From NCBI GenBank assembly GCA_965214835.1, contig CBDCCK010000002.1, forward strand, positions 320,001-384,000: DNA of 64,000 nucleotides. Reading direction: 5' to 3'. This DNA comes from Nitrosopumilaceae archaeon. GTDB taxonomy: Archaea; Thermoproteota; Nitrososphaeria; Nitrososphaerales; Nitrosopumilaceae. Below, in pieces: positions 1-64,000 of this stretch. The first letter of the stretch is position 1, and every line of letters begins with the position of its first letter. A program made the translations under genes and the position numbers. The notes under the pieces were generated by a model, which was not told where the DNA came from, made no database searches, and saw only the letters and a list, made by a program, of their open reading frames with translations.

Positions 1-93
1 CTCAAACTACGCCCCAGTGGCGGGATAAAAACGGCAACCCCTGCCACTTTGCCGAGGACAACCTATTTATTCCAAATTTCAAGACTCATCTGC

Positions 94-498
94 ATGCCGA
101 TCAACAAGGATATACTGGAGAAAAGACAGGAGGTGGCCTCTTCTAGACCCGACTTTAGGAGGCAGGAGAGCTGGAGGTATGTCAGGCTGCAGTCCGCGTG
201 GAGAAAGCCAAAGGGAAAGGACAACCACCAGAGAAAGCAGCTAAGCAGGGGCCGCCCGGGCCTGGTCAAGGTAGGATATGGTGGGCCAAGGATTGCGAGG
301 GGCCTGCACCCGTCAGGATTTACGGATAATCTGGTTCACACGACGAGTGACCTGCAAGGACTGGATCCAAAAAAGGACGGGGTCAGACTGGGTCACGGTG
401 TCGGGGTCAAGAAAAGAAAGGAAATCCTCTCAAAGGCAGTCGAGATGAGGTTCAAGGTGTTCAACGCAAGGGTGTCTGCAGGTGCCGATAAATCTTAG
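94..498 (+). CDS. rpl32e: 50S ribosomal protein L32e
   Basis: RPDFRRQESWRY..WRKPKGKDN and GYG..RGLHPSG motifs; start moved to ATG at 94. Confidence 0.95.
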   Translation: MPINKDILEKRQEVASSRPDFRRQESWRYVRLQSAWRKPKGKDNHQRKQLSRGRPGLVKVGYGGPRIARGLHPSGFTDNLVHTTSDLQGLDPKKDGVRLGHGVGVKKRKEILSKAVEMRFKVFNARVSAGADKS

Positions 499-937
499 GG
501 CAAAGAAAAGGCTCGTGTCAAGGGTCACTGGCGTGGGAGTGCACAGGATAAGGTTCGACTCTGATCACCTAGACGACATTGCAGACGCAATCACAAGGCA
601 GAACATCAGGAGTCTGATTACCGCAAACACGATCTCGTTCAAGCCAGTCAGGGGAACCTCTAGGGGAAGGGCGCAGCACAAAAAGGAGCAGCGCGCCAAG
701 AGGGGAACCAAGCAGGGCTCCAAGCACGGGAGGAAGGGCGCGCGTGTCGGAAAGAAAAGTGTCTACGTTGCAAAGGTTCGTTCACTGAGGTACGTCCTCA
801 AGGTGGCAAAGGACAGAGAAGAGGTTACCAACGAGGAGTTCTGGACGCTCTACAAGAAGGTGGGCGGAAACACGGTAAGAAACAAGGCGCACCTAAGGAC
901 CCTGATAGAGGAGGCCAAGGCAGGCAGAAGTGCCTAG
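482..937 (+). CDS. rpl19e: 50S ribosomal protein L19e
   Basis: N-terminal LRAKKRL...RI, SRGR and G..KHGRKGAR motifs; follows L32e. Confidence 0.95.
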   Translation: MPINLRAKKRLVSRVTGVGVHRIRFDSDHLDDIADAITRQNIRSLITANTISFKPVRGTSRGRAQHKKEQRAKRGTKQGSKHGRKGARVGKKSVYVAKVRSLRYVLKVAKDREEVTNEEFWTLYKKVGGNTVRNKAHLRTLIEEAKAGRSA

Positions 938-963
938 ACCCGGCACCTGATCTTTTCAAAACA

Positions 964-1043
964 AGCTTGTTGCACAACCGTATGCCTTAACGCGTAAAAA
1001 CGACTGAGATTTTGTGCATAAAATCAGGGTTATGCGACAGGTT
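964..1043. mobile_element. ~80-bp MITE (AGCCTGTTGCACAACC-type TIR family)
   Basis: Imperfect TIRs AGCTTGTTGCACAACC / GGTTATGCGACAGGTT; homologous along its length to 55502-55579. Confidence 0.65.
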
Positions 1044-1096
1044 ACTCAAAACCATCCAGTGATTAGTTACTTCCGGCCGGATTCAGTTTCCTAAAA

Positions 1097-1390
1097 CTAG
1101 AACCTGTACCTGATCTTTTCAAAGTTCTCAAGCCTGCCCCCGGTCACCTTCAGGCCCTCCCTTGAGAGCATGTTCCCCTTGATGTCGGGGCCGTACGCAT
1201 AGCCCCCAAGCTGCCCGTCGGACTTGACGACCCGGTGGCAGGGCACGATTGAGGGATGGGGGTTTTTGTTCATGATCCCTCCTATTGCGCGCTGCCCGCC
1301 CTCCAAGCCGACGGCCCTTGCCAGATCACCGTAGGTCGTGACGTACCCGGGGGGAACCTCCAAGAGTTTTTTGTATACGAGACTGCTCAG
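1097..1390 (-). CDS. ogt: Methylated-DNA--protein-cysteine methyltransferase (MGMT)
   Basis: TTYGDLA, RAIG, NP...PCHRVV active-site motif; start uncertain (near 1390, overlapping the upstream stop). Confidence 0.85.
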   Translation of the reverse strand: MSSLVYKKLLEVPPGYVTTYGDLARAVGLEGGQRAIGGIMNKNPHPSIVPCHRVVKSDGQLGGYAYGPDIKGNMLSREGLKVTGGRLENFEKIRYRF

Positions 1391-2163
1391 AGTCTTATTA
1401 CCTCTAGGTCTGTCTTGGATACCAGATCCATTACCTTTTGCTTGTGTTGTCCCAGTCCCGCCCAATCCAGTATAACGGCAGTCGCGCCGGTATTTCTTTG
1501 TATCACATGATCAAACAGCTCCTGATCGAGGAACTCTAGCGCGTGTCTTGGAATGACCGTGCCCAGGCCCAGCCTTCCATGCAAGAGCTCCCGGGTAAAC
1601 TTTTCAGAATAGTGGGTTCCGCCAAGGCAGATGGCATACGGGGTCTGGGGCCGCGGGGACTTTACGGCCTCAAGGACGATCTCTGCTACGGATGTGCAAA
1701 GCTCCCTGTCGCTCCACTGCTCCGGGGTGGTTCCCACCTCGATGAACAGGCAGGGCCTGTCCAGGGCGCTCGGCCCGTGATGGGTCGCCTCAATTGTAAT
1801 GTCAAACCCCGGAAACCGGCCCTTGCTTTCAAACAGTCTTTGCAGGTACTGCTTTTGAAGCGAGGGGTACGGAATGGCAACCTGCCTGTCACGCCCGCCA
1901 AACCTTGCCTCAGAAAAGTTTCCGGTGCTATGGCACGTCAGGGCCAGGACCCCCGACTCTGCCGCATGCTTTGAGAGAAACACGAACGAGTCATGGTCAT
2001 ACGTGTCCCCAAGCCAGTCAGCGGAAATTGCAGGGGTGGCAATGACCAGCAGGTCAAAGTAGTCCCCGCGGAAGACATCGCCGTCTTTTCTCATCCCACG
2101 GGACAGGAATTCTGCCATGTTGTTCCCGGCAGGATCGTCCCTGTACGCAACGAGCAAGTCCAT
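1387..2163 (-). CDS. dtdA: D-aminoacyl-tRNA deacylase (archaeal DTD2)
   Basis: FLSKH, LTCHSTGN, EATHHGP, FIEVG, GGTHY motifs; start MDLLVAY at 2163. Confidence 0.9.
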   Translation of the reverse strand: MDLLVAYRDDPAGNNMAEFLSRGMRKDGDVFRGDYFDLLVIATPAISADWLGDTYDHDSFVFLSKHAAESGVLALTCHSTGNFSEARFGGRDRQVAIPYPSLQKQYLQRLFESKGRFPGFDITIEATHHGPSALDRPCLFIEVGTTPEQWSDRELCTSVAEIVLEAVKSPRPQTPYAICLGGTHYSEKFTRELLHGRLGLGTVIPRHALEFLDQELFDHVIQRNTGATAVILDWAGLGQHKQKVMDLVSKTDLEVIRL

Positions 2164-2203
2164 GAGATAAAAGATATAAGGACACCATATTAAACGTCCA
2201 GCA

Positions 2204-2377
2204 ATGAATCCAAGGCAGACCCTCAAAAACATGGCAAACACCATGAAGATGGCAAGAAAGTCAGACAAGGAGGACTATATGCAGCATCTAAGGCTGGTAC
2301 TGCTGGGGATTGGAGCCGTCGGAACGATTGGGTTTATAATTCAGTTCGTGTTTGGTGTATTCACTTATCAGGGATAA
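2204..2377 (+). CDS. secE: Protein translocase subunit SecE/Sec61-gamma
   Basis: 57-aa ORF missing from the ORF track: MNPRQTLKNMANTMKMARKSDKEDY...GIGAVGTIGFIIQF, one TM helix, directly upstream of spt5. Confidence 0.9.
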   Translation: MNPRQTLKNMANTMKMARKSDKEDYMQHLRLVLLGIGAVGTIGFIIQFVFGVFTYQG

Positions 2378-2379
2378 AA

Positions 2380-2838
2380 TTGTCAGAAGAAATAAAGTCT
2401 CACCTCTTTGCAATCAGGACTACCGGAGGCCAGGAAAAGATGGTGATGAACCTGCTGGAGGCAAAGGCAAAGATGAACAAGATTGACATCCAGTCCGTCC
2501 TGCTCGTGGATAACCTAAAGGGCTATGTCGTAGTCGAGGCGCTGAGTCCCAGCTCCGCATTCATGGCAATAGAGGGGATCAGGCACATCAGGGGACAGCT
2601 GAGGGGGGAGCTGAAATTCAAGGATATTGAGGGTTATCTGGTCAAAAAGTCAACTGTCACGCAGCTTGGCGTGGACAACGTCGTGGAGATCACCGGAGGC
2701 CCCTTCAAGGGCATGAAAGCGACCATCACGAGAATTGATCACGAAAAAGAGGAGGCAACCGTCGTGCTGCTAGATGCGGCATACCAGCTGCCGGTGACGG
2801 TGGATGCAAACTACCTAAAGCTCTCAAGCGGGTCGTAG
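2380..2838 (+). CDS. spt5: Transcription elongation factor Spt5/NusG
   Basis: TTGGQE, KGYVVVEA, KOW motif VEITGGPFKG. Confidence 0.95.
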   Translation: MSEEIKSHLFAIRTTGGQEKMVMNLLEAKAKMNKIDIQSVLLVDNLKGYVVVEALSPSSAFMAIEGIRHIRGQLRGELKFKDIEGYLVKKSTVTQLGVDNVVEITGGPFKGMKATITRIDHEKEEATVVLLDAAYQLPVTVDANYLKLSSGS

Positions 2839-2873
2839 CAACGATTAAATTTTTCATGGAGTCTTGATGAATT

Positions 2874-3356
2874 ATGGGCGAACCGCAGAAAATCTCATCG
2901 CTGGTAACCGGGGGCCAGGCATCGGCAGGCCCGCCGCTGGGCCCTGCAATGGGCCCGCTGGGGGTAAACATCATGGAGGTCATCGGCGCCATCAACGAAA
3001 AGACCAAGGACTTTGAGGGAATGAAGGTCCCCGTAACGGTATCGGTGGATCCCGATACCAAGGCATACGAGATCGAGATCGGCATCCCCTCGGCGGCCGC
3101 GCTACTGATGAAGGAGGCCGGAATCCAAAAGGGCTCGGGTGCGCCCGGTACGGATTACGTCGGGGATGTGACCATGGACTCGGTTCTCAAGGTGGCCGGC
3201 ACAAAGCTGGAGGCCTCCTACGCCTCCTCGCTAAAGCAGGTGGCCAAGACCATAGTCGGGACGTGCGTCCCACTGGGGCTGAAAATCGAGGGCAAGACGC
3301 CAAGGGAGATTACAGCCGAGATCAACGAGGGCAAGTGGGACGAAAAGCTCCAATAG
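2874..3356 (+). CDS. rpl11: 50S ribosomal protein L11
   Basis: GGQASAGPPLGPAMG motif; GTC...G. Confidence 0.97.
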   Translation: MGEPQKISSLVTGGQASAGPPLGPAMGPLGVNIMEVIGAINEKTKDFEGMKVPVTVSVDPDTKAYEIEIGIPSAAALLMKEAGIQKGSGAPGTDYVGDVTMDSVLKVAGTKLEASYASSLKQVAKTIVGTCVPLGLKIEGKTPREITAEINEGKWDEKLQ

Positions 3357-3478
3357 GCAACATCCCGGGCTCGAAGTTTAGACGTGGATTTTGCCGCCAA
3401 GGCAGCCTTTGCAGGTGTAATTCGTGCCCAAAATCATAAATCACTTCCAAAGCCCGGGCTGCTACTCCAATAGCCCCC

Positions 3479-3937
3479 CTATTTCCTGACCAGATACACG
3501 GGATCCTTGTCGGTCTTTTGCAGCTCCACGAAGGTCTCCGTGTTCTGAATGCCCTCGATCTTGCCTATCTTTTCGATGACTACAGAGTGCAGCTCCTCAA
3601 GGTTCTCGGCATAGACCTGGATCATTATGTCAAAGCGGCCTGTGACCTCGGATATGGAGGCGACCTCGTGGGTATCCATGAGCCTCTTGTGTATGGCATC
3701 CTTGAGCTTGGGATCGCGGTTGATGCCCACGGCCGCCTTTACGCCAATTCCCAACAGTGAGTCGTCAATCACGATGGTGAACTTTTTGATCAGCCTCTTT
3801 TTTACCAGCCGCTTGATCCTGCTGTAAAGAACCGACGCGTTGATTCCGAGTTTTTTTGAAAGGGCGGGCACGGAGACGGAGCCGTCCTTGGTCAGCTCAA
3901 ACAACAGTTTCATATCCAGCTCGTCAAATCTATGCAA
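3479..3937 (-). CDS. Lrp/AsnC family transcriptional regulator
   Basis: DELDMKLL N-terminal HTH; VTGRFD RAM domain. Confidence 0.9.
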   Translation of the reverse strand: MHRFDELDMKLLFELTKDGSVSVPALSKKLGINASVLYSRIKRLVKKRLIKKFTIVIDDSLLGIGVKAAVGINRDPKLKDAIHKRLMDTHEVASISEVTGRFDIMIQVYAENLEELHSVVIEKIGKIEGIQNTETFVELQKTDKDPVYLVRK

Positions 3938-4105
3938 GTGTTTCGAGAATGTCAGACTCGAACTAATAAATGTAAGTTTTTTTAATTTTATTTCGGCTTC
4001 ATTATAAAATTTGGCAGAAAACCTGAAAAACTTGTAATTTGAACATGATTTGAGGGCGGCGATCTCTAAACGATTTTAAGTAGGCGGCAGGGAAAACCAC
4101 TCGTA

Positions 4106-4759
4106 ATGGTTACTGAGACTGAGCTGGCCGAGATGGCAGGGGAGGCAAAGGCGGGCCGAAAGGATCGCAAGTTTACAGAGTCCCTGGAGCTCATCATGGT
4201 CTTCAAGGACATCGATGTGAAAAAGGGCTTTGCAATCAATGAGACGGTTCAGCTTCCCAAAGCAGGCTCGCCGGCCTCGGTCTGCGTCATGGCAACGGGG
4301 GACATGGGAGCAAAGGCAAAGGTTGCAAACGCCGACAGGGTCATCGATGCAGACGAGCTGGAACGGCTGAGTGCAAACAAAAGGGAATCTAGGAAGATAA
4401 TCAACAAGTATGACTTTTTTCTGGCAGACACGCAGATCATGCCGACTGTCGGCAAGGCGCTGGGTCAGCTGCTAGGTCCGAGGGGCAAGATGCCGACCCC
4501 GGTGCCGTTTAATGCTCCAATCGAGTCGTTTCTGCAGAGGTTCAGATCATCGATCAAGGTAAGGGTGAGGGGCTCGCTCTCAATGTCATGCAAGATTGGG
4601 ACAAAGTCCATGGAGGACTCGGAGCTGGCCGCAAATGCAAACACAGTCATCAACATGGTAAAGACCAAGCTCCCAAACGGGGAGAAAAACATCAAGAAAA
4701 TCATGGTAAAGACGACGATGGGCAGCATAGTCAGACAAAAGGCGGAGGCCAAGAAATAG
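4106..4759 (+). CDS. rpl1: 50S ribosomal protein L1
   Basis: RKFTESLE, LGPRGKMP, VKTTMG. Confidence 0.97.
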   Translation: MVTETELAEMAGEAKAGRKDRKFTESLELIMVFKDIDVKKGFAINETVQLPKAGSPASVCVMATGDMGAKAKVANADRVIDADELERLSANKRESRKIINKYDFFLADTQIMPTVGKALGQLLGPRGKMPTPVPFNAPIESFLQRFRSSIKVRVRGSLSMSCKIGTKSMEDSELAANANTVINMVKTKLPNGEKNIKKIMVKTTMGSIVRQKAEAKK

Positions 4760-4760
4760 A

Positions 4761-5627
4761 ATGTACGAGAACAGAACCTCCTATCCAAAGGCAAAATCCC
4801 AGATGTTTGCACAACTGCAGGAGATTCCAAGAAAGTACCGGGTCATGGCGCTTGTAAAGATGGACAAGGTCAGGGCATCGCAGATCCTTCCGCTCAGGAA
4901 AAAGCTAAAGGGGGAGGTAGAGTTCTTCAGCGTAAAAGACAGGGTGGCGCGAAAGGCACTTGAGATGCTGGATGTTCCCGGAATCAAAGAAATTGCAGGG
5001 CAGCTGACCGGCCAGTGCATGTTCTTGTTCACAAACATGTCGCCGTTCAGGCTCAACGTGCTTTTGGCAAAGAACTCAGTCATGATGGCGGCCAGGGCAG
5101 GCGACATTGCAAGCATTGATGTGGTGGTCCGGCCGGTAAACACCGGAGTCGCACCGGGGCCGATGCTTACCGAGTTCAAGGAGGCAGGAATCCCGACAAA
5201 GATTGATCAGGGAACAATCTGGATTACAAAGGAGACTGTTCCGGTAAAAAGGGGCGAGGCAGTCAGTGAAAAGCTCGCCCCACTCTTGGGAAAACTGGAC
5301 ATAAAGCCCGTGGAGGCAGGCATCGCGCTAGAATCGGCGCTAGAGGAGGGCACGATATACGCCAGAGACGAGATGGTAATCGATGTTGACGGATTCAGGG
5401 AGGATCTGGCAAGATCACACCAGGAGGCAGTCGCACTTACAGTCGAGATAGGATACGTCACTGCAGACAATATCAGGCAGATCCTCGGCAAGGCCGCGCA
5501 GTCTGCCAGATCGGTATCGGCAGAGTCAGGATACATAACCGACGAGACCCGGGAGCAGATCCTGCAAAAGGCAAGCGGACAGGCACAGGCCCTGGCAGCG
5601 GCGGCCAAGGGCTATGCCCCCACATAA
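4761..5627 (+). CDS. rpl10: 50S ribosomal protein L10/P0
   Basis: ARAGDIA, NTG..PGP, GIPTKI..G.I motifs; follows L1. Confidence 0.95.
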   Translation: MYENRTSYPKAKSQMFAQLQEIPRKYRVMALVKMDKVRASQILPLRKKLKGEVEFFSVKDRVARKALEMLDVPGIKEIAGQLTGQCMFLFTNMSPFRLNVLLAKNSVMMAARAGDIASIDVVVRPVNTGVAPGPMLTEFKEAGIPTKIDQGTIWITKETVPVKRGEAVSEKLAPLLGKLDIKPVEAGIALESALEEGTIYARDEMVIDVDGFREDLARSHQEAVALTVEIGYVTADNIRQILGKAAQSARSVSAESGYITDETREQILQKASGQAQALAAAAKGYAPT

Positions 5628-5848
5628 GTCACCAAGTTCCTTTTACCCGGGGCAGGAGGCGCCTGTCACTCGGGTGCCCGCATCATGTCTCTGGTAAAAA
5701 TGCAAGTGATGCCATTCAGTTTGACGGATTCTCCACTAAAAACCGCCGTAAAAACTTCGAGATGCCCAAGAATGGGCGGTGCCGAAAAATCCATGGTGCC
5801 ACGCTCATCATACCTGCGATAAAGCTGGTCGTAAAGAAAAAATTTGAT

Positions 5849-6166
5849 CTATCCAAAGAGTGAGGACAGTCCTTCCATTGCGGCTTCTTCAGATTTGCCG
5901 TCGTCTTTCTTTTCCTCTTTCTTATCTTCTCCACCTGCCGCTGCGGCATCATCACCACCTGCGGCCGCTGCCGGGGCTGCTGCGACTGCCACAGGGGCCG
6001 CCTTTACGGCCTCGTCAATATTGACATCTGCCAGTGCAGCTACCAGTGCCTTTACTTGCGCGTCATTTACTTCGGCGCCAGATGCCTTTACAACTGAGGC
6101 AATGTTTTCCTCGCTAACATTCTTTTGTAGCTTGTGAAGCAGTAGTGCAGCGTAAACATATTCCAT
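5849..6166 (-). CDS. rpl12: 50S ribosomal stalk protein L12/P1
   Basis: [11 protein letters not shown] start, Ala hinge, acidic tail, GLSSLFG end. Confidence 0.97.
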
Positions 6167-6218
6167 TGTATCCGGAATTCACGCTCAGGATAATATAAAA
6201 CTATGGCGAAAAGCCAGG

Positions 6219-6247
6219 GTAAAAGTTTACCCCTCCCCTGAGATACG
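6219..6247. mobile_element. Truncated left end of a GTAA-type MITE, cut by the IS481 insertion
   Basis: GTAAAAGTTTACCCCTCCCCTGAGATACG matches the left end of the element at 18088. Confidence 0.55.
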
Positions 6248-7288
6248 TCTATCATACGAAAATTAGTTCCGCCTAAGATCAGGCGTACTTTGAAGAATTA
6301 TTTTAGGCTGTACCGATCAAAAAATGTGAAGAAAAGATTGGGGAAAAAGTCGCTCCGGTACATAGAAAGGCAGAGAAAAAAGGGCGTGCCTGCAAGGCAG
6401 ATAGTCCGGGAGCTGGGCATCAGCGACAGGTACGTTAGGAAGATATGGGCCAGGTTCCGTAGATCCGGCACGGTCCTGCCGCAGAACGGGGCAGGAAGGC
6501 CCGGCATGGGCATGGATCCCGGGGATGTCAGAGCGGTCCTTGACGCATATTCCCAGATGCCGTCGGGTGCAGAGCGGCTGGCATTGCGCATGAGGGCCGC
6601 AGGCAGGCAGATAAGCTACTATTCGGTATACGGGATCATGAAGGTCGAGGGAATCACGGGCAGCTCGCCCGGAAGATCCAGACAGCTCAAATGGCTGCGC
6701 TATGAGCGCATGTATTCCAACGCAATGTGGCACACAGACTGGCACGAAATGAGGGATCCACGCCTGAAAAAGCTCAATCTGGCAGGCGTATCTTGACGAT
6801 TCCTCTCGGTGCATAACCGGATTCGGCGTCTTTGAGCACGCGACCTCGGAGAACGCAGTCATGGTGCTGCGCAAGGCCATCCGGGAGTTCGGGACGCCGG
6901 CCCAGATACTCTCGGACAACGGCGGCTGCTTTACGTCGGCTAGGCGCGGCACCCCCCGGGGGCAGCTGGACGCCCACGCTGTTTGAGGACGAGCTGCTAG
7001 AGCGCAACATCATGCTGCTCAACTCGCGCCCGTACCATCCACAGACCAACGGCAGGCTGGAGAGGTGGCTTGAGACGCTTGAGGGAGCTGGCGCACTTTG
7101 CCAAGATAGACGAGTTCATCGAGTTCTACAACGAGCGCAGGACGCACTGGTCGCTTGACATAGAGCGTGCCGAGACGCCCAGGATGGCGTTCCGGAGCCG
7201 GGAGGCCACAGAAGCGATCAGGAAAAGCAACCCAAAATGGATGGAGGAGGACACCGGTGATGGTGCGACATAATTTTCATATAATACA
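6248..7288 (+). mobile_element. IS481-family insertion sequence (degenerate)
   Basis: Imperfect TIRs TCTATCATACGAAAATTA / TAATTTTCATATAATACA; integrase-core motifs WHTDW, LDDSSR, SDNG, PYHPQTNGRLER. Confidence 0.85.
6290..7273 (+). pseudogene. IS481 transposase with several frameshifts
   Basis: Pieces in different frames (6290-6796; ~6785-6950; ~6960-7085; 7070-7273). Confidence 0.8.
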
Positions 7289-7345
7289 TTCGTGCACTGG
7301 AAGGCATTGGGTTTTATTCAATCGGTTTTCGCCTAGTCTAACATT

Positions 7346-7425
7346 AGACTTTATGCACAATCGACCTGAATGAGATGAATTTGTTCGTAATAATCCTAGA
7401 TCTGAACCGATTATGCATAAAGTCT
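7346..7425. mobile_element. 80-bp MITE derived from the IS5/ISL2-type IS
   Basis: TIRs AGACTTTATGCACAATCG / CGATTATGCATAAAGTCT; 3-bp TSD ATT; near-identical to 48253-48332; TIR matches the IS at 58992-60709. Confidence 0.9.
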
Positions 7426-7428
7426 ATT

Positions 7429-7640
7429 ACCATAGAGAAACAAAAAGAGTGCTCATAAGGCAAGACGAAGACGGGGTTTGTCTCCGAGGTACCGGATCTT
7501 CCCGGGTGCATATCCCAGGGAAAGACCAGACAGGACGCCGTCGCAAACGCCAAAGATGCCATGTCGGGATACTTGTCCAGCCTAAAAAAACACGGCGAGC
7601 CTATTCCTTCCACGTTGGCGAAGAGACCGTAGAGATACAT
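7429..7640 (+). pseudogene. hicB: HicB-family antitoxin, frameshifted
   Basis: VLIRQDEDG, frameshift, then FVSEVPDLPGCISQGKTRQDAVANAKDAMSGYLSSLKKHGEPIP (HicB signature). Confidence 0.8.
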
Positions 7641-7683
7641 GTCCAGACTGCCTGCTGTTTCTGCAATAGAACCAATCAAGATT
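7639..7683 (+). pseudogene. N-terminal remnant of a HicA-like toxin
   Basis: MSRLPAVSAIEPIK resembles a HicA N-terminus and directly follows hicB; similarity then stops. Confidence 0.5.
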
Positions 7684-8170
7684 AGAGTCAAAAGAATTTC
7701 CGGAGATGTTGTAGGAAAGACTGGAAACTGTGTTTTTTGCCGGTTCTGGTTTTGAATGGCGCAAAGACAAGCTCCACTCCAAGCACAAAATTCCAAATCG
7801 CTATTTTTGTCCGGTCTTGCACATTCGTTGTCGCCGATCATTGTCTTTCCAAGATTTTTTCAAGGCTAGTCAACAGCAATACTGCGAGCCGGAGCGGGTT
7901 CCGTCTTCACGCATCTTCAAACCCGCATCATGGGGCGGCATTGATCAGAAGATCCATGCCAAACTCTGTACTTTTACGGCCTTTCGTCTAGGCTCAGCCC
8001 GTCATGGGACAGCAGGTTCCACGATTGCCCCTGTTCTGCAAAGTTTTTTGCCAAGTTCTCCGGGTCGTGTCTGGACACACCTTCCAGAATTGGTCAAAAA
8101 TTCGCCCAAAACATCGGCATTAAGGTGTCAGTACCACGTCCTTATGTGGGGGAGTATTTGCCTCAAATAG

Positions 8171-8267
8171 TATATTTTGTGCAACTGATCTCTCTTTAGA
8201 AGAGAGAAAAGATACATAAATTATATATATTTTATGTAACTAATCTCTCTTTAAAGGAGAGAAAGAT
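8171..8267 (+). promoter_or_regulatory. Tandem palindromic operators flanking the TATA box of the abiE operon
   Basis: Two ~42-bp direct repeats (8171-8213, 8226-8267), each with TCTCTCTTT-A-RA(A/G)GAGAGA; TTATATAT between them. Confidence 0.7.
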
Positions 8268-9090
8268 GGCACAAAATATACGGTTGGGGCCGCAGGAAAC
8301 AAAACTACTGTTTAGTCTGGAAATGAAGAAAATGAGTGTCTTTACCTTCGACAATGCTAGAAATATTCTTGAAGGAACAGATTCTGCTGCTTGGAATGTA
8401 ATTGAAGGATTGAAAAAAAAGAAGAGATTACAAGAAATTGAAAACGGAAAATATCTCCTTATCCCTGCAAGAGCCGGTCCTGAGGGATATTGGTCTGAGG
8501 ATCCCTGGCTAATTGTACCTCGACTAATTGGTGAATATTATGTCGGATTCTGGACTGCGATGAATTTTTGGGACATGACAGAACAGATACCCTACACGGT
8601 TTTTGTCGTTACACCGAAACGAAAGAAAAATCGCATCCTAAAGTTTGGAAATCAAAAATTCCAGTTTGTCACCATATCAAAAAAGAAGTTTTTTGGATAC
8701 GTCGAACACAGAATAGGAAAAAATAACCATTTTAACATTTCTTCAAAAGAAAAAACGGTGGTTGACGGATTAACTCACCCGGAATATTGCGGTGGGATAG
8801 TAGAAGTAACAAAGGCGATGTGGAACATACGAAAAGAAGTCGATTGGGATGAAATTTATCAACTAACCAAAAAAATTGGAATCAATGTCGTGTTACGCAG
8901 ACTGGGCTATCTGCTCACTATTCTCGATATAGAAAAAAACCTGTCTGAGAAAATAAAAAAAGAAACAGCTAGGTATCCCTATAGTTTTCTTGATCCTACT
9001 GCTGCAAAAACAAGAATTGCATATTCAAAGGAATACGGATTAATACTTAACAGAACAAGGGATGAATTGCTTAGCTGGATGGAGTACTAG
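8266..9090 (+). CDS. abiEi: Type IV TA antitoxin AbiEi (wHTH regulator)
   Basis: N-terminal wHTH (LKKKKRLQEIENGKY), YVGFWTAMNFWDMTEQIP, EKTVVD, RRLGYLL; AT-rich. Confidence 0.85.
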   Translation: MAQNIRLGPQETKLLFSLEMKKMSVFTFDNARNILEGTDSAAWNVIEGLKKKKRLQEIENGKYLLIPARAGPEGYWSEDPWLIVPRLIGEYYVGFWTAMNFWDMTEQIPYTVFVVTPKRKKNRILKFGNQKFQFVTISKKKFFGYVEHRIGKNNHFNISSKEKTVVDGLTHPEYCGGIVEVTKAMWNIRKEVDWDEIYQLTKKIGINVVLRRLGYLLTILDIEKNLSEKIKKETARYPYSFLDPTAAKTRIAYSKEYGLILNRTRDELLSWMEY

Positions 9091-9092
9091 AA

Positions 9093-9854
9093 ATGGATGC
9101 AGACGAAATAAAGTCGCTAGGCGGCAGGCATGGGGTGTTTGCAGAGACCATCCAAAAAGATTATTCTGCAACTGTCTTGTTGCTTGTAATTTCAGAATTT
9201 TCAAAAATATCTGAAATGGTGTTTAAGGGAGGCACTGCACTCAAAAAAATATATTTTCCAGATGCGAGATTTTCAGAAGATCTTGATTTTACCTGTAATA
9301 GCGATATCTCAAATGAACTAGAATCTTTACTAAAAGAGAAAATCAAGCAACTTGATGCGAATTTCACCGAAGTCAAGAAGATGGAAACTGGTAAGCGCAG
9401 TCAAAAATACTCTGTAAAGTACCTGAATTATAACGGTCATCCCATGTCCGTCAAAATAGACCTTAGTTTGAGAGAGGAAGTGGTTAGGAACGTAGAAACC
9501 CTGCCAATTCAGCATTTTTACAGTATACTGGAAACTGGTAGTTTTTCCATTCCTAGCATGAGTGTTGAGGAAATTATGGCTGAAAAAATACGGGCATTGG
9601 CATATGCCCAAAAGCCACGTCATTTGTATGATGTGTGGTATCTCTTTGAGCAAGGCATTGAACTCGACAAAAGTTTAGCAAATTCAAAACTGTCTTTCTA
9701 TAAAGAAGAGTTTTCATCAGATAAGATAAAAGACGGCATTAAGAAAATGAAAAATGAGTGGGATGTAGATCTAAACCCCTTACTTCCAACAGTTCCGTCA
9801 TTTGACGAAATATCAAAAAACGTTATTCAGAACATCGAAACTGCGATGAAATAG
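9093..9854 (+). CDS. abiEii: Type IV TA toxin AbiEii (DUF1814 nucleotidyltransferase)
   Basis: FKGGTALKK, RFSEDLDF, AEKIRA, RHLYD motifs. Confidence 0.92.
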   Translation: MDADEIKSLGGRHGVFAETIQKDYSATVLLLVISEFSKISEMVFKGGTALKKIYFPDARFSEDLDFTCNSDISNELESLLKEKIKQLDANFTEVKKMETGKRSQKYSVKYLNYNGHPMSVKIDLSLREEVVRNVETLPIQHFYSILETGSFSIPSMSVEEIMAEKIRALAYAQKPRHLYDVWYLFEQGIELDKSLANSKLSFYKEEFSSDKIKDGIKKMKNEWDVDLNPLLPTVPSFDEISKNVIQNIETAMK

Positions 9855-9875
9855 CACAATTGTACACAGGAGAAT

Positions 9876-10095
9876 AGACTTTATGCGCAATCGGCCGTGA
9901 CTAAAAACTACGCAAGATTTTCCAAACGTCAGCGTGTTGATCAGATCAAACTGCCGCATGCGGATCATCATGTCACGACGCACGCAAAAACCGGTTACAT
10001 CAAAAAGATATGCACAGTCCTGCGGCATGGCGATGCGCCCCGTCGACGAGCTAGGAACAAGGCGGCCCGTGCCGCCGTACTCCATATGTCGGGCA
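9876..10095 (-). mobile_element. Right-end remnant of an IS5/ISL2-type IS
   Basis: TIR AGACTTTATGCGCAATCG followed by ~200 bp homologous to 63548-63752. Confidence 0.75.
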
Positions 10096-10182
10096 GCGGC
10101 GGCAGAAGAAGCAGCAACATTGGTCGCAGCAGCTGGTCTTCCCCTGCCTGGCGGCGGCGGTGGTGTGCGCGCCGGTTCGAAT

Positions 10183-10293
10183 GTAACAGCTCGGACTCTG
10201 GAAGTTCAGGTGTGAATTTTGTCGTCCCGAAAACCCTGATTGAACACATTCGTGCCTAAAATCTGGAACGACTTCCAGGATGCGAGATGTTAC
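10183..10293. mobile_element. 111-bp MITE with GTAAC...GTTAC ends (IS66-like)
   Basis: TIRs GTAACAGCTCGGACTCTGGAAG / CTTCCAGGATGCGAGATGTTAC; exact 8-bp TSD GTTCGAAT; inverted homolog of 53409-53519. Confidence 0.88.
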
Positions 10294-10387
10294 GTTCGAA
10301 TCTGGCCCGGCTGGCTTTGGGCGTGTTTTGGTTTTAGGCATGGAGCTGGTCTTGGATGTACTGCCGACGGCGACTCCCAATATGGTG

Positions 10388-10508
10388 CAGTCTTCCCAGA
10401 AGTTCCCAGAAAAACGGCTCCAAATTTGCCACAATTCAGATTATGATGCCTGCAGATCCGCATGCAGCCGTCTCCACCACCATGAGTCGTGTACATCTGG
10501 GAAGACTG
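10388..10508. mobile_element. 121-bp MITE with CAG...CTG ends (ISH3-like)
   Basis: TIRs CAGTCTTCCCAGA / TCTGGGAAGACTG; 5-bp TSD TGGTG; core GCCTGCAGATCCGCA shared with 28539, 44315 and 46314. Confidence 0.85.
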
Positions 10509-10552
10509 TGGTGGCATATAGGTATAAAAAACCCCCACTGATAGTGCCGTAA

Positions 10553-11002
10553 GTGGATAGAATAAAACGACTCTCAATGGAGGTTCTAGACAAACACAAA
10601 TCAAGATTTGGCCAAGACTTCTCCGATAACAAAAAAGCGCTAGATGAGGTCACGATTATTCGTTCTAAAGGACTCAAAAATGAGATTGCAGGTTATATTA
10701 CAAAACATATCAAGCGTGAAGTTCACGACAGCGAGCTAAAGCGTGCACAAGCTGCTAAAGAAGGACAGACCGTCGCCGAGGCAGAAAAAGTCCCAGAAGA
10801 ACCTGTCAAATCATCTGAAGGTACTACTGAATACGTGCAAGAGACAGCTCCCGAGCATTCGGAGACCCCGACTGACGCGCCCGCAGAGACAGCTCCCGAG
10901 CATTCGGAGACCCCGACTGACGCGCCCGCAGAGACAGCTCCCGAGCATTCGGAGACCCCGACTGACGCGCCCAAGTCCGAGTCAGAAGACCGCATGATTT
11001 AG
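10553..11002 (+). CDS. rps17e: 30S ribosomal protein S17e with acidic repeat tail
   Basis: DFSDNKK, SKGLKNEIAGYIT motifs. Confidence 0.9.
   Translation: MDRIKRLSMEVLDKHKSRFGQDFSDNKKALDEVTIIRSKGLKNEIAGYITKHIKREVHDSELKRAQAAKEGQTVAEAEKVPEEPVKSSEGTTEYVQETAPEHSETPTDAPAETAPEHSETPTDAPAETAPEHSETPTDAPKSESEDRMI
10841..10972 (+). repeat. 45-bp tandem repeat x3 (ETAPEHSETPTDAPA) in the S17e tail
   Basis: GAGACAGCTCCCGAGCATTCGGAGACCCCGACTGACGCGCCC(GCA) in perfect copies. Confidence 0.95.
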
Positions 11003-11033
11003 GTTTATTTTACATCCCTTCCAAAGACAATCA

Positions 11034-11801
11034 TTGATCAAAATCAAATTCCTAGGCGGCGCAAAAAAGTCGTTTTCGGCAGACTCTCTGGACTTGGATG
11101 ATGATCAGCTGGTTTTAGAGAGGCTGCTTGATATACTGCAGGCAAAAAAACCGGAGGGCACGCCCGACCTTGATGTCAGCAACATACTGGTTGCAGTAAA
11201 CGGCGTTGATTCCTCTGCAATGGATGGCAAAAAAACGGTCGTCAGCTCCGGCGACATAGTAAGCATAATCCCCGTGATTCACGGGGGCGCATCGTCCATG
11301 TTTTGCATCCAAAGAGTCAACGTGGCCGTCTTTCCCGTGCGCGGCAAAAAAACACTAGACTATGAGTTTCTAGACTCCCTGCGCGCCAAATTCCCGAAAA
11401 CGACAGTCCAGGCAGTCTCCTCAAAATTCATACTAAACATATCGCACGTCAAAAAAATCGTGGGAATCTCTCTGGAATCAAAGAGGCGCGGCATACTGCT
11501 CTCTGACAAGCTAGAAACCGATATCCTACTAAGGTTTGCATCCACCACCCAGATATCTCGGGCCATCTCCGATCTGGGCATAAAGCCAAGCAAGGACTTT
11601 GTAGTGATTGCCCTGGGAGCGAGATCCTCCCTTGAGAAGATGGAGGGGGAGCTGCGTGGCAGGGTCGAACCGGGCGTTCTGCAAAAAAACTCTGGCCACC
11701 TACGAAAGTACTTCAAGATATCAGGCAGGCAGCTGGACTCGGTCTCATCGGAGACCCCGCTGGAGGACATCCTGCAGGAAAAGGCCTCAGTCCTCTTCTG
11801 A
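11034..11801 (+). CDS. cgi121: ThiS/MoaD ubiquitin-like domain fused to KEOPS subunit Cgi121
   Basis: Beta-grasp domain ending GDIVSIIPVIHGG, then LETDILLRFASTTQISRAI..LG (Cgi121). Confidence 0.85.
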   Translation: MIKIKFLGGAKKSFSADSLDLDDDQLVLERLLDILQAKKPEGTPDLDVSNILVAVNGVDSSAMDGKKTVVSSGDIVSIIPVIHGGASSMFCIQRVNVAVFPVRGKKTLDYEFLDSLRAKFPKTTVQAVSSKFILNISHVKKIVGISLESKRRGILLSDKLETDILLRFASTTQISRAISDLGIKPSKDFVVIALGARSSLEKMEGELRGRVEPGVLQKNSGHLRKYFKISGRQLDSVSSETPLEDILQEKASVLF

Positions 11802-12314
11802 TAGGGACCGCCTCCTTTTCTCAACGCTGACTATCTCATCTGGCCTGACGACTGAGACCCCTGCCGTCGGCCCCAGAATCTCAACTAGTACCACCCAGTC
11901 GGGATCCTCCAGCGACACCTTGTTGTCAATTATGCCTGCAATCTCGGCAATCAGCTCCCTGCTTGACAGCTCCGAGTTCCTTTTCTCCACCGTAATCCTG
12001 TATGTCTGCCCCTCCCTGATTGCGGATTTTATTTTCCCAACACTGGCAACGATTTCCCCGGTTTGACTGGCGGACGTCTTGTGAATCGGAATGATCCTCT
12101 GAGAGTATCGGATGAGCCACGGCTCGTCCTCAACCATCTCTGATACCCTCCTTGCGATCTCTACGGGGTCATGGCCTGTCCTGACGGCAAGTATTCCCGG
12201 CATGTCGGTAATGGAAACCTCCGGCCTCTCAAGCCCGTTTTTTTCAAATATCGACTCGATCTCCTCTAGGGTGTCGTGCTCAAAATGCCTGGGACATGTC
12301 ACAATCAGGTTCAA
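11787..12314 (-). CDS. THUMP domain RNA-binding protein
   Basis: QRIIPI, TYRITVEKR, KVSLEDPDWVVLVEILG. Confidence 0.88.
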   Translation of the reverse strand: MNLIVTCPRHFEHDTLEEIESIFEKNGLERPEVSITDMPGILAVRTGHDPVEIARRVSEMVEDEPWLIRYSQRIIPIHKTSASQTGEIVASVGKIKSAIREGQTYRITVEKRNSELSSRELIAEIAGIIDNKVSLEDPDWVVLVEILGPTAGVSVVRPDEIVSVEKRRRSLSEED

Positions 12315-12913
12315 ATCGTACCTAAAATCTCCCTTCCTGCTATTGCCCCCTCCCTGATCACGGCCGGCTCTCCGGTAAGATCAACGACGGTCGACTCTCC
12401 CTTGCCCACAATCACTCCCCCGTCTATAAAGGCATCATAGCCCCGTATGCTTTCAATGCACTCCCTTGGATCGACAAACGATCCTGTCCCCGAGGGGTTT
12501 GCACTGGTCCCTACCAGCAGGCCGCACACTTCCAGAATCCTCCTCGTGCACTCCCCGCCTGGAACCCTGACTGCTATCTTGTCTTTCACTCCCAGCGACC
12601 TTCCCATGATGCCGTCCCTTAGGTCCAGAATCATCGTTACCCGCCCCGGCCAGAACCTTTCGGCTATTTTTCTCGCATTTGGGTTCAGCTCGACTATGTC
12701 CTCCAGCTCGTCAACGGAGGACGCAAGTACCGGCAGGGGCTTTCTTTGCGCCCTTTGCTTTATTTTGTAGATTCTCCGGACCGCCGACTCGTTGTATGGG
12801 TCGCACCCGATCCCATACACCGTGTCTGTGGGAAAGACTATGACTCCCCCCCTCCTGATCACCTCGCCGATCTCCCCGATGTCTTGGTCCGAGCACTTTA
12901 AGGTTCTTGACAC
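12311..12913 (-). CDS. sua5: L-threonylcarbamoyladenylate synthase (Sua5/TsaC)
   Basis: PTDTVYGIG, KQR...KPL, FWPG, TSANPSG, STVVD. Confidence 0.93.
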   Translation of the reverse strand: MSRTLKCSDQDIGEIGEVIRRGGVIVFPTDTVYGIGCDPYNESAVRRIYKIKQRAQRKPLPVLASSVDELEDIVELNPNARKIAERFWPGRVTMILDLRDGIMGRSLGVKDKIAVRVPGGECTRRILEVCGLLVGTSANPSGTGSFVDPRECIESIRGYDAFIDGGVIVGKGESTVVDLTGEPAVIREGAIAGREILGTI

Positions 12914-12982
12914 TGCTCTGTGGGCGAGTCCTAGTTATTTTAAGATAGATTTGTTAATATTGGATTCTGACGGGGCGGCATT

Positions 12983-13075
12983 GTGAGCCTGCCGTCTGAC
13001 TATGAGGATACGGAATTCGAGGATGACTTTGATGATGATCTGGATGACTTTGGGGACGATGGCCTAGATGGCTAG
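12983..13075 (+). CDS. Putative 30-aa highly acidic microprotein
   Basis: GTG-start ORF VSLPSDYEDTEFEDDFDDDLDDFGDDGLDG; 15 acidic and no basic residues. Confidence 0.4.
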   Translation: MSLPSDYEDTEFEDDFDDDLDDFGDDGLDG

Positions 13076-13351
13076 CCCAAAGTTGTCTGCAAACTTGCTA
13101 AACGACTGATACGCCTGCAAAAACTCCCTTCCTGACTGGCTGATTCTGTACTTGGAGGCCCCCGAACCGTTTACTTGCTCTAGCAGACCCTGGGAGACCA
13201 ACGTGGTCAGAATTCTTGAGATTCTAGCATGGGAGATGTTTGCCTTTCTGATGAGATAGGTCACGCTTGCCCCGTCGTCGTCTTTCAGCTCGTCCCTCGT
13301 CGTGCATAGTATGTCCCCGATTATCCTCATATGCGTCCTGTATTCTGCCAT
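13064..13351 (-). CDS. Winged-helix transcriptional regulator
   Basis: YRTHMRIIGDIL...LIRKANIS...GLL...YRISQSGREFL. Confidence 0.85.
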   Translation of the reverse strand: MAEYRTHMRIIGDILCTTRDELKDDDGASVTYLIRKANISHARISRILTTLVSQGLLEQVNGSGASKYRISQSGREFLQAYQSFSKFADNFGLAI

Positions 13352-13428
13352 GCTGCTTCCCTACACTGTACTGACTAGACATCCTCCAATATATTGGTAA
13401 GATAAAAGAAATTGACAATGTAATTTGA

Positions 13429-14106
13429 TTATTTATCCAGCTCCGACGGCTCTTCCCCGTCAAAGTCCGGAAACTCGTCCTCGATTTTGATCCTAGTCAG
13501 GGGAATCCTGCTTACCGGCACAAACAGCGCAATCAGGCCCCCGATCTTGATTATGTTTGATGCAAAGTACAGGACCGATTCGGGAAAGACAAACGAGTAC
13601 CATGACAGAAACTCCCCTAGGGCCAGCATTGCCAGCCCCGTGGCAACCATTATGGTCCCCCTCCTCCTGTTTTCAAAGTATGACATCATCGTCTCTATGG
13701 CACCATATGCGAGCAGGATAAATGACACGGATCTGAATATGTGCTCTATGTGAATCGACGATACCAGGAAGAGCGGAAATGCCGCGACTGATCTAAAGTA
13801 CCTACCCTTTGGCAGGAACGCCTTGATGCTGTGTGAGAATGCGATGAAAAAGTATCCCACCGTCTGAATTCCTATCCCCACCGTCTGAACCCACATCTTA
13901 ACCTGTCCTGACTTTACAACCAGGTCGTCTACCACAAATCCGACCCAGATGACGCAAAAGCCTGCACTTATTGCAAAAAACGCAATTGACAGCCTGAACA
14001 GCGTGGGACTACCCGTGTTTCTAAATCCGATTGCCGACATGGCACCTATGGCAAATCCTACCAAAAATCCGACAAAATTAAGAATGCTCTCTATGGGTAT
14101 CTCCAA
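13429..14106 (-). CDS. Multi-pass membrane protein
   Basis: About 7 hydrophobic segments. Confidence 0.75.
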   Translation of the reverse strand: MEIPIESILNFVGFLVGFAIGAMSAIGFRNTGSPTLFRLSIAFFAISAGFCVIWVGFVVDDLVVKSGQVKMWVQTVGIGIQTVGYFFIAFSHSIKAFLPKGRYFRSVAAFPLFLVSSIHIEHIFRSVSFILLAYGAIETMMSYFENRRRGTIMVATGLAMLALGEFLSWYSFVFPESVLYFASNIIKIGGLIALFVPVSRIPLTRIKIEDEFPDFDGEEPSELDK

Positions 14107-14167
14107 CGCCTATGAACAGGTTTTTCCTGCTAATTATTTTAACATGATGGATGGCTTTGCAGGGCGG

Positions 14168-14392
14168 CTAGTCCCAGTCATCTAGCGTCCCTGCAGACTC
14201 GCCTTCGGTACTGCCGGTATAGTCCCCTAGTATGTCCGAGTACCTCGCGTCGTTGTGCGCCACGTATTTTACATACTCGCCGTAGCTCATATCGAGGTCG
14301 CAGCTGGTGCACTTTACAAACGAAAAGTCCGGCGGCAGCTCAGCGTCTTCTTTGCACTTTGGGCACTTGATCTTCATGATTTCTGATCCCAC
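14168..14392 (-). CDS. Small Zn-ribbon protein
   Basis: CPKC...CTSC with acidic C-terminus. Confidence 0.7.
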   Translation of the reverse strand: MGSEIMKIKCPKCKEDAELPPDFSFVKCTSCDLDMSYGEYVKYVAHNDARYSDILGDYTGSTEGESAGTLDDWD

Positions 14393-14409
14393 TTGGTGTC
14401 TATTAGATT

Positions 14410-14479
14410 GTAAGGTCGCCTCCCTCGCAGGCCAGGCATGAAAATCACAAGCTCCCTAGCTGGCCGAAGGGCGACCACA
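14410..14479. mobile_element. Short GTA-type MITE derivative
   Basis: Ends GTAAGGTCGCC / GGCGACCACAC; internal CAGGCATGAAAATCACAA shared with the element at 49725. Confidence 0.5.
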
Positions 14480-14768
14480 CAAAGCCAGAGTTCCCGACAT
14501 CGAATTGAAAAATCATGGTTGATTTTCCAGATATCCTCCTGGATCTTGCCGCGTACTAGACTGGATCCCGGGCCTAGTTTGTCAAGCACGGGAGGGATTT
14601 TGGCGGCTTTGCCTTTGATGCCTAAAGGCCTGACTGGATCGAAAAGGGCGCCGGATTCCGTGCATGCAAAGCCATGAGTGGGCGCAAGACCCGGGATGGG
14701 CTTGAGTGCACATCTCCAGCTATCGCTACTGACAAAACAATAAAAGTGGCCACAAAGTCCGATATTCT

Positions 14769-15053
14769 GTGGCTAGAACGTGCACCAAATGCAAGAGCCC
14801 CATTGCCGAGGGCGAGCAGCTGGATATCGTGGCAGAAAAGTATCCCTGCTGCAACAAGTGCTGGGCAGAATGGAAGGAGTATCAAATCATGGTCATGAAC
14901 GAGATGAGACTGGACATGTCAATGCCTGATCACCGCAAGGTGCTCAAAAAGCACGAAAAGGTCTTCGTCGGGGTACTGACTCCAGAGGGAGACGTTGTTG
15001 ACTACTCAAACGAGGACAACAGGAGTCCCGAGGAGCAGCCTACATCCCAATAG
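14769..15053 (+). CDS. YggX-like Fe(II)-trafficking / oxidative-damage protection protein
   Basis: CWAEWKEYQIMVMNEMRLDM...HRKVL resembles the YggX core. Confidence 0.7.
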   Translation: MARTCTKCKSPIAEGEQLDIVAEKYPCCNKCWAEWKEYQIMVMNEMRLDMSMPDHRKVLKKHEKVFVGVLTPEGDVVDYSNEDNRSPEEQPTSQ

Positions 15054-15501
15054 TCTTTTTTGCGTTATCTGGAATCAGCTTCCGCATCAGGCTCCCTTTT
15101 GCGTCATCAAGGCTGTCTACTGCCCGGATGATCGTCGAGCCGATGACCCTTTGCTGCTCTGGAGTCAGGGACATGAAGATTTCCAAAATGCCGTCTAGGT
15201 TAAACCGGATAATCTTCTCTGGACGGTTTGAAATCTCCCGGACATATGCGCCAAAAAGCAGGGCTCTTTGCCCCTCCTCAAATGTGGCGAGCACCTCCAG
15301 CCACGTCTTGCACAACCTTGCAAAGTTTGGAAACGGAATGTCGGGTCCTGCGGACAGGGCATTGTCGATGATCTCCTGCCTCTCTTGATCATCCATTGTG
15401 AAAAACTCCCTGAGTCTTTTTGTCAGGATGGGCCTTCTTAAGAAATCAGGCAGGCTGGCAAGGTTCACGATGATGTTTCCCGCATAGTTTGGCTCTGACA
15501 T
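15040..15501 (-). CDS. Hypothetical protein
   Basis: Clean ORF starting MSEPNYAGNII with host-like codon usage. Confidence 0.75.
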   Translation of the reverse strand: MSEPNYAGNIIVNLASLPDFLRRPILTKRLREFFTMDDQERQEIIDNALSAGPDIPFPNFARLCKTWLEVLATFEEGQRALLFGAYVREISNRPEKIIRFNLDGILEIFMSLTPEQQRVIGSTIIRAVDSLDDAKGSLMRKLIPDNAKKTIGM

Positions 15502-15639
15502 GGTTTCCTGATCTGCGCATTTGGTATTAAATGATTCAAAAACAGGAATCCCTGTAAATCTCAAAGCTTGGATTCGCATTTTTCCGAGTGCGCGGATCTA
15601 GAAAAGAGAGGATATTTGTTGTTTTCTAGGCGCCGTCTA

Positions 15640-16733
15640 TACTGATGGTCATTGAAAATTTCGCCTGATCACACATCTTGTAAAGGTTTATAGCTCCCCA
15701 CCATGTCACTCCCGGCATGAACAAGACGAAAATCCTCACGGATGCCATGCATGTCGAAAAGGATCTCAAGACTCACACCAGAATCATGGCGGTGCGCTCC
15801 GTACTGCTTGGCAACACCACCGCACATACTGCGGAGATTGCCGACGTGACACAGCGCACCGTACAGATGTGGGTTGAAAGGTTCGAGCTTGACGGCATCG
15901 AGGGCCTCCGTGACTCCCCCAACAGGGGCAAAAAACCAAAGGTTCCGGTCGGCAGGATAAAAAAGATCGCCACGAGGCTGCGCAGGATGGAAAAGCTCAC
16001 CCCGAAGAAGCTGTGCAACTGGGTACGCCACAGGCTGCATGTCACATACAGCGTGGGAAGCATCAGGAGGATCCTGCGCGCGATGGGGTTTTCGCTAAAG
16101 ACATCAACTACCAAGCTGGCAGATGCTGCCGACGCAAAAGCTGTAAGACGGTGGCAAAGAGAGGCAAAAACTGCGATAAAGCTTGCAAAAAGGCGCGGAT
16201 TTAGGATAACCGTACAGGACGAATCGATATTCGTCAGTACGGGAAGGGACGGCAAAAAGTTCTGGTCGCCCGTGGGGGACAGGATCGAGGTGGAACGATC
16301 CGGCAGAAGGGAGCGCGTCGTGGTATACGGGACGATTGCAGACGACGGAACCAGGCTGATGCGCACGTACGACAGGTTCAACAGCGCAAACTTTGTGCAT
16401 TATCTTAAACAGGCGCACAAAAAGTGGGGAAAGGTCCTGATGGTGATGGACAACGCAGCACAGCACAAGACCAAAAAGGTCCGCAGATACCTAAAGAAAA
16501 ATCCCGACGTTGTCTTGCTGTACCTGCCGGTAGCTAGGCCGGAGCTGAGCGCCATAGAGGCAGTCTGGAAGGATGCCAAGTACAGGCTGGTCACGTCTGC
16601 CTTTTACGACACGGTGGATCACCTCAAAAAGGCCGTCTCGGAATACTTTAGGACGTGTTCCATCAGGGTTGACATCTACAAGTATCTTGAGCGCAGCTTG
16701 TAAGGGAGGCGAAATTTTCAATGGTCATCAGTA
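15640..16733 (+). mobile_element. IS630-family insertion sequence, intact
   Basis: 27-bp TIRs TACTGATGG/ACCATTGAAAATTTCGCCT (2 mismatches); TA duplication in a CTAG target. Confidence 0.95.
15717..16703 (+). CDS. IS630 transposase
   Basis: HTH, QDES, MDNAAQH, LP..RPELSAIEAVW (DDE_3). Confidence 0.95.
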   Translation: MNKTKILTDAMHVEKDLKTHTRIMAVRSVLLGNTTAHTAEIADVTQRTVQMWVERFELDGIEGLRDSPNRGKKPKVPVGRIKKIATRLRRMEKLTPKKLCNWVRHRLHVTYSVGSIRRILRAMGFSLKTSTTKLADAADAKAVRRWQREAKTAIKLAKRRGFRITVQDESIFVSTGRDGKKFWSPVGDRIEVERSGRRERVVVYGTIADDGTRLMRTYDRFNSANFVHYLKQAHKKWGKVLMVMDNAAQHKTKKVRRYLKKNPDVVLLYLPVARPELSAIEAVWKDAKYRLVTSAFYDTVDHLKKAVSEYFRTCSIRVDIYKYLERSL

Positions 16734-16808
16734 TAGTCCGTCTCCTGACATGACTAGGAAATGATCACCTGACTGAACCAGGAGTAATTCTCCACAGCAT
16801 TTTTGGCA

Positions 16809-16990
16809 TGTTTCATATGGAAATTCGTTCCGCTACTCATCAGTATATTCTTCATCCATTTTGGGCCGCTTTTCCTGATCGCTTCTGAGGCCTCCCGGCT
16901 CTGGAACACCATCCTCTGCGCCTCGGCGCGCCCCATATCAGGCGACCAGTACGCCTTGCACTTGTAGATCTCGATGAGCTCGTCTGCCTC
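16809..16990 (-). mobile_element. 3' remnant of an IS481-family element
   Basis: DELIEIY...FQSREASEAIRKSGPKWM matches the 7070-7273 peptide; TGT-starting TIR at 16809. Confidence 0.75.
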
Positions 16991-17079
16991 ACCGGCACGG
17001 TTTCTGAGCAGCTTGGGCCGTGGCCTCACACCCTGCAAAAACAATTCAGCTTAAATACACTAACCATGCCCCTTGCATT

Positions 17080-18081
17080 ATGCCATGTACCCTGGTAGTC
17101 GGCGGATTCTTCGGCGATGAGGGAAAAGGAAAGATCATCTCATATCTTGCCTTGCACGACAACCCCTCCGTTGTGGTTCGGGGCGGGGCCGGCCCCAATG
17201 CAGGCCATACGATCAAGGACGGGGACAGGGTCTTCAAGGTCAGGATGCTGCCAAGCGGATTCTTGAACAAAAGCGCCAAGGTCATGATCGGCCCCGGCGT
17301 CGTGATAGATCCGGGGGTCCTGCAGGGTGAGATAGACGGCTTTGGCGCCGGGGGACGTGCATTTATCGACAGGAACTGTGGGATTATCGAGGAATCCCAC
17401 ACCCGTCGCGACTCCGGGGGCCAGCTAAAGGAGAGGATCGGAAGCACCGGCTCGGGTACGGGACCTGCAAATGCCGACCGTGCCATGCGTACCCTGCGCC
17501 TGGCAGGGGATTTTGATTCACTTTCAGAGTATGTCACCGACGTTCCCCTGGAGGTCAACCGCGCACTGGACGACGGCAGGGGCGTGCTGGTGGAGGGAAC
17601 GCAGGGAACGTTCCTGTCCCTGTGGCACGGAACCTATCCCTTTGTGACCTCAAAGGACGTTACCGCCTCCGGAATATGCGCAGACGTGGGCCTGGGCCCG
17701 ACACGCGTAGACGAGGTAATCATAGTCTTCAAGGCATACGTTACCCGGGTGGGCACAGGCCCGCTTGCCGGAGAGCTCTCCCCAGAGGACGCCGATTCCA
17801 GGGGATGGTCGGAGTTTGGAACCGTTACGGGCAGGCAGAGGCGTGCCGCCGAATTTGACCTTGATCTGGCCAGGCGCGCAGTCATGCTCAACGGCGCCAC
17901 GCAGATCTCCATTACAAAGCTTGACGTCCTGTACCCTGACTGTGCAGGCAAGACCTCCTATGACGAGCTGGGCGAGGAGGCACGCGCATTCATACGGGAC
18001 ATCGAGGGCAGGCTTGGCGTGCCTGTAACAATCATCGGAACCGGTCCTGCAGTTGCCGACGTAATAGACAGACGCGCCTAG
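17080..18081 (+). CDS. purA: Adenylosuccinate synthetase
   Basis: GDEGKGK, GPNAGHT, EGTQG, YPFVTS, GTVTGRQRR, TKLDV. Confidence 0.97.
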   Translation: MPCTLVVGGFFGDEGKGKIISYLALHDNPSVVVRGGAGPNAGHTIKDGDRVFKVRMLPSGFLNKSAKVMIGPGVVIDPGVLQGEIDGFGAGGRAFIDRNCGIIEESHTRRDSGGQLKERIGSTGSGTGPANADRAMRTLRLAGDFDSLSEYVTDVPLEVNRALDDGRGVLVEGTQGTFLSLWHGTYPFVTSKDVTASGICADVGLGPTRVDEVIIVFKAYVTRVGTGPLAGELSPEDADSRGWSEFGTVTGRQRRAAEFDLDLARRAVMLNGATQISITKLDVLYPDCAGKTSYDELGEEARAFIRDIEGRLGVPVTIIGTGPAVADVIDRRA

Positions 18082-18087
18082 AAGTTT

Positions 18088-18175
18088 GTAAGAGTTTACC
18101 TCTCCCACGAGATACGGCGAGGCAGGCGTGATCATGACGGCCTCGGCCAGCAGTGTCGCCTAGGGGGTAAACTCC
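18088..18175. mobile_element. ~90-bp MITE, GTAAGAGTTTACC family (IS66-like)
   Basis: TIRs GTAAGAGTTTACC / GGTAAACTCC; TSD AGAAGTTT/AGAAGCTT; inverted homolog of 58226-58318. Confidence 0.85.
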
Positions 18176-18223
18176 AGAAGCTTTTCTGCAAAGTTTAAGT
18201 TACCATTTACTATGACATAGGGC

Positions 18224-18886
18224 ATGGACAGGCTTCCGCGCTACATCCAGGTCGCATCCACCCTCGAGTTCTCACGCCTTGTCTGCGCCTTGGAGCGCGC
18301 CCCCAGGGTCTCGTTTCTGCACGAGCACGAGGGCCAGAAGGTGCTCTCGGTGCAGATGGACATCCTAAAGGAAAAGCCCATAATCTACTATACCCCGCTT
18401 CATAGCGCCGGACACTATCTCTGCTACGGCTTCAAGTCCGGCCAGGAAGAGTCCGACATAGTGGATTCGACGACCGATACCAGCAGGCTGTACTCGCCGA
18501 TTGTCAAAATAAGATCCCTTCCCAAAACACTAAGGCCGGGAAACGGAACCGATGACAAGTACCATCCCCTGGTCTTGGAGGATCTGTCCAGCCTGGCAAA
18601 GCTAAGCTACGGATTTGAGGAGGTGCCGATCCCACTGTTCTCGTTCCCCCACGGGGACAAGTGGCTCCTAGGCGTATTCATGACCTTCAACGAGGAGGGA
18701 TCATCTTACTTTTGCCACGTGATACTGGATGAGGAGCCAGAAAAGCCGTTTTTGAAGTTTACCACCTCCAACGGAGCCGCCCCCTCGTTCGTAGACGGCC
18801 CCAACGAGCACGGCTATTCCTACATAAAGCTGGTAAAGCTCAGCAACGCCCATCCGCTTGTGGACTATGACCAGCTTCAAAACTAG
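18224..18886 (+). CDS. Hypothetical protein
   Basis: Long ORF with host-like codon usage and upstream TATA (TTTAAGT). Confidence 0.8.
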   Translation: MDRLPRYIQVASTLEFSRLVCALERAPRVSFLHEHEGQKVLSVQMDILKEKPIIYYTPLHSAGHYLCYGFKSGQEESDIVDSTTDTSRLYSPIVKIRSLPKTLRPGNGTDDKYHPLVLEDLSSLAKLSYGFEEVPIPLFSFPHGDKWLLGVFMTFNEEGSSYFCHVILDEEPEKPFLKFTTSNGAAPSFVDGPNEHGYSYIKLVKLSNAHPLVDYDQLQN

Positions 18887-19604
18887 GATCAGGCAGGCCT
18901 CAAAGGCCAACGGCCCGATCATCCTGGCCAACGACTATCCGCCATCGGCTAAAAACCTGGAAAAAAGGACGATTGACAACATCAAAAGGCTCCGCAGGCA
19001 TCTTTGCGGCATAAAGCTCAACTTTCACCTCCTCCTGCCGCTGGGCAGGGGGGAGATCAAAAAAATTACAGGGGCTGCCAGCGACTGCGGCCTTCTCACC
19101 ATAGCAGACGTAAAGCTAAACGACATTGGGAACACCAACAAGGTGGCGGCCGAGAACCTGTGGAGTCTCGGCTTTGATGCGGTCATCGCCAACCCGATAA
19201 TGGGCCCTGACAGCCTTCATGCCCTCATAACGCATGCCCACAGGCGCCAAAAGGGCGTCATAACGCTCTGCCACATGAGCGCGCCTGAGGCCAGACTGGC
19301 ATACGACCTGGAGCTCAGGTCTGCACCCTCACGGCTGTACCGGCTGTTTCTCAGGTGGGCCATCCGGGAAGGGGCAGACGGGGTAATCGCCGGTGCGACG
19401 TTTCCCGACATTATCCGATACTGCAGCAGGATGTCAGGGGGCAGGCTTGACATATACTCGCCCGGCGTGGGCGCCCAGGGCGGGGATCCGCAGGCGACTG
19501 CCGCGGCCGGAGGCGACTATCTTATTGTAGGCAGGGCCATAATCGGCGCAAAGGATCCAGTCTCCGAGGCAAGGAGGATTCAGGGGCTAGTCTTTAGCAG
19601 GTGA
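18867..19604 (+). CDS. pyrF: Orotidine-5'-phosphate decarboxylase
   Basis: DVKLNDIGNT, SPGVGAQGG, IVGRAI. Confidence 0.93.
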   Translation: MTSFKTRIRQASKANGPIILANDYPPSAKNLEKRTIDNIKRLRRHLCGIKLNFHLLLPLGRGEIKKITGAASDCGLLTIADVKLNDIGNTNKVAAENLWSLGFDAVIANPIMGPDSLHALITHAHRRQKGVITLCHMSAPEARLAYDLELRSAPSRLYRLFLRWAIREGADGVIAGATFPDIIRYCSRMSGGRLDIYSPGVGAQGGDPQATAAAGGDYLIVGRAIIGAKDPVSEARRIQGLVFSR

Positions 19605-20002
19605 CTCCTTGCGTTTGTCAATACAGAGCGCGCATTCTCAAAGGTGACCCTTTCCAGTGCATCCTCAAAGCCCATCCATGTGTAGCCCGTGTGCTCGTGT
19701 GACAGCCTTATGCTGCTTGCACATGTCTTGGCCAGGAAGAAGACGACCTGCTTGTGCACCGAGGTGCCGTCATGCTGGAAATCATACTCGATTGACTGCT
19801 CAAAGCCATCTACGAACATCAGATCGTCGATTCCTGTCTCCTCCTTTGCCTCGCGGGCGGCAGTCTGGCGCTCCGTCTCGCCCCTTTCCATCTTTCCCTT
19901 GACAAAATCCCAGTGTCCCGAAGGGTAGTTTAGCAGCAGAAAGCTTGGCCTGCCCTTTCCTTCCCTGTACACTACAGCACCTGCCGACCTTTCCTCCAGC
20001 AA
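19580..20002 (-). CDS. Nudix hydrolase (Ap4A hydrolase-like)
   Basis: GHWDFVKG..E.GE..QTAAREAKEETG Nudix box; LSHEH. Confidence 0.9.
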   Translation of the reverse strand: MLEERSAGAVVYREGKGRPSFLLLNYPSGHWDFVKGKMERGETERQTAAREAKEETGIDDLMFVDGFEQSIEYDFQHDGTSVHKQVVFFLAKTCASSIRLSHEHTGYTWMGFEDALERVTFENARSVLTNARSHLLKTSP

Positions 20003-20794
20003 TCACTTTCCCATCCTGCGCTTTCTCTTTTGATACGTCCTGATTGCCCGCATCAGATCTATCTTCCTGAACTCTGGCCAGAATATGTCCAGGAACACCA
20101 GCTCGCTGTAGACGCTTTGCCACATCAAAAACCCGCTGAGCCTTTTTTCTCCCGACGTGCGCAGGATCATGTCCGGCGATGACTGCGGCAGGTGGGACGT
20201 GTACAGGTTGGCCTCGATCTCATCCTTGTCGATATCGTTTACTCCCAGCTCCCCGTCCTTGATCTTGTTTCCAATCTTTTTGACTGCGTCGACCAGCTCG
20301 TTTTGTCCCCCGTATGCCAGTGCCACGTTCAGAAAGTGGCAGTTATAGTCCCTTGTCGCCTCGTCGAGCTTTTTGAGAATGTCCTTGATTGAGTCCGGCA
20401 GCAGGTCGATCCTACCTATGCCCTTGACCCTCATCTTGTTCCGGTGAATCCTTGGATCATCATACAGCTTTCTCAGCCGTCTTTCTATGAGCTCAAAAAG
20501 ATAGTCCAGCTCGTCATCCTGCCTCTCGAGGTTTTCTGCCGATAGTGCGTACAGCGTGATTATCTTGATGTCAAACTCCTCGCACCAGTCAAGCAGGTTC
20601 TCCACGGCATCTGCGCCCCTCCAGTGCCCGTCCCTTGTCATGCTGAGGTGCTTCTTTGCCCACCTCCTGTTGCCGTCAAGGATCAGCGCCAGGTGGTTTG
20701 GAATGTCCCCACGCCTTATGTCCTTCTCAAGCCTCTTTGAGTATATCCTGTACAGCCCCGAAACGCTGAGTGCGACATCCTTGAACCTGCCCAT
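20003..20794 (-). CDS. uppS: cis-prenyltransferase (UppS family)
   Basis: ILDGNRRWA, SAENLER, LRTSGEKRLSGF, RRMGK. Confidence 0.95.
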   Translation of the reverse strand: MGRFKDVALSVSGLYRIYSKRLEKDIRRGDIPNHLALILDGNRRWAKKHLSMTRDGHWRGADAVENLLDWCEEFDIKIITLYALSAENLERQDDELDYLFELIERRLRKLYDDPRIHRNKMRVKGIGRIDLLPDSIKDILKKLDEATRDYNCHFLNVALAYGGQNELVDAVKKIGNKIKDGELGVNDIDKDEIEANLYTSHLPQSSPDMILRTSGEKRLSGFLMWQSVYSELVFLDIFWPEFRKIDLMRAIRTYQKRKRRMGK

Positions 20795-20842
20795 TCTCAG
20801 TCATACTGGCAAGAGCTTGCCAAATATTGTTATCGGTGCAGC

Positions 20843-22015
20843 TCATTCCGAGCCTGGCCCCTCTTCGGGCAGGCCTCCGTGCTTTTTCCTGTACCTTCTA
20901 AACAGCAGTGTTGCCGAGATCAGGGTCACTGCAAGGCCGCCTAGCAGCGGGGGAATCAGGGTAAGCGAGTTTGCGCCGCTTATCAGGATGTCGGTAAACT
21001 GCGCGACCGTCGGATACAGAGACACAAGTACGATCAGCCTCAGACTGTCTGAGATCTGCCTTGGCACCCCTGCAAGCCAGTTGCTAAGCAGCATTCCTGC
21101 AAATATTACGCCTATTCCAACCCACAGGATGGGCAGAGCCCCTGCCATGAACTGGCCGAGCACCGTCTCGTCAGAGATCTGGCTCAGGAGATCGGTTCCC
21201 GTATCGATTCCATCTATGCCTACGACAGAAATTCCGGCCGGCACCGACGAGAGTATCAGGATGATCCCCGTAATCAGCGTGAACATTCGGATGAATCCCG
21301 ACGGGGTGGGCTTTGTCCAGTTTGACCAAACCTTGTCCACGTCAAAGGCCCTGATCAGAAACGCGCCGCCAAGAATGCTGACTAGGACGGCAAAAATCTC
21401 CGCCGTGTACCCAAACACAGTTGCGATGCCGCCAATCAGCAGCAGGATGCCCGGAACCCCCAAAAAGAACTTTGAATACTTTGGATCATATGCCACCATC
21501 TTGAGGTACTTTCCAAACACCGCGTAAGAGTACTCTACGGTCCTGCTGACCTTCATCACCACCCGCTGTACGGAAACGATGGGCAGCACGGTCTGGATGA
21601 CCGGAATTACGCTCTCGTCGTCTTCGCCGTCTGAGACAATCACCGCCCCGTTGGCCGAGAACTGCTCCAGCACGCTTTTGATCTCGCTGACGATTTTCTC
21701 GTCGGCCTGGACCCCGCGCTGGGCCACGCCCGTAACCGTGATGACCTCTGCCTGGTACCCTTTGCTGATCAGATCCTCGTACGTCTTGATTGCCGAAAAT
21801 ATCGAGTTGGAGTCGGCGTCCTCCGGATCCTCTAGCGCCAGCCTCTGCGCGGCCTCGATGCACGCATCCCTTCCGATAACCGGGGTCTTGATCCCCGTTT
21901 TTTCACCGACATCGTCGTCCCTGTCTACGCAGATTACCAGCAGTCTGTTGGCAACAGAGGCGCCAACGTCCTTTTCTACCTTGCCTGACTTTTGGGACAT
22001 TTTATAACCACTCAC
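20843..22015 (-). CDS. DUF373 family membrane protein
   Basis: CVDRDDDVG...DPEDADSN...SDGEDDE plus C-terminal TM helices. Confidence 0.85.
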   Translation of the reverse strand: MSGYKMSQKSGKVEKDVGASVANRLLVICVDRDDDVGEKTGIKTPVIGRDACIEAAQRLALEDPEDADSNSIFSAIKTYEDLISKGYQAEVITVTGVAQRGVQADEKIVSEIKSVLEQFSANGAVIVSDGEDDESVIPVIQTVLPIVSVQRVVMKVSRTVEYSYAVFGKYLKMVAYDPKYSKFFLGVPGILLLIGGIATVFGYTAEIFAVLVSILGGAFLIRAFDVDKVWSNWTKPTPSGFIRMFTLITGIILILSSVPAGISVVGIDGIDTGTDLLSQISDETVLGQFMAGALPILWVGIGVIFAGMLLSNWLAGVPRQISDSLRLIVLVSLYPTVAQFTDILISGANSLTLIPPLLGGLAVTLISATLLFRRYRKKHGGLPEEGPGSE

Positions 22016-22075
22016 GGAATTGCTTTTTAACGATTTCCAACCAATGAAAATAGTATAGTTAGGTTTTAGGCGTGA

Positions 22076-22570
22076 CTATGGGATGCTCTCAACTGATGCC
22101 CGGATCAGCGAGTCCATCTGACCCTTGAGGGACTCAATCCTTGAGATTGAGCCAGCTAGCCCCTCCTGTCCCCTGTCCCCGATGGCGCCGGCCACCACGA
22201 TCGTCTCTCGTATGATTGAGTTCTGGGTCTTGAGGGCATCAATGTAGCTGATATAGCTCTCGTGCCACTCCTCTGATGCCTGGCTTTCGACCAGCTGGAT
22301 GATCTGGGTGTTGACCTGGGTCGACGCCGCCTCTGCCAGCTGGGTGTACTGCTCTGCCGTCATCTCCCCGTCCTGCAGTTTCGCAAACGAGCCATCCAGC
22401 TCCTCTGATAATACCTGGTGGATGTGTTGAACCCCCTCCAGGTGATTGCCAAAATCCGATACCGTGATCGTCTGTGCGGTGTCCTGCGGCAGCACCCAGA
22501 CTGCAAAGCTGGCAGCCGTAATCGCACCCAGAATCACCGCAGTTGCAATGACGCCCCTTTTTGATGCCAT
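22076..22570 (-). CDS. Membrane-anchored helical hypothetical protein
   Basis: N-terminal signal/TM segment. Confidence 0.75.
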   Translation of the reverse strand: MASKRGVIATAVILGAITAASFAVWVLPQDTAQTITVSDFGNHLEGVQHIHQVLSEELDGSFAKLQDGEMTAEQYTQLAEAASTQVNTQIIQLVESQASEEWHESYISYIDALKTQNSIIRETIVVAGAIGDRGQEGLAGSISRIESLKGQMDSLIRASVESIP

Positions 22571-22826
22571 GTGTCTTACCCCCTTGCCAGCCCGCTTATA
22601 TCTTGTCTAATCTCATGATATGCGGGCCATTTTTTGCAAATATGCGATGAAAATACGGTACATGATGATATCTTCCAAAAATTTATAGAAAAACCATGAT
22701 TTTTCATGTAATTTCCTGCATGCGGCCCCGGGCTGGGTGGAGATAAAATTTACACACATCTAGGCGTGAGGTAAAATAATTTTTACAGCCTCTTGCTAAA
22801 TACAAGCGTGACTGTGTGTTTTTAGA

Positions 22827-22970
22827 ATGGTTGAAGCATATTGCGTCAAATGCAGGGACAAAAGGGAAATCAAAAACCCCAAAGAAACTGAATTAAAAAA
22901 CGGACGTCCGGCCGTAAAAGGCACGTGTCCAGAATGTGGAACTAACGTTTTCCGAATTGGAAAAGCATAG
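22827..22970 (+). CDS. DUF5679-like small Zn-ribbon protein
   Basis: 47-aa ORF missing from the ORF track: MVEAYCVKCRDKREIKNPK...KNGRPAVKGTCPECGTNVFRIGKA. Confidence 0.85.
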   Translation: MVEAYCVKCRDKREIKNPKETELKNGRPAVKGTCPECGTNVFRIGKA

Positions 22971-23039
22971 GTAAACGCGGCCACAATGTTTCTTTTTTAA
23001 AATAAACCCATATAGGGTACCGTTTGATATTGCAACATA

Positions 23040-23462
23040 TTGACAAAGGCAGAGTATGAGAACCTACTAGGGCGGATCCGGGACGGCCTGTCTGACAGCT
23101 CAAAGGATACCGGCGCCCGATTTGAGCTGCCCATAGTCGACGTCATGTGGGAGGGCCAAAAGACATTCCTTCGTAATTTTGCCGAGTTTCCAAAGGTCCT
23201 GCGCCGGGATCCGGACAAGGTCCTTCAATACCTGTCAAAGGAGTTTGCCGTACCTGCAGAAAGGCTGGGCGAGAAGGCCATGTTTATCGGAAAGCGCGAT
23301 CCTGATGATTTTACCAGACTGTTTCAAATATATGTCAAAGACTATGTCGAGTGTCCTACATGCAAGAGTCCCGACACCAAGGTAGTCAAGGAAAACAGGA
23401 TCTCCTTTCTGATTTGTGAGGCATGCGGCGCCAAGTCAACCATGAAGGGAAAGTACGCCTGA
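23040..23462 (+). CDS. Translation initiation factor aIF-2 beta
   Basis: RFELP, T.LRNF, YVECPTCKSPDT...CEACGA. Confidence 0.93.
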   Translation: MTKAEYENLLGRIRDGLSDSSKDTGARFELPIVDVMWEGQKTFLRNFAEFPKVLRRDPDKVLQYLSKEFAVPAERLGEKAMFIGKRDPDDFTRLFQIYVKDYVECPTCKSPDTKVVKENRISFLICEACGAKSTMKGKYA

Positions 23463-23758
23463 TGTCATTTTCGATACGGGTTTCTGACTATCAGCAAAGG
23501 CCGATGCTTAACATCTGTGACAGCGAGCTCCTGGGAAGGACCGTCTCCGAAGGAAGGAGAAACCTGAATATCAGCCAGAGCTATTATGGACAAAAGACCA
23601 TTGATCAGCAAGAGGCCGAGGCCCTGCTCAGGACCTCTGCAATCATAAACATGGTTGGAGAAAAAACGGTCTCGCTTTCCATCAAGCTTGGAATAGGAAT
23701 CGAGGCCGGAGTAAAGTACGTTGGCGGAATCCCGTTCCTGATTGTCTTCAAAATGTAA
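23462..23758 (+). CDS. DUF424 family protein
   Basis: CDSELLG...YYG...NMVGEKTV...GGIP. Confidence 0.85.
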   Translation: MSFSIRVSDYQQRPMLNICDSELLGRTVSEGRRNLNISQSYYGQKTIDQQEAEALLRTSAIINMVGEKTVSLSIKLGIGIEAGVKYVGGIPFLIVFKM

Positions 23759-23768
23759 CCGGATCGCC

Positions 23769-24545
23769 ATGTATGACGAGCTAGACAAAAAACTCGAGTC
23801 AAAGGTCCTTGGCAAGATATTCAAGTCTTCTAGGGCGGGCCTGGATGACGGATTCAAGAAAAACAAGGTTGTCAACGAGGTGTTGGACAAGCCAACCGTC
23901 ATGACCCTGTTCAACATGATCAGATCCCACACTATTGCGTATGTCAACGGTGCAGTAAAGGCCGGAAAGGAGTCCGTCGTATTCTGGGGGGTCGATGACG
24001 ACAGCCGTGACGTCGCGCTAAAGATCTACCTTGTATCCACGTCCAACTTCAAAAACCGGCTTCCATACATCCAAGGGGATCCGAGGTTTTCCAGAGTCAG
24101 GCGGGGCACGAGAAACCTCGTCTACCTGTGGGCAAAAAAGGAGTTCCGTAACCTTTCCCAGTGTTTTGGGATCGGCCTGCCTGTGCCCCGGCCCATCCGG
24201 GTCGCCAACAACGTCCTGGCCATGGAGTTTGTCGGCCAGGACGGCATGCCTGCAAGCACACTGCTAGAGTCGGCTGTGGACGAGAACGACTATGGGCAGG
24301 CCGTGCAGATTTTGAGGGGGCTGTACAAAGACGCGCGGCTTGTACACGGGGACTTTTCTGAATACAACGTCTTCAAAACCGGCTCGGGACTGACGCTTTT
24401 TGATCTTGGCTCTGCCGTGGATCTCCGGCACCCCAGATCCGAGGAGTTTCTTCAAAGAGATATTAACAACATCACCAAATTCTTTGTAAGGCGGGGCCTC
24501 ACAGTGGATAACCCCGCAGACGTCTACGAATCGGTGGTATCATGA
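23769..24545 (+). CDS. rio1: RIO1 serine kinase
   Basis: GKESVVF, ALKIY, WAKKEFRNL, HGDFSEYN, FDLGSAV. Confidence 0.93.
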   Translation: MYDELDKKLESKVLGKIFKSSRAGLDDGFKKNKVVNEVLDKPTVMTLFNMIRSHTIAYVNGAVKAGKESVVFWGVDDDSRDVALKIYLVSTSNFKNRLPYIQGDPRFSRVRRGTRNLVYLWAKKEFRNLSQCFGIGLPVPRPIRVANNVLAMEFVGQDGMPASTLLESAVDENDYGQAVQILRGLYKDARLVHGDFSEYNVFKTGSGLTLFDLGSAVDLRHPRSEEFLQRDINNITKFFVRRGLTVDNPADVYESVVS

Positions 24546-25111
24546 GCTTTGAAAAACTAGTCAGAATCCCGACAGAAAGGGTGGGTGTCTTGATTGGCAG
24601 ATCCGGCGCCGTAAAGTCCGAGATCGAGTCTGCCTGCTCCGTTAGGCTTGATATTGATGGCAAGGCAGGCGAGGTGCTCGTCGAAACGTCTGGAGACGTC
24701 GAAAAAATCCAGCCGTTTAAGGCAGTGGAGATAGTTACTGCCATAGGCAGGGGATTTTCCCCGCAAAACGCAATGCTGCTTTTGAGGGGCGAGAACACCC
24801 TGCACGTGCTGGATCTCCGTGAATTCGGCGGCAAGTCCAAGAGCCAGATTGAAAGGATAAAAGGGAGACTGATAGGAGAGGGGGGTAGGGCAAGAAAAAA
24901 CATGGAAAGTCTCAGCGGGGCAAAAATCTCAGTCTATGGCAGAACCGTCTCGGTAATTGGCAGTACGAAAAGCCTCAAGCTTGCAGTGGATGCGGTCTCC
25001 TCAATCTCAAGCGGAAGCATGCATGGCTCAGTCTATAGCAGAATGGAGTCTGCACGACGGCGTGAGAAAATAGAACGCATGCAGTTGTGGGAAGATCAAA
25101 ATGTCTTCTAA
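24542..25111 (+). CDS. KH-domain ribosome biogenesis protein Dim2/Pno1
   Basis: Two KH motifs LIGRSG / LIGEGG; AIGRGFSP. Confidence 0.9.
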   Translation: MSFEKLVRIPTERVGVLIGRSGAVKSEIESACSVRLDIDGKAGEVLVETSGDVEKIQPFKAVEIVTAIGRGFSPQNAMLLLRGENTLHVLDLREFGGKSKSQIERIKGRLIGEGGRARKNMESLSGAKISVYGRTVSVIGSTKSLKLAVDAVSSISSGSMHGSVYSRMESARRREKIERMQLWEDQNVF

Positions 25112-26942
25112 GGAAAACTTTAACCAGATCTCGCCAAGCGAGTTCTTCTACCGGAACCGGGATCTGGCCGGCTTTAGCACGCCTACGCGCTCCCTGTATA
25201 CTGCCGTACGCGAGTTCGTAGAAAACGCCCTTGATGCCTGCGACCATCACGGGATTTTCCCCGACGTCCGCCTGTCAATAAAGGCAGTGGATCCCGAAAA
25301 ACCAGACCCGAGGCACTATATTCTGACTGTCAGGGACAACGGGCCCGGAATGCCGTCAAAAAACGTCCCGCTTGCATTTGGTACCGTCCTGTACGGCTCA
25401 AAGTTTGGACTAAAGCAGGCAAGGGGGATGTTCGGCCTCGGCGCCACCATGGCAATACTCTACGGCCAGATCACCACAAACAAGCCGGTCCACGTCGTCA
25501 GCTCCACCGACGGCCAAAAGGCCGACGAGTTTGAGATCCTTTTGGACATCCAAAAAAACAAGCCGGTAATCCAAAGGCATGTCACAAAGGAGGCAAAAAA
25601 ACAGGGCCTGTCTGTCAGCATCTGCCTGGAGGGCGACTATTCCAAGGCCGGCTCCAAGATACGCGACTATGTCTACCAGACGTCCCTGATCACCCCGTAT
25701 GCGACAATCTCCTTTGATGATCCCAAGAATCAGAAGTTCAAGTACCCAAGGATGGTAAAGACAATGCCCCCGGCCCCGACGATAATCCGCCCCCACCCTT
25801 ACGGCGTCGATGTGGAGACCATCCGGCGCATGATAGTCGAGTCAAACTTTGAGATCCCTGCAGTGGATAACAAGGTGATTGAGAAGGTAAAAAGGGAGCT
25901 GGGCCTGGCAGGCAAGGGCCTCAGATTCACCGGAATAATGGGGCGAGCATCCAGAAAGTGGAAAAACCTCTCAAGGCAGGTAAGGGTAGTCGTCGCCCTG
26001 ATGTCTTTTCTTGGGATGGACTTTGATCAGCTCGGCAAGATCCGAATCGATGATCTCGATGCCGCAAACAGCAAGCTGGTCTACTGGGACTATGGGGAGT
26101 CCAAGTCCGTCACCGTCGAGCTGGACGAGGATAGCCAGTACTACCGCCAGCTTACAAACACCGTGCAAGGCGAGACGCTGTCATCGTTTCTTACAAAGCG
26201 GTTCCAGAGGGTGGGGCCGACGGCGGCGGCCAAGTTTGCCAAATTTGCGGGATTCAAGCCCGAAAAACGCATGGGTTCCATGAACAACGAGGAGCTCGTA
26301 CGCCTGAGCGACTCGCTTCAAAAGTACGGGGACTTTATGTCGCCTGATCCAGGCTGCCTGGCACCGCTTGGAGAGTCCCCCCTTGAGAAGGGCATGCAAA
26401 AGTTCTTCAATCCCGACTTTTTGGCAGTAGTCCAGAGGCCCGCCTCTGCATACTCTGGCTTTCCGTTCATCGTAGAGATGGGCATAGCGTACGGGGGGGA
26501 CATTGAGACCAGGGGAATCAAGGCATACCGCTTTGCAAACAGAATCCCGCTGCTGTACGACGAGGGAAGCGATGTCGTGCTCAAGGTTGTAAACGATACT
26601 GACTGGTCCAGATACAAGGTCAAAGGCGATCCGCCGCTGGTCATCGTAAGCCACATCTGCTCCACCAGGATCCCGTACAAGACTGCGGGAAAAGAAAACG
26701 TAGCCGACAGAAGGGAGATCGAAAGAGAGCTCAAGCTAGGCCTGCAGTACCTGTCCCGGAAGCTGTCTGCATACATGTCCAAGAAGGGCCAGGCAGAGGC
26801 TGCCAAAAAGAGGGCCAACCTGTATTCAAGGTACATGCCGCTGATTGCGCAGTTCTGCACCGAGCTTGCCGGCAAGACCAGGGAGCCTGACTTTCAGCAA
26901 ATCTTAAAGGAGGAGACGCCAGTTGAAAAAGGCCAAAACTAA
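25101..26942 (+). CDS. top6B: DNA topoisomerase VI subunit B
   Basis: EFVENALDA, DNGPG, RGMFGLG GHKL motifs; RFANRIPL. Confidence 0.97.
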   Translation: MSSKENFNQISPSEFFYRNRDLAGFSTPTRSLYTAVREFVENALDACDHHGIFPDVRLSIKAVDPEKPDPRHYILTVRDNGPGMPSKNVPLAFGTVLYGSKFGLKQARGMFGLGATMAILYGQITTNKPVHVVSSTDGQKADEFEILLDIQKNKPVIQRHVTKEAKKQGLSVSICLEGDYSKAGSKIRDYVYQTSLITPYATISFDDPKNQKFKYPRMVKTMPPAPTIIRPHPYGVDVETIRRMIVESNFEIPAVDNKVIEKVKRELGLAGKGLRFTGIMGRASRKWKNLSRQVRVVVALMSFLGMDFDQLGKIRIDDLDAANSKLVYWDYGESKSVTVELDEDSQYYRQLTNTVQGETLSSFLTKRFQRVGPTAAAKFAKFAGFKPEKRMGSMNNEELVRLSDSLQKYGDFMSPDPGCLAPLGESPLEKGMQKFFNPDFLAVVQRPASAYSGFPFIVEMGIAYGGDIETRGIKAYRFANRIPLLYDEGSDVVLKVVNDTDWSRYKVKGDPPLVIVSHICSTRIPYKTAGKENVADRREIERELKLGLQYLSRKLSAYMSKKGQAEAAKKRANLYSRYMPLIAQFCTELAGKTREPDFQQILKEETPVEKGQN

Positions 26943-28035
26943 AAAAACAAAGCCGGCAGTATCCACAAAGGAAAAGCAAAAGGCCCTCCTGGAGCTGCTC
27001 AAAAAGCACGGGGCCGCCGTCTACGGCGACATCGATGCGGGGCAGTTCCCAAAGTTTTCGATTCCCAGCAGATCCGTCAGCAACATCGTATATGACGAGA
27101 AGATCCGGCAGTATGTATTGGGGGCCAACTCGTCACTGCGCAGCTCCCGGAACACCTCGCAGCTGCGCTCGTTTACGCAGCTTGTCTGGCTGGCCTTTTT
27201 TGCCAACAGGCTCACAAAGGAGAAAAAGTCCTCCACGCTGAGGGACGTGTACTATTCGTCGCAGGCCTTTGCCGTGGAGTTCGACGATCAGGCAGAGTCT
27301 GACAACATCATCGTAGACCTGGAGGCAGTGCTCTCCAGGCCCCGCGAGGACTTTCAGATATTTCCAGAGGAGAGAAGCTCGATATTTGGCGACCTGAACG
27401 TAGAGTATACGATACCCGGATACGAGGGAAAGACGATGAACCTCTCCAACCACCCCGACGGCTATGCGATAGGCCCCAGCCTAACCACCGCCGAGCTGCG
27501 CGATACCAGCGCCGAGATAGTTATTGCAATCGAGAAGGGCGGCCTGTTTACGAGGTTCGTAGAGGAGCAGGTCGACAAGAAATTCAAGTCCATCATCATC
27601 AACACCGGGGGCCAGGCGCCCCGCTCCACAAGAACCCTGCTCAAGAGGCTGCATGACGAGATGGGGCTTCCCGTGATAATTCTTACCGACGGCGACGTGT
27701 ACGGGGAGCACATTGCAATGGTCATAAAGTCAGGCTCGGCCAATGCCGCGCACCTGAGGGAGCTGACCGTTCCTGACGCCAAGTGGGTGGGGGTCTGGGC
27801 CACGGACATTGAAAGGTTCAAGCTTCCCACGATACCGATGACCGAGTCCGACATCAAGCGGTGCTATGACCTCAAAAAGGATCCCAGGTACAAAAAGGGC
27901 CTGTGGAAAAAGGAGCTGGAGGCCTTTATCAGAATCAAGCGAAAGGCGGAGCTGGAGGCCTTTTCAAAGTACGGCCTTACAAACATCACCGACAAGTATC
28001 TCCCTCACAAGCTGGAGGTAGCCAAGACGCTATAG
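26923..28035 (+). CDS. top6A: DNA topoisomerase VI subunit A
   Basis: TLRDVYY, IEK, TDGDVYG, KAELEA. Confidence 0.97.
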   Translation: MKKAKTKKTKPAVSTKEKQKALLELLKKHGAAVYGDIDAGQFPKFSIPSRSVSNIVYDEKIRQYVLGANSSLRSSRNTSQLRSFTQLVWLAFFANRLTKEKKSSTLRDVYYSSQAFAVEFDDQAESDNIIVDLEAVLSRPREDFQIFPEERSSIFGDLNVEYTIPGYEGKTMNLSNHPDGYAIGPSLTTAELRDTSAEIVIAIEKGGLFTRFVEEQVDKKFKSIIINTGGQAPRSTRTLLKRLHDEMGLPVIILTDGDVYGEHIAMVIKSGSANAAHLRELTVPDAKWVGVWATDIERFKLPTIPMTESDIKRCYDLKKDPRYKKGLWKKELEAFIRIKRKAELEAFSKYGLTNITDKYLPHKLEVAKTL

Positions 28036-28491
28036 CCTCTTTATCCTGAGGGTCAGGACGCCGTTTCTGTACTTGAAGTCAAATATCTGCATGTCATTGG
28101 AGCCCTCGATTGGAACCTCCTTTGAGAACCCCCCGCTTCCCCTGATGTACAGCGTGCCGTCGACCAGCCTGACCATGATCTTGTCCTCGGGTCCCGGAAC
28201 CTCGGCCACGAAGACAAACTCCCCCTCACCCTTGATCAGATCATATACCCAGTTCTTGCTTTCCTGCTCCCGCATGGAATACTTTGGCTTTTGATCCCTT
28301 GTCATCTTGATTAGGACCCTTGCCCAGTAGAACATGGTTACTGCGGCCCCGCCTATCAGGACAAAGCTGACAAACCCCCCGCCCGAGCGCTGCGTCATTA
28401 CATACACAACTCCCAGGAATAGGATTATCAGGATTGGTATGATGAAGTTCAGTGACTGCTGGTTGGAGTATGCTCCCTTGTAGCTTGACAA
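28030..28491 (-). CDS. Membrane-anchored Hsp20/alpha-crystallin-like protein
   Basis: Two TMs, then AEVPG and KYRNGVLTLRI. Confidence 0.75.
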   Translation of the reverse strand: MSSYKGAYSNQQSLNFIIPILIILFLGVVYVMTQRSGGGFVSFVLIGGAAVTMFYWARVLIKMTRDQKPKYSMREQESKNWVYDLIKGEGEFVFVAEVPGPEDKIMVRLVDGTLYIRGSGGFSKEVPIEGSNDMQIFDFKYRNGVLTLRIKRL

Positions 28492-28538
28492 TTTGCTCTA
28501 AATCGGCCTTGGCCAAATATAAAGTATCTTTGGTTTTT

Positions 28539-28658
28539 CAGTCCTGCCGGATCCCCGGACTCATGGCGATGCAGTAGGTGGCGTGCGGATCTGCAGGTTC
28601 GCCCTGTCTGAATCGCCTCTGATTGGAGCCGTCTTGTGGCTGCGCTTTTGGGGGACTG
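28539..28658. mobile_element. ~120-bp CAG-type (ISH3-like) MITE, degenerate
   Basis: Ends CAGTCC / GGGGACTG; core GCGGATCTGCAGG. Confidence 0.65.
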
Positions 28659-28692
28659 CCCTAAATGAGGCGCCTGCCCCGTCTGCAGTTTT

Positions 28693-28785
28693 GTATGTGG
28701 TCACCTACCACTATCAATCAGGCATGAATTGGCATGTACAATTATGATTTTTGTGCCTAGCTGGTAAGGGGACGTGACCACATAC
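28693..28785. mobile_element. 93-bp MITE, GTATGTGGTCAC family
   Basis: TIRs GTATGTGGTCAC / GTGACCACATAC; exact 8-bp TSD GCAGTTTT. Confidence 0.9.
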
Positions 28786-28861
28786 GCAGTTTTGCTAGAT
28801 TCGGTTCCAGCGTACGTCCGGCTTGGCTGGTTTTTATTACCATCCTCTTCCACCTGTGGTG

Positions 28862-29104
28862 ATGCATGACAAAAAAAACCCCGGCCCGCTGACTAGAGGC
28901 GATCTTGTGATTCGCGGCACCGTCATGGCATCGATAATCACGGTTCCCTCATTGGCGGCCTTTTTTGCATCCTGGGCCCTTCTTGACGATCTCATCCAGG
29001 CAGCCATCATCGGGGCCGTCGTCCACTTTATATCCATGGGCTTTTCACTGAAGATCTCCAAAAGATTCCTCGCAAAAAGGCCCGATGCGAGCCCCGACGC
29101 TTAA
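28862..29104 (+). CDS. Small two-TM membrane protein
   Basis: Two hydrophobic segments. Confidence 0.7.
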   Translation: MHDKKNPGPLTRGDLVIRGTVMASIITVPSLAAFFASWALLDDLIQAAIIGAVVHFISMGFSLKISKRFLAKRPDASPDA

Positions 29105-29129
29105 TAACAAAAACCACCCATGAAGCACG

Positions 29130-29483
29130 TTGAATACCTCCGATATCGAGAAAACCCTCGTTGATGAGATCGGCCTCGGGCCCCTTGAGGCCAGGATATT
29201 CCTCCTGATTACGCTGGAGGGCAAAATGTCCGTGGATGACATAGCATCCAGGCTTGACGTCGCCCCGGGGCTTGCATCTGAGGCGTGCCGGGGCCTGGTG
29301 GGACTGGGCGGCCTCATCGACATGTCCCCGACCGAGTTTGAGGCGATGCATCCGCGCTTTACGGCAGTCAACATGTACAGGAGAATGTGCGAGCGCAAAA
29401 ACGTCGAGTTTGGAAGAAACAAAATAGTGGACGGCTTGGGTGCGATGCTGGAGCGCCGCTATGATGATGCAAGGACTAAATAG
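29130..29483 (+). CDS. TrmB-like wHTH protein
   Basis: GL..LEARIFL...DIASRL...L...G. Confidence 0.7.
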   Translation: MNTSDIEKTLVDEIGLGPLEARIFLLITLEGKMSVDDIASRLDVAPGLASEACRGLVGLGGLIDMSPTEFEAMHPRFTAVNMYRRMCERKNVEFGRNKIVDGLGAMLERRYDDARTK

Positions 29484-29502
29484 AACCGGATGTTGCTGGT
29501 GG

Positions 29503-29904
29503 ATGTTGACTGTCGATACCGAGTCATGCAGGCACCAGCCCGTCTATTTTGGTGTGATCAACATAAACATCGGCGAGAGAACCGTCGGTTCCGTTGACGT
29601 GTGGCGCTGTGCTGCCTGCAAGAAAAGGTTCTGCGAGGAAAAGCAGCTTGGCATCGAGGCGCTGGCAGACTCTGTCGGAATGCCAAAAATCGAACCCGAC
29701 GAAAAGTGGGCCGTCTGTGTCTGCAGGCTGCAAAAGGGGCAGTGCAGGTGGAGGCTGGTCAGGCTCAAGGAAAACGGCCAGCTCAGACACGAATGCCTTG
29801 ATGAGCAGGCGGTGTCACTGCGTGTCAGCGACTATGCAATAGACGATGGCCAGCACTGGAGCTTTCTAGTCGACGAGCACATCAATACCGCAGTGGAAGT
29901 CTAG
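29503..29904 (+). CDS. Cys-containing hypothetical protein
   Basis: C.H...CAAC...C motif; operonic with neighbours. Confidence 0.7.
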   Translation: MLTVDTESCRHQPVYFGVININIGERTVGSVDVWRCAACKKRFCEEKQLGIEALADSVGMPKIEPDEKWAVCVCRLQKGQCRWRLVRLKENGQLRHECLDEQAVSLRVSDYAIDDGQHWSFLVDEHINTAVEV

Positions 29905-29906
29905 CC

Positions 29907-30197
29907 ATGGCACTGAATATCCGGGTTCATGTCAACAACATTCATGGCAGTCAGATGGCTGCAAAAATCACCGGAAGGTTCACCCTAGATTCACATGAGT
30001 TCAGGTTCACCGCCATCGCCTTTGGAAGGATAGGGGGGCAAAACGTCGGGGCCAGGCTATCAAAGGCTACCGAGCAGGAGCTCAAAAAACTGGGCCATGA
30101 TCCAGAAGAGGTCATACTTGAAATCCAGGGCAGGCTGCTCCGGGGGGACATGACCGTTCCCGATGGGCTCAGGCGCGAGTCATTTGTAGATGACTAG
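29907..30197 (+). CDS. Hypothetical protein
   Basis: Operonic [17 protein letters not shown]. Confidence 0.75.
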
Positions 30198-30988
30198 AAC
30201 TCTGCCTCTGACAGCGCCCTCTCGCAGGCGCATCCTCTGTCCTCTGGGATCCTGTCTACCAGTACGGTGAGCAGCTCTTTTATCCGCTCTACGTTACCTG
30301 ACAGCGTCTCTAGGACCTCCCTTGCCGTGACGGGCTTTTCTGCCCACACGTCATAGTCTGTAACCGTTGAAACCGAGACGTAGCACATCTGTGCCTCCCT
30401 TGCCAGCTGGCACTCTGGAACCAGCGTCATTCCGATGACGTCTGCGCCTAGCGTCCTGTAGAACTCTGACTCGGCCCTTGTGGAAAACCTCGGACCCTCT
30501 ATGCATACATACGTGCAGTCCCTGTGCATTGTAATCTGCTGCCCATCGGCCGCATCTAGGACACATTTCTGCAGCTCCGGGCAGAACGGATCTGCCACCG
30601 AGATGTGTATCACCCTGCCCTCCTCGGAAAACGAGCCCTTCCTTGACTTTGTAAAGTCGATGAACTGGTCAGGCAGCGCAAAGTGTGCGGGCTTTATCTC
30701 CTCCTTCAGGCTTCCGACTGCCGAGGGCGCAATTATCCTCCTCACCCCAAGCTCCTTGAATGCCCAGATGTTTGCCCTGAAGTTTATCATGTGCGGGGGT
30801 ATGGTGTGTTTTTTTCCATGTCTTGGCAAAAATGCGATCCTTCTTCCCCTGAACTCCCCCACGGTTACCGTATCTGACGGCCTTCCATACGGGGTGTCGA
30901 CGTCCACCTCCATGCTGTCTTGCAGCAGGCCCGAGTCATAGATTCCGGTGCCGCCAAAGATTCCAATCTCTGCCTCCTGCTCAGTCAA
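30194..30988 (-). CDS. mtnP: S-methyl-5'-thioadenosine phosphorylase
   Basis: [26 protein letters not shown]. Confidence 0.95.
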
Positions 30989-31497
30989 TACCTCACCAGT
31001 GACTTGCAGTCGTATCCGTCAAGATGCCTGATTCCGTCCAGCTCCGTCAGCTCTATGATGAATGCAAACCCTGCGACTATGCCTCCGATTCCTTCGACCA
31101 GCTCTGCAGACGCCTTTGCCGTCCCTCCCGTGGCAAGCAGGTCGTCACAAATCAAGACCCTTTCTCCCTTTTTGAGAATTTCCTTTTGCATCTCGATTGT
31201 ATCCTTGCCGTACTCTATCGTGTATGATATCTTTGCAGTCTTTCCGGGAATCTTTCCTGCCTTTCTAACCATTACCATTCCCTTGCTGTATCGTGCTGCC
31301 AGGATGCTTGATAAAATGAACCCCCTTGACTCGACTCCTGCAAGAACGTCGATGTCCTTCTTGTGAAAGTGTTTTTCAAACTCGTCTGCAATATAGGACA
31401 TTGCCGACGGATCCCTCAGGATCGGGCTGAAGTCCCTGAACAGGACGCCTTTTTTTGGAAAGTTTTTGTATTCTGCAATATGATCCCTTAGATTCAT
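30985..31497 (-). CDS. apt: Adenine phosphoribosyltransferase
   Basis: [24 protein letters not shown]. Confidence 0.96.
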
Positions 31498-31536
31498 GTA
31501 CTGCTGTGCTTCTTGGAATAATAAAAACTGTGTTAA

Positions 31537-33786
31537 TTACTCTATTGCGAACAGCACGCTGGCCGAGTCAAATGCGTCCACTGCAGTCGCGTTGTATGTT
31601 CCCGGTGGCAGGTCTTTGGAGAGATTCCAGGGCAGTTTTATCTCGCCCTCGCTGCTTGCGGGAAACGATAGCTCGTCTATGGCTCCTCCGGCCTCGTCGT
31701 ATACCGTGATCTGGACATTGTTCTGTGCGCCAAAGACATGGAACCATACCAAGTCCCCGCCTGTGGGGTTGTTTTCAATGCGGTCGATTTCAATTACCAT
31801 TCCCTCCTGAACCGTTGCCACCACCTCCAGATCCGCCGTCCTGAAGTGGGACGCGCCTGATGCCTTTACCTTCCACGTTCCAGCCTTTGCATCTGACGGG
31901 ATTCTGAACGAGCCGTCAGTCAGCCTGCCGTCCTTTTTGGTGAACGTCTCCTTCTCCCTTACCACGTTTCCGTCGGGATCAATTAGCTCCAGCAGGATCA
32001 GCCTGTTTGGGCTTGCCTCGCCCAGAATCAGGATCGGATCATTGGTCTTGTAGATGTCCTTTGTAGTTGACAGCTGGATATCGTTCCTCTCGTATTCCAG
32101 TCCCACCGCGAACACCTCTGTGGCCTTGGAATTGGCCCTGCCAAATATGAGCGTGTATGCCCCCGACGAGTACCCGTCTAGATCCAGTACGTACTCTAGC
32201 CTTCCATTCGGCTGCAGGACAACTCTGCTGTCTGTAAACGTTTCCCTGTCTGACGGATCGACTACTACCAGTGACAGAGTCGCTGAGGGCGGCCCGTCAA
32301 TCAGTATGACGGCGTCCTCTGATTTTTTATAGTTTAGCTTGTCTAGCTTTACAAATATGTTCTCCTTTGGCAGTTCCCCTAGCCCAGCAACTATGATTTC
32401 CGTGTTGTCTGCCTGCTTTGCAATCAGGACATATGTTCCCTCGCGTGACGATTGCTCTGTCTGGTATGCAAACTCTACAAACCCGTCATCGCCGGTATCC
32501 TTTATGGCGGAGATCACCTCCGAACCCTGCGGGTTTTCCAAGACAAACTCTATTGCCTGGCCGGGCCTTGCCGTTCCGTTGAAGACCATCACATCGCCGG
32601 GCTCGAACTTTAGCATTGCAGGCTCTATCCTGATGGTCTTTGATGACTCTATCCTCCACGTTCTCTCAACTGTACTGGTACCATCTGTGATCACCATGTC
32701 GTATTCTCCAAAGACTGCGTCCTGCTGAATCAGAGTCTCAAATGCCCATCTGCCCTCGGCGTCTACCTGCCGCGGCTCTGACGTGATGATGCCTCCTCCG
32801 GGCCCCAGTATTTCCACCGTTACTGCACCCCCGGGAGCAGCCGTCCCCGAAATTCTCAGGACATCCCCCCTGTGCATCACTTCTGGCAGCCCGCCAGCTG
32901 TTAGTGGAACGCTTTCCGTGCGGCTCATCCTGTTGTTCTCCTCTCCCACGCGCAGGCTCACCCTACTTTCGTTTCCGTCAGAGTCCCTCACTGCAAAATC
33001 CACTCTGGAGGGGCTGAGCGTTTCTGGAATCTTGCTAGTCACTACAAAGTTTCCCTGATCATTTGTTTCAAATGTAGCAGTCCTCTGCCCGTCTATGTAG
33101 AGGTCCAATACCTCGTTTGAAGCAAAGCTCATACCTATGACCCTTATCGTATCGCCAACCTTTGGCTTGTCCGGGATCAGCCTGAACGTGGAGGAATCAA
33201 AAATCGCACCCGTCTTTACAGGGTCTACCGCCGGGTCAACACCTTGGCCTGTCCCCGGGTCAACCACGTCCGCATCCGTCCCGGCCGGGACATTCAGATC
33301 CTCTGGCTGGGATACGCCGATGCCAACCTGCCTGTCTGACGCATCCAATACCTTCCAGTTAACGTTTGATTTTGCCCTGTCCGCCTTTAGTCCGAATTTT
33401 ACGGCCTCACCTGGCTTGAGCGCCGTATCTGCCGTGAACGCCACGACTCCCACCGAGTTCTTCTTGCCGGTCCAGCCCTCCTCGCTCTTAAACGACTCCA
33501 TCTCCACGCCGGAGGGCAGCCAGATCCTAACCTCGTTTAGATCCTGACTCGATATATTTTCAAACTCAATTATCGTCGTCCTGTCGAATCCTGTACTGCT
33601 GACTCGCACGTCAGGGGACTGTGCGCCTGCATCAGGAATCATGGGATCTGCAGCCATAAAAAGCAGCAGCAGCGAGAAGGACAGCCCTGCCGTCATGGCC
33701 GTGTGCCTAGCTTTCACTGGTCTTCCACCCTGCAGTGATTTTTTTTCGCGTTGATATTTCTTTGTTGCATGTCTTCCAGTCCTCAT
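31537..33786 (-). CDS. Large secreted/surface protein with repeated beta-sandwich domains
   Basis: Signal peptide, repeated G.Y.....  beta-rich modules; start may be downstream. Confidence 0.75.
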   Translation of the reverse strand: MRTGRHATKKYQREKKSLQGGRPVKARHTAMTAGLSFSLLLLFMAADPMIPDAGAQSPDVRVSSTGFDRTTIIEFENISSQDLNEVRIWLPSGVEMESFKSEEGWTGKKNSVGVVAFTADTALKPGEAVKFGLKADRAKSNVNWKVLDASDRQVGIGVSQPEDLNVPAGTDADVVDPGTGQGVDPAVDPVKTGAIFDSSTFRLIPDKPKVGDTIRVIGMSFASNEVLDLYIDGQRTATFETNDQGNFVVTSKIPETLSPSRVDFAVRDSDGNESRVSLRVGEENNRMSRTESVPLTAGGLPEVMHRGDVLRISGTAAPGGAVTVEILGPGGGIITSEPRQVDAEGRWAFETLIQQDAVFGEYDMVITDGTSTVERTWRIESSKTIRIEPAMLKFEPGDVMVFNGTARPGQAIEFVLENPQGSEVISAIKDTGDDGFVEFAYQTEQSSREGTYVLIAKQADNTEIIVAGLGELPKENIFVKLDKLNYKKSEDAVILIDGPPSATLSLVVVDPSDRETFTDSRVVLQPNGRLEYVLDLDGYSSGAYTLIFGRANSKATEVFAVGLEYERNDIQLSTTKDIYKTNDPILILGEASPNRLILLELIDPDGNVVREKETFTKKDGRLTDGSFRIPSDAKAGTWKVKASGASHFRTADLEVVATVQEGMVIEIDRIENNPTGGDLVWFHVFGAQNNVQITVYDEAGGAIDELSFPASSEGEIKLPWNLSKDLPPGTYNATAVDAFDSASVLFAIE

Positions 33787-33795
33787 AAGCGTTGA

Positions 33796-35889
33796 TCAGT
33801 TTTTTGCCTTTGCCCTCCTTGACTCTTCGGCTCCCTCTATATTATTCTCATGCTGCCTGATTCTCTCTGCAATCATCCTGTACAGCGATCTGAACCTGTC
33901 CTTTGTCTTGTCTGACAAAAAGTCAGCCTGGCCCAGTGAAATCTTCTCGCAGATATACCTGGTAATCTCCTCATTATCGAATCTGCCCCACTCGTCTTCG
34001 TGGTGCTCGTCCCAGATCTCCTTGAGGTTCTCTATGATCCCCTTGTTGTTTTTTGCAAGAACCTCCTTGGAAGTCAGGTTTGAAAATCCCTCCGTCCTTA
34101 GCTTGATCTCATATGTCTGGTTAACTGCGTGCAGATAGTCCTCAAGCATGATATAGTCCTCCATTGACTCCAACGTCTTTCCCTCCCTCTCAAAAAATAT
34201 TGTCTGTGACTTTGAGAACTTGTTGGCCTCCAGCTGTGCAGAAATCTGCTTTGACTCGTCCGTGTTGTCCAGCAAGATAAACGTCCTGTATCCGTGCTTT
34301 TGATAAAAAATCGCCAGCGGCAAAACAGAGTTCTTGCTGTGCGCCGTAACGACGTTTAGCGGATTCATGGAAATGTTTGGATCCTGAAGGAACTTGTCGA
34401 ACGCATTTAGGTACATCGAGTCTGACATCGTCTCTACTATGATTACAGGCCTTGAGTTTGTCCCAATCTCCCTGTCCGTCATCGCCTCCACGTTTCCCCG
34501 TGACAGCCCGTACAGGATAGGCGTGAGTGTCTTATCATCTGCGTTCCAATAGTCATAGAAAATCCTGCTCAGGTGCTTTCTTTTGTCTAACTCGACCACC
34601 AGGAGATTTCCCGGCGTATAGTCAAAAATCATGAATGGTGAGTGTGTTGCATACAGTACTTGGTTTGAACCTGCTAGGTTCCTGAGCAGGTCTGAGATTC
34701 CCATCTGCTGTGTGGGGTGCAGGTTTCTTGCAGGCTCGTCTAGCAGCAAGATTGCCTCCTTTAGCTCGGCCCTCTGAGTCTCAGCTGCAAAGTTTACAAT
34801 AAACGAAAACGTCCATTTGAAGCCCTCTGCCCTTCGGTTCAGCAGTCCCGTATTGGTTACTGTCCCGTCCCTGTGCACGTCGGAGATTACCACGCTCATT
34901 ATGTTTCCCGGATTGTACCTCAGGTCAACGTGGATGGGATCCCCCTTCCATGCGGGGTTTAGCCTGCTTGTTAGCCTGTTGCTTGCAGTATGCAGGTATT
35001 TTATCATTTTTGAGGGGCTGTCGTTTAGTGCCTCAAGCTCGGCAACGTCCAGCTCGGCCAAATAGAACAGATTCCTGACCGTCTCTGCCTTGTCGAACTC
35101 CTCTACGAACTCTATTGCGTTTGCCCTCTGCCCCGCAGCCTCCCTGACGAATTCGTTGAGGTTTATGTTTCCGTAAATCTTCTTATAGTCTGAAAAATAA
35201 ACAAACCTTGGGTGCAGCTCGCCCTCAATAAAATTCTCCAACATGTTCCGCTCTGTCTTGCCGCTAAGCAGACTGGAAAACTGGCTTTCGGGGTCTCTGT
35301 AGATTTTTTCCCACTCTGTAACCGCCTGGGGCTCTTGCATTGCAACGACATGAAACCTGTTGCTGAATTCTGCCATCCTGCCGTCGAACACCTCTTTGGT
35401 TTTTGGTGGCGGACCCTCAAAGAACCCTGCATCAAGCTGGATTTTAAGGTGGTTTGGGATCGTATCCAGGAACTCCCTTATCTTCCCGCAGAAGTTCTCC
35501 CATGAGTTTAGTGCAGAGTTTTCCTCATCACTGACCTCCGTATCTGGAAACTCGTACTGTACCTTTTGACTCTTGTTTGTCCTGAACAGGCGCAGGTTCT
35601 TGATTTCTGGCACCTTGGGGAATTTGTCCTTGATTATGCTGCGCTCGTTCTCGTTGAGGTCAAATTCCCCCTCCGCCAGTCTGATTTCCTGCTTCAAATC
35701 CTCGGACATCTCATCACAAAGATCCAAGTCTGAGACCTTTTCATCCTTGTTTAACAGTGTCAGCGCCTGTAAAATGGTGGTTTTTCCGCTTTCATTTCTC
35801 CCAACAAATGCAGCAAGATCCCCAACGTTGATCTCCCCTGAATCATGAATACACCTGTATGCCCTGACTCTGAATTTTCGAAGTCTCAT
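33796..35889 (-). CDS. ABC-ATPase/Toprim protein (OLD-family nuclease-like)
   Basis: Walker A GRNESGKT, Walker B LLLDEP, H-loop ATHSP; C-terminal IIVETMSD/LLD Toprim-like region. Confidence 0.8.
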   Translation of the reverse strand: MRLRKFRVRAYRCIHDSGEINVGDLAAFVGRNESGKTTILQALTLLNKDEKVSDLDLCDEMSEDLKQEIRLAEGEFDLNENERSIIKDKFPKVPEIKNLRLFRTNKSQKVQYEFPDTEVSDEENSALNSWENFCGKIREFLDTIPNHLKIQLDAGFFEGPPPKTKEVFDGRMAEFSNRFHVVAMQEPQAVTEWEKIYRDPESQFSSLLSGKTERNMLENFIEGELHPRFVYFSDYKKIYGNINLNEFVREAAGQRANAIEFVEEFDKAETVRNLFYLAELDVAELEALNDSPSKMIKYLHTASNRLTSRLNPAWKGDPIHVDLRYNPGNIMSVVISDVHRDGTVTNTGLLNRRAEGFKWTFSFIVNFAAETQRAELKEAILLLDEPARNLHPTQQMGISDLLRNLAGSNQVLYATHSPFMIFDYTPGNLLVVELDKRKHLSRIFYDYWNADDKTLTPILYGLSRGNVEAMTDREIGTNSRPVIIVETMSDSMYLNAFDKFLQDPNISMNPLNVVTAHSKNSVLPLAIFYQKHGYRTFILLDNTDESKQISAQLEANKFSKSQTIFFEREGKTLESMEDYIMLEDYLHAVNQTYEIKLRTEGFSNLTSKEVLAKNNKGIIENLKEIWDEHHEDEWGRFDNEEITRYICEKISLGQADFLSDKTKDRFRSLYRMIAERIRQHENNIEGAEESRRAKAKN

Positions 35890-35966
35890 CTAGCGATAAT
35901 TGGATGGCTGCGATTTAACTCATTCGTCACAATGATACAACCCAAATCCAACTAATCTGCCAAAAT

Positions 35967-36056
35967 GTAAGAGGTTACCCCTAGTCTGCCCTGCCGGCCA
36001 GGATCCTTGTGGCCATGTCCCCCCACGCCGTATGGTCAGAAAGGGGTAGGACTCGC
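35967..36056. mobile_element. 90-bp MITE, GTAAGAG family
   Basis: Left TIR GTAAGAGGTTACCCCT; exact 8-bp TSD GCCAAAAT. Confidence 0.85.
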
Positions 36057-36104
36057 GCCAAAATCTGACAAATAGATATATGGGCTCATTGAAACTAAAA
36101 CAGG

Positions 36105-36563
36105 GTGGCACGTGGAGTCGCATATCTTGTATTTTTGATACCCATAGTAATCTCAATACCCATTGCTGCATACGTCCTGTATGATATTGTATCCCAGCCC
36201 GGACGCGAGTTAAGCATGATGCCGGGGTCTGCAAGCACCGTGCATTCTAGCTCTGTGATTGATTTTGTCGGCATTGCTTCTAGCTATTCTACAAACGATC
36301 CCCTGAACATCAAGGCAAAAATCTTCGATGCCAGCTTTGACTGCGGCGACGTATACATTACGATTTATGACTCAGCAGACAACGCTGTTTCCCAAAGCGC
36401 GTTTTTTGATCAATGCTTCAGTAAAAACCAGTCCATAGTCCCCGTCGATGGGCAATTCTCTGACTCTGTTGCTGACGCAGGAAAATACCAAGTTGTCTTG
36501 GAAGTACTAGACAGGAACCAAAAGCATACAGAGTCTGCATCCGTGGTGATAAACGTAATTTAG
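36105..36563 (+). CDS. Membrane-anchored hypothetical protein
   Basis: N-terminal TM, beta-rich body. Confidence 0.75.
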   Translation: MARGVAYLVFLIPIVISIPIAAYVLYDIVSQPGRELSMMPGSASTVHSSSVIDFVGIASSYSTNDPLNIKAKIFDASFDCGDVYITIYDSADNAVSQSAFFDQCFSKNQSIVPVDGQFSDSVADAGKYQVVLEVLDRNQKHTESASVVINVI

Positions 36564-36574
36564 GTGAATGTCTG

Positions 36575-38009
36575 GTGGCAATAAAAGACAGTCTTGCTGA
36601 AGAGGCCGAGCAAATCAAAAAGGAGCTGGCAGTACTAAAAGAAAAGAAAAAGCAACTAGACAAAAAACCCGCCAAAAAGGCAGAGCCAAAGAAGGTAACA
36701 AAGGATACTAAAAAACCCGCCAAAAAGGCAGAACCAAAAAAGCCCGATCCCAAGAGACTCACAAAGGCAGAACCAAAGGCAAAGGATGCCAAAAAGACGG
36801 CCAAAAAACCAGAGCCAAAAAAGACTACAAAGGACACCAAAAAGTCAGAGCAAAAAAAAGAACCTGAGCCCGGGAGCCTCAAAAAACCAGAGCCAAAAAA
36901 GACTACAAAGGACACCAAAAAGTCAGAGCAAAAAAAAGAACCTGAGCCCGGGAGCCTCAAAAAACCAGAGCCAAAAAAGACTACAAAGGACACCAAAAAG
37001 TCAGAGCAAAAAAAAGTCGTAAAGGATACCAAAAAGACGGCCAAAAAACCAGAGCCAAAAAAGACTACAAAGGACACCAAAAAGTCAGAGCAAAAAAAAG
37101 TCGTAAAGGATACCAAAAAGACGGCCAAAAAACCAGAGCCAAAAAAGACTACAAAGGACACCAAAAAGTCAGAGCAAAAAAAAGTCGTAAAGGATAAAGC
37201 CAAAAAGTGCCAAAAAGACGGCCAAAAAACCAGAGCCAAAAAAGACTACAAAGGACACCAAAAAGTCAGAGCAAAAAAAAGTCGTAAAGGATACCAAAAA
37301 GACGGCCAAAAAACCAGAGCCAAAAAAGACTACAAAGGACACCAAAAAGTCAGAGCAAAAAAAAGTCGTAAAGGATGCCAAAAAGACGGCCAAAAAACCA
37401 GAGCCAAAAAAGACTACAAAGGACACCAAAAAGTCAGAGCAAAAAAAAGTCGTAAAGGATGCCAAAAAGACGGCCAAAAAACCAGAGCCAAAGGAGGCAA
37501 AGCCCAAGAGACTAACAAAGGCAGAGCAGAAAAGATTAGAAAAGGAACAGGAGGAGGCAAAAAAGGCAGCAGAACGTACCCTTGAGGAGGAGTTGGAGGA
37601 ACAGCTCACAGAGGAGGAGATCGAGAACTTTCAAATCGAAAAGATGGATATGGAAAAGCTGATTAACAAGGTAAGCGAGATCGTCGCCACGTTTGAGCTG
37701 GAGGGAATGATGCAAAGCGCGCTTTGGAAAAAACTAAAGCTTTCCAGCCGGGACGGCTCACGGCTGGCACTCAAGCTAGAGCGCAGGGGGATTATTACCC
37801 GGGAAAAAATGCTGGAAAAGGGCAGGTGGACTTACAAGCTAATCATCAAAAAAACCCCCGTCAGCACCCAGTCCATTGAAAACGCGCCCTGTCTGGTGTG
37901 TCCTGTAGAACAAAAGTGCTCAGTAGACAGCGAGATCAGTCCGCGTACCTGCCAGTTTATCGAGGACTGGGTTCTTGCAGAGATAAAAAAGCCAAAGAAG
38001 GCGAAATGA
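36575..38009 (+). CDS. TFE beta / RPC34-like factor with long Lys-rich repeat N-terminus (frameshifted at 37196-37208)
   Basis: C-terminal wHTH (QSALWKKLKLSSRDGSRLALKLERRG) plus PCLVCP...C...C Fe-S motif; removing a 13-bp insert joins both ORFs. Confidence 0.75.
36803..37490 (+). repeat. 78/84-bp tandem repeats (KKPEPKKTTKDTKKSEQKK...)
   Basis: About 8 near-identical copies of AAAAAACCAGAGCCAAAAAAGACTACAAAGGACACCAAAAAGTCAGAGC. Confidence 0.95.
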
Positions 38010-38599
38010 GGCCGCACGAGGCCCGTCGTGATCATTACCGGAGACTGGCAAGGGAGCAGGGATTTCGCAGCAGGGCAGCATACAAACTAAAGGAGCTAAA
38101 CAAATCGTATAGGATCATCGGCCCCGGATTCTACGTCCTGGATCTGGGGTGCGCCCCCGGCGGCTGGACCCAGGTGGCAGCAAAGCTGGTCGGAAACCAA
38201 GGAAGGGTGATGGGAGTAGATAAATCGTACGTGGAGGAGATCGAGGGCGCCCGAATCATACGTGAGGATGTCGCCGATGAGGGAATTGTTGATGAGATCG
38301 CCGAGTATTTTGGCAGGAAGGTTGACGCGGTAATCTGCGACCTGTCCCCCCAGGTTACCGGAAACTGGTCCGTGGATCACGCGGTCCAAATCTCGCTGAA
38401 CTACGACTGTGTCAAAATACTGGACAGGGTCCTCGGATTCAAGGGAAATGCACTGTTCAAGGTGTTTGACGGCGAGTACTCTGCGGAGTTTCGCGACTTT
38501 TTGAGGAAAAAGTTTGCCAGGGTAAAGCTGACAAAGCCCAAGGCGAGCAGAAAGCCTAGCAGCGAGCTGTATTTTGTCTGTCTGGGCTACCTGGACTGA
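38006..38599 (+). CDS. rlmE: 23S rRNA 2'-O-methyltransferase RlmE/FtsJ
   Basis: RSRAAYKL, DLGCAPGGW, KPKASRKPSSELY. Confidence 0.95.
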   Translation: MRPHEARRDHYRRLAREQGFRSRAAYKLKELNKSYRIIGPGFYVLDLGCAPGGWTQVAAKLVGNQGRVMGVDKSYVEEIEGARIIREDVADEGIVDEIAEYFGRKVDAVICDLSPQVTGNWSVDHAVQISLNYDCVKILDRVLGFKGNALFKVFDGEYSAEFRDFLRKKFARVKLTKPKASRKPSSELYFVCLGYLD

Positions 38600-39735
38600 C
38601 CTGCAAACATCCTCTTGATCTCGTCAACCGGCGCGTCTGTCTTGAATCCGGTCGGATCAAATGCAGTCGGGCTTGCAGCAAATCCGCCGCCTGTCAGCAG
38701 CCTTACGGCCTCGTCAAGCCCTATCGGTGATGCCCCCATCTCCGAGGCAATCTCGTCTAGCGTATAGTACGAGGCCGGCATGTCTGCCTCCAAGACGGCG
38801 GTGGAGAGGATCCTTTCACACCTCTTGTGGACCTTGAGGTGCCCCGACTCCCTGATCATCCTCTCCAGAAACTCCCTTTCATGCAGCCTTCCAATCCATA
38901 GCGGGCCTGAAAGCTTTACCGCCGAGCCGCACAGCCTGCAGGCCACCTGATGCCGGCTTGTGGCCCCCCTGTCCTTGCAGCTCTCACAGTGGGTGATGTA
39001 TCCGATGTTTTCCTCCTGATCCGGCCTGTTTAGAACCCTTACAAAGACCCTGTAGTAGTGCATGTCGCTTTCTGCAAACAGCGGCACGATCTCAATGTCC
39101 ATCCTGGCGGCAATGTGCCTCATGCACCCCAGAACCAACCTTATGGCAGTCTCGTCTCCGTATTGGGTACGGACCGGAGCTCCCCCGTATCGACGCATGC
39201 ACGCGTTCTGGAACAACCCGTTGAGGACCTGCAGATCCGTCGCCGTCACGGCCAGAATCCCGCCGTGCATGGTGGCACGGATTCCACAGTCGATGAACCT
39301 TGCAGGCGAGCCAAACGGATCAATGTCGACCATCGAGGCGCGCTCGTTCCTTTTTGAAAAGTCGCTGCACAGCCTGCAGGCCTCCTTTTCTGTAATCTCG
39401 ACGTTCTCAAGACCGTTGAGTCGGGCAGATTTTTTTGCCAGCTCTAACGCACCGGGGTTTAGATCATTGATGACCACCCTCTCCACCTGCAGCTCGTTTG
39501 CCACCCTCAGTCCACGTGATCCCAGGCCTGACATGCAATCGACGAAAATCTTTGGGCCGTGAAAACCCTTCACAAAGGCAGAGTATGCGAGCATTGAAAG
39601 ATCCCGGTTCATCCTGGCCCTTGGGTTAAAAAACGCAGGTTCTGTGGGCGGGGATTTCTCGGTGACTGACTTTTCTGGCACGAGGATCCTAGTGGTGCCC
39701 TCTGTGATCTCGACTATCCTGTGACCCTTTTGCAT
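38587..39735 (-). CDS. trm1: tRNA (guanine26-N2)-dimethyltransferase
   Basis: FFNP...NRDLS, IDPFGSP, TATD, GPLWIG, GFKTDAP. Confidence 0.94.
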   Translation of the reverse strand: MQKGHRIVEITEGTTRILVPEKSVTEKSPPTEPAFFNPRARMNRDLSMLAYSAFVKGFHGPKIFVDCMSGLGSRGLRVANELQVERVVINDLNPGALELAKKSARLNGLENVEITEKEACRLCSDFSKRNERASMVDIDPFGSPARFIDCGIRATMHGGILAVTATDLQVLNGLFQNACMRRYGGAPVRTQYGDETAIRLVLGCMRHIAARMDIEIVPLFAESDMHYYRVFVRVLNRPDQEENIGYITHCESCKDRGATSRHQVACRLCGSAVKLSGPLWIGRLHEREFLERMIRESGHLKVHKRCERILSTAVLEADMPASYYTLDEIASEMGASPIGLDEAVRLLTGGGFAASPTAFDPTGFKTDAPVDEIKRMFAGQSR

Positions 39736-39795
39736 TTTTTTTACAAGTTTTTTTCATCTGCATGGTTTAATACCTGTTCTCCCAGAGTCAGAGCC

Positions 39796-40413
39796 GTGCT
39801 GGTTTGCGGAGTCGATGAGGCAGGTAGGGGCTCTATGCTCGGGCCTCTTGTAATTGCCGGCGTCTCCATTCCCAAGTCCAAAATCAGAAAACTGTCCTCT
39901 ATGGGGGTAAGGGACTCCAAAAAGCTATCTGCAAAACGGCGCGTGCAGCTATACAAGAAAATCATCGAGTTTGCCGATGACTATTACGTCTCAAAAATCA
40001 ACCCCAGAACCATTGATCGCAGCGTTCACAAGCACGAGCTGAACAGCCTTGAGGCCAAGTACATGGCCAGGGTGATCACAAGGCTCCGGCCCGACGTCTC
40101 ATATGTCGACTCTTGTGATGTCAACCCCAAGAGATTCGGGCGTGAGGTCTCCCGGCTCTCAAGGAACAACAAGGTCCGCTCTTACCACAAGGCGGATTCA
40201 AAGTACGTGATAGTGTCTGCGGCCTCAATCATTGCAAAGGTCAGCCGTGACAGGGAGATATCGCGCCTGAACAAAAAGCACGACGTGGGAAGCGGATATC
40301 CCTCCGACTCCAAGACCGTCAAGTTTGTCAGGGACTATATCGGTGAGAACAGCTCAGTCCCCCCGTTTGTGAGGGCCAGCTGGAGGCCTGTCCGGACCAT
40401 GCTCAACCCTTAG
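39796..40413 (+). CDS. rnhB: Ribonuclease HII
   Basis: GVDEAGRG, DSKKL, SAASIIAKV, GSGYPSD. Confidence 0.96.
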   Translation: MLVCGVDEAGRGSMLGPLVIAGVSIPKSKIRKLSSMGVRDSKKLSAKRRVQLYKKIIEFADDYYVSKINPRTIDRSVHKHELNSLEAKYMARVITRLRPDVSYVDSCDVNPKRFGREVSRLSRNNKVRSYHKADSKYVIVSAASIIAKVSRDREISRLNKKHDVGSGYPSDSKTVKFVRDYIGENSSVPPFVRASWRPVRTMLNP

Positions 40414-41074
40414 CCCTTGCAACCACCATCGCATGATCCCTGTCGTACGGGTACAGGTTCAGTGTCTGAAGAATCTCAAACTTGCCCTTGAGCTTCTCCT
40501 CCTCCATCCTCACAACCCTCCTGGGCGATTTTGTGACGTCTATGCTTCTTGTCTTGATCACCAGAAACAAGAATCCCCTGGGCTTTAGAAACCTGTCACA
40601 GTTTGCAATCGTAATCTCTGTCTGATCGGGCTGTGCAATGTCTGCATAGACTATGTCCACCCTGCCATAGACCGAAAAGTACTCCCCTGGGCGCCTTGCA
40701 TCCTGCATGATTGGAATGACGTTTGGCCTGTGGTCTACCACCCTGTCAATCAGATCCCTTGCAACCCTGCTTGCATGCTCTACTGCAAAGATAACCCCGT
40801 TTGGGCCCAGTATGTCCGACAGGTGGCTCACCGTGGTGCCCGTCGACGCACCAAGATACAGCACAGCAGACCTTGTCTTGAAGGGAAAGTCATCCAGTCC
40901 GTTCATGATGGCAGCTGCAAGCTTGCTTCTAAACGGATCCCATACCCTGTATTCTGTCCCCTTTTTGCTGACCAGCCTTTCCCTATATACCTGGTTTCCC
41001 GGAACCAGGTTTTCAGTGGCCAGTCTTTTCTCTCCTTCTGAGCGTATCCAGAAAAAGCCCTCAGCGTCTTCCAA
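40403..41074 (-). CDS. flpA: Fibrillarin rRNA 2'-O-methyltransferase
   Basis: WDPFRSKLAA, YLGASTGTTVSH, DIAQPDQ, PYDRDH. Confidence 0.95.
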   Translation of the reverse strand: MEDAEGFFWIRSEGEKRLATENLVPGNQVYRERLVSKKGTEYRVWDPFRSKLAAAIMNGLDDFPFKTRSAVLYLGASTGTTVSHLSDILGPNGVIFAVEHASRVARDLIDRVVDHRPNVIPIMQDARRPGEYFSVYGRVDIVYADIAQPDQTEITIANCDRFLKPRGFLFLVIKTRSIDVTKSPRRVVRMEEEKLKGKFEILQTLNLYPYDRDHAMVVARAKG

Positions 41075-42443
41075 ATCTCTTTCTCGACTTGCCCCTGGAT
41101 CTGCTGCCGCCCCTTGGGCCACTGTCTCCCGGCCCGCTCCTGCCAAAGCAGCTGCTGCAGTATACCGGCCTGTCCTGGCTTGGCTTGAACGGCAGCTCGC
41201 ACTCTGCACCGCACTCATCGCATGCTGCCCTGTGTACCGGACGCCTGCCGCCCCCTGTCCTTCTGCCGCCCCCGGAGCTCCTTCCAAACCTTGGGCTCCT
41301 GTCGCCGAATCTCTGCGGATCCTTTTTTGCCGGCTCGCTGTATTTTTTGCCGATTTCGTTCACCCTTACGCTCAGCTTTTCAAGTAATGTGTCGTTGAGT
41401 CCCCCTCCGTACACGTCAACCCTGGCTGCAATCGCCGCCTTTGCAGCGACCGCCCTTGCAATCTTTCCCCTCTGCCATCTGGGCGCCGAATGAACCATGG
41501 CGTGCTGGAACAGCAAACCGTGCTTTGGCGGTTGCGAGCCCGTCTTTAGCGCCCTGAATAGCGCCTTTTCTGCCCCTAGTACCTGGATGGTGCTTGCAGG
41601 AAGCGATGCCAGTTTTTTCAGGCTGCCGGCCCTTGCAAGCAATCTGGCACCCACCGCATCCCCCAGTATCGCTGACAGGTTTGGAGCAATCGCTTTCATC
41701 TGCTCCCCTAGGTGCTCCTCTAGGTTCCTTCTTAGCTGATGCATTTCCAGAATCTGCCTGGCCAGGCCCTGCACCATTGCAAGGTTTTCCCTTGAGATGT
41801 CTCCCCCCTTGCTTTTTTCCTGTACTAGCGTAAGCATCTCCACCTTGGATTCTGGAAACCCCGCATCCTCAAATGTTGATCTTGTCAGATCCTCCCTTTT
41901 TCCTGCCATGACGACCTGGGAATACCCGTTTATGCTGTCGATTAGGTTGTCCAACTCGGGAAAGTGCAGTCCGTACCATTCCCGCAGCCTGGAGCTTAGC
42001 ACATTGGCGATTTTATCAGCCTCGTCTAGAGAATTGATCGCCTGAATCACGTGCAGGTCTGCCCTCTCCGACGTCTCTGCAACCTTGCTGGATGACAATG
42101 ATACTGCAAAGTCTCGCAGCTTGCCCAGCGCATCCATTGGATCCTGTGCAAACTGCGCATCGACTAGCAGCTGGGGCTTTTTTGACTGTATTTCCTCCAT
42201 CTGGGATTCCTCCATCAGCTTGGCATCAAGATCCTTTTTCTTTAGAATAGACAGCAGTGATTCGTCGCTTACGGCAAACCCCATCTGCAGCTCCTCCATG
42301 TATCTGACCAAGTCGTTTGGGACGCCCTCCTTGCCTTTTACGGCCAGATACTGCCCCAGGGAGTCTGAGAATGGAAATGTCCTAGCTATGCTGCCTCCGT
42401 CTGAGACGATAATTCCCAGCTCTGTCAGAATCACAGAATGCAT
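41061..42443 (-). CDS. nop5: Box C/D sRNP protein Nop5/Nop56 with C-terminal CxxC-x17-CxxC domain
   Basis: REWYGLHFPEL, PASTIQVLGAEKALF, PKHG, RGKIAR; tail CDEC...PFKP...PVYCSSC. Confidence 0.95.
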   Translation of the reverse strand: MHSVILTELGIIVSDGGSIARTFPFSDSLGQYLAVKGKEGVPNDLVRYMEELQMGFAVSDESLLSILKKKDLDAKLMEESQMEEIQSKKPQLLVDAQFAQDPMDALGKLRDFAVSLSSSKVAETSERADLHVIQAINSLDEADKIANVLSSRLREWYGLHFPELDNLIDSINGYSQVVMAGKREDLTRSTFEDAGFPESKVEMLTLVQEKSKGGDISRENLAMVQGLARQILEMHQLRRNLEEHLGEQMKAIAPNLSAILGDAVGARLLARAGSLKKLASLPASTIQVLGAEKALFRALKTGSQPPKHGLLFQHAMVHSAPRWQRGKIARAVAAKAAIAARVDVYGGGLNDTLLEKLSVRVNEIGKKYSEPAKKDPQRFGDRSPRFGRSSGGGRRTGGGRRPVHRAACDECGAECELPFKPSQDRPVYCSSCFGRSGPGDSGPRGGSRSRGKSRKRFGRR

Positions 42444-42580
42444 GTAGAGAGGGATCTAAAGACCATTAAAAAAGGTATTAGATTTGCGGGGGTTGTCCAA
42501 AAAATTTTCCACAGGCTGGGTTGTGCAACCGGCTAATTTGAAACCAACTGTTATATTCGAAAGTACGCCACGACCTGAGA

Positions 42581-43492
42581 GTGGCACCTAGCATTGCAGC
42601 CTCCATTGGCAGGATCCGGCTGGAAAGACCCACCATTTTGGCCTCGGGAATACTGGGAATATCGCTTGACGTCTTCAATCGCCTGCATGATGCAGGCGCA
42701 GGGGCCGTCGTGACAAAGTCCCTTAGCAGCGAGCCATGGGAGGGGTATCCGAATCCGACTGTTTTCAGCGTTGGAGGCGGCGGGTGGATAAACGCGGTGG
42801 GACTCTCAAACCCGGGGGCCAAAAACTTTGCAGGCATGATCGAGCCAAACAGGGACGTGCCGATCATTGTCAGCTTGGTGGGTTCGGCAGAAAGTGACTT
42901 TGAGTCCATGATCGGGGAGTTTGAGCACTGCAATGTCACCGCGTACGAAATCAATCTCTCATGCCCCCATGTGGCACGGGTGGGCTTGGAGGTGGGTGAC
43001 GACCCTGATCTTGTCACCAGAATAGTATCGGCCGTCAAAAAAACGACCGATGCCCCCGTACTGGCCAAGGTCGGACTGGGAACCACGCATTACATCAATA
43101 CGGTAAGGTCTGCAATTGAGGGAGGGGCAGACGGAATTACCGCAATCAACACCATTCGGGCCATGGCAATAGACGCCGAGACTCAGCGACCCATCCTGTC
43201 TAACAAGATCGGCGGCCTTTCTGGCACCCCAATCAAGCCCGTAGCACTGCGCTGTGTCTTTGAAATCGCATCAAAATATGACATTCCGGTTGTCGGCTGC
43301 GGCGGGATTTCAACGTGGGAGGACGCAGTCGAGTTCATCCTGGCAGGCGCATCGGCCGTACAGCTTGGCAGTGCCGTCGGGGACAACTGGATTGAGGCGT
43401 TTGGACAAATCAACTCCGGCATTGCCTCCTACATGGAGCGAAAGGGATATTCAAGCATAGGGGAGATGGTCGGCATTGCACAGAGATCCTAG
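42581..43492 (+). CDS. pyrD: Dihydroorotate dehydrogenase, catalytic subunit
   Basis: ASG, NAVGLSNPG, NLSCPH, GGLSG, GGI. Confidence 0.95.
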   Translation: MAPSIAASIGRIRLERPTILASGILGISLDVFNRLHDAGAGAVVTKSLSSEPWEGYPNPTVFSVGGGGWINAVGLSNPGAKNFAGMIEPNRDVPIIVSLVGSAESDFESMIGEFEHCNVTAYEINLSCPHVARVGLEVGDDPDLVTRIVSAVKKTTDAPVLAKVGLGTTHYINTVRSAIEGGADGITAINTIRAMAIDAETQRPILSNKIGGLSGTPIKPVALRCVFEIASKYDIPVVGCGGISTWEDAVEFILAGASAVQLGSAVGDNWIEAFGQINSGIASYMERKGYSSIGEMVGIAQRS

Positions 43493-44288
43493 CCGTCATA
43501 CAATTGTCACGATTGAAAAGGTGGTTGACGAATCCCCCACCGTCAGAACGCTGGTATTCTCCGATGATGTGATGCCGACTGCAAGGCCGGGGCAGTTTGC
43601 CATGGTCTGGGTGCCCGGCGTAAACGAGCTTCCGATGAGCGTCATGATTTCCATGGAGCCTGGCAGGGCTGCGTTTACCGTCAGAAGGCATGGCCCTGCC
43701 TCCACCGGGCTTTACAATACCACGGTCGGCGCGCAAATCGGAATACGCGGGCCGTATGGCAACTCGTTTGAGCTCAAGCCCGGAAAAATCATGCTGGTGG
43801 GCGGCGGAACCGGCCTTGTCCCGCTGATGAGGCTGCTTGCAGCCGTGCAGCCAGACCATGACGCCACCGTGCTCATCGGGGCAAGGACCAAGGACGAAGT
43901 GTTCTTTGAAGACCTGGCAGGCAAGCTGCTGGCAAACAACGCCCACCGGATAATCGTGACCACCGAGGACGGAACATACGGCCGAAAGGGGCTAGTTACT
44001 GACACAGCCGACAGGCTGATCGGGGAGCAGGAGTTTGATGCCGTATACACGTGCGGTCCCGAAATCATGATGTACAAGACCGTCGAGCTTGCATATTCCA
44101 GGGGAATATTCGTCCAGGCAAGCCTTGAGCGCATGATGAAGTGCGGGGTGGGAATCTGCGGAAGCTGCTGCGCCGGCCCTGATCTGGTCTGCCGCGACGG
44201 CACCGTTTTTGACGGCACACATCTGAGGAACAATCCTGAATTTGGACGCACCCACAGAAACAAGGCCGGAATACTTGAAAACTACTAA
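43476..44288 (+). CDS. pyrK: Dihydroorotate dehydrogenase electron-transfer subunit
   Basis: PGQF, RGPYG, GGGTG, CGPE, MKCGVGICGSC...C.DG. Confidence 0.95.
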   Translation: MHRDPSRHTIVTIEKVVDESPTVRTLVFSDDVMPTARPGQFAMVWVPGVNELPMSVMISMEPGRAAFTVRRHGPASTGLYNTTVGAQIGIRGPYGNSFELKPGKIMLVGGGTGLVPLMRLLAAVQPDHDATVLIGARTKDEVFFEDLAGKLLANNAHRIIVTTEDGTYGRKGLVTDTADRLIGEQEFDAVYTCGPEIMMYKTVELAYSRGIFVQASLERMMKCGVGICGSCCAGPDLVCRDGTVFDGTHLRNNPEFGRTHRNKAGILENY

Positions 44289-44295
44289 CTAGCGG

Positions 44296-44509
44296 GTAGG
44301 AGTTTGCCCCCTTCCAGTCTTCCCAGCAGTAACCCATAAGGTGGTTCTAAAACTCGAAACAGTCCAGACCAGGCTGCCTGCAGATCCGCATATGGCCGTC
44401 TGCACCGCGATAAGTCAGGCACATTTGGGAGGACCGTCCCAAAATACGGCATTGGGGGCACGGTGATCAAGGCCCTAGCCGGCAAGACAGGCGGGGGATA
44501 AGCTCTTAC
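44296..44509. mobile_element. GTA-type MITE carrying a nested CAG-type MITE (44315-44436)
   Basis: Outer ends GTAGGAGTTTGCCCC / GGGGATAAGCTCTTAC; inner ends CAGTCTTCCCA / TGGGAGGACCG with core GCCTGCAGATCCGCA. Confidence 0.75.
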
Positions 44510-44587
44510 CTCCGCCTAAGGGATAAAATCTTGCCCAACTAATTCCAGCAAGGTTTAAAATGAATCAATCAATTATTGCGGTGAAGG

Positions 44588-46315
44588 ATGATGGGTACAC
44601 CAAAGATCGTACTTACCGCAGATCGTACGCTGATGTCTCCATACCGCCACTTGTCCCTGGCGACGTTTTTCGGATGCGCCCCTGCCCTGGATCCGAACCG
44701 GGACAAGAGCAGCTTTTGGTATAAGATCCTCAAAAACCAAGTGACTCCCAAAATCCTGTTTGACTTTATCTGCAACTACATTCCTCACACCAACGGCGTG
44801 GCAAACTATGCCCCTTACGGGCTAAGAAAGGTAGAGGCCGGCTTGCTCCGTGACGGATTCAAGCGCGAGGAGGTCGTAGTAGCCCACCCCGATCATATTG
44901 AAAAGTTCATCGGTCCGGAAACGCAGGTTGTCGGAACATACGAGATGGATCCGCTGGGAATGGGCCCGGTTACCATGACCTTTACCTATGGCAGAAAGCA
45001 GACCTCATATGACGAGTTTTACAATGCCGAGCTTCACCATCGGATTAATGCGGCAAAAAAGAGGACCGGAAGCCGGGCAAAGGTGATTGCAGGCGCATCT
45101 GGCACCTGGCAGTACAACTATGCCCCCGAAAAAATTCAAGAATACGGCTTGTATGCTGTCCTGGAAGGCGAGCTGGGCGGAATCGCACCAGAAATAGACG
45201 GCCATGCCGGCAGGTTCTTCAGCTATCTGATGAACGGTGACTTTGAGAACATGGATCCGTTTAGAAAGCGAAGTGATTTCAAGGTAAACATCAAGGAGTT
45301 TGAAAGAAACGGGGAAAAGCTCCACGGACGGTTTGTCAACTTTTGGGATCGCCCGGATCTGGACGAGATTCCGGAAATCGTCGAGCCTAGCATGCACGGC
45401 ATGATCGAGGTCATGCGCGGCTGCGGCCGGGGATGCAAGTTCTGCGACGTGACACTGCGCTCGCTGAGATACTATCCCCCGGAGAAGGTCAAAAAAGAGA
45501 TCGAGGTAAACATCAAAAAAGGCGGCGAAAAGTCTGCATGGGTTCACAGCGACGACATCTTCGTATACGGGATGGATCCGCGGACCGCAAAGGGCATGGA
45601 GCCAAATCGGGAGGCGCTAGAGGATCTGTTCACCGCAATCATGTCTGCAGGAGTGGAGCACACCAATCCCACCCACGGGACGCTGGCAGGTGCCATTGCA
45701 GATGAAAAGCTGATTCCAAACCTGTCTGGGATCATAAAGTCTAATGCAGAAAACATGACCGGCATCCAGTGCGGCTTTGAGACCGGCAGTCTGAGACTGA
45801 TCGACAAGTATGCGGACAGAAAGCTTGCGCCCTACAAGCCAGAGGAATGGCACTGGGTGGTCAAGGAGGGAATCAAGACACTCAACGAGAACTACTGGGT
45901 TCCTGCATTTACCCTGATCATGGGCCTAGACAACGACGAGACCCCTGAGGATTCTTGGGAGACCATCAGGATCATCCACGAGGTGGAGCAGGAGCAGCCC
46001 GACTCTATGTTCACGACTACCCCCCTCACGTTTGTTCCGATCGGACTGCTGGAAAAATCCGACTTTTTCAACATTGGAAACGAGATGGATCCCGCGCAGC
46101 TGGGCGTGATGTACAAGACATGGCAGCACAACTTCAAGTATGGAATCCAAAAGTTCATGACAAGGACCGGCGGCAAGGGGCTCCAGAGGTACTTTTTCAA
46201 CATGATTGCACGCTCGCTGGGCGGCGTCCCGCTTGGCGCCATGGAGAGATATGCGCGGCGAAAGGGCCGCGAGCACGAGCGCGTAATCGAGAAGGTAAAG
46301 GCCCAGTACTATTGA
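44588..46315 (+). CDS. Radical SAM protein
   Basis: RGCGRGCKFC (CxxxCxxC); APYGLRKVEA N-terminal domain; GFETGS. Confidence 0.9.
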   Translation: MMGTPKIVLTADRTLMSPYRHLSLATFFGCAPALDPNRDKSSFWYKILKNQVTPKILFDFICNYIPHTNGVANYAPYGLRKVEAGLLRDGFKREEVVVAHPDHIEKFIGPETQVVGTYEMDPLGMGPVTMTFTYGRKQTSYDEFYNAELHHRINAAKKRTGSRAKVIAGASGTWQYNYAPEKIQEYGLYAVLEGELGGIAPEIDGHAGRFFSYLMNGDFENMDPFRKRSDFKVNIKEFERNGEKLHGRFVNFWDRPDLDEIPEIVEPSMHGMIEVMRGCGRGCKFCDVTLRSLRYYPPEKVKKEIEVNIKKGGEKSAWVHSDDIFVYGMDPRTAKGMEPNREALEDLFTAIMSAGVEHTNPTHGTLAGAIADEKLIPNLSGIIKSNAENMTGIQCGFETGSLRLIDKYADRKLAPYKPEEWHWVVKEGIKTLNENYWVPAFTLIMGLDNDETPEDSWETIRIIHEVEQEQPDSMFTTTPLTFVPIGLLEKSDFFNIGNEMDPAQLGVMYKTWQHNFKYGIQKFMTRTGGKGLQRYFFNMIARSLGGVPLGAMERYARRKGREHERVIEKVKAQYY

Positions 46316-46428
46316 GTATTTCCGGATGTGGCCCGGCTCATGGCGGCGACGTGCGGATCTGCAGGCAGCCTAGCTTGAACTGTTCCGAGCTTGGAGGAGT
46401 TTTGCGGGGCACACCTTTGGGAAGACCG
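46314..46428. mobile_element. CAG-type MITE, degenerate
   Basis: Core GCGGATCTGCAGGC; right end TGGGAAGACCG; homologous to 28539-28658. Confidence 0.6.
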
Positions 46429-46431
46429 AGC

Positions 46432-46523
46432 GTACGAGGCCACCTACCCCCACCAGTCAGGCACGAATTAGCATGAATGATTGTGATCTTCACGCCTAGC
46501 TAGCAAGGGACGTGACCACATAC
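46432..46523. mobile_element. 92-bp MITE, GTATGTGGTCAC family
   Basis: Homologous to 28693-28785; exact 8-bp TSD GACCGAGC. Confidence 0.88.
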
Positions 46524-47119
46524 GACCGAGCAGTTATGCTGTATACCTTATGCGTATTTGTCAAAAATGACGCAAGAACTGCCTGGTTTTTTTGATCTGT
46601 GCCGATCACGCATAAATCCCAGTGTGGACCTCCCGGGTACCCGCCCAAAAATTGAATTCATAGGCTCCCATTGCGGCATCGTGTCACACACACCAAATCC
46701 CGTGTTGTCTGTGTGGTAAGCTGTCAAACTGAATGTGTGTGACAAACACTGGTTAGGCATGACATCTACAGGCATGCTGTGAAGATAGAGGTAAACGAGG
46801 AGCCGCTAAAGGAGATGGCCGAAAAACTCCAGACCATACCCAAACAAGTGACTACGGGTTTTTTGTATCAGCTGCCAGATTCTGTCTTTCTTCGGGCAAG
46901 AAATGACTAGCTAGATGGAGCCATGGAAAGGCTAATGAAATCTGCCGAAGCCGGCCATGTGATCAGTTCGCTGATTGATGAGTTCATGGAAGGCCGTGAT
47001 TCAGAATGCGGTCAAATCAGAACCCGACACCTGACGTGTCACATGGAGAATAAACACCCGCCAATGCCCCAGTTCCTGACTAGGCAAATACATAAATTCA
47101 CTCATGACTGTCTTAGACC

Positions 47120-47302
47120 ATGGCAACTCACGGATCCCTTACAAAGGCAGGCAAGGTAAGGGGGCAGACCCCAAAGGTTGAGGGGAGAAAAAGGGTAGGC
47201 ACAAGCTCCAGCCTTAGAAACAAGAGCAACTTCAAAAAGAGGTTTGTCCTGAACCGCATTCCAGGCCAGAACAAGCCCGGCCAAAGGAGAAAGAGACGAT
47301 AG
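47120..47302 (+). CDS. rps30e: 30S ribosomal protein S30e
   Basis: HGSLTKAGKVRGQTPKV. Confidence 0.95.
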   Translation: MATHGSLTKAGKVRGQTPKVEGRKRVGTSSSLRNKSNFKKRFVLNRIPGQNKPGQRRKRR

Positions 47303-47353
47303 CCACACCGTCAATCTGCACTGTTTTTATAACATCACCCATGCCATGCCCTT

Positions 47354-48175
47354 ATGCGGATTCCGCTGCTTGCGCTCATGATAACCTCAGGTGTGCTTTT
47401 TGGCATTTACCTGCCCCCTGCTGATGCCCAGTCCGGGGTAGCAGTCTCTGTTGCCCCTGACTCGAGCCGTCCAGGATGCGAGTTTGACGACCGCTGCTAC
47501 GTTCCCACATCCATAACGATCAGGGCCGGGGATGTGGTCACCTGGACAAACGACGATGCAATAGTGCATACCGTAAGCGAGTATGACGGCGATCTGTTTG
47601 ACAGCGGAATCATGCAGCCTGAGGACGTTTTTGAGTTTACGTTTGACAAGCCCGGCACATATGACTATTTTTGCCTGCTGCATCCCCACATGGTGGGGCA
47701 GGTAACAGTCAGAGACGCCACCGAGGCCAAGTCCCAGGGATCCTCCGTGCCCAAGCCCGAGTTTGTAATTGTAGGATCTGAACCTGACACGACCGATAGC
47801 GGATGCCTGGTTGCAACTGCCGCGTTTGGAACAGAGCTTGCGCCCCAAGTGCAGCTGCTTCGGGAAATCCGGGACGATATCCTTTACAGTACGGCATCGG
47901 GCACTGCGTTTATGACTGGATTCAACCATCTTTACTATTCGTTTTCCCCGACGGTTGCTGACTGGCAGCGGCAAAACCCCACCCTCAAGGAGGCAGTCAA
48001 GATGGCAATCACCCCGATGATATACACTCTTGATATCATGGGCCTGGCAGATCAAGACTCCGAGATAGAGGTCTTGGGATATGGGATCTTGCTGATTGCG
48101 CTGAACCTGGCAGTGTACGCCGGGATTCCCGCAGGCGCAACATTTGCAGCCAGGAGGCGCTTCCTGACCGGCTAG
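47354..48175 (+). CDS. Blue (type 1) copper protein with CFI-box C-terminal domain
   Basis: Signal peptide, WTN.D...HTV, YFCLLHPHM; GCLVATAAFGTELAPQVQLLREIRD plus TM. Confidence 0.9.
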   Translation: MRIPLLALMITSGVLFGIYLPPADAQSGVAVSVAPDSSRPGCEFDDRCYVPTSITIRAGDVVTWTNDDAIVHTVSEYDGDLFDSGIMQPEDVFEFTFDKPGTYDYFCLLHPHMVGQVTVRDATEAKSQGSSVPKPEFVIVGSEPDTTDSGCLVATAAFGTELAPQVQLLREIRDDILYSTASGTAFMTGFNHLYYSFSPTVADWQRQNPTLKEAVKMAITPMIYTLDIMGLADQDSEIEVLGYGILLIALNLAVYAGIPAGATFAARRRFLTG

Positions 48176-48252
48176 CCCAAAAACAGGCTCTGGCAAATCT
48201 TCGGTGTTTTTCAATTGAGTGCTATGGTGGCGACTAAAAGTTTTCGAACAAT

Positions 48253-48332
48253 AGACTTTATGCGTAATCGACCTGAATGAGATGGATTTGTTCGTAATAA
48301 TCCTAGATCTGAGCCGATTACGCATAAAGTCT
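48253..48332. mobile_element. 80-bp MITE derived from the IS5/ISL2-type IS
   Basis: TIRs AGACTTTATGCGTAATCG / CGATTACGCATAAAGTCT; TSD AAT. Confidence 0.92.
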
Positions 48333-48486
48333 AATAGGTGAAAAGCGGTACTCAGTCAAACTGAGCAAGAGCAAGTTTGCCAGTTGAACGCATCACTCGA
48401 CGGTTAACACGGGGAATTATCACGCTATAAGTTAACAGAACCGCAAAACACAATCTTTATAATGTACTGGTACCGTACCTTACGGT

Positions 48487-49689
48487 ATGGAATTAGAAGC
48501 ATTCAATTTGTCTGACCTCGAAGGCGTAGGTCCGGTAACCAAGAAAAAACTAGAAGATGCAGGAATTAACACTCTTATGGATTTGGTAGTAAGAGGGCCT
48601 GTAGAGCTTGAAGAACTGTCAAGCATGACTTCTGAAACGTGCGAGAAGATAGTCACTCATGCACGTAAGCAACTAGCAGAATCAGGCGCAATTACCAAGG
48701 AATTTGCAACTGCCTCTGAAATTTACACCAGACGCAAGTCAATTGGCAAAGTTAGCACCTGTACTGATGCGCTAGATGAACTCCTAGGCGGTGGTGTTGA
48801 AACACAGGCTGTCACCGAAGTATATGGCGAGTTTGGTTCAGGAAAAACACAGCTTTGTCACACACTATGTGTCAGTACACAAAAACCAAAGGAGGAAGGC
48901 GGCCTTGGTGGCAGTGTCCTCTACATAGATACCGAGGGAACATTCAGGCCTGAAAGAATTGTCTCAATTGCACAAGCCCATAACATGGATCCTGTCGAGG
49001 TATTAGATAGAATCATCGTCGCAAGGGCATACAACAGCTCTCATCAGGTTTTGATTCTTGAGGAGGCAGGAAAAATGATCCAGGAGGAAAACGTCAAACT
49101 GATCATTTCAGACTCCACAACCGGCCTGTTCAGAATGGAATACTTAGGTCGTGGAACCTTGGCAAGCAGACAGCAAAAACTTGGCAGATACATTAGACTC
49201 TTGGCAAGAATTGCAGAAGCATACAACTGTGCCGTTGTTGCAACAAACCAGGTCTCCTCCAGTCCTGACTCGTTCTTTGGAGATCCAACCCGTCCTGTAG
49301 GAGGCAACATACTTGGACATGCAAGCACTTACAGAATCTACATCAGAAAGGGCGGAAAGAACAAGCGGGTTGCAAAAATGGTAGACTCTCCACACCATGC
49401 ACTATCTGAGGCAGTCTTTGAGCTGGGAGAGATGGGCGTACAGGATACCGAAGAACACCTCAAACAGGTTGAGAAAGATGCCGCAAAAGCCGAAAAAGCC
49501 GCTACAAAAGAAGCCGAAAAGGCTGCAAAAGAGGCTGACAAAGCAACCAAAAAAGCAGAGCGTGAATCTGCAAAACAGACCAAAGCCAAGCCAGCAGTTG
49601 AGACTACAAAAGCGCCACAAGAGATCCCAGAACCTGAGACCGTAAGCGCTGAAGTCGAAATTGACGACTTTGAGCCTACAGAAGAATAA
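48487..49689 (+). CDS. radA: DNA repair and recombination protein RadA with charged C-terminal tail
   Basis: GEFGSGKTQ, IDTEGTFRPER, YLGRG.LASRQQKL, TNQV. Confidence 0.97.
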   Translation: MELEAFNLSDLEGVGPVTKKKLEDAGINTLMDLVVRGPVELEELSSMTSETCEKIVTHARKQLAESGAITKEFATASEIYTRRKSIGKVSTCTDALDELLGGGVETQAVTEVYGEFGSGKTQLCHTLCVSTQKPKEEGGLGGSVLYIDTEGTFRPERIVSIAQAHNMDPVEVLDRIIVARAYNSSHQVLILEEAGKMIQEENVKLIISDSTTGLFRMEYLGRGTLASRQQKLGRYIRLLARIAEAYNCAVVATNQVSSSPDSFFGDPTRPVGGNILGHASTYRIYIRKGGKNKRVAKMVDSPHHALSEAVFELGEMGVQDTEEHLKQVEKDAAKAEKAATKEAEKAAKEADKATKKAERESAKQTKAKPAVETTKAPQEIPEPETVSAEVEIDDFEPTEE

Positions 49690-49724
49690 CCTCCTCTTTT
49701 CTCTTTTTATTATACGCACAAGTG

Positions 49725-49841
49725 GTAACAGGTTAGCCCCTGCCTAGAGTTGGAATTGCGTCCCTTGCCGGACAGGCATGAAAATCACAACTGCAGGCAG
49801 ACTCGTACCTGATTGCTGCCTAGGTAAGGGCTAACCTGTAC
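49725..49841. mobile_element. 117-bp GTAA-type MITE
   Basis: TIRs GTAACAGGTTAGCCC / GGGCTAACCTGTAC; TSD CACAAGTG/CATAAGTG. Confidence 0.82.
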
Positions 49842-49882
49842 CATAAGTGTTAAAATAGGGCCCTCGGGGCTCCTAGTCAGAT

Positions 49883-50182
49883 ATGGCAACCAAGAAAACC
49901 TCTGGCCGCTCTCACGGGTTTAGACACAAGTCTAGATCGGTCATGACAAAAAAGGCACCTCGCGGTGTTGCATTTTTGCTCCGAGAGTACGCCGAAGGGG
50001 ATCGTGCACTGGTAATTATCGACTCAAGACAACATAAAGGCCTGCCTCACAGGCGCTACCACGGCAAGGTGGGCACAGTCACAAGCGTAGGCAGGCGTGC
50101 AGTCACATTGGACGTCAAGTTGGGAAACAAAACAAAAACCTTAATCACTAGATATGACCATATCAAACCATTCGGTGTTTAG
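49883..50182 (+). CDS. rpl21e: 50S ribosomal protein L21e
   Basis: SHGFRHKSR, KGLPHRRYHGKVG, HIKP. Confidence 0.95.
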   Translation: MATKKTSGRSHGFRHKSRSVMTKKAPRGVAFLLREYAEGDRALVIIDSRQHKGLPHRRYHGKVGTVTSVGRRAVTLDVKLGNKTKTLITRYDHIKPFGV

Positions 50183-50184
50183 TC

Positions 50185-50511
50185 ATGGAAGAGGTAAAAA
50201 AGAAAAAGACCATCTCGGTTTCTGAAGTAAAAGAAATTCTTGGCAAGGGGGATCCAGAATCAATGGATCAAATTCAGCGCTGGACGTACGATTATGTCTC
50301 AAAATTTGTAACAATTGATCCTGCGGACGCTAAAAAAATAAAACAAAAACTAGTCAAGGAATGCGGGCTGACCGAAGAGGAGGCGGTGGAAATAGTAAAC
50401 ATCAGGCCGACAACGCTGGCCGAACTTCGCTCATTTACCTTCGGCTGGAAAAAACTCATCCTTGCGGAGACCCTTGAGAAAATGCTCAAAATCATCAAGG
50501 AGCACTCCTAG
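50185..50511 (+). CDS. rpo4: RNA polymerase subunit Rpo4 (F)
   Basis: IVNIRP...ELRS; conserved L21e-rpoF-DUF655-ksgA order. Confidence 0.9.
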   Translation: MEEVKKKKTISVSEVKEILGKGDPESMDQIQRWTYDYVSKFVTIDPADAKKIKQKLVKECGLTEEEAVEIVNIRPTTLAELRSFTFGWKKLILAETLEKMLKIIKEHS

Positions 50512-50532
50512 GTTCCAGGGGCGGATCTTATC

Positions 50533-51099
50533 TTGCAAAGGGCAAACGCGCCATCAAGAAAGTACGAAGAACACGCATACGTGCTAGACTTTAACACCCG
50601 CGGCAGGTCAACAACCGTCCGGGGGCGGGAGGGAATCATCATCACCGCAATCGGGGAGGACAGGCTCACGCTGCTTGAGGTATTGGGAGCTCCAAACTCC
50701 TCCTTTGATGTTGCCGAGAGGATCTACATCGGGAAGGAGGGACGAACCAAAGTCCTGTCTGTTCTGGGCAAAATGGACTATGACAACCTGTCGAATCCTG
50801 CACAAAATGAACTGCCGGCGGTTGTCGAGTACATCGTCACAAACAACGAACAAAGGTTTGTGGACTATCTGAACAATGCAGGGCCACTTACTCCTCGAAT
50901 CCATGCACTGGAGCTTATACCCGGAATTGGCAAGACCTACATGAAGGCAATGCTGGATGAGAGGGATCGCAAGAAATTCGAAAGCTATGCCGACTTGCAG
51001 GACAGGGTAGGGTTCAAGGAGCCAGTCAAGCAAATCTCAAAACGCATCATGGACGAAATCACCGGAGAGATCAGGATGAACCTCTTTGTAAAGCGATGA
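50533..51099 (+). CDS. DUF655 family RNA-binding protein
   Basis: YEEHAYVLD, RIHALELIPGIGK. Confidence 0.9.
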   Translation: MQRANAPSRKYEEHAYVLDFNTRGRSTTVRGREGIIITAIGEDRLTLLEVLGAPNSSFDVAERIYIGKEGRTKVLSVLGKMDYDNLSNPAQNELPAVVEYIVTNNEQRFVDYLNNAGPLTPRIHALELIPGIGKTYMKAMLDERDRKKFESYADLQDRVGFKEPVKQISKRIMDEITGEIRMNLFVKR

Positions 51100-51788
51100 G
51101 CAAGCGGCAAAGGCTAGGGCAGCACTTTCTCAACTCACAGTCAATCGCGTCCAAAATCGCAAAGGCAGCCGACATATCTGAAAAGCACACCGTCTTGGAA
51201 ATAGGCACGGGGCGCGGGATACTGACCCAGAGGCTATGCCAAAGCGCAAAAAGTGTAGTATCAATCGAGGCCGACTCCGGGCTGCACAAGGCGGCCCTGT
51301 CCAGGCTATCCATCCCAAACCTTGTACTGGTGCATGGAGACGGATTCAAAACAGACTGCACATTCTCAATCTTTGTCTCCAACCTGCCATACTCCAAAAG
51401 CAGGGCCGCAATAGAGTGGCTGGCCCAAAAAAGGTTCTCACACGCAGTCATCATGGTACAGCAGGAATTTGCAGAAAAGCTGCTGGAGCAGACTAGGGCG
51501 GTTTCCGTGATTGCCAATTATTGCTTTGACATAGAAAGGATAGCCCGGGTTGGAAAAAGCAACTTTAGCCCCGCTCCCAGAGTCGACTCTGTGGTGCTTC
51601 GACTGACCCAAAGACGCACCCTGAACCACGACGTAATAAAGGCAGTAAGCCTGCTGTTCTCGTACAGGCGAAAGACGGTCTCAAACATTTTAAAGAGGTT
51701 TGGGGTGGACAGCAGAATCCAAAAAAGACTCGACGAGTTATCCGGAGATGAGGTAGTCAGGCTTGGCAGGCAAATCAGCAGGCGGTGA
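51096..51788 (+). CDS. rsmA: 16S rRNA dimethyladenosine transferase KsgA/RsmA
   Basis: LGQHFL, EIGTGRG, SNLPY, F.PAPRVDS. Confidence 0.95.
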   Translation: MSKRQRLGQHFLNSQSIASKIAKAADISEKHTVLEIGTGRGILTQRLCQSAKSVVSIEADSGLHKAALSRLSIPNLVLVHGDGFKTDCTFSIFVSNLPYSKSRAAIEWLAQKRFSHAVIMVQQEFAEKLLEQTRAVSVIANYCFDIERIARVGKSNFSPAPRVDSVVLRLTQRRTLNHDVIKAVSLLFSYRRKTVSNILKRFGVDSRIQKRLDELSGDEVVRLGRQISRR

Positions 51789-52299
51789 ATACTCTCCCGC
51801 CGAGGACACGTTCTTTCTGGCAGATCACATAATGGACGAGAGTGGCAGCGCCGCGCTGGACATCGGCTCGGGCTCTGGCTATCTGACCAGGCTGCTGTGC
51901 GAAAGGTTCTCCCTTGTCGTGGGAACCGACGTTGATTTTGGCGTCTTGTCACACCAGACCTACAGGACGCCAAACCTGGTCTGCTGCCACGGCGCCAGCG
52001 CGCTGGCTCGAAAGTTTGATCTAATAGTCTGCAACCCCCCGTACCTGGCAACCGAGGGGGTTGTGGACGTTGCAACTGACGGGGGCAGGGGCGGCCTTGA
52101 GGCGGCCCAGAAGATAATTGACACCGTGCCTGGGTGCCTGGGCAGGTCTGGCAGGTTTCTCTTCGTCACCTCCTCCCTGTCTGACTATGGGGGACTGATC
52201 TCCCACTGCAGCAACCTGGGCATGAAGTCCGGTATAATCGCAAGAAAGAGGCTGTTCTTTGAGGAGCTGATCCTGATTCAGGCCAGGCTACCTTCGTAG
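51763..52299 (+). CDS. HemK2/MTQ2-like protein methyltransferase
   Basis: YSPAEDTF, DIGSGSG, NPPY, FFEEL. Confidence 0.88.
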   Translation: MAGKSAGGEYSPAEDTFFLADHIMDESGSAALDIGSGSGYLTRLLCERFSLVVGTDVDFGVLSHQTYRTPNLVCCHGASALARKFDLIVCNPPYLATEGVVDVATDGGRGGLEAAQKIIDTVPGCLGRSGRFLFVTSSLSDYGGLISHCSNLGMKSGIIARKRLFFEELILIQARLPS

Positions 52300-53319
52300 C
52301 TGCTGCTTTGCGGCATCCAAGATTGCACCAGACATTTGCGTGGTTGATGCGCCGCCCCCGATGTCCCATGTCACGGTTTTTCCCTCGTTGATCACCTGCT
52401 TGGTTGCATCGAATATGGCGTCCCTGATGTGCCCCTCGCCCAAATACTCTGCCATCCATGCGCCAGAGAGCACCGCCGCCGTCGGGTTTACCCTGTTTTG
52501 TCCTGCAAACTGCGGCGCGCTGCCATGCGCCGCTTCGAACATGGCAAAGCCATCTCCCATGTTTGCCGAATAAATCAACCCAATCGAGCCGACCAGCGCG
52601 GATGCCAGCTCCGATATGATGTCCATAAACAGGTTTGTGCTGACCAGGACTGACCCGTTGAACTGGTCTGTTGCGATGACCATCTGCTGTGCCATGTTAT
52701 CGATGTAGATCTCTGACAGCTTGATTCCGGTTCCCTCCACTGCCCTTTGCGCCTCCTCCCAGAATATCCCGTCTGTCTGCTTTAAGATGTTTCTCTTTGT
52801 AATCGCGACCATTTTTTTCATGTTGTGATCATCTGCCCACCTTATTGACGACTCGATTAGGCGTCTGGAGCCCTTTCTTGTGATCTTTCTGATTGCGATT
52901 GCCGCATCCTCCGTAATTCTGGCCTCTACTCCAGTGTAGAGTCCTTCTGTCGCCTCCCTGAAGCAGACACAGTCGAGCCTTCTGTCGGGAGTCAGCCTGT
53001 CGTATGTCTTGCAGGGCCTGATGTTTGCATACAGGTCAAACTTCTGCCGCAGCGTGACTGCAACGCTCCTAGGCGCCCCCGGAGCCGGAATGGTCGTGGT
53101 GGGCCCCTTGAAGCAGGCGTCGGATTCTCCCAAGACCTGCATTGTCTGATCCGGTATGTATGACGCATCCTTTCTGCCGTTTTTGTCCCACTGCTCGGAG
53201 CCTGCCTCGCACACAATGATCTCCGACTGCATGTTGCACTCCCTGAGAATCCTCAGCATGCAGTCGACTATCTCCGGACCAATGCCGTCTCCCCTCATCA
53301 CTGCTACCTTTTTTGCCAT
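52288..53319 (-). CDS. Isocitrate/isopropylmalate dehydrogenase family protein
   Basis: GDGIGPE, LYANIRP, RE.TEGLY, FEAAHGSAP. Confidence 0.9.
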   Translation of the reverse strand: MAKKVAVMRGDGIGPEIVDCMLRILRECNMQSEIIVCEAGSEQWDKNGRKDASYIPDQTMQVLGESDACFKGPTTTIPAPGAPRSVAVTLRQKFDLYANIRPCKTYDRLTPDRRLDCVCFREATEGLYTGVEARITEDAAIAIRKITRKGSRRLIESSIRWADDHNMKKMVAITKRNILKQTDGIFWEEAQRAVEGTGIKLSEIYIDNMAQQMVIATDQFNGSVLVSTNLFMDIISELASALVGSIGLIYSANMGDGFAMFEAAHGSAPQFAGQNRVNPTAAVLSGAWMAEYLGEGHIRDAIFDATKQVINEGKTVTWDIGGGASTTQMSGAILDAAKQQLRR

Positions 53320-53376
53320 TGGCGAAAGCTCGTTTGGAGGTTTATTATTTAATTCTACTTGACATTTCAGCCATGC

Positions 53377-53780
53377 GTAGTGTGCACAGTTGAAAATGGT
53401 CTATTTTCGTAACAGCTCGGGCTCTGGAAGTTGTTCCTGATTTCAGGCACGAATCTGCCCAAGAGGGATCTTCAAGGTAGCAAAACTCACACCTGAGCTT
53501 CCAGAGCCCGAGCTGTTACCTATTTTCTTATCGAAATAGGCAAGATATGTCAAAATTATGTTGCAATTTTTGATGTGTGTACTACGGGAGGCCCAGCCTC
53601 ATCTAGGAGTGGATCCGGCGATTTGACAGGTGTCAGTACGGCCACCCTCTTCTATCCCTTGTCCACGCCACAGGTGCCTGTCCACGGTCCGTAATACACA
53701 CATCAAAAGTTGGAACATAATTTTGACATATCTTGCCTATTTCGATAAGAAAATATCTCATTTTCAACTGTGCGCACTAC
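53377..53780. mobile_element. Non-autonomous foldback element with ~90-bp inverted arms
   Basis: Left arm (53377-53587 minus nested MITE) is the near-perfect reverse complement of 53689-53780. Confidence 0.8.
53409..53519. mobile_element. 111-bp GTAAC-type MITE nested in the foldback arm
   Basis: Perfect 22-bp TIR GTAACAGCTCGGGCTCTGGAAG; exact TSD CTATTTTC. Confidence 0.93.
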
Positions 53781-53789
53781 ACCTCCATG

Positions 53790-55267
53790 GGTTCTGCATC
53801 TGGCTATGTATACGCCATGTCCCCGTGCCCCGTGCCGCCGTTTCCCCCGCCCGAGGAATCCGACAGGTCGCCCTCGAACTCTAGGCGTGCAGACGAGTGC
53901 GTCGTCATAGTCCCCCATGCACGCACGATCACCGGCGGGCGTGCCGACGATCCCGACATCTCCGGCTGACAGCGCGGCGGCCGTCTCCACGTGGCATTCA
54001 TGAACGTCTGACACATAGCCGGCAGGCAGTCGCACCGAGTATATCATTACATCATCCAGCATGGTGTCCTGTGCAGGCACCTTGCCGGTGCTGCTAGCGC
54101 CTATCGCAAGCGGATGATCGTTTGCGACGGATCCGGCAAGCCATGAGCTGAGCCGGCGCAGGTTGTCGACCTGTCCGTCCACGTACGCGTCGAGTCCGCC
54201 CCTGTTCCCGGAGCCATCATAGGTGAACACGACGTGGTGCCAGCGGCCGTCGGCCACGCCGGAGAACGTGTTGACTGTGATCTGGCTTTGCACACCGTCT
54301 TCCATCCGTAATGAAATCCCGCCGTACGGGTTGCCCCATATTGTGATGCCCTGCTGCCTAGCCGCGTCGGCCTTTGAGATGATCGACGAGTCGGGGTTGC
54401 CGGGGCCGGGCATCTTGATCCAGAAGGCCATGCTGAACGGATCGGCTCCGCCAAGATCGATGCCGGATGCGTCGGCAAGCGTGATATATGCGATGCCGTC
54501 AAGGTGGAGGGCTCTGCCGGCGGGGCCGTACGCAGGCAGGGACGTCCACCAGGGCGGGTTCCATTCCGTCACATCCACGCTCCGGTCAGCATGCGTGAGG
54601 AGCAGCGACGGTATCATCGTGCCCGGTTTTGAGGGGCTCTCAAACTCGGCCACCTTGCTGCCACTGTTATATATCTCAGCATGCCGCTTCTTCTGATCCG
54701 TTTCCGGAGACGCCGTCACAACGTTGCCGCCGCCGTAATGAGCCTCCAGCGAGTACAGGTTCGGTTCGATTGCACTGGCAAATTCTATTGTTACGATCTT
54801 TTTGGTTTTTTCTGGGTTTGAGTTGTAAATGGAATCACTTATCGTGCCAGAATCGGTCAGATTGTAGACACTTGATACCCACGATTCATGAATGTGCCGC
54901 ATGATTATTTGCGCGTCAGAATCCGCATAGTTTTGTAGCGTAAAAGACACCGCCTGAGTACGCAGATGGAGTCCCAGTGTACAAGCGCGGCCGACGCGGA
55001 CACTCCAAGTGCTGCGACCACAAGCACGGCCGCCAGCAGTAGCGTGTTGTATTGCCCCCTCGGGCCACGCTTTCCCGCCGACGCCCTTTCGATTCCGCCG
55101 CCGATCAGTACGGCAGCAGCAATGCACATCGGGATCCACAGCATTCCCAGATGAAACCACGATACCCATCCGATTGATCCGAAGAACAGCAGGACGGGCA
55201 CGGTCCACAATATCAGAAACCTATTGCACATGACAACTGCAGAGACGAGTCCCAATAGGCTCGGCAA
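53790..55267 (-). pseudogene. Membrane-anchored LamG (concanavalin A-like) domain protein, frameshifted
   Basis: TM segments (54905-55267 frame), LamG core FSMAFWIK...WHHVVFTYDG...YVDG...LDDVMIY (53703-55208 frame), LEFEGDLSDSSG (53804-54016 frame). Confidence 0.7.
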
Positions 55268-55501
55268 TGATCAAAACCACATCCGGGGGTTCGAAACCTA
55301 CCAACTGCCGGCATACGTAACTTGCCCGGGAGTAAGCTTGCCAATTCTGACATTTATTGTCTTGAGGGCATTCCCTCTGCTACGGATCCGGGGGCAGAAC
55401 GTCATGGCAATACTGGCATTCAAGGAGAATGTGATGATTTATCTCAACCCAAGGCCCCATCTAGCGTTCGATCCGGGACACATTTCACTTAGATGGACTG
55501 C

Positions 55502-55579
55502 AGCCTGTTGTACAGCCATACCTGAACGCGCAAAAACAGCCAATCTCTTGTGCCTAAAACCAGGATTGCGCAACAGGCT
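55502..55579. mobile_element. ~78-bp MITE (AGCCTGTTG family)
   Basis: Ends AGCCTGTTGTACA / TGCGCAACAGGCT; homologous to 964-1043. Confidence 0.7.
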
Positions 55580-55699
55580 ACATGGACACAGACCGTGCAT
55601 CGGCTCGATGCAACACCACCGGGAAGCGGCAGGTCTGGAACTGGCAGGATTTCTTATCAGGCTGCTATTCAATTATAACCAAAGAATCAGGTTCCATTA

Positions 55700-56020
55700 G
55701 TGTTGGGCGAAAAGGGAAAATACGCGACGGCTACAGAAAACAGGAGGTTTGTGTGGGGCGAGATCGTGTGGCCGCTGATTCTGGAGATCAACGACGTGGC
55801 ATTTACATTAAAGCAGTATCAAAGCAAGCGGGATCAGGTATGTGCCAAAAAAGACGCCAGCATAACCACCACATCAAGGGGCCTTGCATCACTGCTGCAG
55901 AAGGGAATCCTGAGAAAGGAGGGCGAGATCTACTCGATCCACTACAGGCTGATCCCGTACATGAGGCTCAGGGCCGCCTGTGACTATGCAACTGCGATTC
56001 ACGAGGTCAGGATCAAATGA
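55700..56020 (+). CDS. Hypothetical wHTH-like protein
   Basis: SRGLASLLQKGIL...YSIH; upstream TATA (TTATAA). Confidence 0.7.
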   Translation: MLGEKGKYATATENRRFVWGEIVWPLILEINDVAFTLKQYQSKRDQVCAKKDASITTTSRGLASLLQKGILRKEGEIYSIHYRLIPYMRLRAACDYATAIHEVRIK

Positions 56021-56065
56021 GTCTCACCAAATGATTATATGCCAAGTGCTGGGAGTTGCTGCAGT

Positions 56066-56168
56066 AGCCCGATAGTCTAGCGGTCAAATGGTTTCAGGCC
56101 AAGGATCTCGCGCTCTGGATCTCAGGAGAGGATACGCGGGGACGGCAGTTCGAATCTGCCTCGGGCTA
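56066..56168 (+). tRNA. tRNA-Gln(CUG) with two introns (D-loop and 37/38)
   Basis: Acceptor AGCCCGA/TCGGGCT, T-arm GGCAG-TTCGAAT-CTGCC, anticodon stem TCGCG/CGCGG with CTG at 56115-56117; ~15-nt inserts at ~56087-56101 and 56119-56133. Confidence 0.88.
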
Positions 56169-56179
56169 CTTTGAAAATT

Positions 56180-56779
56180 CTACCTGGATGCCTGCGCGAT
56201 TCTTTCCAGTTCGTTTTTTTTCTTGACAGAGTGGGATGCGGGATCGTTGGATGCTGCCAGGACAAGCTGCTCGGCCAGGTGCTCCTCCATTGCCTTGGGG
56301 TTCGAGAAGGTCGCCTCCTTTACGCCGTCTGCGATGAACCTCAGCGCCAGATCCACGCGCCTGATTGGCGCAACGTCGACTGATACGTGGTAGACGGTCC
56401 CGCCGTAGACGATTCTCGTGGTGTCCTCGTTGGGCGCCGAGTTCTCGATTGCACGAACCAGTACCTCGACGGGGTTTTTTCCCGTCCTGAGGTTGATTAT
56501 GTCAAAGGCCGCCTTTACGGTATTGTACACGTTGGTTTTCTTGCCTGCCATCCTGCCGGTGTTTTTTGCATAGCGCTTGCCAAAGTGCATCAGCTTGTTG
56601 CCTAGCCTTTCGACCACGTTGACATCTGCCTTGTTGAACCGCTTTAGCGCAGAGCGCCCAAAAGTCAGGGGCAGGATCATCTTTCTAAGGGAGATGGCAG
56701 TCTTGAGCCCGGGATCCCTGATCTCAATGCCAGAAAGATCCCACTTTCTAAACAACAGGAGGTTTTGTGTCTTTGCCAT
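56180..56779 (-). CDS. rps7: 30S ribosomal protein S7
   Basis: NPVEVLVRAIEN..P.EDTTRI.YGG, VDVAP.RRVDLAL. Confidence 0.96.
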   Translation of the reverse strand: MAKTQNLLLFRKWDLSGIEIRDPGLKTAISLRKMILPLTFGRSALKRFNKADVNVVERLGNKLMHFGKRYAKNTGRMAGKKTNVYNTVKAAFDIINLRTGKNPVEVLVRAIENSAPNEDTTRIVYGGTVYHVSVDVAPIRRVDLALRFIADGVKEATFSNPKAMEEHLAEQLVLAASNDPASHSVKKKNELERIAQASR

Positions 56780-56783
56780 GTCC

Positions 56784-57221
56784 CTATCTCCTCGGCTTTT
56801 CCTTCTTTCCGATGACAAGCTCGTGCAGTGACGTCCCGTTTACCTTGAATACCTTGAATCTGACGCCGGGAATGTCCCCCATCGCACCACCCTGCGTCGC
56901 GCCCATTCCCTCGACATGAACCTCGTCGTGCTCGTCGATAAAGTTCATCGCGCCGTCCCGGGGCAGGAACGCAGTTACGGCCTTGCCGTTTTTGATCAGC
57001 TGAACCCTGACGCACTTTCTGACTGCGGAGTTTGGCTGCTTTGCGGCAATACCCACCTTTTCCAGGACGATTCCCCTTGCCTGCGGGGCGCCGCCCAGCG
57101 GGTCTGCCTTTTTGTCAATGCCCAGCTCCCTTCTTTTGTAAGTCGAGATTGCCCAGCGCTGCTCCTTTCGCTTTGTCTTTAGGACCCTGCCTGCAAATAA
57201 TCCCAGAGGCGACTTTGTCAT
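56784..57221 (-). CDS. rps12: 30S ribosomal protein S12
   Basis: [25 protein letters not shown]. Confidence 0.97.
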
Positions 57222-57223
57222 GT

Positions 57224-57688
57224 CTACATCTCCAGTGCGGCCCTCTCGGGGCCATTTATCAGGACGCTGGTAATGTCAAAGTATCTCCTGGCCAGGAGCC
57301 TTGCCTTTTCGGCGTTTCGCCCCTCGCGCCCGACGACGATGCCCTTCTTTCCCGGGTCGACTACCACTATGGCCTGAGTCGTCCCGTCTGCGCGCTTGTT
57401 TATCTTTACCTCAGAGATCATTTTTCCGTTAAGCATGTTCTTCAAAAAGACTGCAGGATCAGCGTCGTACTCGACCAGCTCCACGCTCTTCTTTACGATA
57501 TTTTGGAGTGACTTTATGTGGGATCCGCCCTTGCCGATTGCCAGTCCCATCTTGCCGTTATTGACTACAAAGATTACCCTGTTTTGCTTTTCATCCTCGA
57601 CGCAGTCACGTGCCGTTGCGCCGGTTACATTTTGAAAAAGCGACATTAATCGCATCTGATCAGTTGTAAGTTTGATTGCCTGTGTCAT
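57224..57688 (-). CDS. nusA: NusA-like KH-domain protein
   Basis: AIGKGG and VGREG KH motifs; position between L30e and S12. Confidence 0.93.
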
Positions 57689-57755
57689 AATTATTCCTTT
57701 TTTACTCCGACAGGCTCTGTCTCATTTAAACCTTGATTAAAACCGTGTAACCTCA

Positions 57756-58067
57756 TTATGCTGCTTCAGACTCTTTGATGATTGATGTTATGTTTGCCTC
57801 GGCCAATGAATTAAAGGAGACCGTTGATATTCTAAACTGCAGTCCGCACAGCTTTCCTAGTGCGACCGAGGTTCCCTCAAATTTTACTGTCGGTACCTTT
57901 TGCTTCTCTGCGGCCGCGGTGATTCTTTGCAAGGCCGCGTTGGTTAGTGACTGGGACACTATGACCAGCTTTGAGCTTTCAATTCCGCCTAAAACCTGCT
58001 TTGCACCAAACGTACACTTTTCCTCTTTAATGCCGTCCTTTAGTGCCTTTTCTAATATCTTGCCCAT
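57756..58067 (-). CDS. rpl30e: 50S ribosomal protein L30e
   Basis: GAKQV, GTSVALGKLCGLQFRIS. Confidence 0.9.
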   Translation of the reverse strand: MGKILEKALKDGIKEEKCTFGAKQVLGGIESSKLVIVSQSLTNAALQRITAAAEKQKVPTVKFEGTSVALGKLCGLQFRISTVSFNSLAEANITSIIKESEAA

Positions 58068-58126
58068 TGCGTTCTCGTAATGTCGATCCTTTAGGAGACC
58101 TTTATAGGTCTATTGAAAGAGCCGGT

Positions 58127-58318
58127 GTAGGAGTTTACCTCCTCCCAAAGACGCGATGCAGGTGGGCACGGTCATGAAAGACCCTGATCAACGGTAACGC
58201 CCAAGGGGTAGACTTGCGCGCTGGTGTAAGATTACCCCCTCCCCCCAAGCGACACTGCCAGCCGAGGCCGTCATGATCACACCTGCCACGTCGTATCTCA
58301 GAAGGGGCAAACTCTTAC
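58127..58318. mobile_element. Two adjacent GTAAGAG-family MITEs (58127-58217, 58226-58318)
   Basis: TIRs GTAGGAGTTTACC.../...GGGGCAAACTCTTAC; second copy is the reverse complement of 18088-18175. Confidence 0.8.
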
Positions 58319-58991
58319 GACTGCCCGTCCGGTTCTGTGTAAGATTGGTGACCTAGAATGCGGATATTCTCTGAATTGAGATTTTATTTTATGCCTAGAC
58401 AGAATACTTGCTTAGCGAGGCATTCTGGATGATGGTCTTCCACTTGTTGATGCCGTCCACGACAATCAAGGATGCCTCCGCAGGCGTCTTTCCCTCCAGG
58501 CTTCCGTGCTTTTTGGTGTAATTGTAGTAGACCCTCATTCCGTCAAGTATGGCCGTATCCATCTTCTTGAGGCCCCTGAACACCTTCTCGCGGTCTCTGA
58601 TCTCGCCGTTGAGCCTCTCCATCCTGTTGTTGTTGTCCCGGTCTCTTTTTCCTGCCAGGTGGATATGTCTTACGTGATTCGTACCCTTTCCGAATACCCT
58701 CCTTGAGGACTTGGCATATGCCGGCAGGCCGTCCGTGATGAAGTTTCTGGGGCTTTTTCCGGCATGTGATTTTGTCAGTTGTAATAGACTGTCCGCATTG
58801 TGCTGGAACTTGTTGTCTGCCAGGTCGGAGGCCAGCCAGTAGCGCGTATCGTCATCCATCGAGGCGAATAGATAGCACTGCCTGCCGCTGATTTTCACCC
58901 ATACCTCGTCGGCCCGGAACCAGCTGCCGACCCGTGGAACGATTCCGTTGAGGTATGTCGATGTCATCCTGGAATAGTCTCTAACCCAGTT

Positions 58992-60709
58992 AGACCTTAT
59001 GCGTAAACGAAATTAGCGGCGATGCCCCCGGCGCACGGGCTACAAATGAGGCAAGTCAGGGCCGGCGCACGCGCGACTGTACCTTACAACGTTGAAAATA
59101 TTTGATCAAAACCACAACTATTTTCAGACGATTGATTTAGATCCGGGATCCATTCTCGCATAAGAGTAATGGCAAAGTCCGAGACCGAGCAGATACGACT
59201 GCTGAAGAAGAGAATCGAGCAGTACGAGAAGGAGAAGGTACAGGACAGGAAGGAGAAGGCGCGGGACAAAAAGAAGATCAAGAAGTATGAGAAGAGGATC
59301 AAGAGGCACGAGAAGAAGAGCAGGCAGGACAGGAAGGAGAAGGCGCGGGACAGGACGGAGAGGATGCAGTACAGGAAGGAGATCAGAGAGTACGAGAAGA
59401 AGAGCAGGCAGGACGGCAGGAGGCAGGAGCGGGATCAGGAGAGGATAGGGCAGCTGGAACAGCAGCTGGACGCCGAGCGCCGGATGTGGCCCGCAACCTG
59501 GGATGACGACAGGCGCTCCGCGGACAACGCCGCCCTCATGCACAGGCTCGAGGTGCTCGATGACATAATCGGTGGCGGGTCCCTGCAGCCCACCACGTCG
59601 ATGAACCTCCGCCAGTTTGACTACATATATGACCGGTTTACGAAGCTTGCCAAAAAGCACACAGAAGGCCCCCTGTTCTCAGAAGACGAGGACAACTTGC
59701 CCGGAAACCGGTGCAAGCTGTCCTACCGCCACGCCCTGCTGATGTCGCTGATGCGCAAGTACGGAAACCCGACACAGGAGCAGCTTGCGGCATTCTTTGG
59801 CATAGACCAGAGCACCGTATGCAGGTACCTCAGGTATTGCGACATGATATTCACCAAGATACTGCCCACGCCGGACGCCGTATCGCGAAAGATACAAAAC
59901 GCCCGCACGATCAAGGAAGTCAAGAAGATCGTCCCGGATCTGACCGTGATTGTAGACGGCACGCACATCGACATACAGCGCCCCACAGACAAGGAGCCAA
60001 GAAAGGAGGCATACTCTGGCAAGAAGAAGAGCTTTACGCGCAACACCCAGGTGATTGCCGACAAGAAGGGACTGGCGATGTATGCAAGCAAGTCGGCGCC
60101 CGGAAGCACGCACGACCTCACCATGATAAAGAACAACCCACCGGATCTGGGAATCCTGACTGCCAGGATGCGCAGCAACAGAAAGCACCCCGAGGACGAG
60201 AAGGTAAAGATGTTCTCTGATCTGGGATACATGGGAATCGAGGAGGTGTATCCCGGGGCCACATCCGTGCAGCCCGACAAGAAGCCAAGGAAAGGCAAGC
60301 TTACAAAGAAACAGAAAGCGCAGAACAGGAGGATAAGCAGCAAGAGGGTGACAGTAGAGCACGCCATAGGACGGATAAAGCAGTACAAGCGGATGCGTGA
60401 TCCGTACGACGGGACCGCCGAGGAGTTCGACAGGGAGTTCCAGGTGACGGCCGGGCTTGCCAACTTTAGGCTGCTGTGGGACAAGCGGAACAAGAAGCTC
60501 ATGCATGGGTTCTGATACCACGATACGGAGCGCATTGCGGCGCCACACGATGCCGCACTATACTGTAGTTTTTACCAGCTGTAATGGCTCGTAGCTGCAC
60601 TATATACGGACTCTGCCGCCCTCATACACGTCATGTGATGCCGTCAGCCTTGCATGTATGGCCGGCCACCGTCGGAATATTTCGATCCGGTCGATTACGC
60701 ATAAGGTCT
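58992..60709 (+). mobile_element. IS5-superfamily (ISL2/DDE_Tnp_4-type) insertion sequence, intact
   Basis: 19-bp TIRs AGACCTTATGCGTAA(A/T)CGA; 3-bp TSD GTT. Confidence 0.93.
59169..60515 (+). CDS. IS5/ISL2-type transposase with charged coiled-coil N-terminus
   Basis: HTH LAAFFGIDQSTVCR, VDGT, YSGKKK, GSTHD, DLGY, RVTVEHAIGRIK. Confidence 0.92.
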   Translation: MAKSETEQIRLLKKRIEQYEKEKVQDRKEKARDKKKIKKYEKRIKRHEKKSRQDRKEKARDRTERMQYRKEIREYEKKSRQDGRRQERDQERIGQLEQQLDAERRMWPATWDDDRRSADNAALMHRLEVLDDIIGGGSLQPTTSMNLRQFDYIYDRFTKLAKKHTEGPLFSEDEDNLPGNRCKLSYRHALLMSLMRKYGNPTQEQLAAFFGIDQSTVCRYLRYCDMIFTKILPTPDAVSRKIQNARTIKEVKKIVPDLTVIVDGTHIDIQRPTDKEPRKEAYSGKKKSFTRNTQVIADKKGLAMYASKSAPGSTHDLTMIKNNPPDLGILTARMRSNRKHPEDEKVKMFSDLGYMGIEEVYPGATSVQPDKKPRKGKLTKKQKAQNRRISSKRVTVEHAIGRIKQYKRMRDPYDGTAEEFDREFQVTAGLANFRLLWDKRNKKLMHGF

Positions 60710-61278
60710 GTTGTATACCGTCTTGTGGCTTACACTGATTCCAAGCATCTCGTAATGGTTGGAGATGTCACGGACGCTCATCCCCGTATAATACATCTGC
60801 AACGCGCCCGTTATGATGGATTCGTCAAACCTCCTGTTTTCGAATCCAAAGTTTGCAGTAAACCTTCTCTTACAGTCTTTACACTTGAACATCTGCATTG
60901 TAGAGCTTTTGTTCTTCTTTAATCCCTTCCTGACGATGTTGCCAGAATCGCAGAACTTGCACAGGTTCAGCCTTGACCTTTCAATGATTCTAAACCCGTC
61001 GTGTCCGAACACGTTTCTTCTGACATACTCCAGTATTACCTTGATGTGCTTGCAGTCCGATTTTCTGCTCCGGTGGTCCGGACACTCACAGACAAGCCCG
61101 CTGCCCGTCCTAGATACGGTATAGAACTTGGATGGATCTGACTGGGATCTGACCCTGAAATCATTCGTACCAATGATCTGGGTGGCGTGACCCGGAGTCT
61201 CCATGATCTGTTTTGCACGTCGGTCTCTTGCGTTCATTCACATCCCTCCTCGAAAATTAATATAGAACAAAAAAGAAG

Positions 61279-61363
61279 CGGTGAGTGTGGGATTCGAACC
61301 CACGAAGGCTTTCCACCTTGCAGGTCATAAGCCTGCCACTCTAACCAACTAAGTGAACTCACC
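61279..61363 (-). tRNA. Class II (long variable arm) tRNA with UAU anticodon
   Basis: Acceptor GGTGAGT/ACTCACC plus G73; anticodon arm GCAGG-CTTATGA-CCTGC; variable arm AAGGT-GGAAA-GCCTT; T-arm GTGGG-TTCGAAT-CCCAC; upstream TATA-like box and downstream T-run. Confidence 0.85.
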
Positions 61364-61450
61364 ATGTATTAGATTAACAGTATGGTTATTTATTAGTTGT
61401 GGTTAACAGATCGGTTAAGATTTATATTAGCAACGTTGCTTCAAAACAAC

Positions 61451-61636
61451 ATGACACGCTACAAAAAGGACGCAAGGGAGTTTGATGTGAGCCTCACCAA
61501 AAGCAGGAACAGGGACGGATCTGAAAGCCTGATCTGCCGCGTACCGAGAATCATAGTAGAAACACTGGGCGAGCCAAACAGCCTGAAATTCCTTATCAAG
61601 AGCAAGAACATAGTTGTGACCGCAGGTGAGAAGTGA
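61451..61636 (+). CDS. AbrB/MazE-like small DNA-binding protein
   Basis: FDVSL...SLICRVPRIIVETLG...LKF....IVV swapped-hairpin pattern; divergent from tRNA/transposase. Confidence 0.65.
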   Translation: MTRYKKDAREFDVSLTKSRNRDGSESLICRVPRIIVETLGEPNSLKFLIKSKNIVVTAGEK

Positions 61637-61742
61637 TGTTACCGTACCATAAGGAAGCCAACAGTAGAGATTTTGGGCAATCCAAACCAACTCGTGTTCA
61701 AACTTGTAAAAAAGAAGGCAATCATAAAAGGTGTAATCTGAA
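61636..61742 (+). pseudogene. Degenerate second copy of the AbrB-like C-terminal half
   Basis: RTIRKPTVEILGNPNQLVFKLVKKKAII aligns with RVPRIIVETLGEPNSLKFLIKSKNIVV. Confidence 0.5.
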
Positions 61743-62532
61743 ATGAAAAAGTCCCTCCAACGGATATACAATACCGACTGTATGGATTTTATGAGTAGTT
61801 ATTCCGGTAAAAAATTCGATGTTATCGTCACATCCCCACCATACAACGTAAACAAGAAATACAACATCTATTTGGATAACCTGACCCTAGTAGACTACCT
61901 AAAGTGGGTGGAGTTGTGGGGGGGGGCTCTATGACCTACTTTCAGACAACGGATCATTTTTCCTAAACATAGGCTACACTGCTAAAAACCCGAACATACC
62001 GTTTGATGTCCAGCGCGTGCTGTCAAAGTACTTCAAGACGCAGAACATATTCCACTGGATAAAGTCAATATCAATACCTGAGTCAAACATATCCGTCGGA
62101 CATTTCAAGCCCATTAATACGCCACGTTTCGTAAACCAGTGCCATGAATTTGTGTTTCATTTCACCAAAAATGGTAACGTGCCTCTTGACAAACTGTCGA
62201 TAGGAGTTTCGTATGCAGATAAAAGTAACATAACGCGCTGGAACCACGGAAACACAAAACGTGACAGGGGAAACACGTGGTTCATACCATATGAGACAAA
62301 AAATGGGAATATGAGACATCCTTGTGAGTTTCCGGTCAAGCTCCCTGAAATGTGCATCATGCTACATGGCGTAAAAAACGACCTTTTTGTCTATGATCCG
62401 TTTATGGGAATCGGCTCCACGGCCATTGCGTGTAAAAGACTTGGTGTAAGGTGTGTCGGCACCGAGATAGATCCAGAGTATGTGGATGTTGCAAACCAAA
62501 GACTTGAAAACGAGGTGTTGATTTGTCAGTAG
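61743..62532 (+). CDS. Beta-class amino (N4-C/N6-A) DNA methyltransferase, +1 frameshift in G9 tract
   Basis: Motif IV TSPPY in 61743-61934; [14 protein letters not shown], motif [10 protein letters not shown] in the next frame; G9 at 61918-61926. Confidence 0.88.
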
Positions 62533-63074
62533 AGTTTCATAGTCTCATAAAGGACACATGCGATAAAACGGTACTGCAAACGCAAAAGAGCCATCCAATA
62601 CTGAAGATACTATCAAATGGTCTTAACATAATTCTACGAAAATCAAAATACACAAGGTATGAAGACAGGCGTATAAACGATTTAGGCAAGTCGTTGGAAC
62701 AGGAGATAAAGGACATAATAACACACGATAATGACATCAAGCTTATTCCATACAGTCAACACCTGGGTTATCCTGATCTACGTGTCCAAATACATGGTAA
62801 AGTCGTGTTTATTGAGATAAAGACAACGTCAAAAGAAGAAAATTTTGATTCAACTCAACGTGTGTTTTATTACACAAATGGCAACAAGATAAGCGACGAC
62901 GGATACCACCTACTCATACAGCTGTTCTTGGAAGCATCACCATCAAATCCAAATTCCTACATTTTCAAGAAGTGGAGGATAAGGGACCTGTATTCTCTAA
63001 GTGTAAGCCTAAAGCGAGAATACAATGCGAGCTATAGAGATTTAAACAACTTACCCGTATTGTGTGGTTCCTAG
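62523..63074 (+). CDS. Putative type II restriction endonuclease (PD-(D/E)xK)
   Basis: GYPDL...FIEIKT catalytic motif; overlaps the MTase stop; AT-rich. Confidence 0.75.
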
Positions 63075-63075
63075 A

Positions 63076-63267
63076 ATGGAATGTAACAACCGCTGTGAAA
63101 AATTCAGAAAAGCTAGGAGATACAACACACAGGATTCCAAATACTGTGTTAATTGTGACATCTTTCTAGAAACCAAAAACAACCGCTGTCCTTGTTGCAA
63201 CAATCAATTGCGAACCGGGCCGGCAAACTCAAAAAACAGAAAAAACCACCGTAAAAAATCCGAATAA
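63076..63267 (+). CDS. Small Cys-rich Zn-finger protein
   Basis: C...C, YCVNC, RCPCC..QLRT with basic tail. Confidence 0.7.
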   Translation: MECNNRCEKFRKARRYNTQDSKYCVNCDIFLETKNNRCPCCNNQLRTGPANSKNRKNHRKKSE

Positions 63268-63547
63268 ATGGCGCTGTCCAGCCACAAAAATTCATCTCAA
63301 AGATCTACACCCTAGGTGCCTAAAACTACACAAAACAGCCCGAAAGGTCAGATTGCCCAGGTATTCCTGATCCAAGCAAAATTCCATATCACCAAGATTG
63401 CACAGAACCGCCCGTCCTATACTTTTAATATGAGATATGAGAATACTAAGCAGGTGGGTAAAGTCTGTTGAGCAATCAATAGGATCTTGACCGAAACAAT
63501 GACGTCTGTTCGGACAGATAGGAAGGAGTAGGTCAAGAGTCACCATT

Positions 63548-64000
63548 AGACTTTATGATTAAAAATTCCGCAAGGTTTTCCAAGCGCAGTCGTGCTGATC
63601 AGACCAAGCTGCTGCATGCAGATGTGTCATGACGCATGCAAAAATCTGCTCATGTCAAAAAGACGTGCGCAGCCCTGCAGCACGGCCATGTGCCTTGCTG
63701 ACGAATCAGAAAAAAGGCGGCCCGTGCCGCCGTACGTTATATGTCAAGCAGGTGACCGTGGCGCCTTTTCTTTTTCAGTATCGTCTTGAGGTTCTCAAGA
63801 CCTGTAATTACCTGTATGAAATAGTTGAGATCCCTAGCGGTTCCGCCAAACGGCATGGTCAGGATGTCATATTTTTTGAGCCGCCCGATGTGGTGCACCA
63901 CCCTGACGCGCACCCTGCTTATCTGCTTACGGCGCCTCTTTTGCGTCGCGGCAAGCTCCCCGTCTCTGGGCTTCTTAGGAGGATGCCTGTTTGTGGCGTC
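63548..64000 (-). mobile_element. Second IS5/ISL2-type element (partial, runs off the window)
   Basis: TIR AGACTTTATG at 63548; minus-strand 63737-64000 encodes KKPR.GEL...QISRVRVRVVHHIGRLK, homologous to the 59169 transposase but with the catalytic E replaced by V. Confidence 0.8.

Follow-up and report, generated by a model that had tools for sequence, protein, structure and literature searches.

Within the 64,000-nucleotide stretch of a Nitrosopumilaceae archaeon analysed here (the window), a split transposase gene lies beside a tRNA gene, a DNA methyltransferase gene, a putative nuclease gene and several small ORFs, and the question that this locus raises is whether these genes travel together as one element or are neighbours that arrived separately. 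A first-pass annotation had proposed a unit (transporter-type) IS6 transposon that moves defence cargo and an RNA gene between its own ends. Our analysis leads to a similar answer: with a probability of about 85%, a unit transposon ('transporter IS') from an IS6-family clade of Nitrosopumilaceae occupies 58331-63409, in the form of a decayed copy. Its features are collected in Table 1.

Table 1. Features of the unit and of its flanking duplication, by position in the window
Feature	Position	Strand	Basis
Target-site duplication, 8 bp, left copy, GCCCGTCC	58323-58330	.	Direct reading; exact match to 63410-63417
Near inverted end, type A, adjoins transposase gene 3' end, begins GGTTCTGTGTAAGATTGGTGACCTAGAAT	58331-58359	+	
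Transposase, C-terminal part, IS6-type, DDE catalytic domain	58395-58991	-	Pfam DDE_Tnp_IS240
Nested IS5-type insertion, 1,718 bp	58992-60709	+	19-nt inverted ends, 3-bp duplication GTT
Transposase, N-terminal part	60710-61237	-	ORF list; CxCx10CxH motif, second four-Cys zinc ribbon, HTH
Class-II tRNA gene, long variable arm, anticodon UAU, discriminator G	61278-61363	-	ARAGORN, Rfam
Small conserved ORF, 61 aa, divergent from transposase	61451-61636	+	HMM
Truncated second small-ORF copy, C-terminal half, without start codon	61637-61738	+	Same HMM, E 3.8e-4
Beta-class N4/N6 DNA methyltransferase, two ORFs	61743-62532	+	Pfam N6_N4_Mtase
Putative type II restriction endonuclease	62523-63074	+	Start overlaps methyltransferase stop
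Small Cys-rich, zinc-ribbon-like ORF adjoining far end	63076-63267	+	L060 homologue
Degenerate inner end-like copy, ~71 nt inside far end, same orientation	63308-63339	-	Direct reading
Far inverted end, type B, GGTTCTGTGCAATCTTGGTGATATGGAAT	63381-63409	-	
Target-site duplication, 8 bp, right copy, GCCCGTCC	63410-63417	.	Direct reading; paralogous uninterrupted targets

On re-reading, the coordinates of the first-pass annotation all proved correct, as did its sizes: the unit measures 5,079 bp, and 3,358 bp (given earlier as ~3.36 kb) once the nested IS5-type insertion and one copy of GTT are removed. With one of them taken as the reverse complement, the inverted ends match at 23 of 29 positions, and each directly abuts a copy of the exact 8-bp duplication GCCCGTCC. 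Both begin with GGTTCTGTG and have the GG start, the G at position 7 and the CTGT core that PMC6807381 and PMC7986276 give for IS6 ends. The first 30 nt of the near end are also those of both ends of two related elements in another genome (L031 and L032), and a 29-nt exact solo copy of the far end is found at C2:254530-254558. An inverted repeat by itself is nevertheless weak evidence, as the best other inverted pair within the same 6.5 kb (30 nt at 77%) is a chance pairing. The region is, moreover, a nest of repeats, and these two observations would suit an account in which the ends and the 8-bp repeat arose by chance and the genes are mere neighbours; such an account deserves almost no credence, however, because three lines of evidence place the ends beyond chance. 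The tip GGTTCTGTG[CT]AA belongs to a genome-wide family, with 92 matches listed at no more than one mismatch, some of them by chance. When flanking 8-mers were compared for 73 oppositely oriented pairs of ends lying 100-60,000 bp apart in the same genome, chance predicted about 0.001 exact matches and 0.03 with at most one mismatch; two exact and two one-mismatch pairs were observed, the unit being among the exact ones. Lastly, the genome has three paralogues of the target element that carry an unbroken ...GACTGCCCATGCTTATACTTTTAATAT..., which matches the GACTGCCCGTCC / unit / GCCCGTCC TATACTTTTAATAT of the window locus. The same architecture, in addition, recurs in other genomes, as described below. 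In two studies (X1, X3), public runs yield contigs that span both junctions without differences, and no empty-site contig was seen in four public runs. As far as sequence can establish it, insertion involves the entire unit at once and produces an 8-bp target duplication.

Only one IS6-type transposase gene, split in frame, is found by tblastn between 58331 and 63409, as had been claimed. Its C-terminal part matches Pfam DDE_Tnp_IS240 (E 5.3e-15; 56.2 bits, cut-off 27) and is collinear with residues 177-374 of an intact paralogue (P0001), which itself scores 53.6 bits with that model (cut-off 27), the IS6 model covering residues 132-334. The best NCBIfam family is transpos_IS6, matched over its full profile at 115.6 bits, which is under its cut-off of 125, and a 67% identical protein of Nitrosopumilus ureiphilus is named 'IS6 family transposase' by NCBI. 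The zinc ribbon of the paralogue gives a weak match to the NCBIfam IS1/IS1595 zinc domain (23 bits, cut-off 28). The 'SWIM' label once attached to this protein came from a motif reading and is not confirmed, no Pfam match to a SWIM domain being seen in the transposase at E up to 0.1. As for the nested insertion, its ends form an inverted pair (I5) with 95% identity over 19 nt, its transposase ORF (59169-60515) carries the Pfam domains DDE_Tnp_4 (1.7e-27) and HTH_Tnp_4, and the genome has another 16 full-length copies that are at least 99% identical, besides others that are more diverged or partial. An uninterrupted form of the unit is present as well, since contigs from X3 and X7 join 58988 to 60710. 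The window copy itself is inert, with a split transposase and a frameshifted methyltransferase.

Inside the ends and the duplication, five genes accompany the transposase, namely the methyltransferase, the putative nuclease, the tRNA and the small ORFs. The domain of the methyltransferase is clear (N6_N4_Mtase, PF01555; 2.9e-27 and 96.5 bits for the C-terminal part, 1.4e-5 for the N-terminal part), even though the gene is frameshifted at a run of nine G (61918-61926). This run is present with no indel in an X3 contig covering 61317-63497, and the X1 contigs break within it. The first member of the methyltransferase-endonuclease pair that had been proposed thus stands, whereas the second is a candidate suggested by a language-model look-alike search, in which 28 of 30 ESM Atlas matches were to MjaV-family clusters (score 0.96), and by a PD...EIK motif read by eye; it has no Pfam, NCBIfam or PDB sequence match. 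The zinc-finger gene next to the far end is real, with a 49% identical homologue (E 2e-20) at the same position in a related unit, L060. Real and conserved, too, is the small gene that had been called AbrB-like, a name taken from motif reading: with an HMM made from six copies, 14 loci, the window's included, show it upstream of their transposase gene (E 1e-14 to 1e-32). Its affinity to AbrB, on the other hand, is not confirmed: there is no Pfam match, an hhalign comparison with the small ORFs of L040, L060 and L071, which are MazE-positive, gives a probability of 3%, and the AlphaFold model (pLDDT 81.8) has AbrB as its top Foldseek match at E = 1.2 and TM = 0.41. The truncated second copy of this ORF is read as a recombination scar.

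The window unit belongs to an IS6-family clade that is widespread in Nitrosopumilaceae. We assembled 34 full-length relatives of the transposase, from other Nitrosopumilaceae genomes and one Methanoperedens, and 16 of these loci have both a far end and an exact 8-bp duplication, the end being at a distance of 488-5,828 bp from the transposase start codon on its upstream side (13 found in the first search, and three more in a looser search of the 18 loci then without an exact or near-exact duplication). The 18 loci that have no exact duplication include three near-exact cases (7/8 in L038, shifted by one base in L060 and L071), several with good ends and unlike flanks (L033, L054, L065), and further loci without detectable ends. 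Related units range from 1,855 to 7,034 bp; restriction-modification (R-M) type cargo, that is, restriction or modification enzymes, is carried by 14 of the 19 delimited units, and class-II tRNA genes adjoin the transposase gene in 11 loci. In the archaeon's own genome, the same ends bound a 12,107-bp segment with an exact duplication, GATGTGGA, and a 4,030-bp unit (c1445); the ends of the latter match at 30 of 34 positions, and it carries an Mrr-type nuclease (105.5 bits). The idea of an IS6 unit that moves defence cargo is therefore supported by these counts, and homologues share one kind of inverted end with variable cargo, as the first-pass annotation had anticipated. Nor are homologues consistently bounded by an end directly upstream of the transposase, which would have spoken for simple elements: L036 and L041, at 488 and 699 bp, have the shortest distances from end to start codon, and even these two enclose a small ORF each. 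Relatives that carry the R-M and tRNA genes at this locus without the ends were not found; at rpl30e, G001 and G004 have none of those genes, and the own genome holds ~25 kb of extra DNA compared with these two relatives.

These results bear on a different history, in which a short, ordinary IS6-type element inserted first and produced the duplication, and the 2.1 kb of cargo came in later between the transposase start and the far end, or in which one copy of a two-copy composite decayed to its last 110 bp. Several features of the unit agree with it: an outer and an inner end-like copy stand in tandem at the far end, the cargo is AT-rich (~40% GC against ~50% for the transposase), the truncated small-ORF copy could mark a recombination joint, and no second copy of the exact cargo is found in the genome or in 67 related loci. 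We nonetheless consider such a history improbable, given that no close homologue has an end nearer than 488 bp to the start codon, that 16 units elsewhere hold their cargo inside exact duplications, and that L060, whose transposase is only 47% identical, repeats the window's order of small ORF, methyltransferase, nuclease, zinc-finger ORF and far end. Furthermore, the cargo is not framed by a duplication of its own or by another pair of ends inside the unit, and replacing the far part once the element had inserted, while keeping the duplication, would require homology outside the element. We observe that this history implies that the cargo never travelled under the window transposase. The far side consists of only ~110 bp of end sequence, and two other stretches of the genome that show the inner copy clearly, C2:847626-847733 and C2:2989301-2989408, align to 63300-63409 at 81-82%; in L031 the inner copy is arranged as in the window unit. 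Given these tandem copies, the unit transposon could have reached its present form from an arrangement that was nested or composite. The unit is in any case a chimera of two element types, with ends of different sub-types and a truncated small-ORF copy.

The tRNA gene, reported earlier as part of the unit, is found by ARAGORN and scores well above the Rfam threshold (RF00005, 59.6 bits against 29). It precedes the transposase start codon by 40 nt, and its cloverleaf is preserved in ten element-linked copies, 21 of the 27 pairs showing compensatory changes. A matching gene is present at the same position in L031 and L030. The element tRNAs share one body, with a long variable arm and a G discriminator, that is closest to host serine tRNAs, and their anticodons vary (UAU, GAA, CAG, UAA, AUC, UUC, ACG) and correspond to codons of other amino acids; the tRNA is real but anomalous. 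Contigs have loose ends in it at 61278 and 61304-61310, and its last 28-33 nt recur at C2:702379-702406 and in contigs with other flanks. Such recurrence is as seen at attachment sites, and would fit a tRNA-targeting integrative element, an integrase-type island, in which the inverted ends are incidental. This is very hard to credit, however, as no integrase or recombinase domain is present in any ORF of the unit, the tRNA is complete and internal rather than at an edge, it keeps the same internal position in six elements, and it is the inverted ends, not the tRNA, that the duplication adjoins.

Comparison with individual relatives bears on how the transposon behaves. In L031, which comes from another species, the transposase and tRNA core is 98.1-99.85% identical in nucleotide sequence to that of the window, the homology breaks near window position 61393, and the cargo is another methyltransferase with an HNH nuclease. 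In L032, the core is 94.7-97% identical and the cargo consists of GmrSD and an EcoRI-type methylase. Cargo thus differs between nearly identical transposase cores. The host flanks of these two loci, by comparison, are 66-79% identical to the own genome, repeats aside. Because a near-identical core is found with different R-M systems in divergent hosts, we conclude that the element trades its cargo and passes from one lineage to another; the core has done so recently.

In this clade a DDE transposase of ~370 aa with an N-terminal zinc-finger extension stands at one end, and the small conserved ORF diverges from it, with a class-II tRNA gene between the two in one sub-clade; the space to the far GG-type end, 0.5-5.8 kb, holds exchangeable cargo, mostly R-M systems. 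We propose that the transposase binds the two outermost ends and that the unit moves by the IS6 pathway, as a replicative cointegrate that is then resolved. This pathway is an extrapolation, because Harmer and Hall (PMC6807381) argue that the archaeal and the long zinc-finger elements fit the IS6/IS26 family poorly and that experimental data on them are lacking. Cargo might be swapped when recombination takes place within the small ORF or close to it, or through the use of an alternative far end. The window copy probably arose when a type-A core and a type-B cargo end were joined into a chimera, which then inserted beside a small repeated element upstream of rpl30e; a later IS5-type insertion in the transposase disabled it, and its methyltransferase is today frameshifted at the G9 run.

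In the literature, we found no description of IS6 cargo units like these. According to PMC7986276 and PMC6807381, described IS6 family members are 0.7-1.76 kb long, have a single ORF, and carry cargo only by way of two-copy pseudo-compound transposons. Window-type units share with the family (IS26, IS257) a DDE transposase of the IS240/IS6 model, GG ends, the CTGT core and the 8-bp duplication, and differ in their length of 1.9-7 kb, their several genes beside one transposase, and their 29-34-nt ends. The N-terminal zinc-finger extension resembles that of the long clostridial zinc-finger clade (h or VII, ISCpe7). At 3,358 bp and with five further genes, the unit is not a simple IS (~0.7-1.8 kb, transposase as the only ORF). 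An IS26-type pseudo-compound transposon, in which two full IS copies in direct repeat enclose the cargo, was also rejected, with one split transposase by tblastn and ~110 bp of end sequence on the far side. Passengers between its own ends and one transposase gene are instead what characterises a transporter IS or unit transposon. In the 2021 review (Varani, PMC7986276), ISDsp3 is the only IS6-family 'transporter IS' noted; it likewise holds a passenger inside its ends, and is a single-copy, 1.45 kb, bacterial element with one hypothetical passenger gene. Window-type units, in contrast, form an archaeal clade in which the cargo comprises several genes, is exchangeable and is mostly of R-M type; the clade also has a conserved small ORF, and some of its members have a tRNA.

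Tn3-family transposons also combine one transposase, terminal inverted repeats and internal passengers; they, like window-type units, are believed to move replicatively by way of cointegrates, and they make a 5-bp duplication. The window unit differs in its transposase family, its 8-bp duplication and its much smaller size, and membership was rejected, as a scan of nine ORFs gave no resolvase or Tn3 transposase domain, and no res site was found either. Bacterial mobile R-M units, whose genes are associated with structures resembling transposons, behave as selfish modules that spread horizontally. Window-type units have this in common with them, and differ in that one dedicated transposase clade serves many unrelated R-M types (type II, IIG, GmrSD, Mrr) in ammonia-oxidising archaea.

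A more speculative reading, which we regard as unlikely, is that the element tRNAs are working adaptors that alter the reading of sense codons and the units are switchable defence modules that tamper with translation. Serine might be charged whatever the anticodon, which would make these genes mobile missense tRNAs, or the tRNAs might supply decoding capacity for the AT-rich cargo. Were this true, then together with the poly-G tracts in cargo methyltransferases it would make the units self-mobile, switchable and able to interfere with translation. If our main reading is correct, ammonia-oxidising archaea would commonly carry a transposon whose single IS6-type transposase mobilises, along with its own gene, an unusual tRNA gene and a swappable R-M defence system.

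Our results support the reading of this element as a single-transposase IS6 unit transposon that moves cargo. The first-pass annotation had bounded it by terminal inverted repeats identical at 23/29 positions after reverse-complementing one of them and by an exact 8-bp duplication, for a total length of 5,079 bp, and these borders held. The inverted repeat by itself is not decisive as proof of a unit, because a second inverted pair (30 nt at 77%) lies within the same 6.5 kb; the end tip has 92 matches across the genome at ≤1 mismatch, part of these being chance. We compared the flanking 8-mers of 73 pairs of ends that face in opposite directions at a distance of 100-60,000 bp, and exact matches were seen in two of them (the unit studied here and a 12,107-bp segment), where ~0.001 would be expected, with 7/8 matches in two further pairs. 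Additionally, other copies of the 129-nt element that forms the right flank read ...GACTGCCCATGCTTATACTTTTAATAT... uninterrupted, and subtracting the unit and one GCCCGTCC from the window yields the same GACTGCCCATGCTTATACTTTTAATAT-type reading. The genome-wide tip family, the paired-flank test and these unbroken paralogous targets confirm that the borders are more than chance. Both junctions are spanned by contigs of two studies with zero differences, and no empty-site or excision joint was seen among the joints listed for contigs of four runs, which rare variants would escape. An empty site upstream of rpl30e had been expected in relatives. G001, G002 and G004 match the rpl30e side only, to ~window 58119; the related genomes G001 and G004 are missing the island as a whole, so that they offer no base-precise empty site. 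Paralogous target copies within the genome that carries the unit served in place of such a site.

The unit belongs to a stretch of mobile DNA, ~25 kb long, that lies upstream of rpl30e. On the contig studied (C2), this extra, repeat-rich DNA occupies C2:378116-402981 (window 58116 onward), from rpl30e to the first gene beyond it that is also conserved in the relatives G001 and G004. The corresponding gap in these two is ~0.86 kb, and synteny resumes at C2:402981; the region has the look of a hot spot for insertions next to the ribosomal/RNA-polymerase operon. The MITE-like repeat to the left has at least 19 matches in the genome, and one copy stops 5 nt short of the target site used by the unit, with a related copy just upstream. 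The RNA match to the right is part of the 129-nt repeat, which recurs three times more in this genome and is also found in G002, and the insertion point of the unit is the edge of that repeat.

Features of the unit and its surroundings (window positions unless marked C2), with one paralogous unit of the same genome
Feature	Position	Strand	Length	Remarks
MITE-like repeat	~58215-58317		~100 nt	Left of unit; ends GTAAGAGTTTACCCC / GGGGTAAACTCTTAC
Duplication GCCCGTCC	58323-58330 and 63410-63417		8 bp	Abuts both ends
Near inverted end (beside transposase stop codon)	58331-58359			Starts GGTTCTGTG; type A
Nested IS5-type insertion	58992-60709		1,718 bp	Splits transposase
tRNA gene	61278-61363	minus	86 nt	40 nt upstream of transposase start codon
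Small ORF	61451-61636		61 aa	Divergent from transposase
Second small-ORF copy	61637-61738			Truncated, C-terminal half; found by HMM
PF01555 methyltransferase				Frameshift-split in nine-G run, 61918-61926
Nuclease ORF			183 aa	Overlaps methyltransferase stop
Cys-rich ORF			63 aa	Adjoins far end
Far inverted end (beyond cargo)	63381-63409			Starts GGTTCTGTG; type B
Right flank of unit	63418-63546			One copy of 129-nt repeated element
Rfam DUF3800-X RNA match	63452-63545	+		52.2 bits vs threshold 38.2; 43 nt outside right duplication
c1445 unit (L003)	C2:1442525-1446554		4,030 bp	Ends 30/34; cargo Mrr-type nuclease (105.5 bits)

Homologues with the same type of end and variable cargo had been predicted, and were found. 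A search with P0001, the intact 374-aa paralogue of the window transposase, returned 67 loci from a contig set with one genome per species; nearly all belong to Nitrosopumilaceae, with one from Methanoperedens; at E ≤1e-10 the transposase clade comprises 2,983 protein clusters. Among the 34 loci with full-length transposase matches, which were examined for ends, the end beside the stop codon was identified in 24, and in 13 of these the far end comes with an exact 8/8 duplication. The duplication of L038 is 7/8, those of L060 and L071 agree when shifted one base, four loci have a candidate far end with unlike flanks and three have no candidate far end. For the 18 loci that had yielded neither an exact nor a near-exact TSD, a looser search brought three more exact ones (L036, L073 and L074), so that 16/34 loci have exact 8-bp duplications. 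Measured upstream from the transposase start codon, the far end is 488-5,828 bp away and in no case nearer, and even the two shortest units, L036 and L041, each enclose a small ORF. No upstream end was found within 6 kb of the other full-length paralogues of this genome (c656, c680, c2980 and c2947).

The same end family also bounds other DNA in this genome. C2:2989300-2990032 is a 733-bp deletion derivative in which the 110-bp far end is fused to the final 588 bp on the near-end side; it represents a non-autonomous, MITE-like form of this element family. Two longer segments, C2:2069498-2081604 (12,107 bp, exact 8-bp duplication GATGTGGA) and C2:1616485-1634805 (18,321 bp, duplication 7/8), contain ordinary genes and other ISs without an intact IS6-type transposase, and could be large units mobilised in trans. 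At the far ends of L031 (5855-5960), of the window unit (63308-63409) and at C2:847626-847733 there are two tandem end-like copies, both oriented alike and spaced by 71-78 nt. The inner one resembles the near end with its subterminal region; it could be either another binding site for the transposase or the trace of an older end.

The cargo scan covered 59/70 ORFs of 16 units, with 11 short or overlapping ORFs dropped by eye, and 11/17 ORFs of three further units. Restriction or modification domains were present in 14/19 units, as PF01555 methyltransferases with BglII-, CfrBI- or HNH-type nucleases, D12 methylase with HNH, MmeI/Eco57I-type fused enzymes, GmrSD, or Mrr, and absent from the other five (L036, L041, L046, L053 (NurA) and L074). 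In the window unit, a language-model search relates the 183-aa ORF to restriction enzymes of the MjaV family (score 0.96, 28/30 matches), and this putative restriction enzyme has no match in Pfam, NCBIfam or PDB sequences. With the exception of distant methyltransferases and the Zn-finger ORF of L060, the window cargo was not found elsewhere by blastn or tblastn in the genome and the 67 loci. L031, a locus from another species, is 98.1% identical to the window across the tRNA and the 5' half of the transposase (684 nt) and 99.85% across the 3' half and the near end (661 nt), but its cargo is unrelated upstream of ~window 61393 and both its ends are type A (30/30); L032, at 94.7-97%, holds a third cargo. 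Because host genes beside these loci are no more than 66-79% identical to those of our genome, the near-identical core and differing cargo indicate that the transposase core moved recently between lineages, its cargo being replaced afterwards. The window unit combines a type-A near end, a type-B far end and a truncated small-ORF copy, and can be read as a recombinant formed before insertion. The architecture itself is old, since L060 keeps the gene order with a transposase only 47% identical, and its Cys-rich ORF by the far end is 49% identical. The c1445 unit and L032 (5024-5425) contain long 21-bp tandem-repeat arrays between transposase and cargo.

With regard to the individual genes, the transposase matches Pfam DDE_Tnp_IS240 above threshold, and its best NCBIfam model is IS6 (115.6 vs a cut-off of 125). 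Its N-terminus carries a four-Cys ribbon as well as a CxCx10CxH pattern, and no domain match above threshold was obtained for either; the SWIM label of the first-pass annotation rests on the CxCx10CxH pattern as read by eye, and no Pfam match to a SWIM domain was obtained at E ≤0.1. The AbrB label given to the small ORF could not be confirmed either. In 14 loci, the window's included, an HMM of this ORF detects it in divergent orientation to the transposase, and L040, L060 and L071 have a MazE/AbrB-positive small ORF at that place instead; hhalign profile comparison of the two types gave a probability of 3%, with no linkage. The window-type ORF has no Pfam match, and its predicted model is confident (pLDDT 81.8) with AbrB as top Foldseek match, which is not significant (E = 1.2).

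The window copy of the transposon is inactive. The nested insertion has 19-nt inverted ends, a DDE_Tnp_4 transposase, a 3-bp duplication (GTT) and 16 more full-length copies in the genome at ≥99% identity. Without it and one GTT, the unit measures 3,358 bp and the transposase reads through in frame, its N-terminal part corresponding to residues 1-176 of the intact paralogue and its C-terminal part resuming at the duplicated Asn codon; the uninterrupted join, 58988 to 60710, is in fact present in contigs of the public runs X3 and X7. The nine-G run of the methyltransferase is kept without indel in an X3 contig (61317-63497), and contigs of run X1 break within it. G/C runs of 9-11 lie inside the methyltransferase genes of several such units (window 61918-61926, L031 6378-6387, L045 7048-7058, C2:2719026-2719035 and C2:2805681-2805691), and throw the gene out of frame in two cases. 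Run lengths across the genome are non-monotonic (34 runs of 8, 13 of 9, 20 of 10, 21 of 11 and 11 of 12), as in bacterial phase-variable contingency loci. Runs of ≥9 occur in 3/18 PF01555-like methyltransferase loci (4 runs vs 0.56 expected), and this enrichment is suggestive.

A covariance model built from five copies of the element-borne tRNA gave 24 matches in 77 sources. These tRNAs lie ~40 nt upstream of the transposase gene with anticodons UAU (window, L030, L031), GAA (c2806) and CAG (L033, L037), or just downstream of it with UAA (L039, L034), AUC (L074), UUC (L077) and ACG (L067). Compensatory changes affect 21/27 pairs among 10 copies, 9 of which have a discriminator G, and the best non-element matches in the genome are serine tRNAs (80 and 74 bits), leucine tRNAs reaching ≤51 bits. 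Seryl-tRNA synthetase ignores the anticodon and recognizes its substrate through the long arm and G73, so that serine charging of the element tRNA is conceivable. Alternatively, this tRNA may help AUA reading; AUA accounts for 25/41 Ile codons in the cargo, 9/39 in neighbouring ribosomal-protein genes and 3/22 in the transposase. Two odd class-II tRNA-like genes were also seen at C2:148333-148419 and C2:702318-702406, one with a CCU anticodon, the other a paralogue of the window tRNA with flanks in common and a 6-nt anticodon loop.

The IS6 family is known for cargo transport solely as two-copy composites, whereas in the clade studied here one transposase is accompanied by whole defence systems between its own ends. 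In the full-text literature searched and in main-text excerpts of the papers cited below, no description of archaeal IS6-type units with R-M systems or tRNAs was found. The 2021 review of the IS6 family names ISDsp3 as the sole member with a passenger gene (PMC7986276), Harmer and Hall doubt the family membership of archaeal and long members (PMC6807381), and the survey by Krupovic et al., 2019 describes thaumarchaeal ISs as one- or two-gene elements, with DNA transposons carrying cargo undetected in archaea (PMC6563490). Excerpts of a 2026 survey report that the IS load of archaea peaks in a Nitrosopumilus genome, with cargo unmentioned (PMC13343696), and those of a sponge-holobiont microbiome study hold nothing relevant to such units (PMC11410982). 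The most fitting classification of the element is as a variant with cargo that belongs to the IS6 family or adjoins it.

The hosts are ammonia-oxidising archaea, important for the global nitrogen cycle, and these units provide a concrete means by which R-M systems spread and turn over in them, recent transfer between lineages included. The odd tRNAs embedded in the units raise a separate question on codon reading by mobile elements. Because the cultured species Nitrosopumilus ureiphilus has a 67% identical transposase, the element is amenable to bench testing, and its compact natural sets of ends plus transposase are possible genetic tools for organisms that now have almost none.

Follow-up and report, generated by a model that had tools for sequence, protein, structure and literature searches.

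A serine-type tRNA gene with a UAU anticodon inside an IS6-family transposon of a Nitrosopumilaceae archaeon

The known tRNAs whose anticodon disagrees with the body that bears it are bacterial (allo-tRNAs and tRNA-Pro variants) or eukaryotic (nev-tRNAs and the tRNA-Ser(CAG) of CTG-clade yeasts). The yeast tRNA places a leucine anticodon on a serine body and has G37 and an unusual base 33. In Streptomyces and its relatives, tRNA-Pro variants in which anticodon and amino acid disagree are described as candidates for regulated mistranslation (PMC10404621). The closest known kinds to the tRNA reported here are bacterial allo-tRNAs and nematode nev-tRNAs. The allo-tRNAs of soil and sediment bacteria are serine-type, have a long variable arm and bear anticodons other than those for serine; their defining trait is an 8/4 or 9/3 split between acceptor and T stems, and they cover 35 codons (Mukai et al. 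2017, PMC5389517). UAU is their most abundant anticodon group, and its translational use is doubted by the authors. Allo-tRNA genes are found near toxin-antitoxin systems, and one overlaps a transposon-related ORF (PMC5389517). The nev-tRNAs (Hamashima et al. 2012, PMC3333845; PMC4300185) are class II tRNAs with a mismatch of anticodon and body, Ile UAU included, and are described as weakly expressed, charged as the body directs, and able to misread in vitro.

We analysed a 64-kb stretch of DNA from a Nitrosopumilaceae archaeon (the window), in which ARAGORN called a single tRNA, Ile (tat), at 61278-61363 on the minus strand. The Rfam tRNA model RF00005 matched the minus strand of the same gene over model positions 1-71 of 71, with 59.6 bits against a gathering score of 29 (E 2.3e-10). 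The 85-nt gene has an acceptor stem GGUGAGU/ACUCACC with seven of seven Watson-Crick pairs, a D stem ACUU/GAGU including one U.G, an anticodon stem GCAGG/CCUGC that contains G30:C40, an anticodon loop CUUAUGA (U33, UAU, G37, A38), a variable region of 16 nt with a helix of 4-5 bp (AAGGU/GCCUU), and a T arm GUGGG-UUCGAAU-CCCAC. Discriminator G73 is the G at 61279, and the gene does not encode CCA. When the tRNA strand was folded alone, its centroid was the canonical five-helix cloverleaf, with a minimum free energy of -35.1 kcal/mol (z -3.6), and none of 200 shuffled sequences folded as well. The TAATAAATAA box upstream is probably the archaeal TATA box of the tRNA, and the block that contains it is near-identical at two other loci (L181 and L169). 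A run of six Ts begins 5 nt past G73 and is likely the terminator. The preliminary description of this DNA, which named no strand and had reported an intact cloverleaf with G37, G73 and UAU between a TATA-like box and an oligo-T run, is confirmed in its observations; its interpretation, considered below, is partly supported. It had also raised the possibility that UAU was a read error, which we dismiss because contigs from an independent second study (runs X3 and X5) span 61317-63497 with no differences. A contig from X1, possibly the source, likewise spans 61007-61925 with no differences.

Table 1. Features of the tRNA-bearing IS6 element and its surroundings (positions are those of the window).
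Feature	Position	Strand	Basis or remark
IS6-family transposon enclosing the tRNA	58331-63409		inverted ends and target duplication
Left copy of 8-bp target-site duplication, GCCCGTCC	58323-58330		identical to right copy
Right copy of 8-bp target-site duplication, GCCCGTCC	63410-63417		
Terminal inverted repeat, GGTTCTGTGTAAGATTGGTGAC	58331-58352	+	end beside the transposase stop codon
Second terminal inverted repeat (reverse complement GGTTCTGTGCAATCTTGGTGAT)	63388-63409	-	18/22 match to left repeat
IS6 transposase, C-terminal part (DDE domain)	58395-58967	-	PF13610 DDE_Tnp_IS240, E 4.6e-15
Nested multi-copy IS splitting the IS6 transposase	58990-60709	+	>=98% identity to 16 further copies of near-full length
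19-nt inverted ends of nested IS	58992-59010, 60691-60709		
DDE_Tnp_4 ORF of nested IS	59169-60515		
IS6 transposase, N-terminal part	60695-61237	-	ORF; CxC...CxH (SWIM-like) motif by eye
tRNA-transposase spacer	61238-61278	-	oligo-T run, then conserved box TTCTATATTAATTTTC
Class II Ser-type tRNA gene, anticodon UAU	61279-61363	-	ARAGORN, Rfam, local covariance models, folding
UAU anticodon	61327-61329	-	within tRNA gene
T/A-rich box TAATAAATAA	61386-61395	-	-32 to -23 of tRNA
61-aa small gene, divergent from tRNA	61451-61636	+	accessory gene typical of this IS6 clade
Partial second copy of small gene	61649-61729	+	E 3.5e-4
N4/N6 DNA methyltransferase gene, in two frames	61743-62532	+	PF01555 positions 2-36, 72-220
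183-aa ORF, candidate PD-(D/E)xK restriction endonuclease	62523-63074	+	PD...EIK motif by eye
67-aa Cys-rich ORF, possible zinc ribbon	63064-63267	+	

Judged from its sequence, the tRNA body is Ser-type, and neither Leu-type nor Ile-type. As stand-ins for the tRNAscan-SE isotype models we built two covariance models, one from 14 local tRNA-Ser and one from 5 local tRNA-Leu; both are small, and their Ser and Leu yardsticks are their own training sequences. The UAU tRNA scored 72.9 bits with the Ser model and 45.4 with the Leu model. On the Ser model, the canonical Ser and Leu references drawn from the training sets scored 81.9-101.8 and 57.2-69.5 bits respectively, and true Leu tRNAs scored 105-113 bits on the Leu model. 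The body had been described earlier as Ser/Leu-type, and it is the Ser side that these scores bear out, together with G73, the G30:C40 pair, which is a secondary tRNA-Ser identity element (PMC9976931), and the variable region, which has the length found in the host tRNA-Ser GCU and UGA. The discriminator is G73 and not the A73 of tRNA-Leu, and the D arm is Ser-type rather than a 3-bp stem with a long loop. The UAU tRNA, class II with G37 and G73, also differs from the AUA-reading archaeal tRNA-Ile2, which is class I with A37, A73 and a CAU anticodon that TiaS modifies to agmatidine, and the host tRNA-Ile has A73, A37 and a short variable loop. Two pairs depart from the serine pattern. Canonical tRNA-Ser of the order have C2:G71 and G10:C25 in all 24 genes read, whereas the UAU tRNA has G2:C71 and A10:U25 and its relatives have G2:C71 in 12 of 13 and mostly A10:U25, so that these tRNAs are possibly poor substrates of SerRS.

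The tRNA lies within a transposon, as had been proposed: inverted ends and a target duplication bracket the element that contains it (Table 1). Eight base pairs is the length of the IS6-family target duplication, and the element shares with the IS26/IS240 type its DDE_Tnp_IS240 transposase, its short terminal inverted repeats (22 nt here) and this duplication. Homology with other IS6 copies in the genome begins at 58328-58331, and the segment 63300-63410 matches IS6 ends at other sites in the genome. A comparison of the transposase-proximal end with the 360-700 nt ahead of the transposase gave no inverted repeats, because the far end lies 2 kb further away, where a motif search then located it. 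The T arm was considered as a possible IS end, given that both start with GGTTC, and was rejected, since by eye the agreement stops after those five bases. At a locus of the same architecture (L093) the inverted repeats match at 29 of 30 positions and are flanked by the duplication TCATATCA; at another (L105) they match at 30 of 30. Target duplications were absent at L105 and L096, where inverted repeats were present.

Read along the element, the order is split transposase, tRNA, small AbrB/MazE-like gene, frameshifted N4/N6 methylase and PD-ExK-like ORF. Classical IS6 members carry a transposase only, whereas the clade to which this element belongs adds the small divergent gene, and a sub-clade adds the tRNA gene and often a DNA methylase, all within the inverted repeats. 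The copy in the window is decayed, with its transposase split and its methylase frameshifted; relatives carry intact elements at L183, L066 and L093. The N and C parts of the transposase are contiguous in other copies in the genome (tblastn), and at E 0.01 Pfam gave no SWIM match for its SWIM-like motif. Some contig joints skip the nested IS, and these could derive from other IS6 copies. The TTCTATATTAATTTTC box in the spacer is likely the TATA box of the transposase; it aligns in four of five loci compared, is diverged in the fifth (TCTCTATTTTAACTTTT), and also occurs downstream of the tRNA at L185, L169, L164 and L187.

At least 22 IS6-associated tRNA genes form a family with the UAU gene, distributed over 16 Nitrosopumilaceae genomes; 13 were collected first and 9 were added later, and the covariation and isotype scores below refer to the first 13. 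None of the claims made about the tRNA depends on the unpublished genomes G102 or G181. The anticodons are GAU in eight genes, GAA in seven, GAG in three, CAG in two and UAU in two. All are thus NAN, with A35 in 22 of 22. Serine anticodons (NGA or GCU) occur in none of the 22 and leucine anticodons in five, and the earlier concern that the homologues would all have Leu or Ser anticodons is thereby answered. UAU itself, the conservation of which had also been raised, is present in 2 of the 22 genes and is not a private mutation, the second UAU gene (L185) belonging to another genus. That gene has the same loop CUUAUGA and the same acceptor stem, with a different but compensated anticodon stem. 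The transposases that adjoin the family tRNAs are 36-44% identical in protein sequence, indicating that the tRNA has been retained across deep divergence. A scan of a genome collection returned 42 stretches, 7 of which were family loci; the others matched by chance, in bacteria and a single further archaeon. Among 17 stretches from a metagenome scan, the family model found no family tRNA, the only match being 74 nt long with 37.4 bits, and a viral scan for the family returned no stretches.

The family cloverleaf and its variable arm are shown by the aligned sequences to have been maintained through compensatory changes. In the first 13 genes, 97.5% of 325 stem cells are paired, compared with 76.7% in shuffles, none of 500 of which reached the observed value; slid controls gave 35-48% paired. 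Both sides have changed in 16 of 25 pairs, including all four pairs of the variable arm. This covariation, the agreement in length with the host tRNA-Ser, and the lack of any drawable bulge-helix-bulge around the arm rule out the alternative that the variable arm is a spliced intron. Decoding features are mostly kept in these 13 genes, with a 7-nt anticodon loop in 12, U33 in 11 and a purine 37 in 12; every one of the 12 genes with the 7-nt loop has A38, and the D-loop GG and the T-loop UUCRANU are retained. Five family genes have an insert at the canonical 37/38 position, and in three intact GAA genes a bulge-helix-bulge can be drawn by hand, the spliced product of which would have the loop CUGAAGA of the host tRNA-Phe. 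Some members are degenerate: the acceptor stem of L029 contains mismatches, the loop of C2:702318 is 6 nt long, and part of the D loop is missing from the third gene at L182. The UAU gene of the window has the top family-model score, 91.2 bits.

The serine affinity extends to the family. The Ser score exceeds the Leu score for 13 of the first 13 genes on the local covariance models, the best non-family matches of the family model are tRNA-Ser(GCU), and 24 of 29 scanned loci were called Ser(gct). The G30:C40 pair is found in the UAU gene and at L185, with C:G or A:U elsewhere in the family, and G73 is present in 11 and A73 in two of the first 13 genes; by the same rules the latter two would have a Leu-type discriminator. 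A single C35-to-A change in the local tRNA-Ser(GCU) loop, CUGCUAA, yields the loop CUGAUAA of one member, which fits descent from tRNA-Ser(GCU) by anticodon mutation. The family would fit a path in which C35 of tRNA-Ser(GCU) became A and positions 34 and 36 alone were then altered.

These tRNAs therefore resemble allo-tRNAs in their serine-type body with a long variable arm, their non-serine anticodons and their mobile-gene neighbourhood (PMC5389517). They differ in having the standard 7/5 split, which is kept by covariation, and in being archaeal, with NAN anticodons in 22 of 22, inside IS6 transposons with target duplications. The nev-tRNAs, as the sources describe them, are derived from tRNA-Leu, charged with leucine, encoded in eukaryotic nuclei and not transposon cargo, whereas the IS6 family is Ser-type by model score and G73. 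The tRNA-Pro variants belong to another amino acid system and to bacteria, and are reported with a dedicated synthetase (PMC10404621); a Pfam search showed no extra synthetase gene in the IS6 element. With the CTG-clade tRNA-Ser(CAG) the family shares an unusual base 33, C33 occurring in 3 of its 22 genes; the yeast case is a fixed change of the nuclear code in a eukaryote and the archaeal one a mobile accessory gene.

The small gene of the element is separated from the tRNA by 87 bp. By predicted fold, its protein is possibly AbrB/MazE/VapB-like, which we treat as a lead only: its AF2 model has a pLDDT of 86.2, and Foldseek placed MazE/AbrB structures at ranks 1-4 and 7 and VapB at ranks 17, 18, 29 and 37, with no hits at E 0.001. 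Its Atlas neighbour, AbrB/MazE/SpoVT at 0.88, falls under the 0.9 line. None of 33 members had a meaningful Pfam match, and there was no PDB sequence match. The fold lead rests partly on an alignment row (L076) from the unpublished genome G102, and the 77-genome count of the small-gene search includes both G102 and G181. The small gene and the tRNA were considered as a dedicated pair, a proposal we have downgraded because at 20 of 29 loci the small gene accompanies this IS6 transposase, mostly with no tRNA. The N part of the methylase occupies 61743-61934 and its C part is open from 61903 (listed from 62017), with the frame broken at a run of nine Gs at about 61917-61925. The 183-aa ORF had no Pfam match. 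Its GC content is 38%, and its 18 Ile codons comprise 13 ATA, 4 ATT and 1 ATC; in the C part of the methylase, ATA makes up 9 of 14. The hand count of ATA in this ORF given in the preliminary description was exact, but its tie to the tRNA is not a family feature, as sister elements carry other anticodons and the ORF was matched at none of the other loci compared. A link of the tRNA to restriction-modification genes was similarly dropped, since only 6 of the first 13 loci have the methylase and the window alone has the nuclease-like ORF.

The host reads AUA by the standard archaeal route, as had been supposed, having a TiaS gene (110.9 bits) and three CAU tRNA genes. In 523 long ORFs, the share of ATA among Ile codons is 34.6% and its frequency is 21.9 per 1000 codons; with ATA so common, efficient insertion of serine would be very costly. 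A tRNA-Leu(UAA) was listed by neither ARAGORN nor Rfam, and the idea that the host lacks one was rejected when a gene with two introns was located at about C2:461478-461600(-). The same genome also contains four alanine-type tRNA genes (G3:U70, A73) with Leu and Phe anticodons.

The anticodon plays no part in recognition by SerRS, which relies on G73, the long variable arm and G30:C40; on these grounds SerRS would be expected to serylate the UAU tRNA. The reading that we tentatively prefer, while granting it somewhat less than an even chance, is that the UAU tRNA is a serylated, low-level misreader of AUA as serine, a built-in ambiguous decoder of the element. The tRNA would be transcribed from its own TATA-like box, end at the oligo-T run and mature like any tRNA. 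SerRS would charge it with serine, perhaps against competition from an IleRS that reads the anticodon, and the product would then read AUA as serine at a low level, in opposition to the host agmatidine tRNA-Ile2. The benefit to the element could be an element-linked stress or toxicity, or a diversification of the proteome. That the decoding would be weak is suggested by G37 in place of the A37 modified to t6A, and elsewhere in the family by C33 in three genes and the 6-nt loop in one. A more elaborate form, which we consider doubtful, would make the tRNA a toxic or proteome-diversifying decoder restrained by the MazE/AbrB-like repressor of the element, in a module resembling a toxin-antitoxin system or a stress switch with the tRNA as its active part.

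The tRNA might instead be a non-decoding, tRNA-shaped RNA, serving as a processing or insulating unit before the transposase mRNA or in the control of transposition together with the small AbrB/MazE-like protein, a reading we regard as rather unlikely. The tRNA has a fixed place, with the small gene on one side and the transposase on the other, and a fixed orientation, co-directional with the transposase; the transposase is directly downstream in 9 of 22 cases and the small gene directly upstream in 15 of 22, and the distance from tRNA to ATG is 41 nt in the window copy and 50 nt at C2:2806142. The basic IS of the clade has two protein genes only (20 of 29 small-gene loci), which makes the tRNA an insert in a control region. 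However, the oligo-T run and separate TATA-like box between tRNA and transposase in the window copy suggest separate transcripts, the tRNA persists without a transposase at L032, L060, L077 and L185, and neither covarying anticodon and variable arms nor invariance of A35, retention of A38 or a spliceable intron would be needed for a processing signal. The decay of the element raises another explanation, that the window copy, whatever role the family plays at other loci, is a remnant without function in a dead transposon and UAU has no present consequence. The split transposase, the frameshift in the run of nine Gs, the partly duplicated small gene and the visibly degenerate family members agree with such a history, but the tRNA itself is free of defects: its stems are paired, the bases of the tertiary interactions are intact, a promoter-like box and terminator-like run are in place, its family-model score is the highest, and a gene in another genus has an identical anticodon loop. 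We consider this reading unlikely, while noting that the tRNA may be a still-intact leftover in a transposon that has decayed.

Two further explanations take the anticodon as the clue. A true Ile tRNA in an odd body, charged by IleRS through its anticodon and serving as an extra AUA reader for ATA-rich cargo, would agree with the codon usage of the nuclease-like ORF and the methylase, with the Ile anticodons of 10 of the 22 family genes, and with the identity of the one CUGAUAA loop to the loop of the host tRNA-Ile(GAU). Against it stand G73, G37 and the long variable arm (archaeal tRNA-Ile are characterised by A73, A37 and a short variable loop), the presence of TiaS and tRNA-Ile2 in a host where ATA is not rare, and the Phe and Leu anticodons of the sister elements, and we judge it improbable. 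The invariant A35 with varying 34 and 36 could also mark the recognition site of a nuclease. On this view the mobile element would carry the tRNA as a decoy, or as a spare substrate, for a tRNA-cutting enzyme of a defence or toxin system. The mobile context, the nearby restriction-modification genes and the second set of anticodon-mismatched tRNAs in the genome would suit a decoy, but no anticodon nuclease or PIN-type toxin lies beside any locus compared, and the idea seems to us very improbable indeed.

We found no archaeal precedent in the literature searched, though supplementary tables might list such elements. A 2019 survey (PMC6563490) states that transposons with passenger genes went undetected in archaea, thaumarchaea included; the present loci document cargo-carrying IS6 transposons, with a tRNA, a DNA methylase and a candidate nuclease, in the Nitrosopumilaceae. 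The four alanine-type mismatched tRNAs of the same genome raise the possibility that tRNAs that exploit the two anticodon-blind synthetases for mis-charging recur in archaeal mobile elements. Natural tRNAs with mismatched body and anticodon are rare, and they offer the clearest handle on the origin and tolerance of ambiguity in the genetic code. The UAU tRNA would be an archaeal case with a standard cloverleaf, a traceable path and a defined site in the transposon that moves it, and these properties make direct tests possible.

The window contains a single tRNA gene according to ARAGORN (61278-61363, minus strand, anticodon tat), and the Rfam tRNA model matched 61279-61363(-) over its full length with 59.6 bits (gathering score 29; E 2.3e-10). 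Folded alone, the tRNA strand has a five-helix cloverleaf as its centroid (-35.1 kcal/mol, z -3.6), and none of 200 shuffled sequences was as good. Upstream, positions -32 to -23 form a T/A-rich box, and six consecutive T follow on the 3' side. The preliminary description of this tRNA, made from the sequence alone, agrees with ARAGORN, Rfam, the sequence and the fold in all checkable details, and its count of ATA in the neighbouring ORF (13 of 18 Ile codons) is exact. It had raised the possibility that UAU is a read error; contigs X3 and X5, from sequencing runs of a second, independent study, have no differences from 61317-63497, so this explanation falls away.

Features of the window tRNA (arms read from the sequence), its transposon, transposon boundaries at other loci, and further tRNA and tRNA-like genes. 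Plain coordinates refer to the window; C2 is the contig containing it; L numbers are individual loci.
Feature	Position	Description
Window tRNA, acceptor stem		GGUGAGU/ACUCACC
Window tRNA, D arm		ACUU-AGUUGGUUA-GAGU
Window tRNA, anticodon stem		GCAGG/CCUGC; loop CUUAUGA (U33, UAU, G37, A38)
Window tRNA, variable region		16 nt; helix AAGGU/GCCUU
Window tRNA, T arm		GUGGG-UUCGAAU-CCCAC
Window tRNA, 3' end		discriminator G73; CCA not encoded
Element end, transposase side	starts 58331	GGTTCTGTGTAAGATTGGTGAC
Element, inverted partner end	ends 63409	reverse complement GGTTCTGTGCAATCTTGGTGAT; 18/22 match to other end
Target duplication	58323-58330 and 63410-63417	GCCCGTCC; 8 bases, directly outside both element ends
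Small gene	61451-61636	61 aa; divergent from tRNA; partial second copy next
N4/N6 DNA methylase		frameshifted at run of nine G
183-aa ORF		PD...EIK motif
67-aa ORF		Cys-rich
L093 transposon boundaries		inverted repeats 29/30 match; 8-bp duplication TCATATCA
L105 transposon boundaries		inverted repeats 30/30 match; without duplication
L096 transposon boundaries		inverted repeats present; without duplication
Host family tRNA, sister element	C2:2806142-2806226	GAA
Host family tRNA, third copy	C2:702318-702405	GAA; 6-nt anticodon loop
GAU family tRNA array (genome G672)	L182:1496-1581, 2301-2383, 2630-2717	one of three degenerate
Alanine-type odd tRNA L155	C2:66616-66687(-)	AAG
Alanine-type odd tRNA L158	C2:2234423-2234494(+)	GAA
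Alanine-type odd tRNA L159	C2:2756709-2756780(+)	AAG
Alanine-type odd tRNA L160	C2:3019690-3019761(+)	GAG
Odd class II tRNA-like gene, L003	L003:4335-4419(-) (C2:148334-148418)	discriminator G; CCU (Arg)
Odd class II tRNA-like gene, L004	L004:4324-4410(+) (C2:914323-914409)	discriminator G; CAG
Five-copy repeat	C2:182875-182969, 1090321-1090417, 1824008-1824096, 1826707-1826802, 2887467-2887563	starts gttggcgttggg
tRNA-like gene	C2:176244-176317(+)	apparent 8-nt anticodon loop; no ARAGORN isotype
Initiator tRNA copy	C2:65293-65382(-)	D-region insertion

The tRNA is borne on an IS6-family transposon, as had been proposed: inverted ends and an 8-bp duplication enclose it, and 58331-63409 therefore transposed as a unit. 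The gene order is IS6-family transposase (PF13610; same strand as the tRNA and 3' of it), tRNA, divergent 61-aa gene, its partial copy, N4/N6 methylase, 183-aa ORF and 67-aa ORF. The transposase gene is interrupted at 58990-60709 by another IS of 1.72 kb with a DDE_Tnp_4 transposase; 16 other near-full-length copies of this IS in the host, at 98% identity or more, are a sign of a recent burst. The nine-G run at which the methylase changes frame (~61917-61925) has the same length in the independent contigs and may be a phase-variable tract. The element adjoins rpl30e-nusA-rps12-rps7 (four genes named by eye from their translations). Just beyond its end, the Rfam DUF3800-X RNA motif is matched at 63452-63545(+) (52.2 bits; gathering score 38.2), within a repeat having four other host copies.

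Among the 401 genomes of the order, 77 carry the 61-aa gene, frequently more than once. At 20 of 29 loci it is paired divergently with this IS6 transposase, mostly with no intervening tRNA, which argues that it belongs to the IS as an accessory gene and that the tRNA is inserted in the control region separating the two IS genes. One IS6 copy in the host (C2:1129277-1129517) has this basic form, with the small gene divergent from the transposase, 85 nt apart, and no tRNA. The small gene lies directly upstream of 15 of the 22 tRNAs of the family described below, and a transposase directly downstream of nine. The product of the small gene had no Pfam match and no PDB sequence match. The best Foldseek matches of its confident AlphaFold model (pLDDT 86.2) were MazE, AbrB and VapB, none of them significant, and its language-model neighbour is named AbrB/MazE/SpoVT (0.88); a predicted AbrB/MazE-like DNA binder is a lead only.

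The window tRNA is a member of a family of at least 22 genes in 16 genomes and at least six genera, a non-exhaustive total pooled from a DNA search of relatives, a covariance model built from five members, a pattern scan of the genome collection and a mismatch-tolerant pattern run over 401 genomes of the family Nitrosopumilaceae. The anticodons are GAU (8), GAA (7), GAG (3), CAG (2) and UAU (2), so that the homologues are not confined to Leu and Ser anticodons, one of the doubts raised beforehand. A35 is present in all 22, positions 34 and 36 being variable; this is a descriptive count among kin and not a probability. Nor is UAU a private mutation, since a second UAU gene (L185) occurs in another genus; its loop CUUAUGA and acceptor stem are identical to those of the window tRNA, and its anticodon stem and variable arm differ in a compensated manner. 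The host has two further members. The locus of one is about 74% identical to that of the window, and its tRNA is likewise surrounded by the small gene, a methylase fragment and an IS6 transposase; the transposase of this sister element (L002:4278-5450, C2:2806277 onward) has an in-frame TAG in place of CAG in the window copy and is truncated by another IS beyond it. The three GAU genes of L182 form a small array within 1.2 kb, where tblastn found neither the small gene nor a transposase. One member of the family has the loop CUGAUAA, which is the local tRNA-Ser(GCU) loop CUGCUAA with C35 changed to A, and the best matches of the family model outside the family are mostly tRNA-Ser(GCU) (24 of 29 scanned loci called Ser(gct)). 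On the simplest history, a tRNA-Ser(GCU) would have acquired a GAU anticodon by mutation, with later drift at positions 34 and 36.

Sequence comparison demonstrates selection on the tRNA structure of the family. Among the first 13 genes, 97.5% of 325 stem-pairing cells are standard, against 76.7% in shuffles, none of 500 reaching the observed value, and 35-48% in a slid-partner control. Both sides have changed in 16 of 25 pairs, including all four of the variable arm. Although this alignment was fitted to the covariance model, which favours structure, the margin is large, and compensated stems are visible in the raw sequences. As the neighbouring transposases are only 36-44% identical in protein sequence, the tRNA has outlasted deep divergence of its carrier. 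The family keeps U8, A14, the D-loop GG and the T loop UUCRANU, and 12 of the first 13 genes have a 7-nt anticodon loop with A38. An insert interrupts position 37/38 in five genes. In the three intact GAA genes with this insert, a structure drawn by hand has a 4-bp helix between two 3-nt bulges, and removal of the insert would give CUGAAGA, the host tRNA-Phe loop.

The preliminary assignment to a Ser/Leu-type body can be narrowed by isotype models built from 14 canonical tRNA-Ser (the host and its order) and 5 tRNA-Leu: the window tRNA scored higher with Ser (72.9 bits) than with Leu (45.4 bits). True Leu and true Ser tRNAs scored 57-70 and 82-102 bits on the Ser model, these references being the training sequences of the two models. 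The Ser score was the higher in all 13 family genes tested, by only 6-8 bits in the GAG/CAG subgroup. One study gives G30:C40, second to G73, as a strong element for bacterial-type and archaeal SerRS (PMC9976931), and G73 is reported to bar LeuRS in Haloferax. The window tRNA has G73, G30:C40 and a long variable arm. Canonical tRNA-Ser of this order have C2:G71 and G10:C25 (24 of 24 read); the family has G2:C71 (12 of 13) and mostly A10:U25, which would count against an easy fit to SerRS.

The nearest known kind are the bacterial allo-tRNAs, also with Ser-type bodies and non-Ser anticodons, UAU being the commonest, whose genes are described as adjoining toxin-antitoxin genes and a transposon-related ORF (PMC5389517). 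A translation role of their UAU group is questioned by the authors. Allo-tRNAs are defined in that account by 8/4 or 9/3 stems, which the archaeal family lacks, and it therefore falls outside this kind. Among the nev-tRNAs of nematodes is a class II UAU tRNA charged with leucine (PMC3333845), but nev-tRNAs are described as Leu-derived, unlike the Ser-type archaeal family. Full-text searches of main articles found no archaeal precedent for a mismatched tRNA. A survey of mobile elements in thaumarchaea, published in 2019, gives passenger-gene transposons as undetected in archaea (PMC6563490).

The host genome (3.22 Mb, 52.6% GC) has three CAU tRNA genes and encodes archaeal AmoA (384 bits) and TiaS (110.9 bits), which mark it as an ammonia-oxidising archaeon that, judging from these genes, decodes AUA as archaea normally do, via TiaS-modified CAU tRNA. 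ATA is a common codon: in a crude gene set of 523 ORFs of at least 400 aa it makes up 34.6% of the Ile codons and occurs 21.9 times per thousand codons. No member of the canonical class II set is missing: the host has tRNA-Ser GCU, UGA, CGA and GGA (GGA with an intron) and tRNA-Leu GAG, CAG, UAG, CAA (an intron in CAA) and UAA. The tRNA-Leu(UAA) gene (~C2:461478-461600(-)) is interrupted by an intron in the D-arm region and by a second one after position 37, and is called neither by ARAGORN, intron search included, nor by Rfam.

We tentatively favour as a real possibility that the window tRNA is transcribed from its own T/A-rich box and matured, that SerRS, blind to the anticodon, charges it with serine, and that it decodes AUA as serine, weakly. 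Weak decoding would follow from the lack of A37, competition from the agmatidine tRNA-Ile2 and an acceptor stem unlike that of host tRNA-Ser. If serine is inserted, the high ATA usage of the host argues for an activity that is low or tightly controlled. A non-decoding role of the tRNA within the transposon is rather doubtful. It is unlikely that the tRNA is a dead leftover in this decayed copy of the element, a reading that concerns this copy alone and is compatible with the others. The UAU anticodon could belong to a true Ile tRNA with an odd body, which we regard as improbable, and a decoy for a tRNA nuclease seems very improbable indeed.

Further odd tRNA genes occur in the host. The class II gene of L003 scored 64.3 bits (Ser) vs 46.6 bits (Leu) and adjoins a large DNA-methylase-like ORF (named by eye); that of L004 had low scores (42.8 and 31.9 bits) and lies between IS genes. 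The five-copy repeat is called as a tRNA by ARAGORN and exceeds the Rfam tRNA threshold (30-48 bits), but the copies resemble a repeated element of tRNA-like form more than they do a decoding tRNA. Four 72-nt class I genes share the acceptor stem GGGCCCC/GGGGUCC, with the pair G3:U70, and discriminator A73; the host tRNA-Ala genes also have this pair and A73, but the anticodons of the four are those of Leu and Phe. G3:U70 marks alanine identity. Upstream of each of the four, a conserved stretch of some 110 nt repeats the anticodon arm of its tRNA, and the duplicate varies in step with the original; a SAM-methyltransferase-like ORF follows two of them, and the initiator tRNA copy adjoins one. 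A search of related genomes found a degenerate copy in another genus (genome G036; A3:U70, mismatches) and, in a genome of the same genus, a partial match. If the alanine-type set is real, the two synthetases blind to the anticodon would both be represented among the extra tRNAs of this host.
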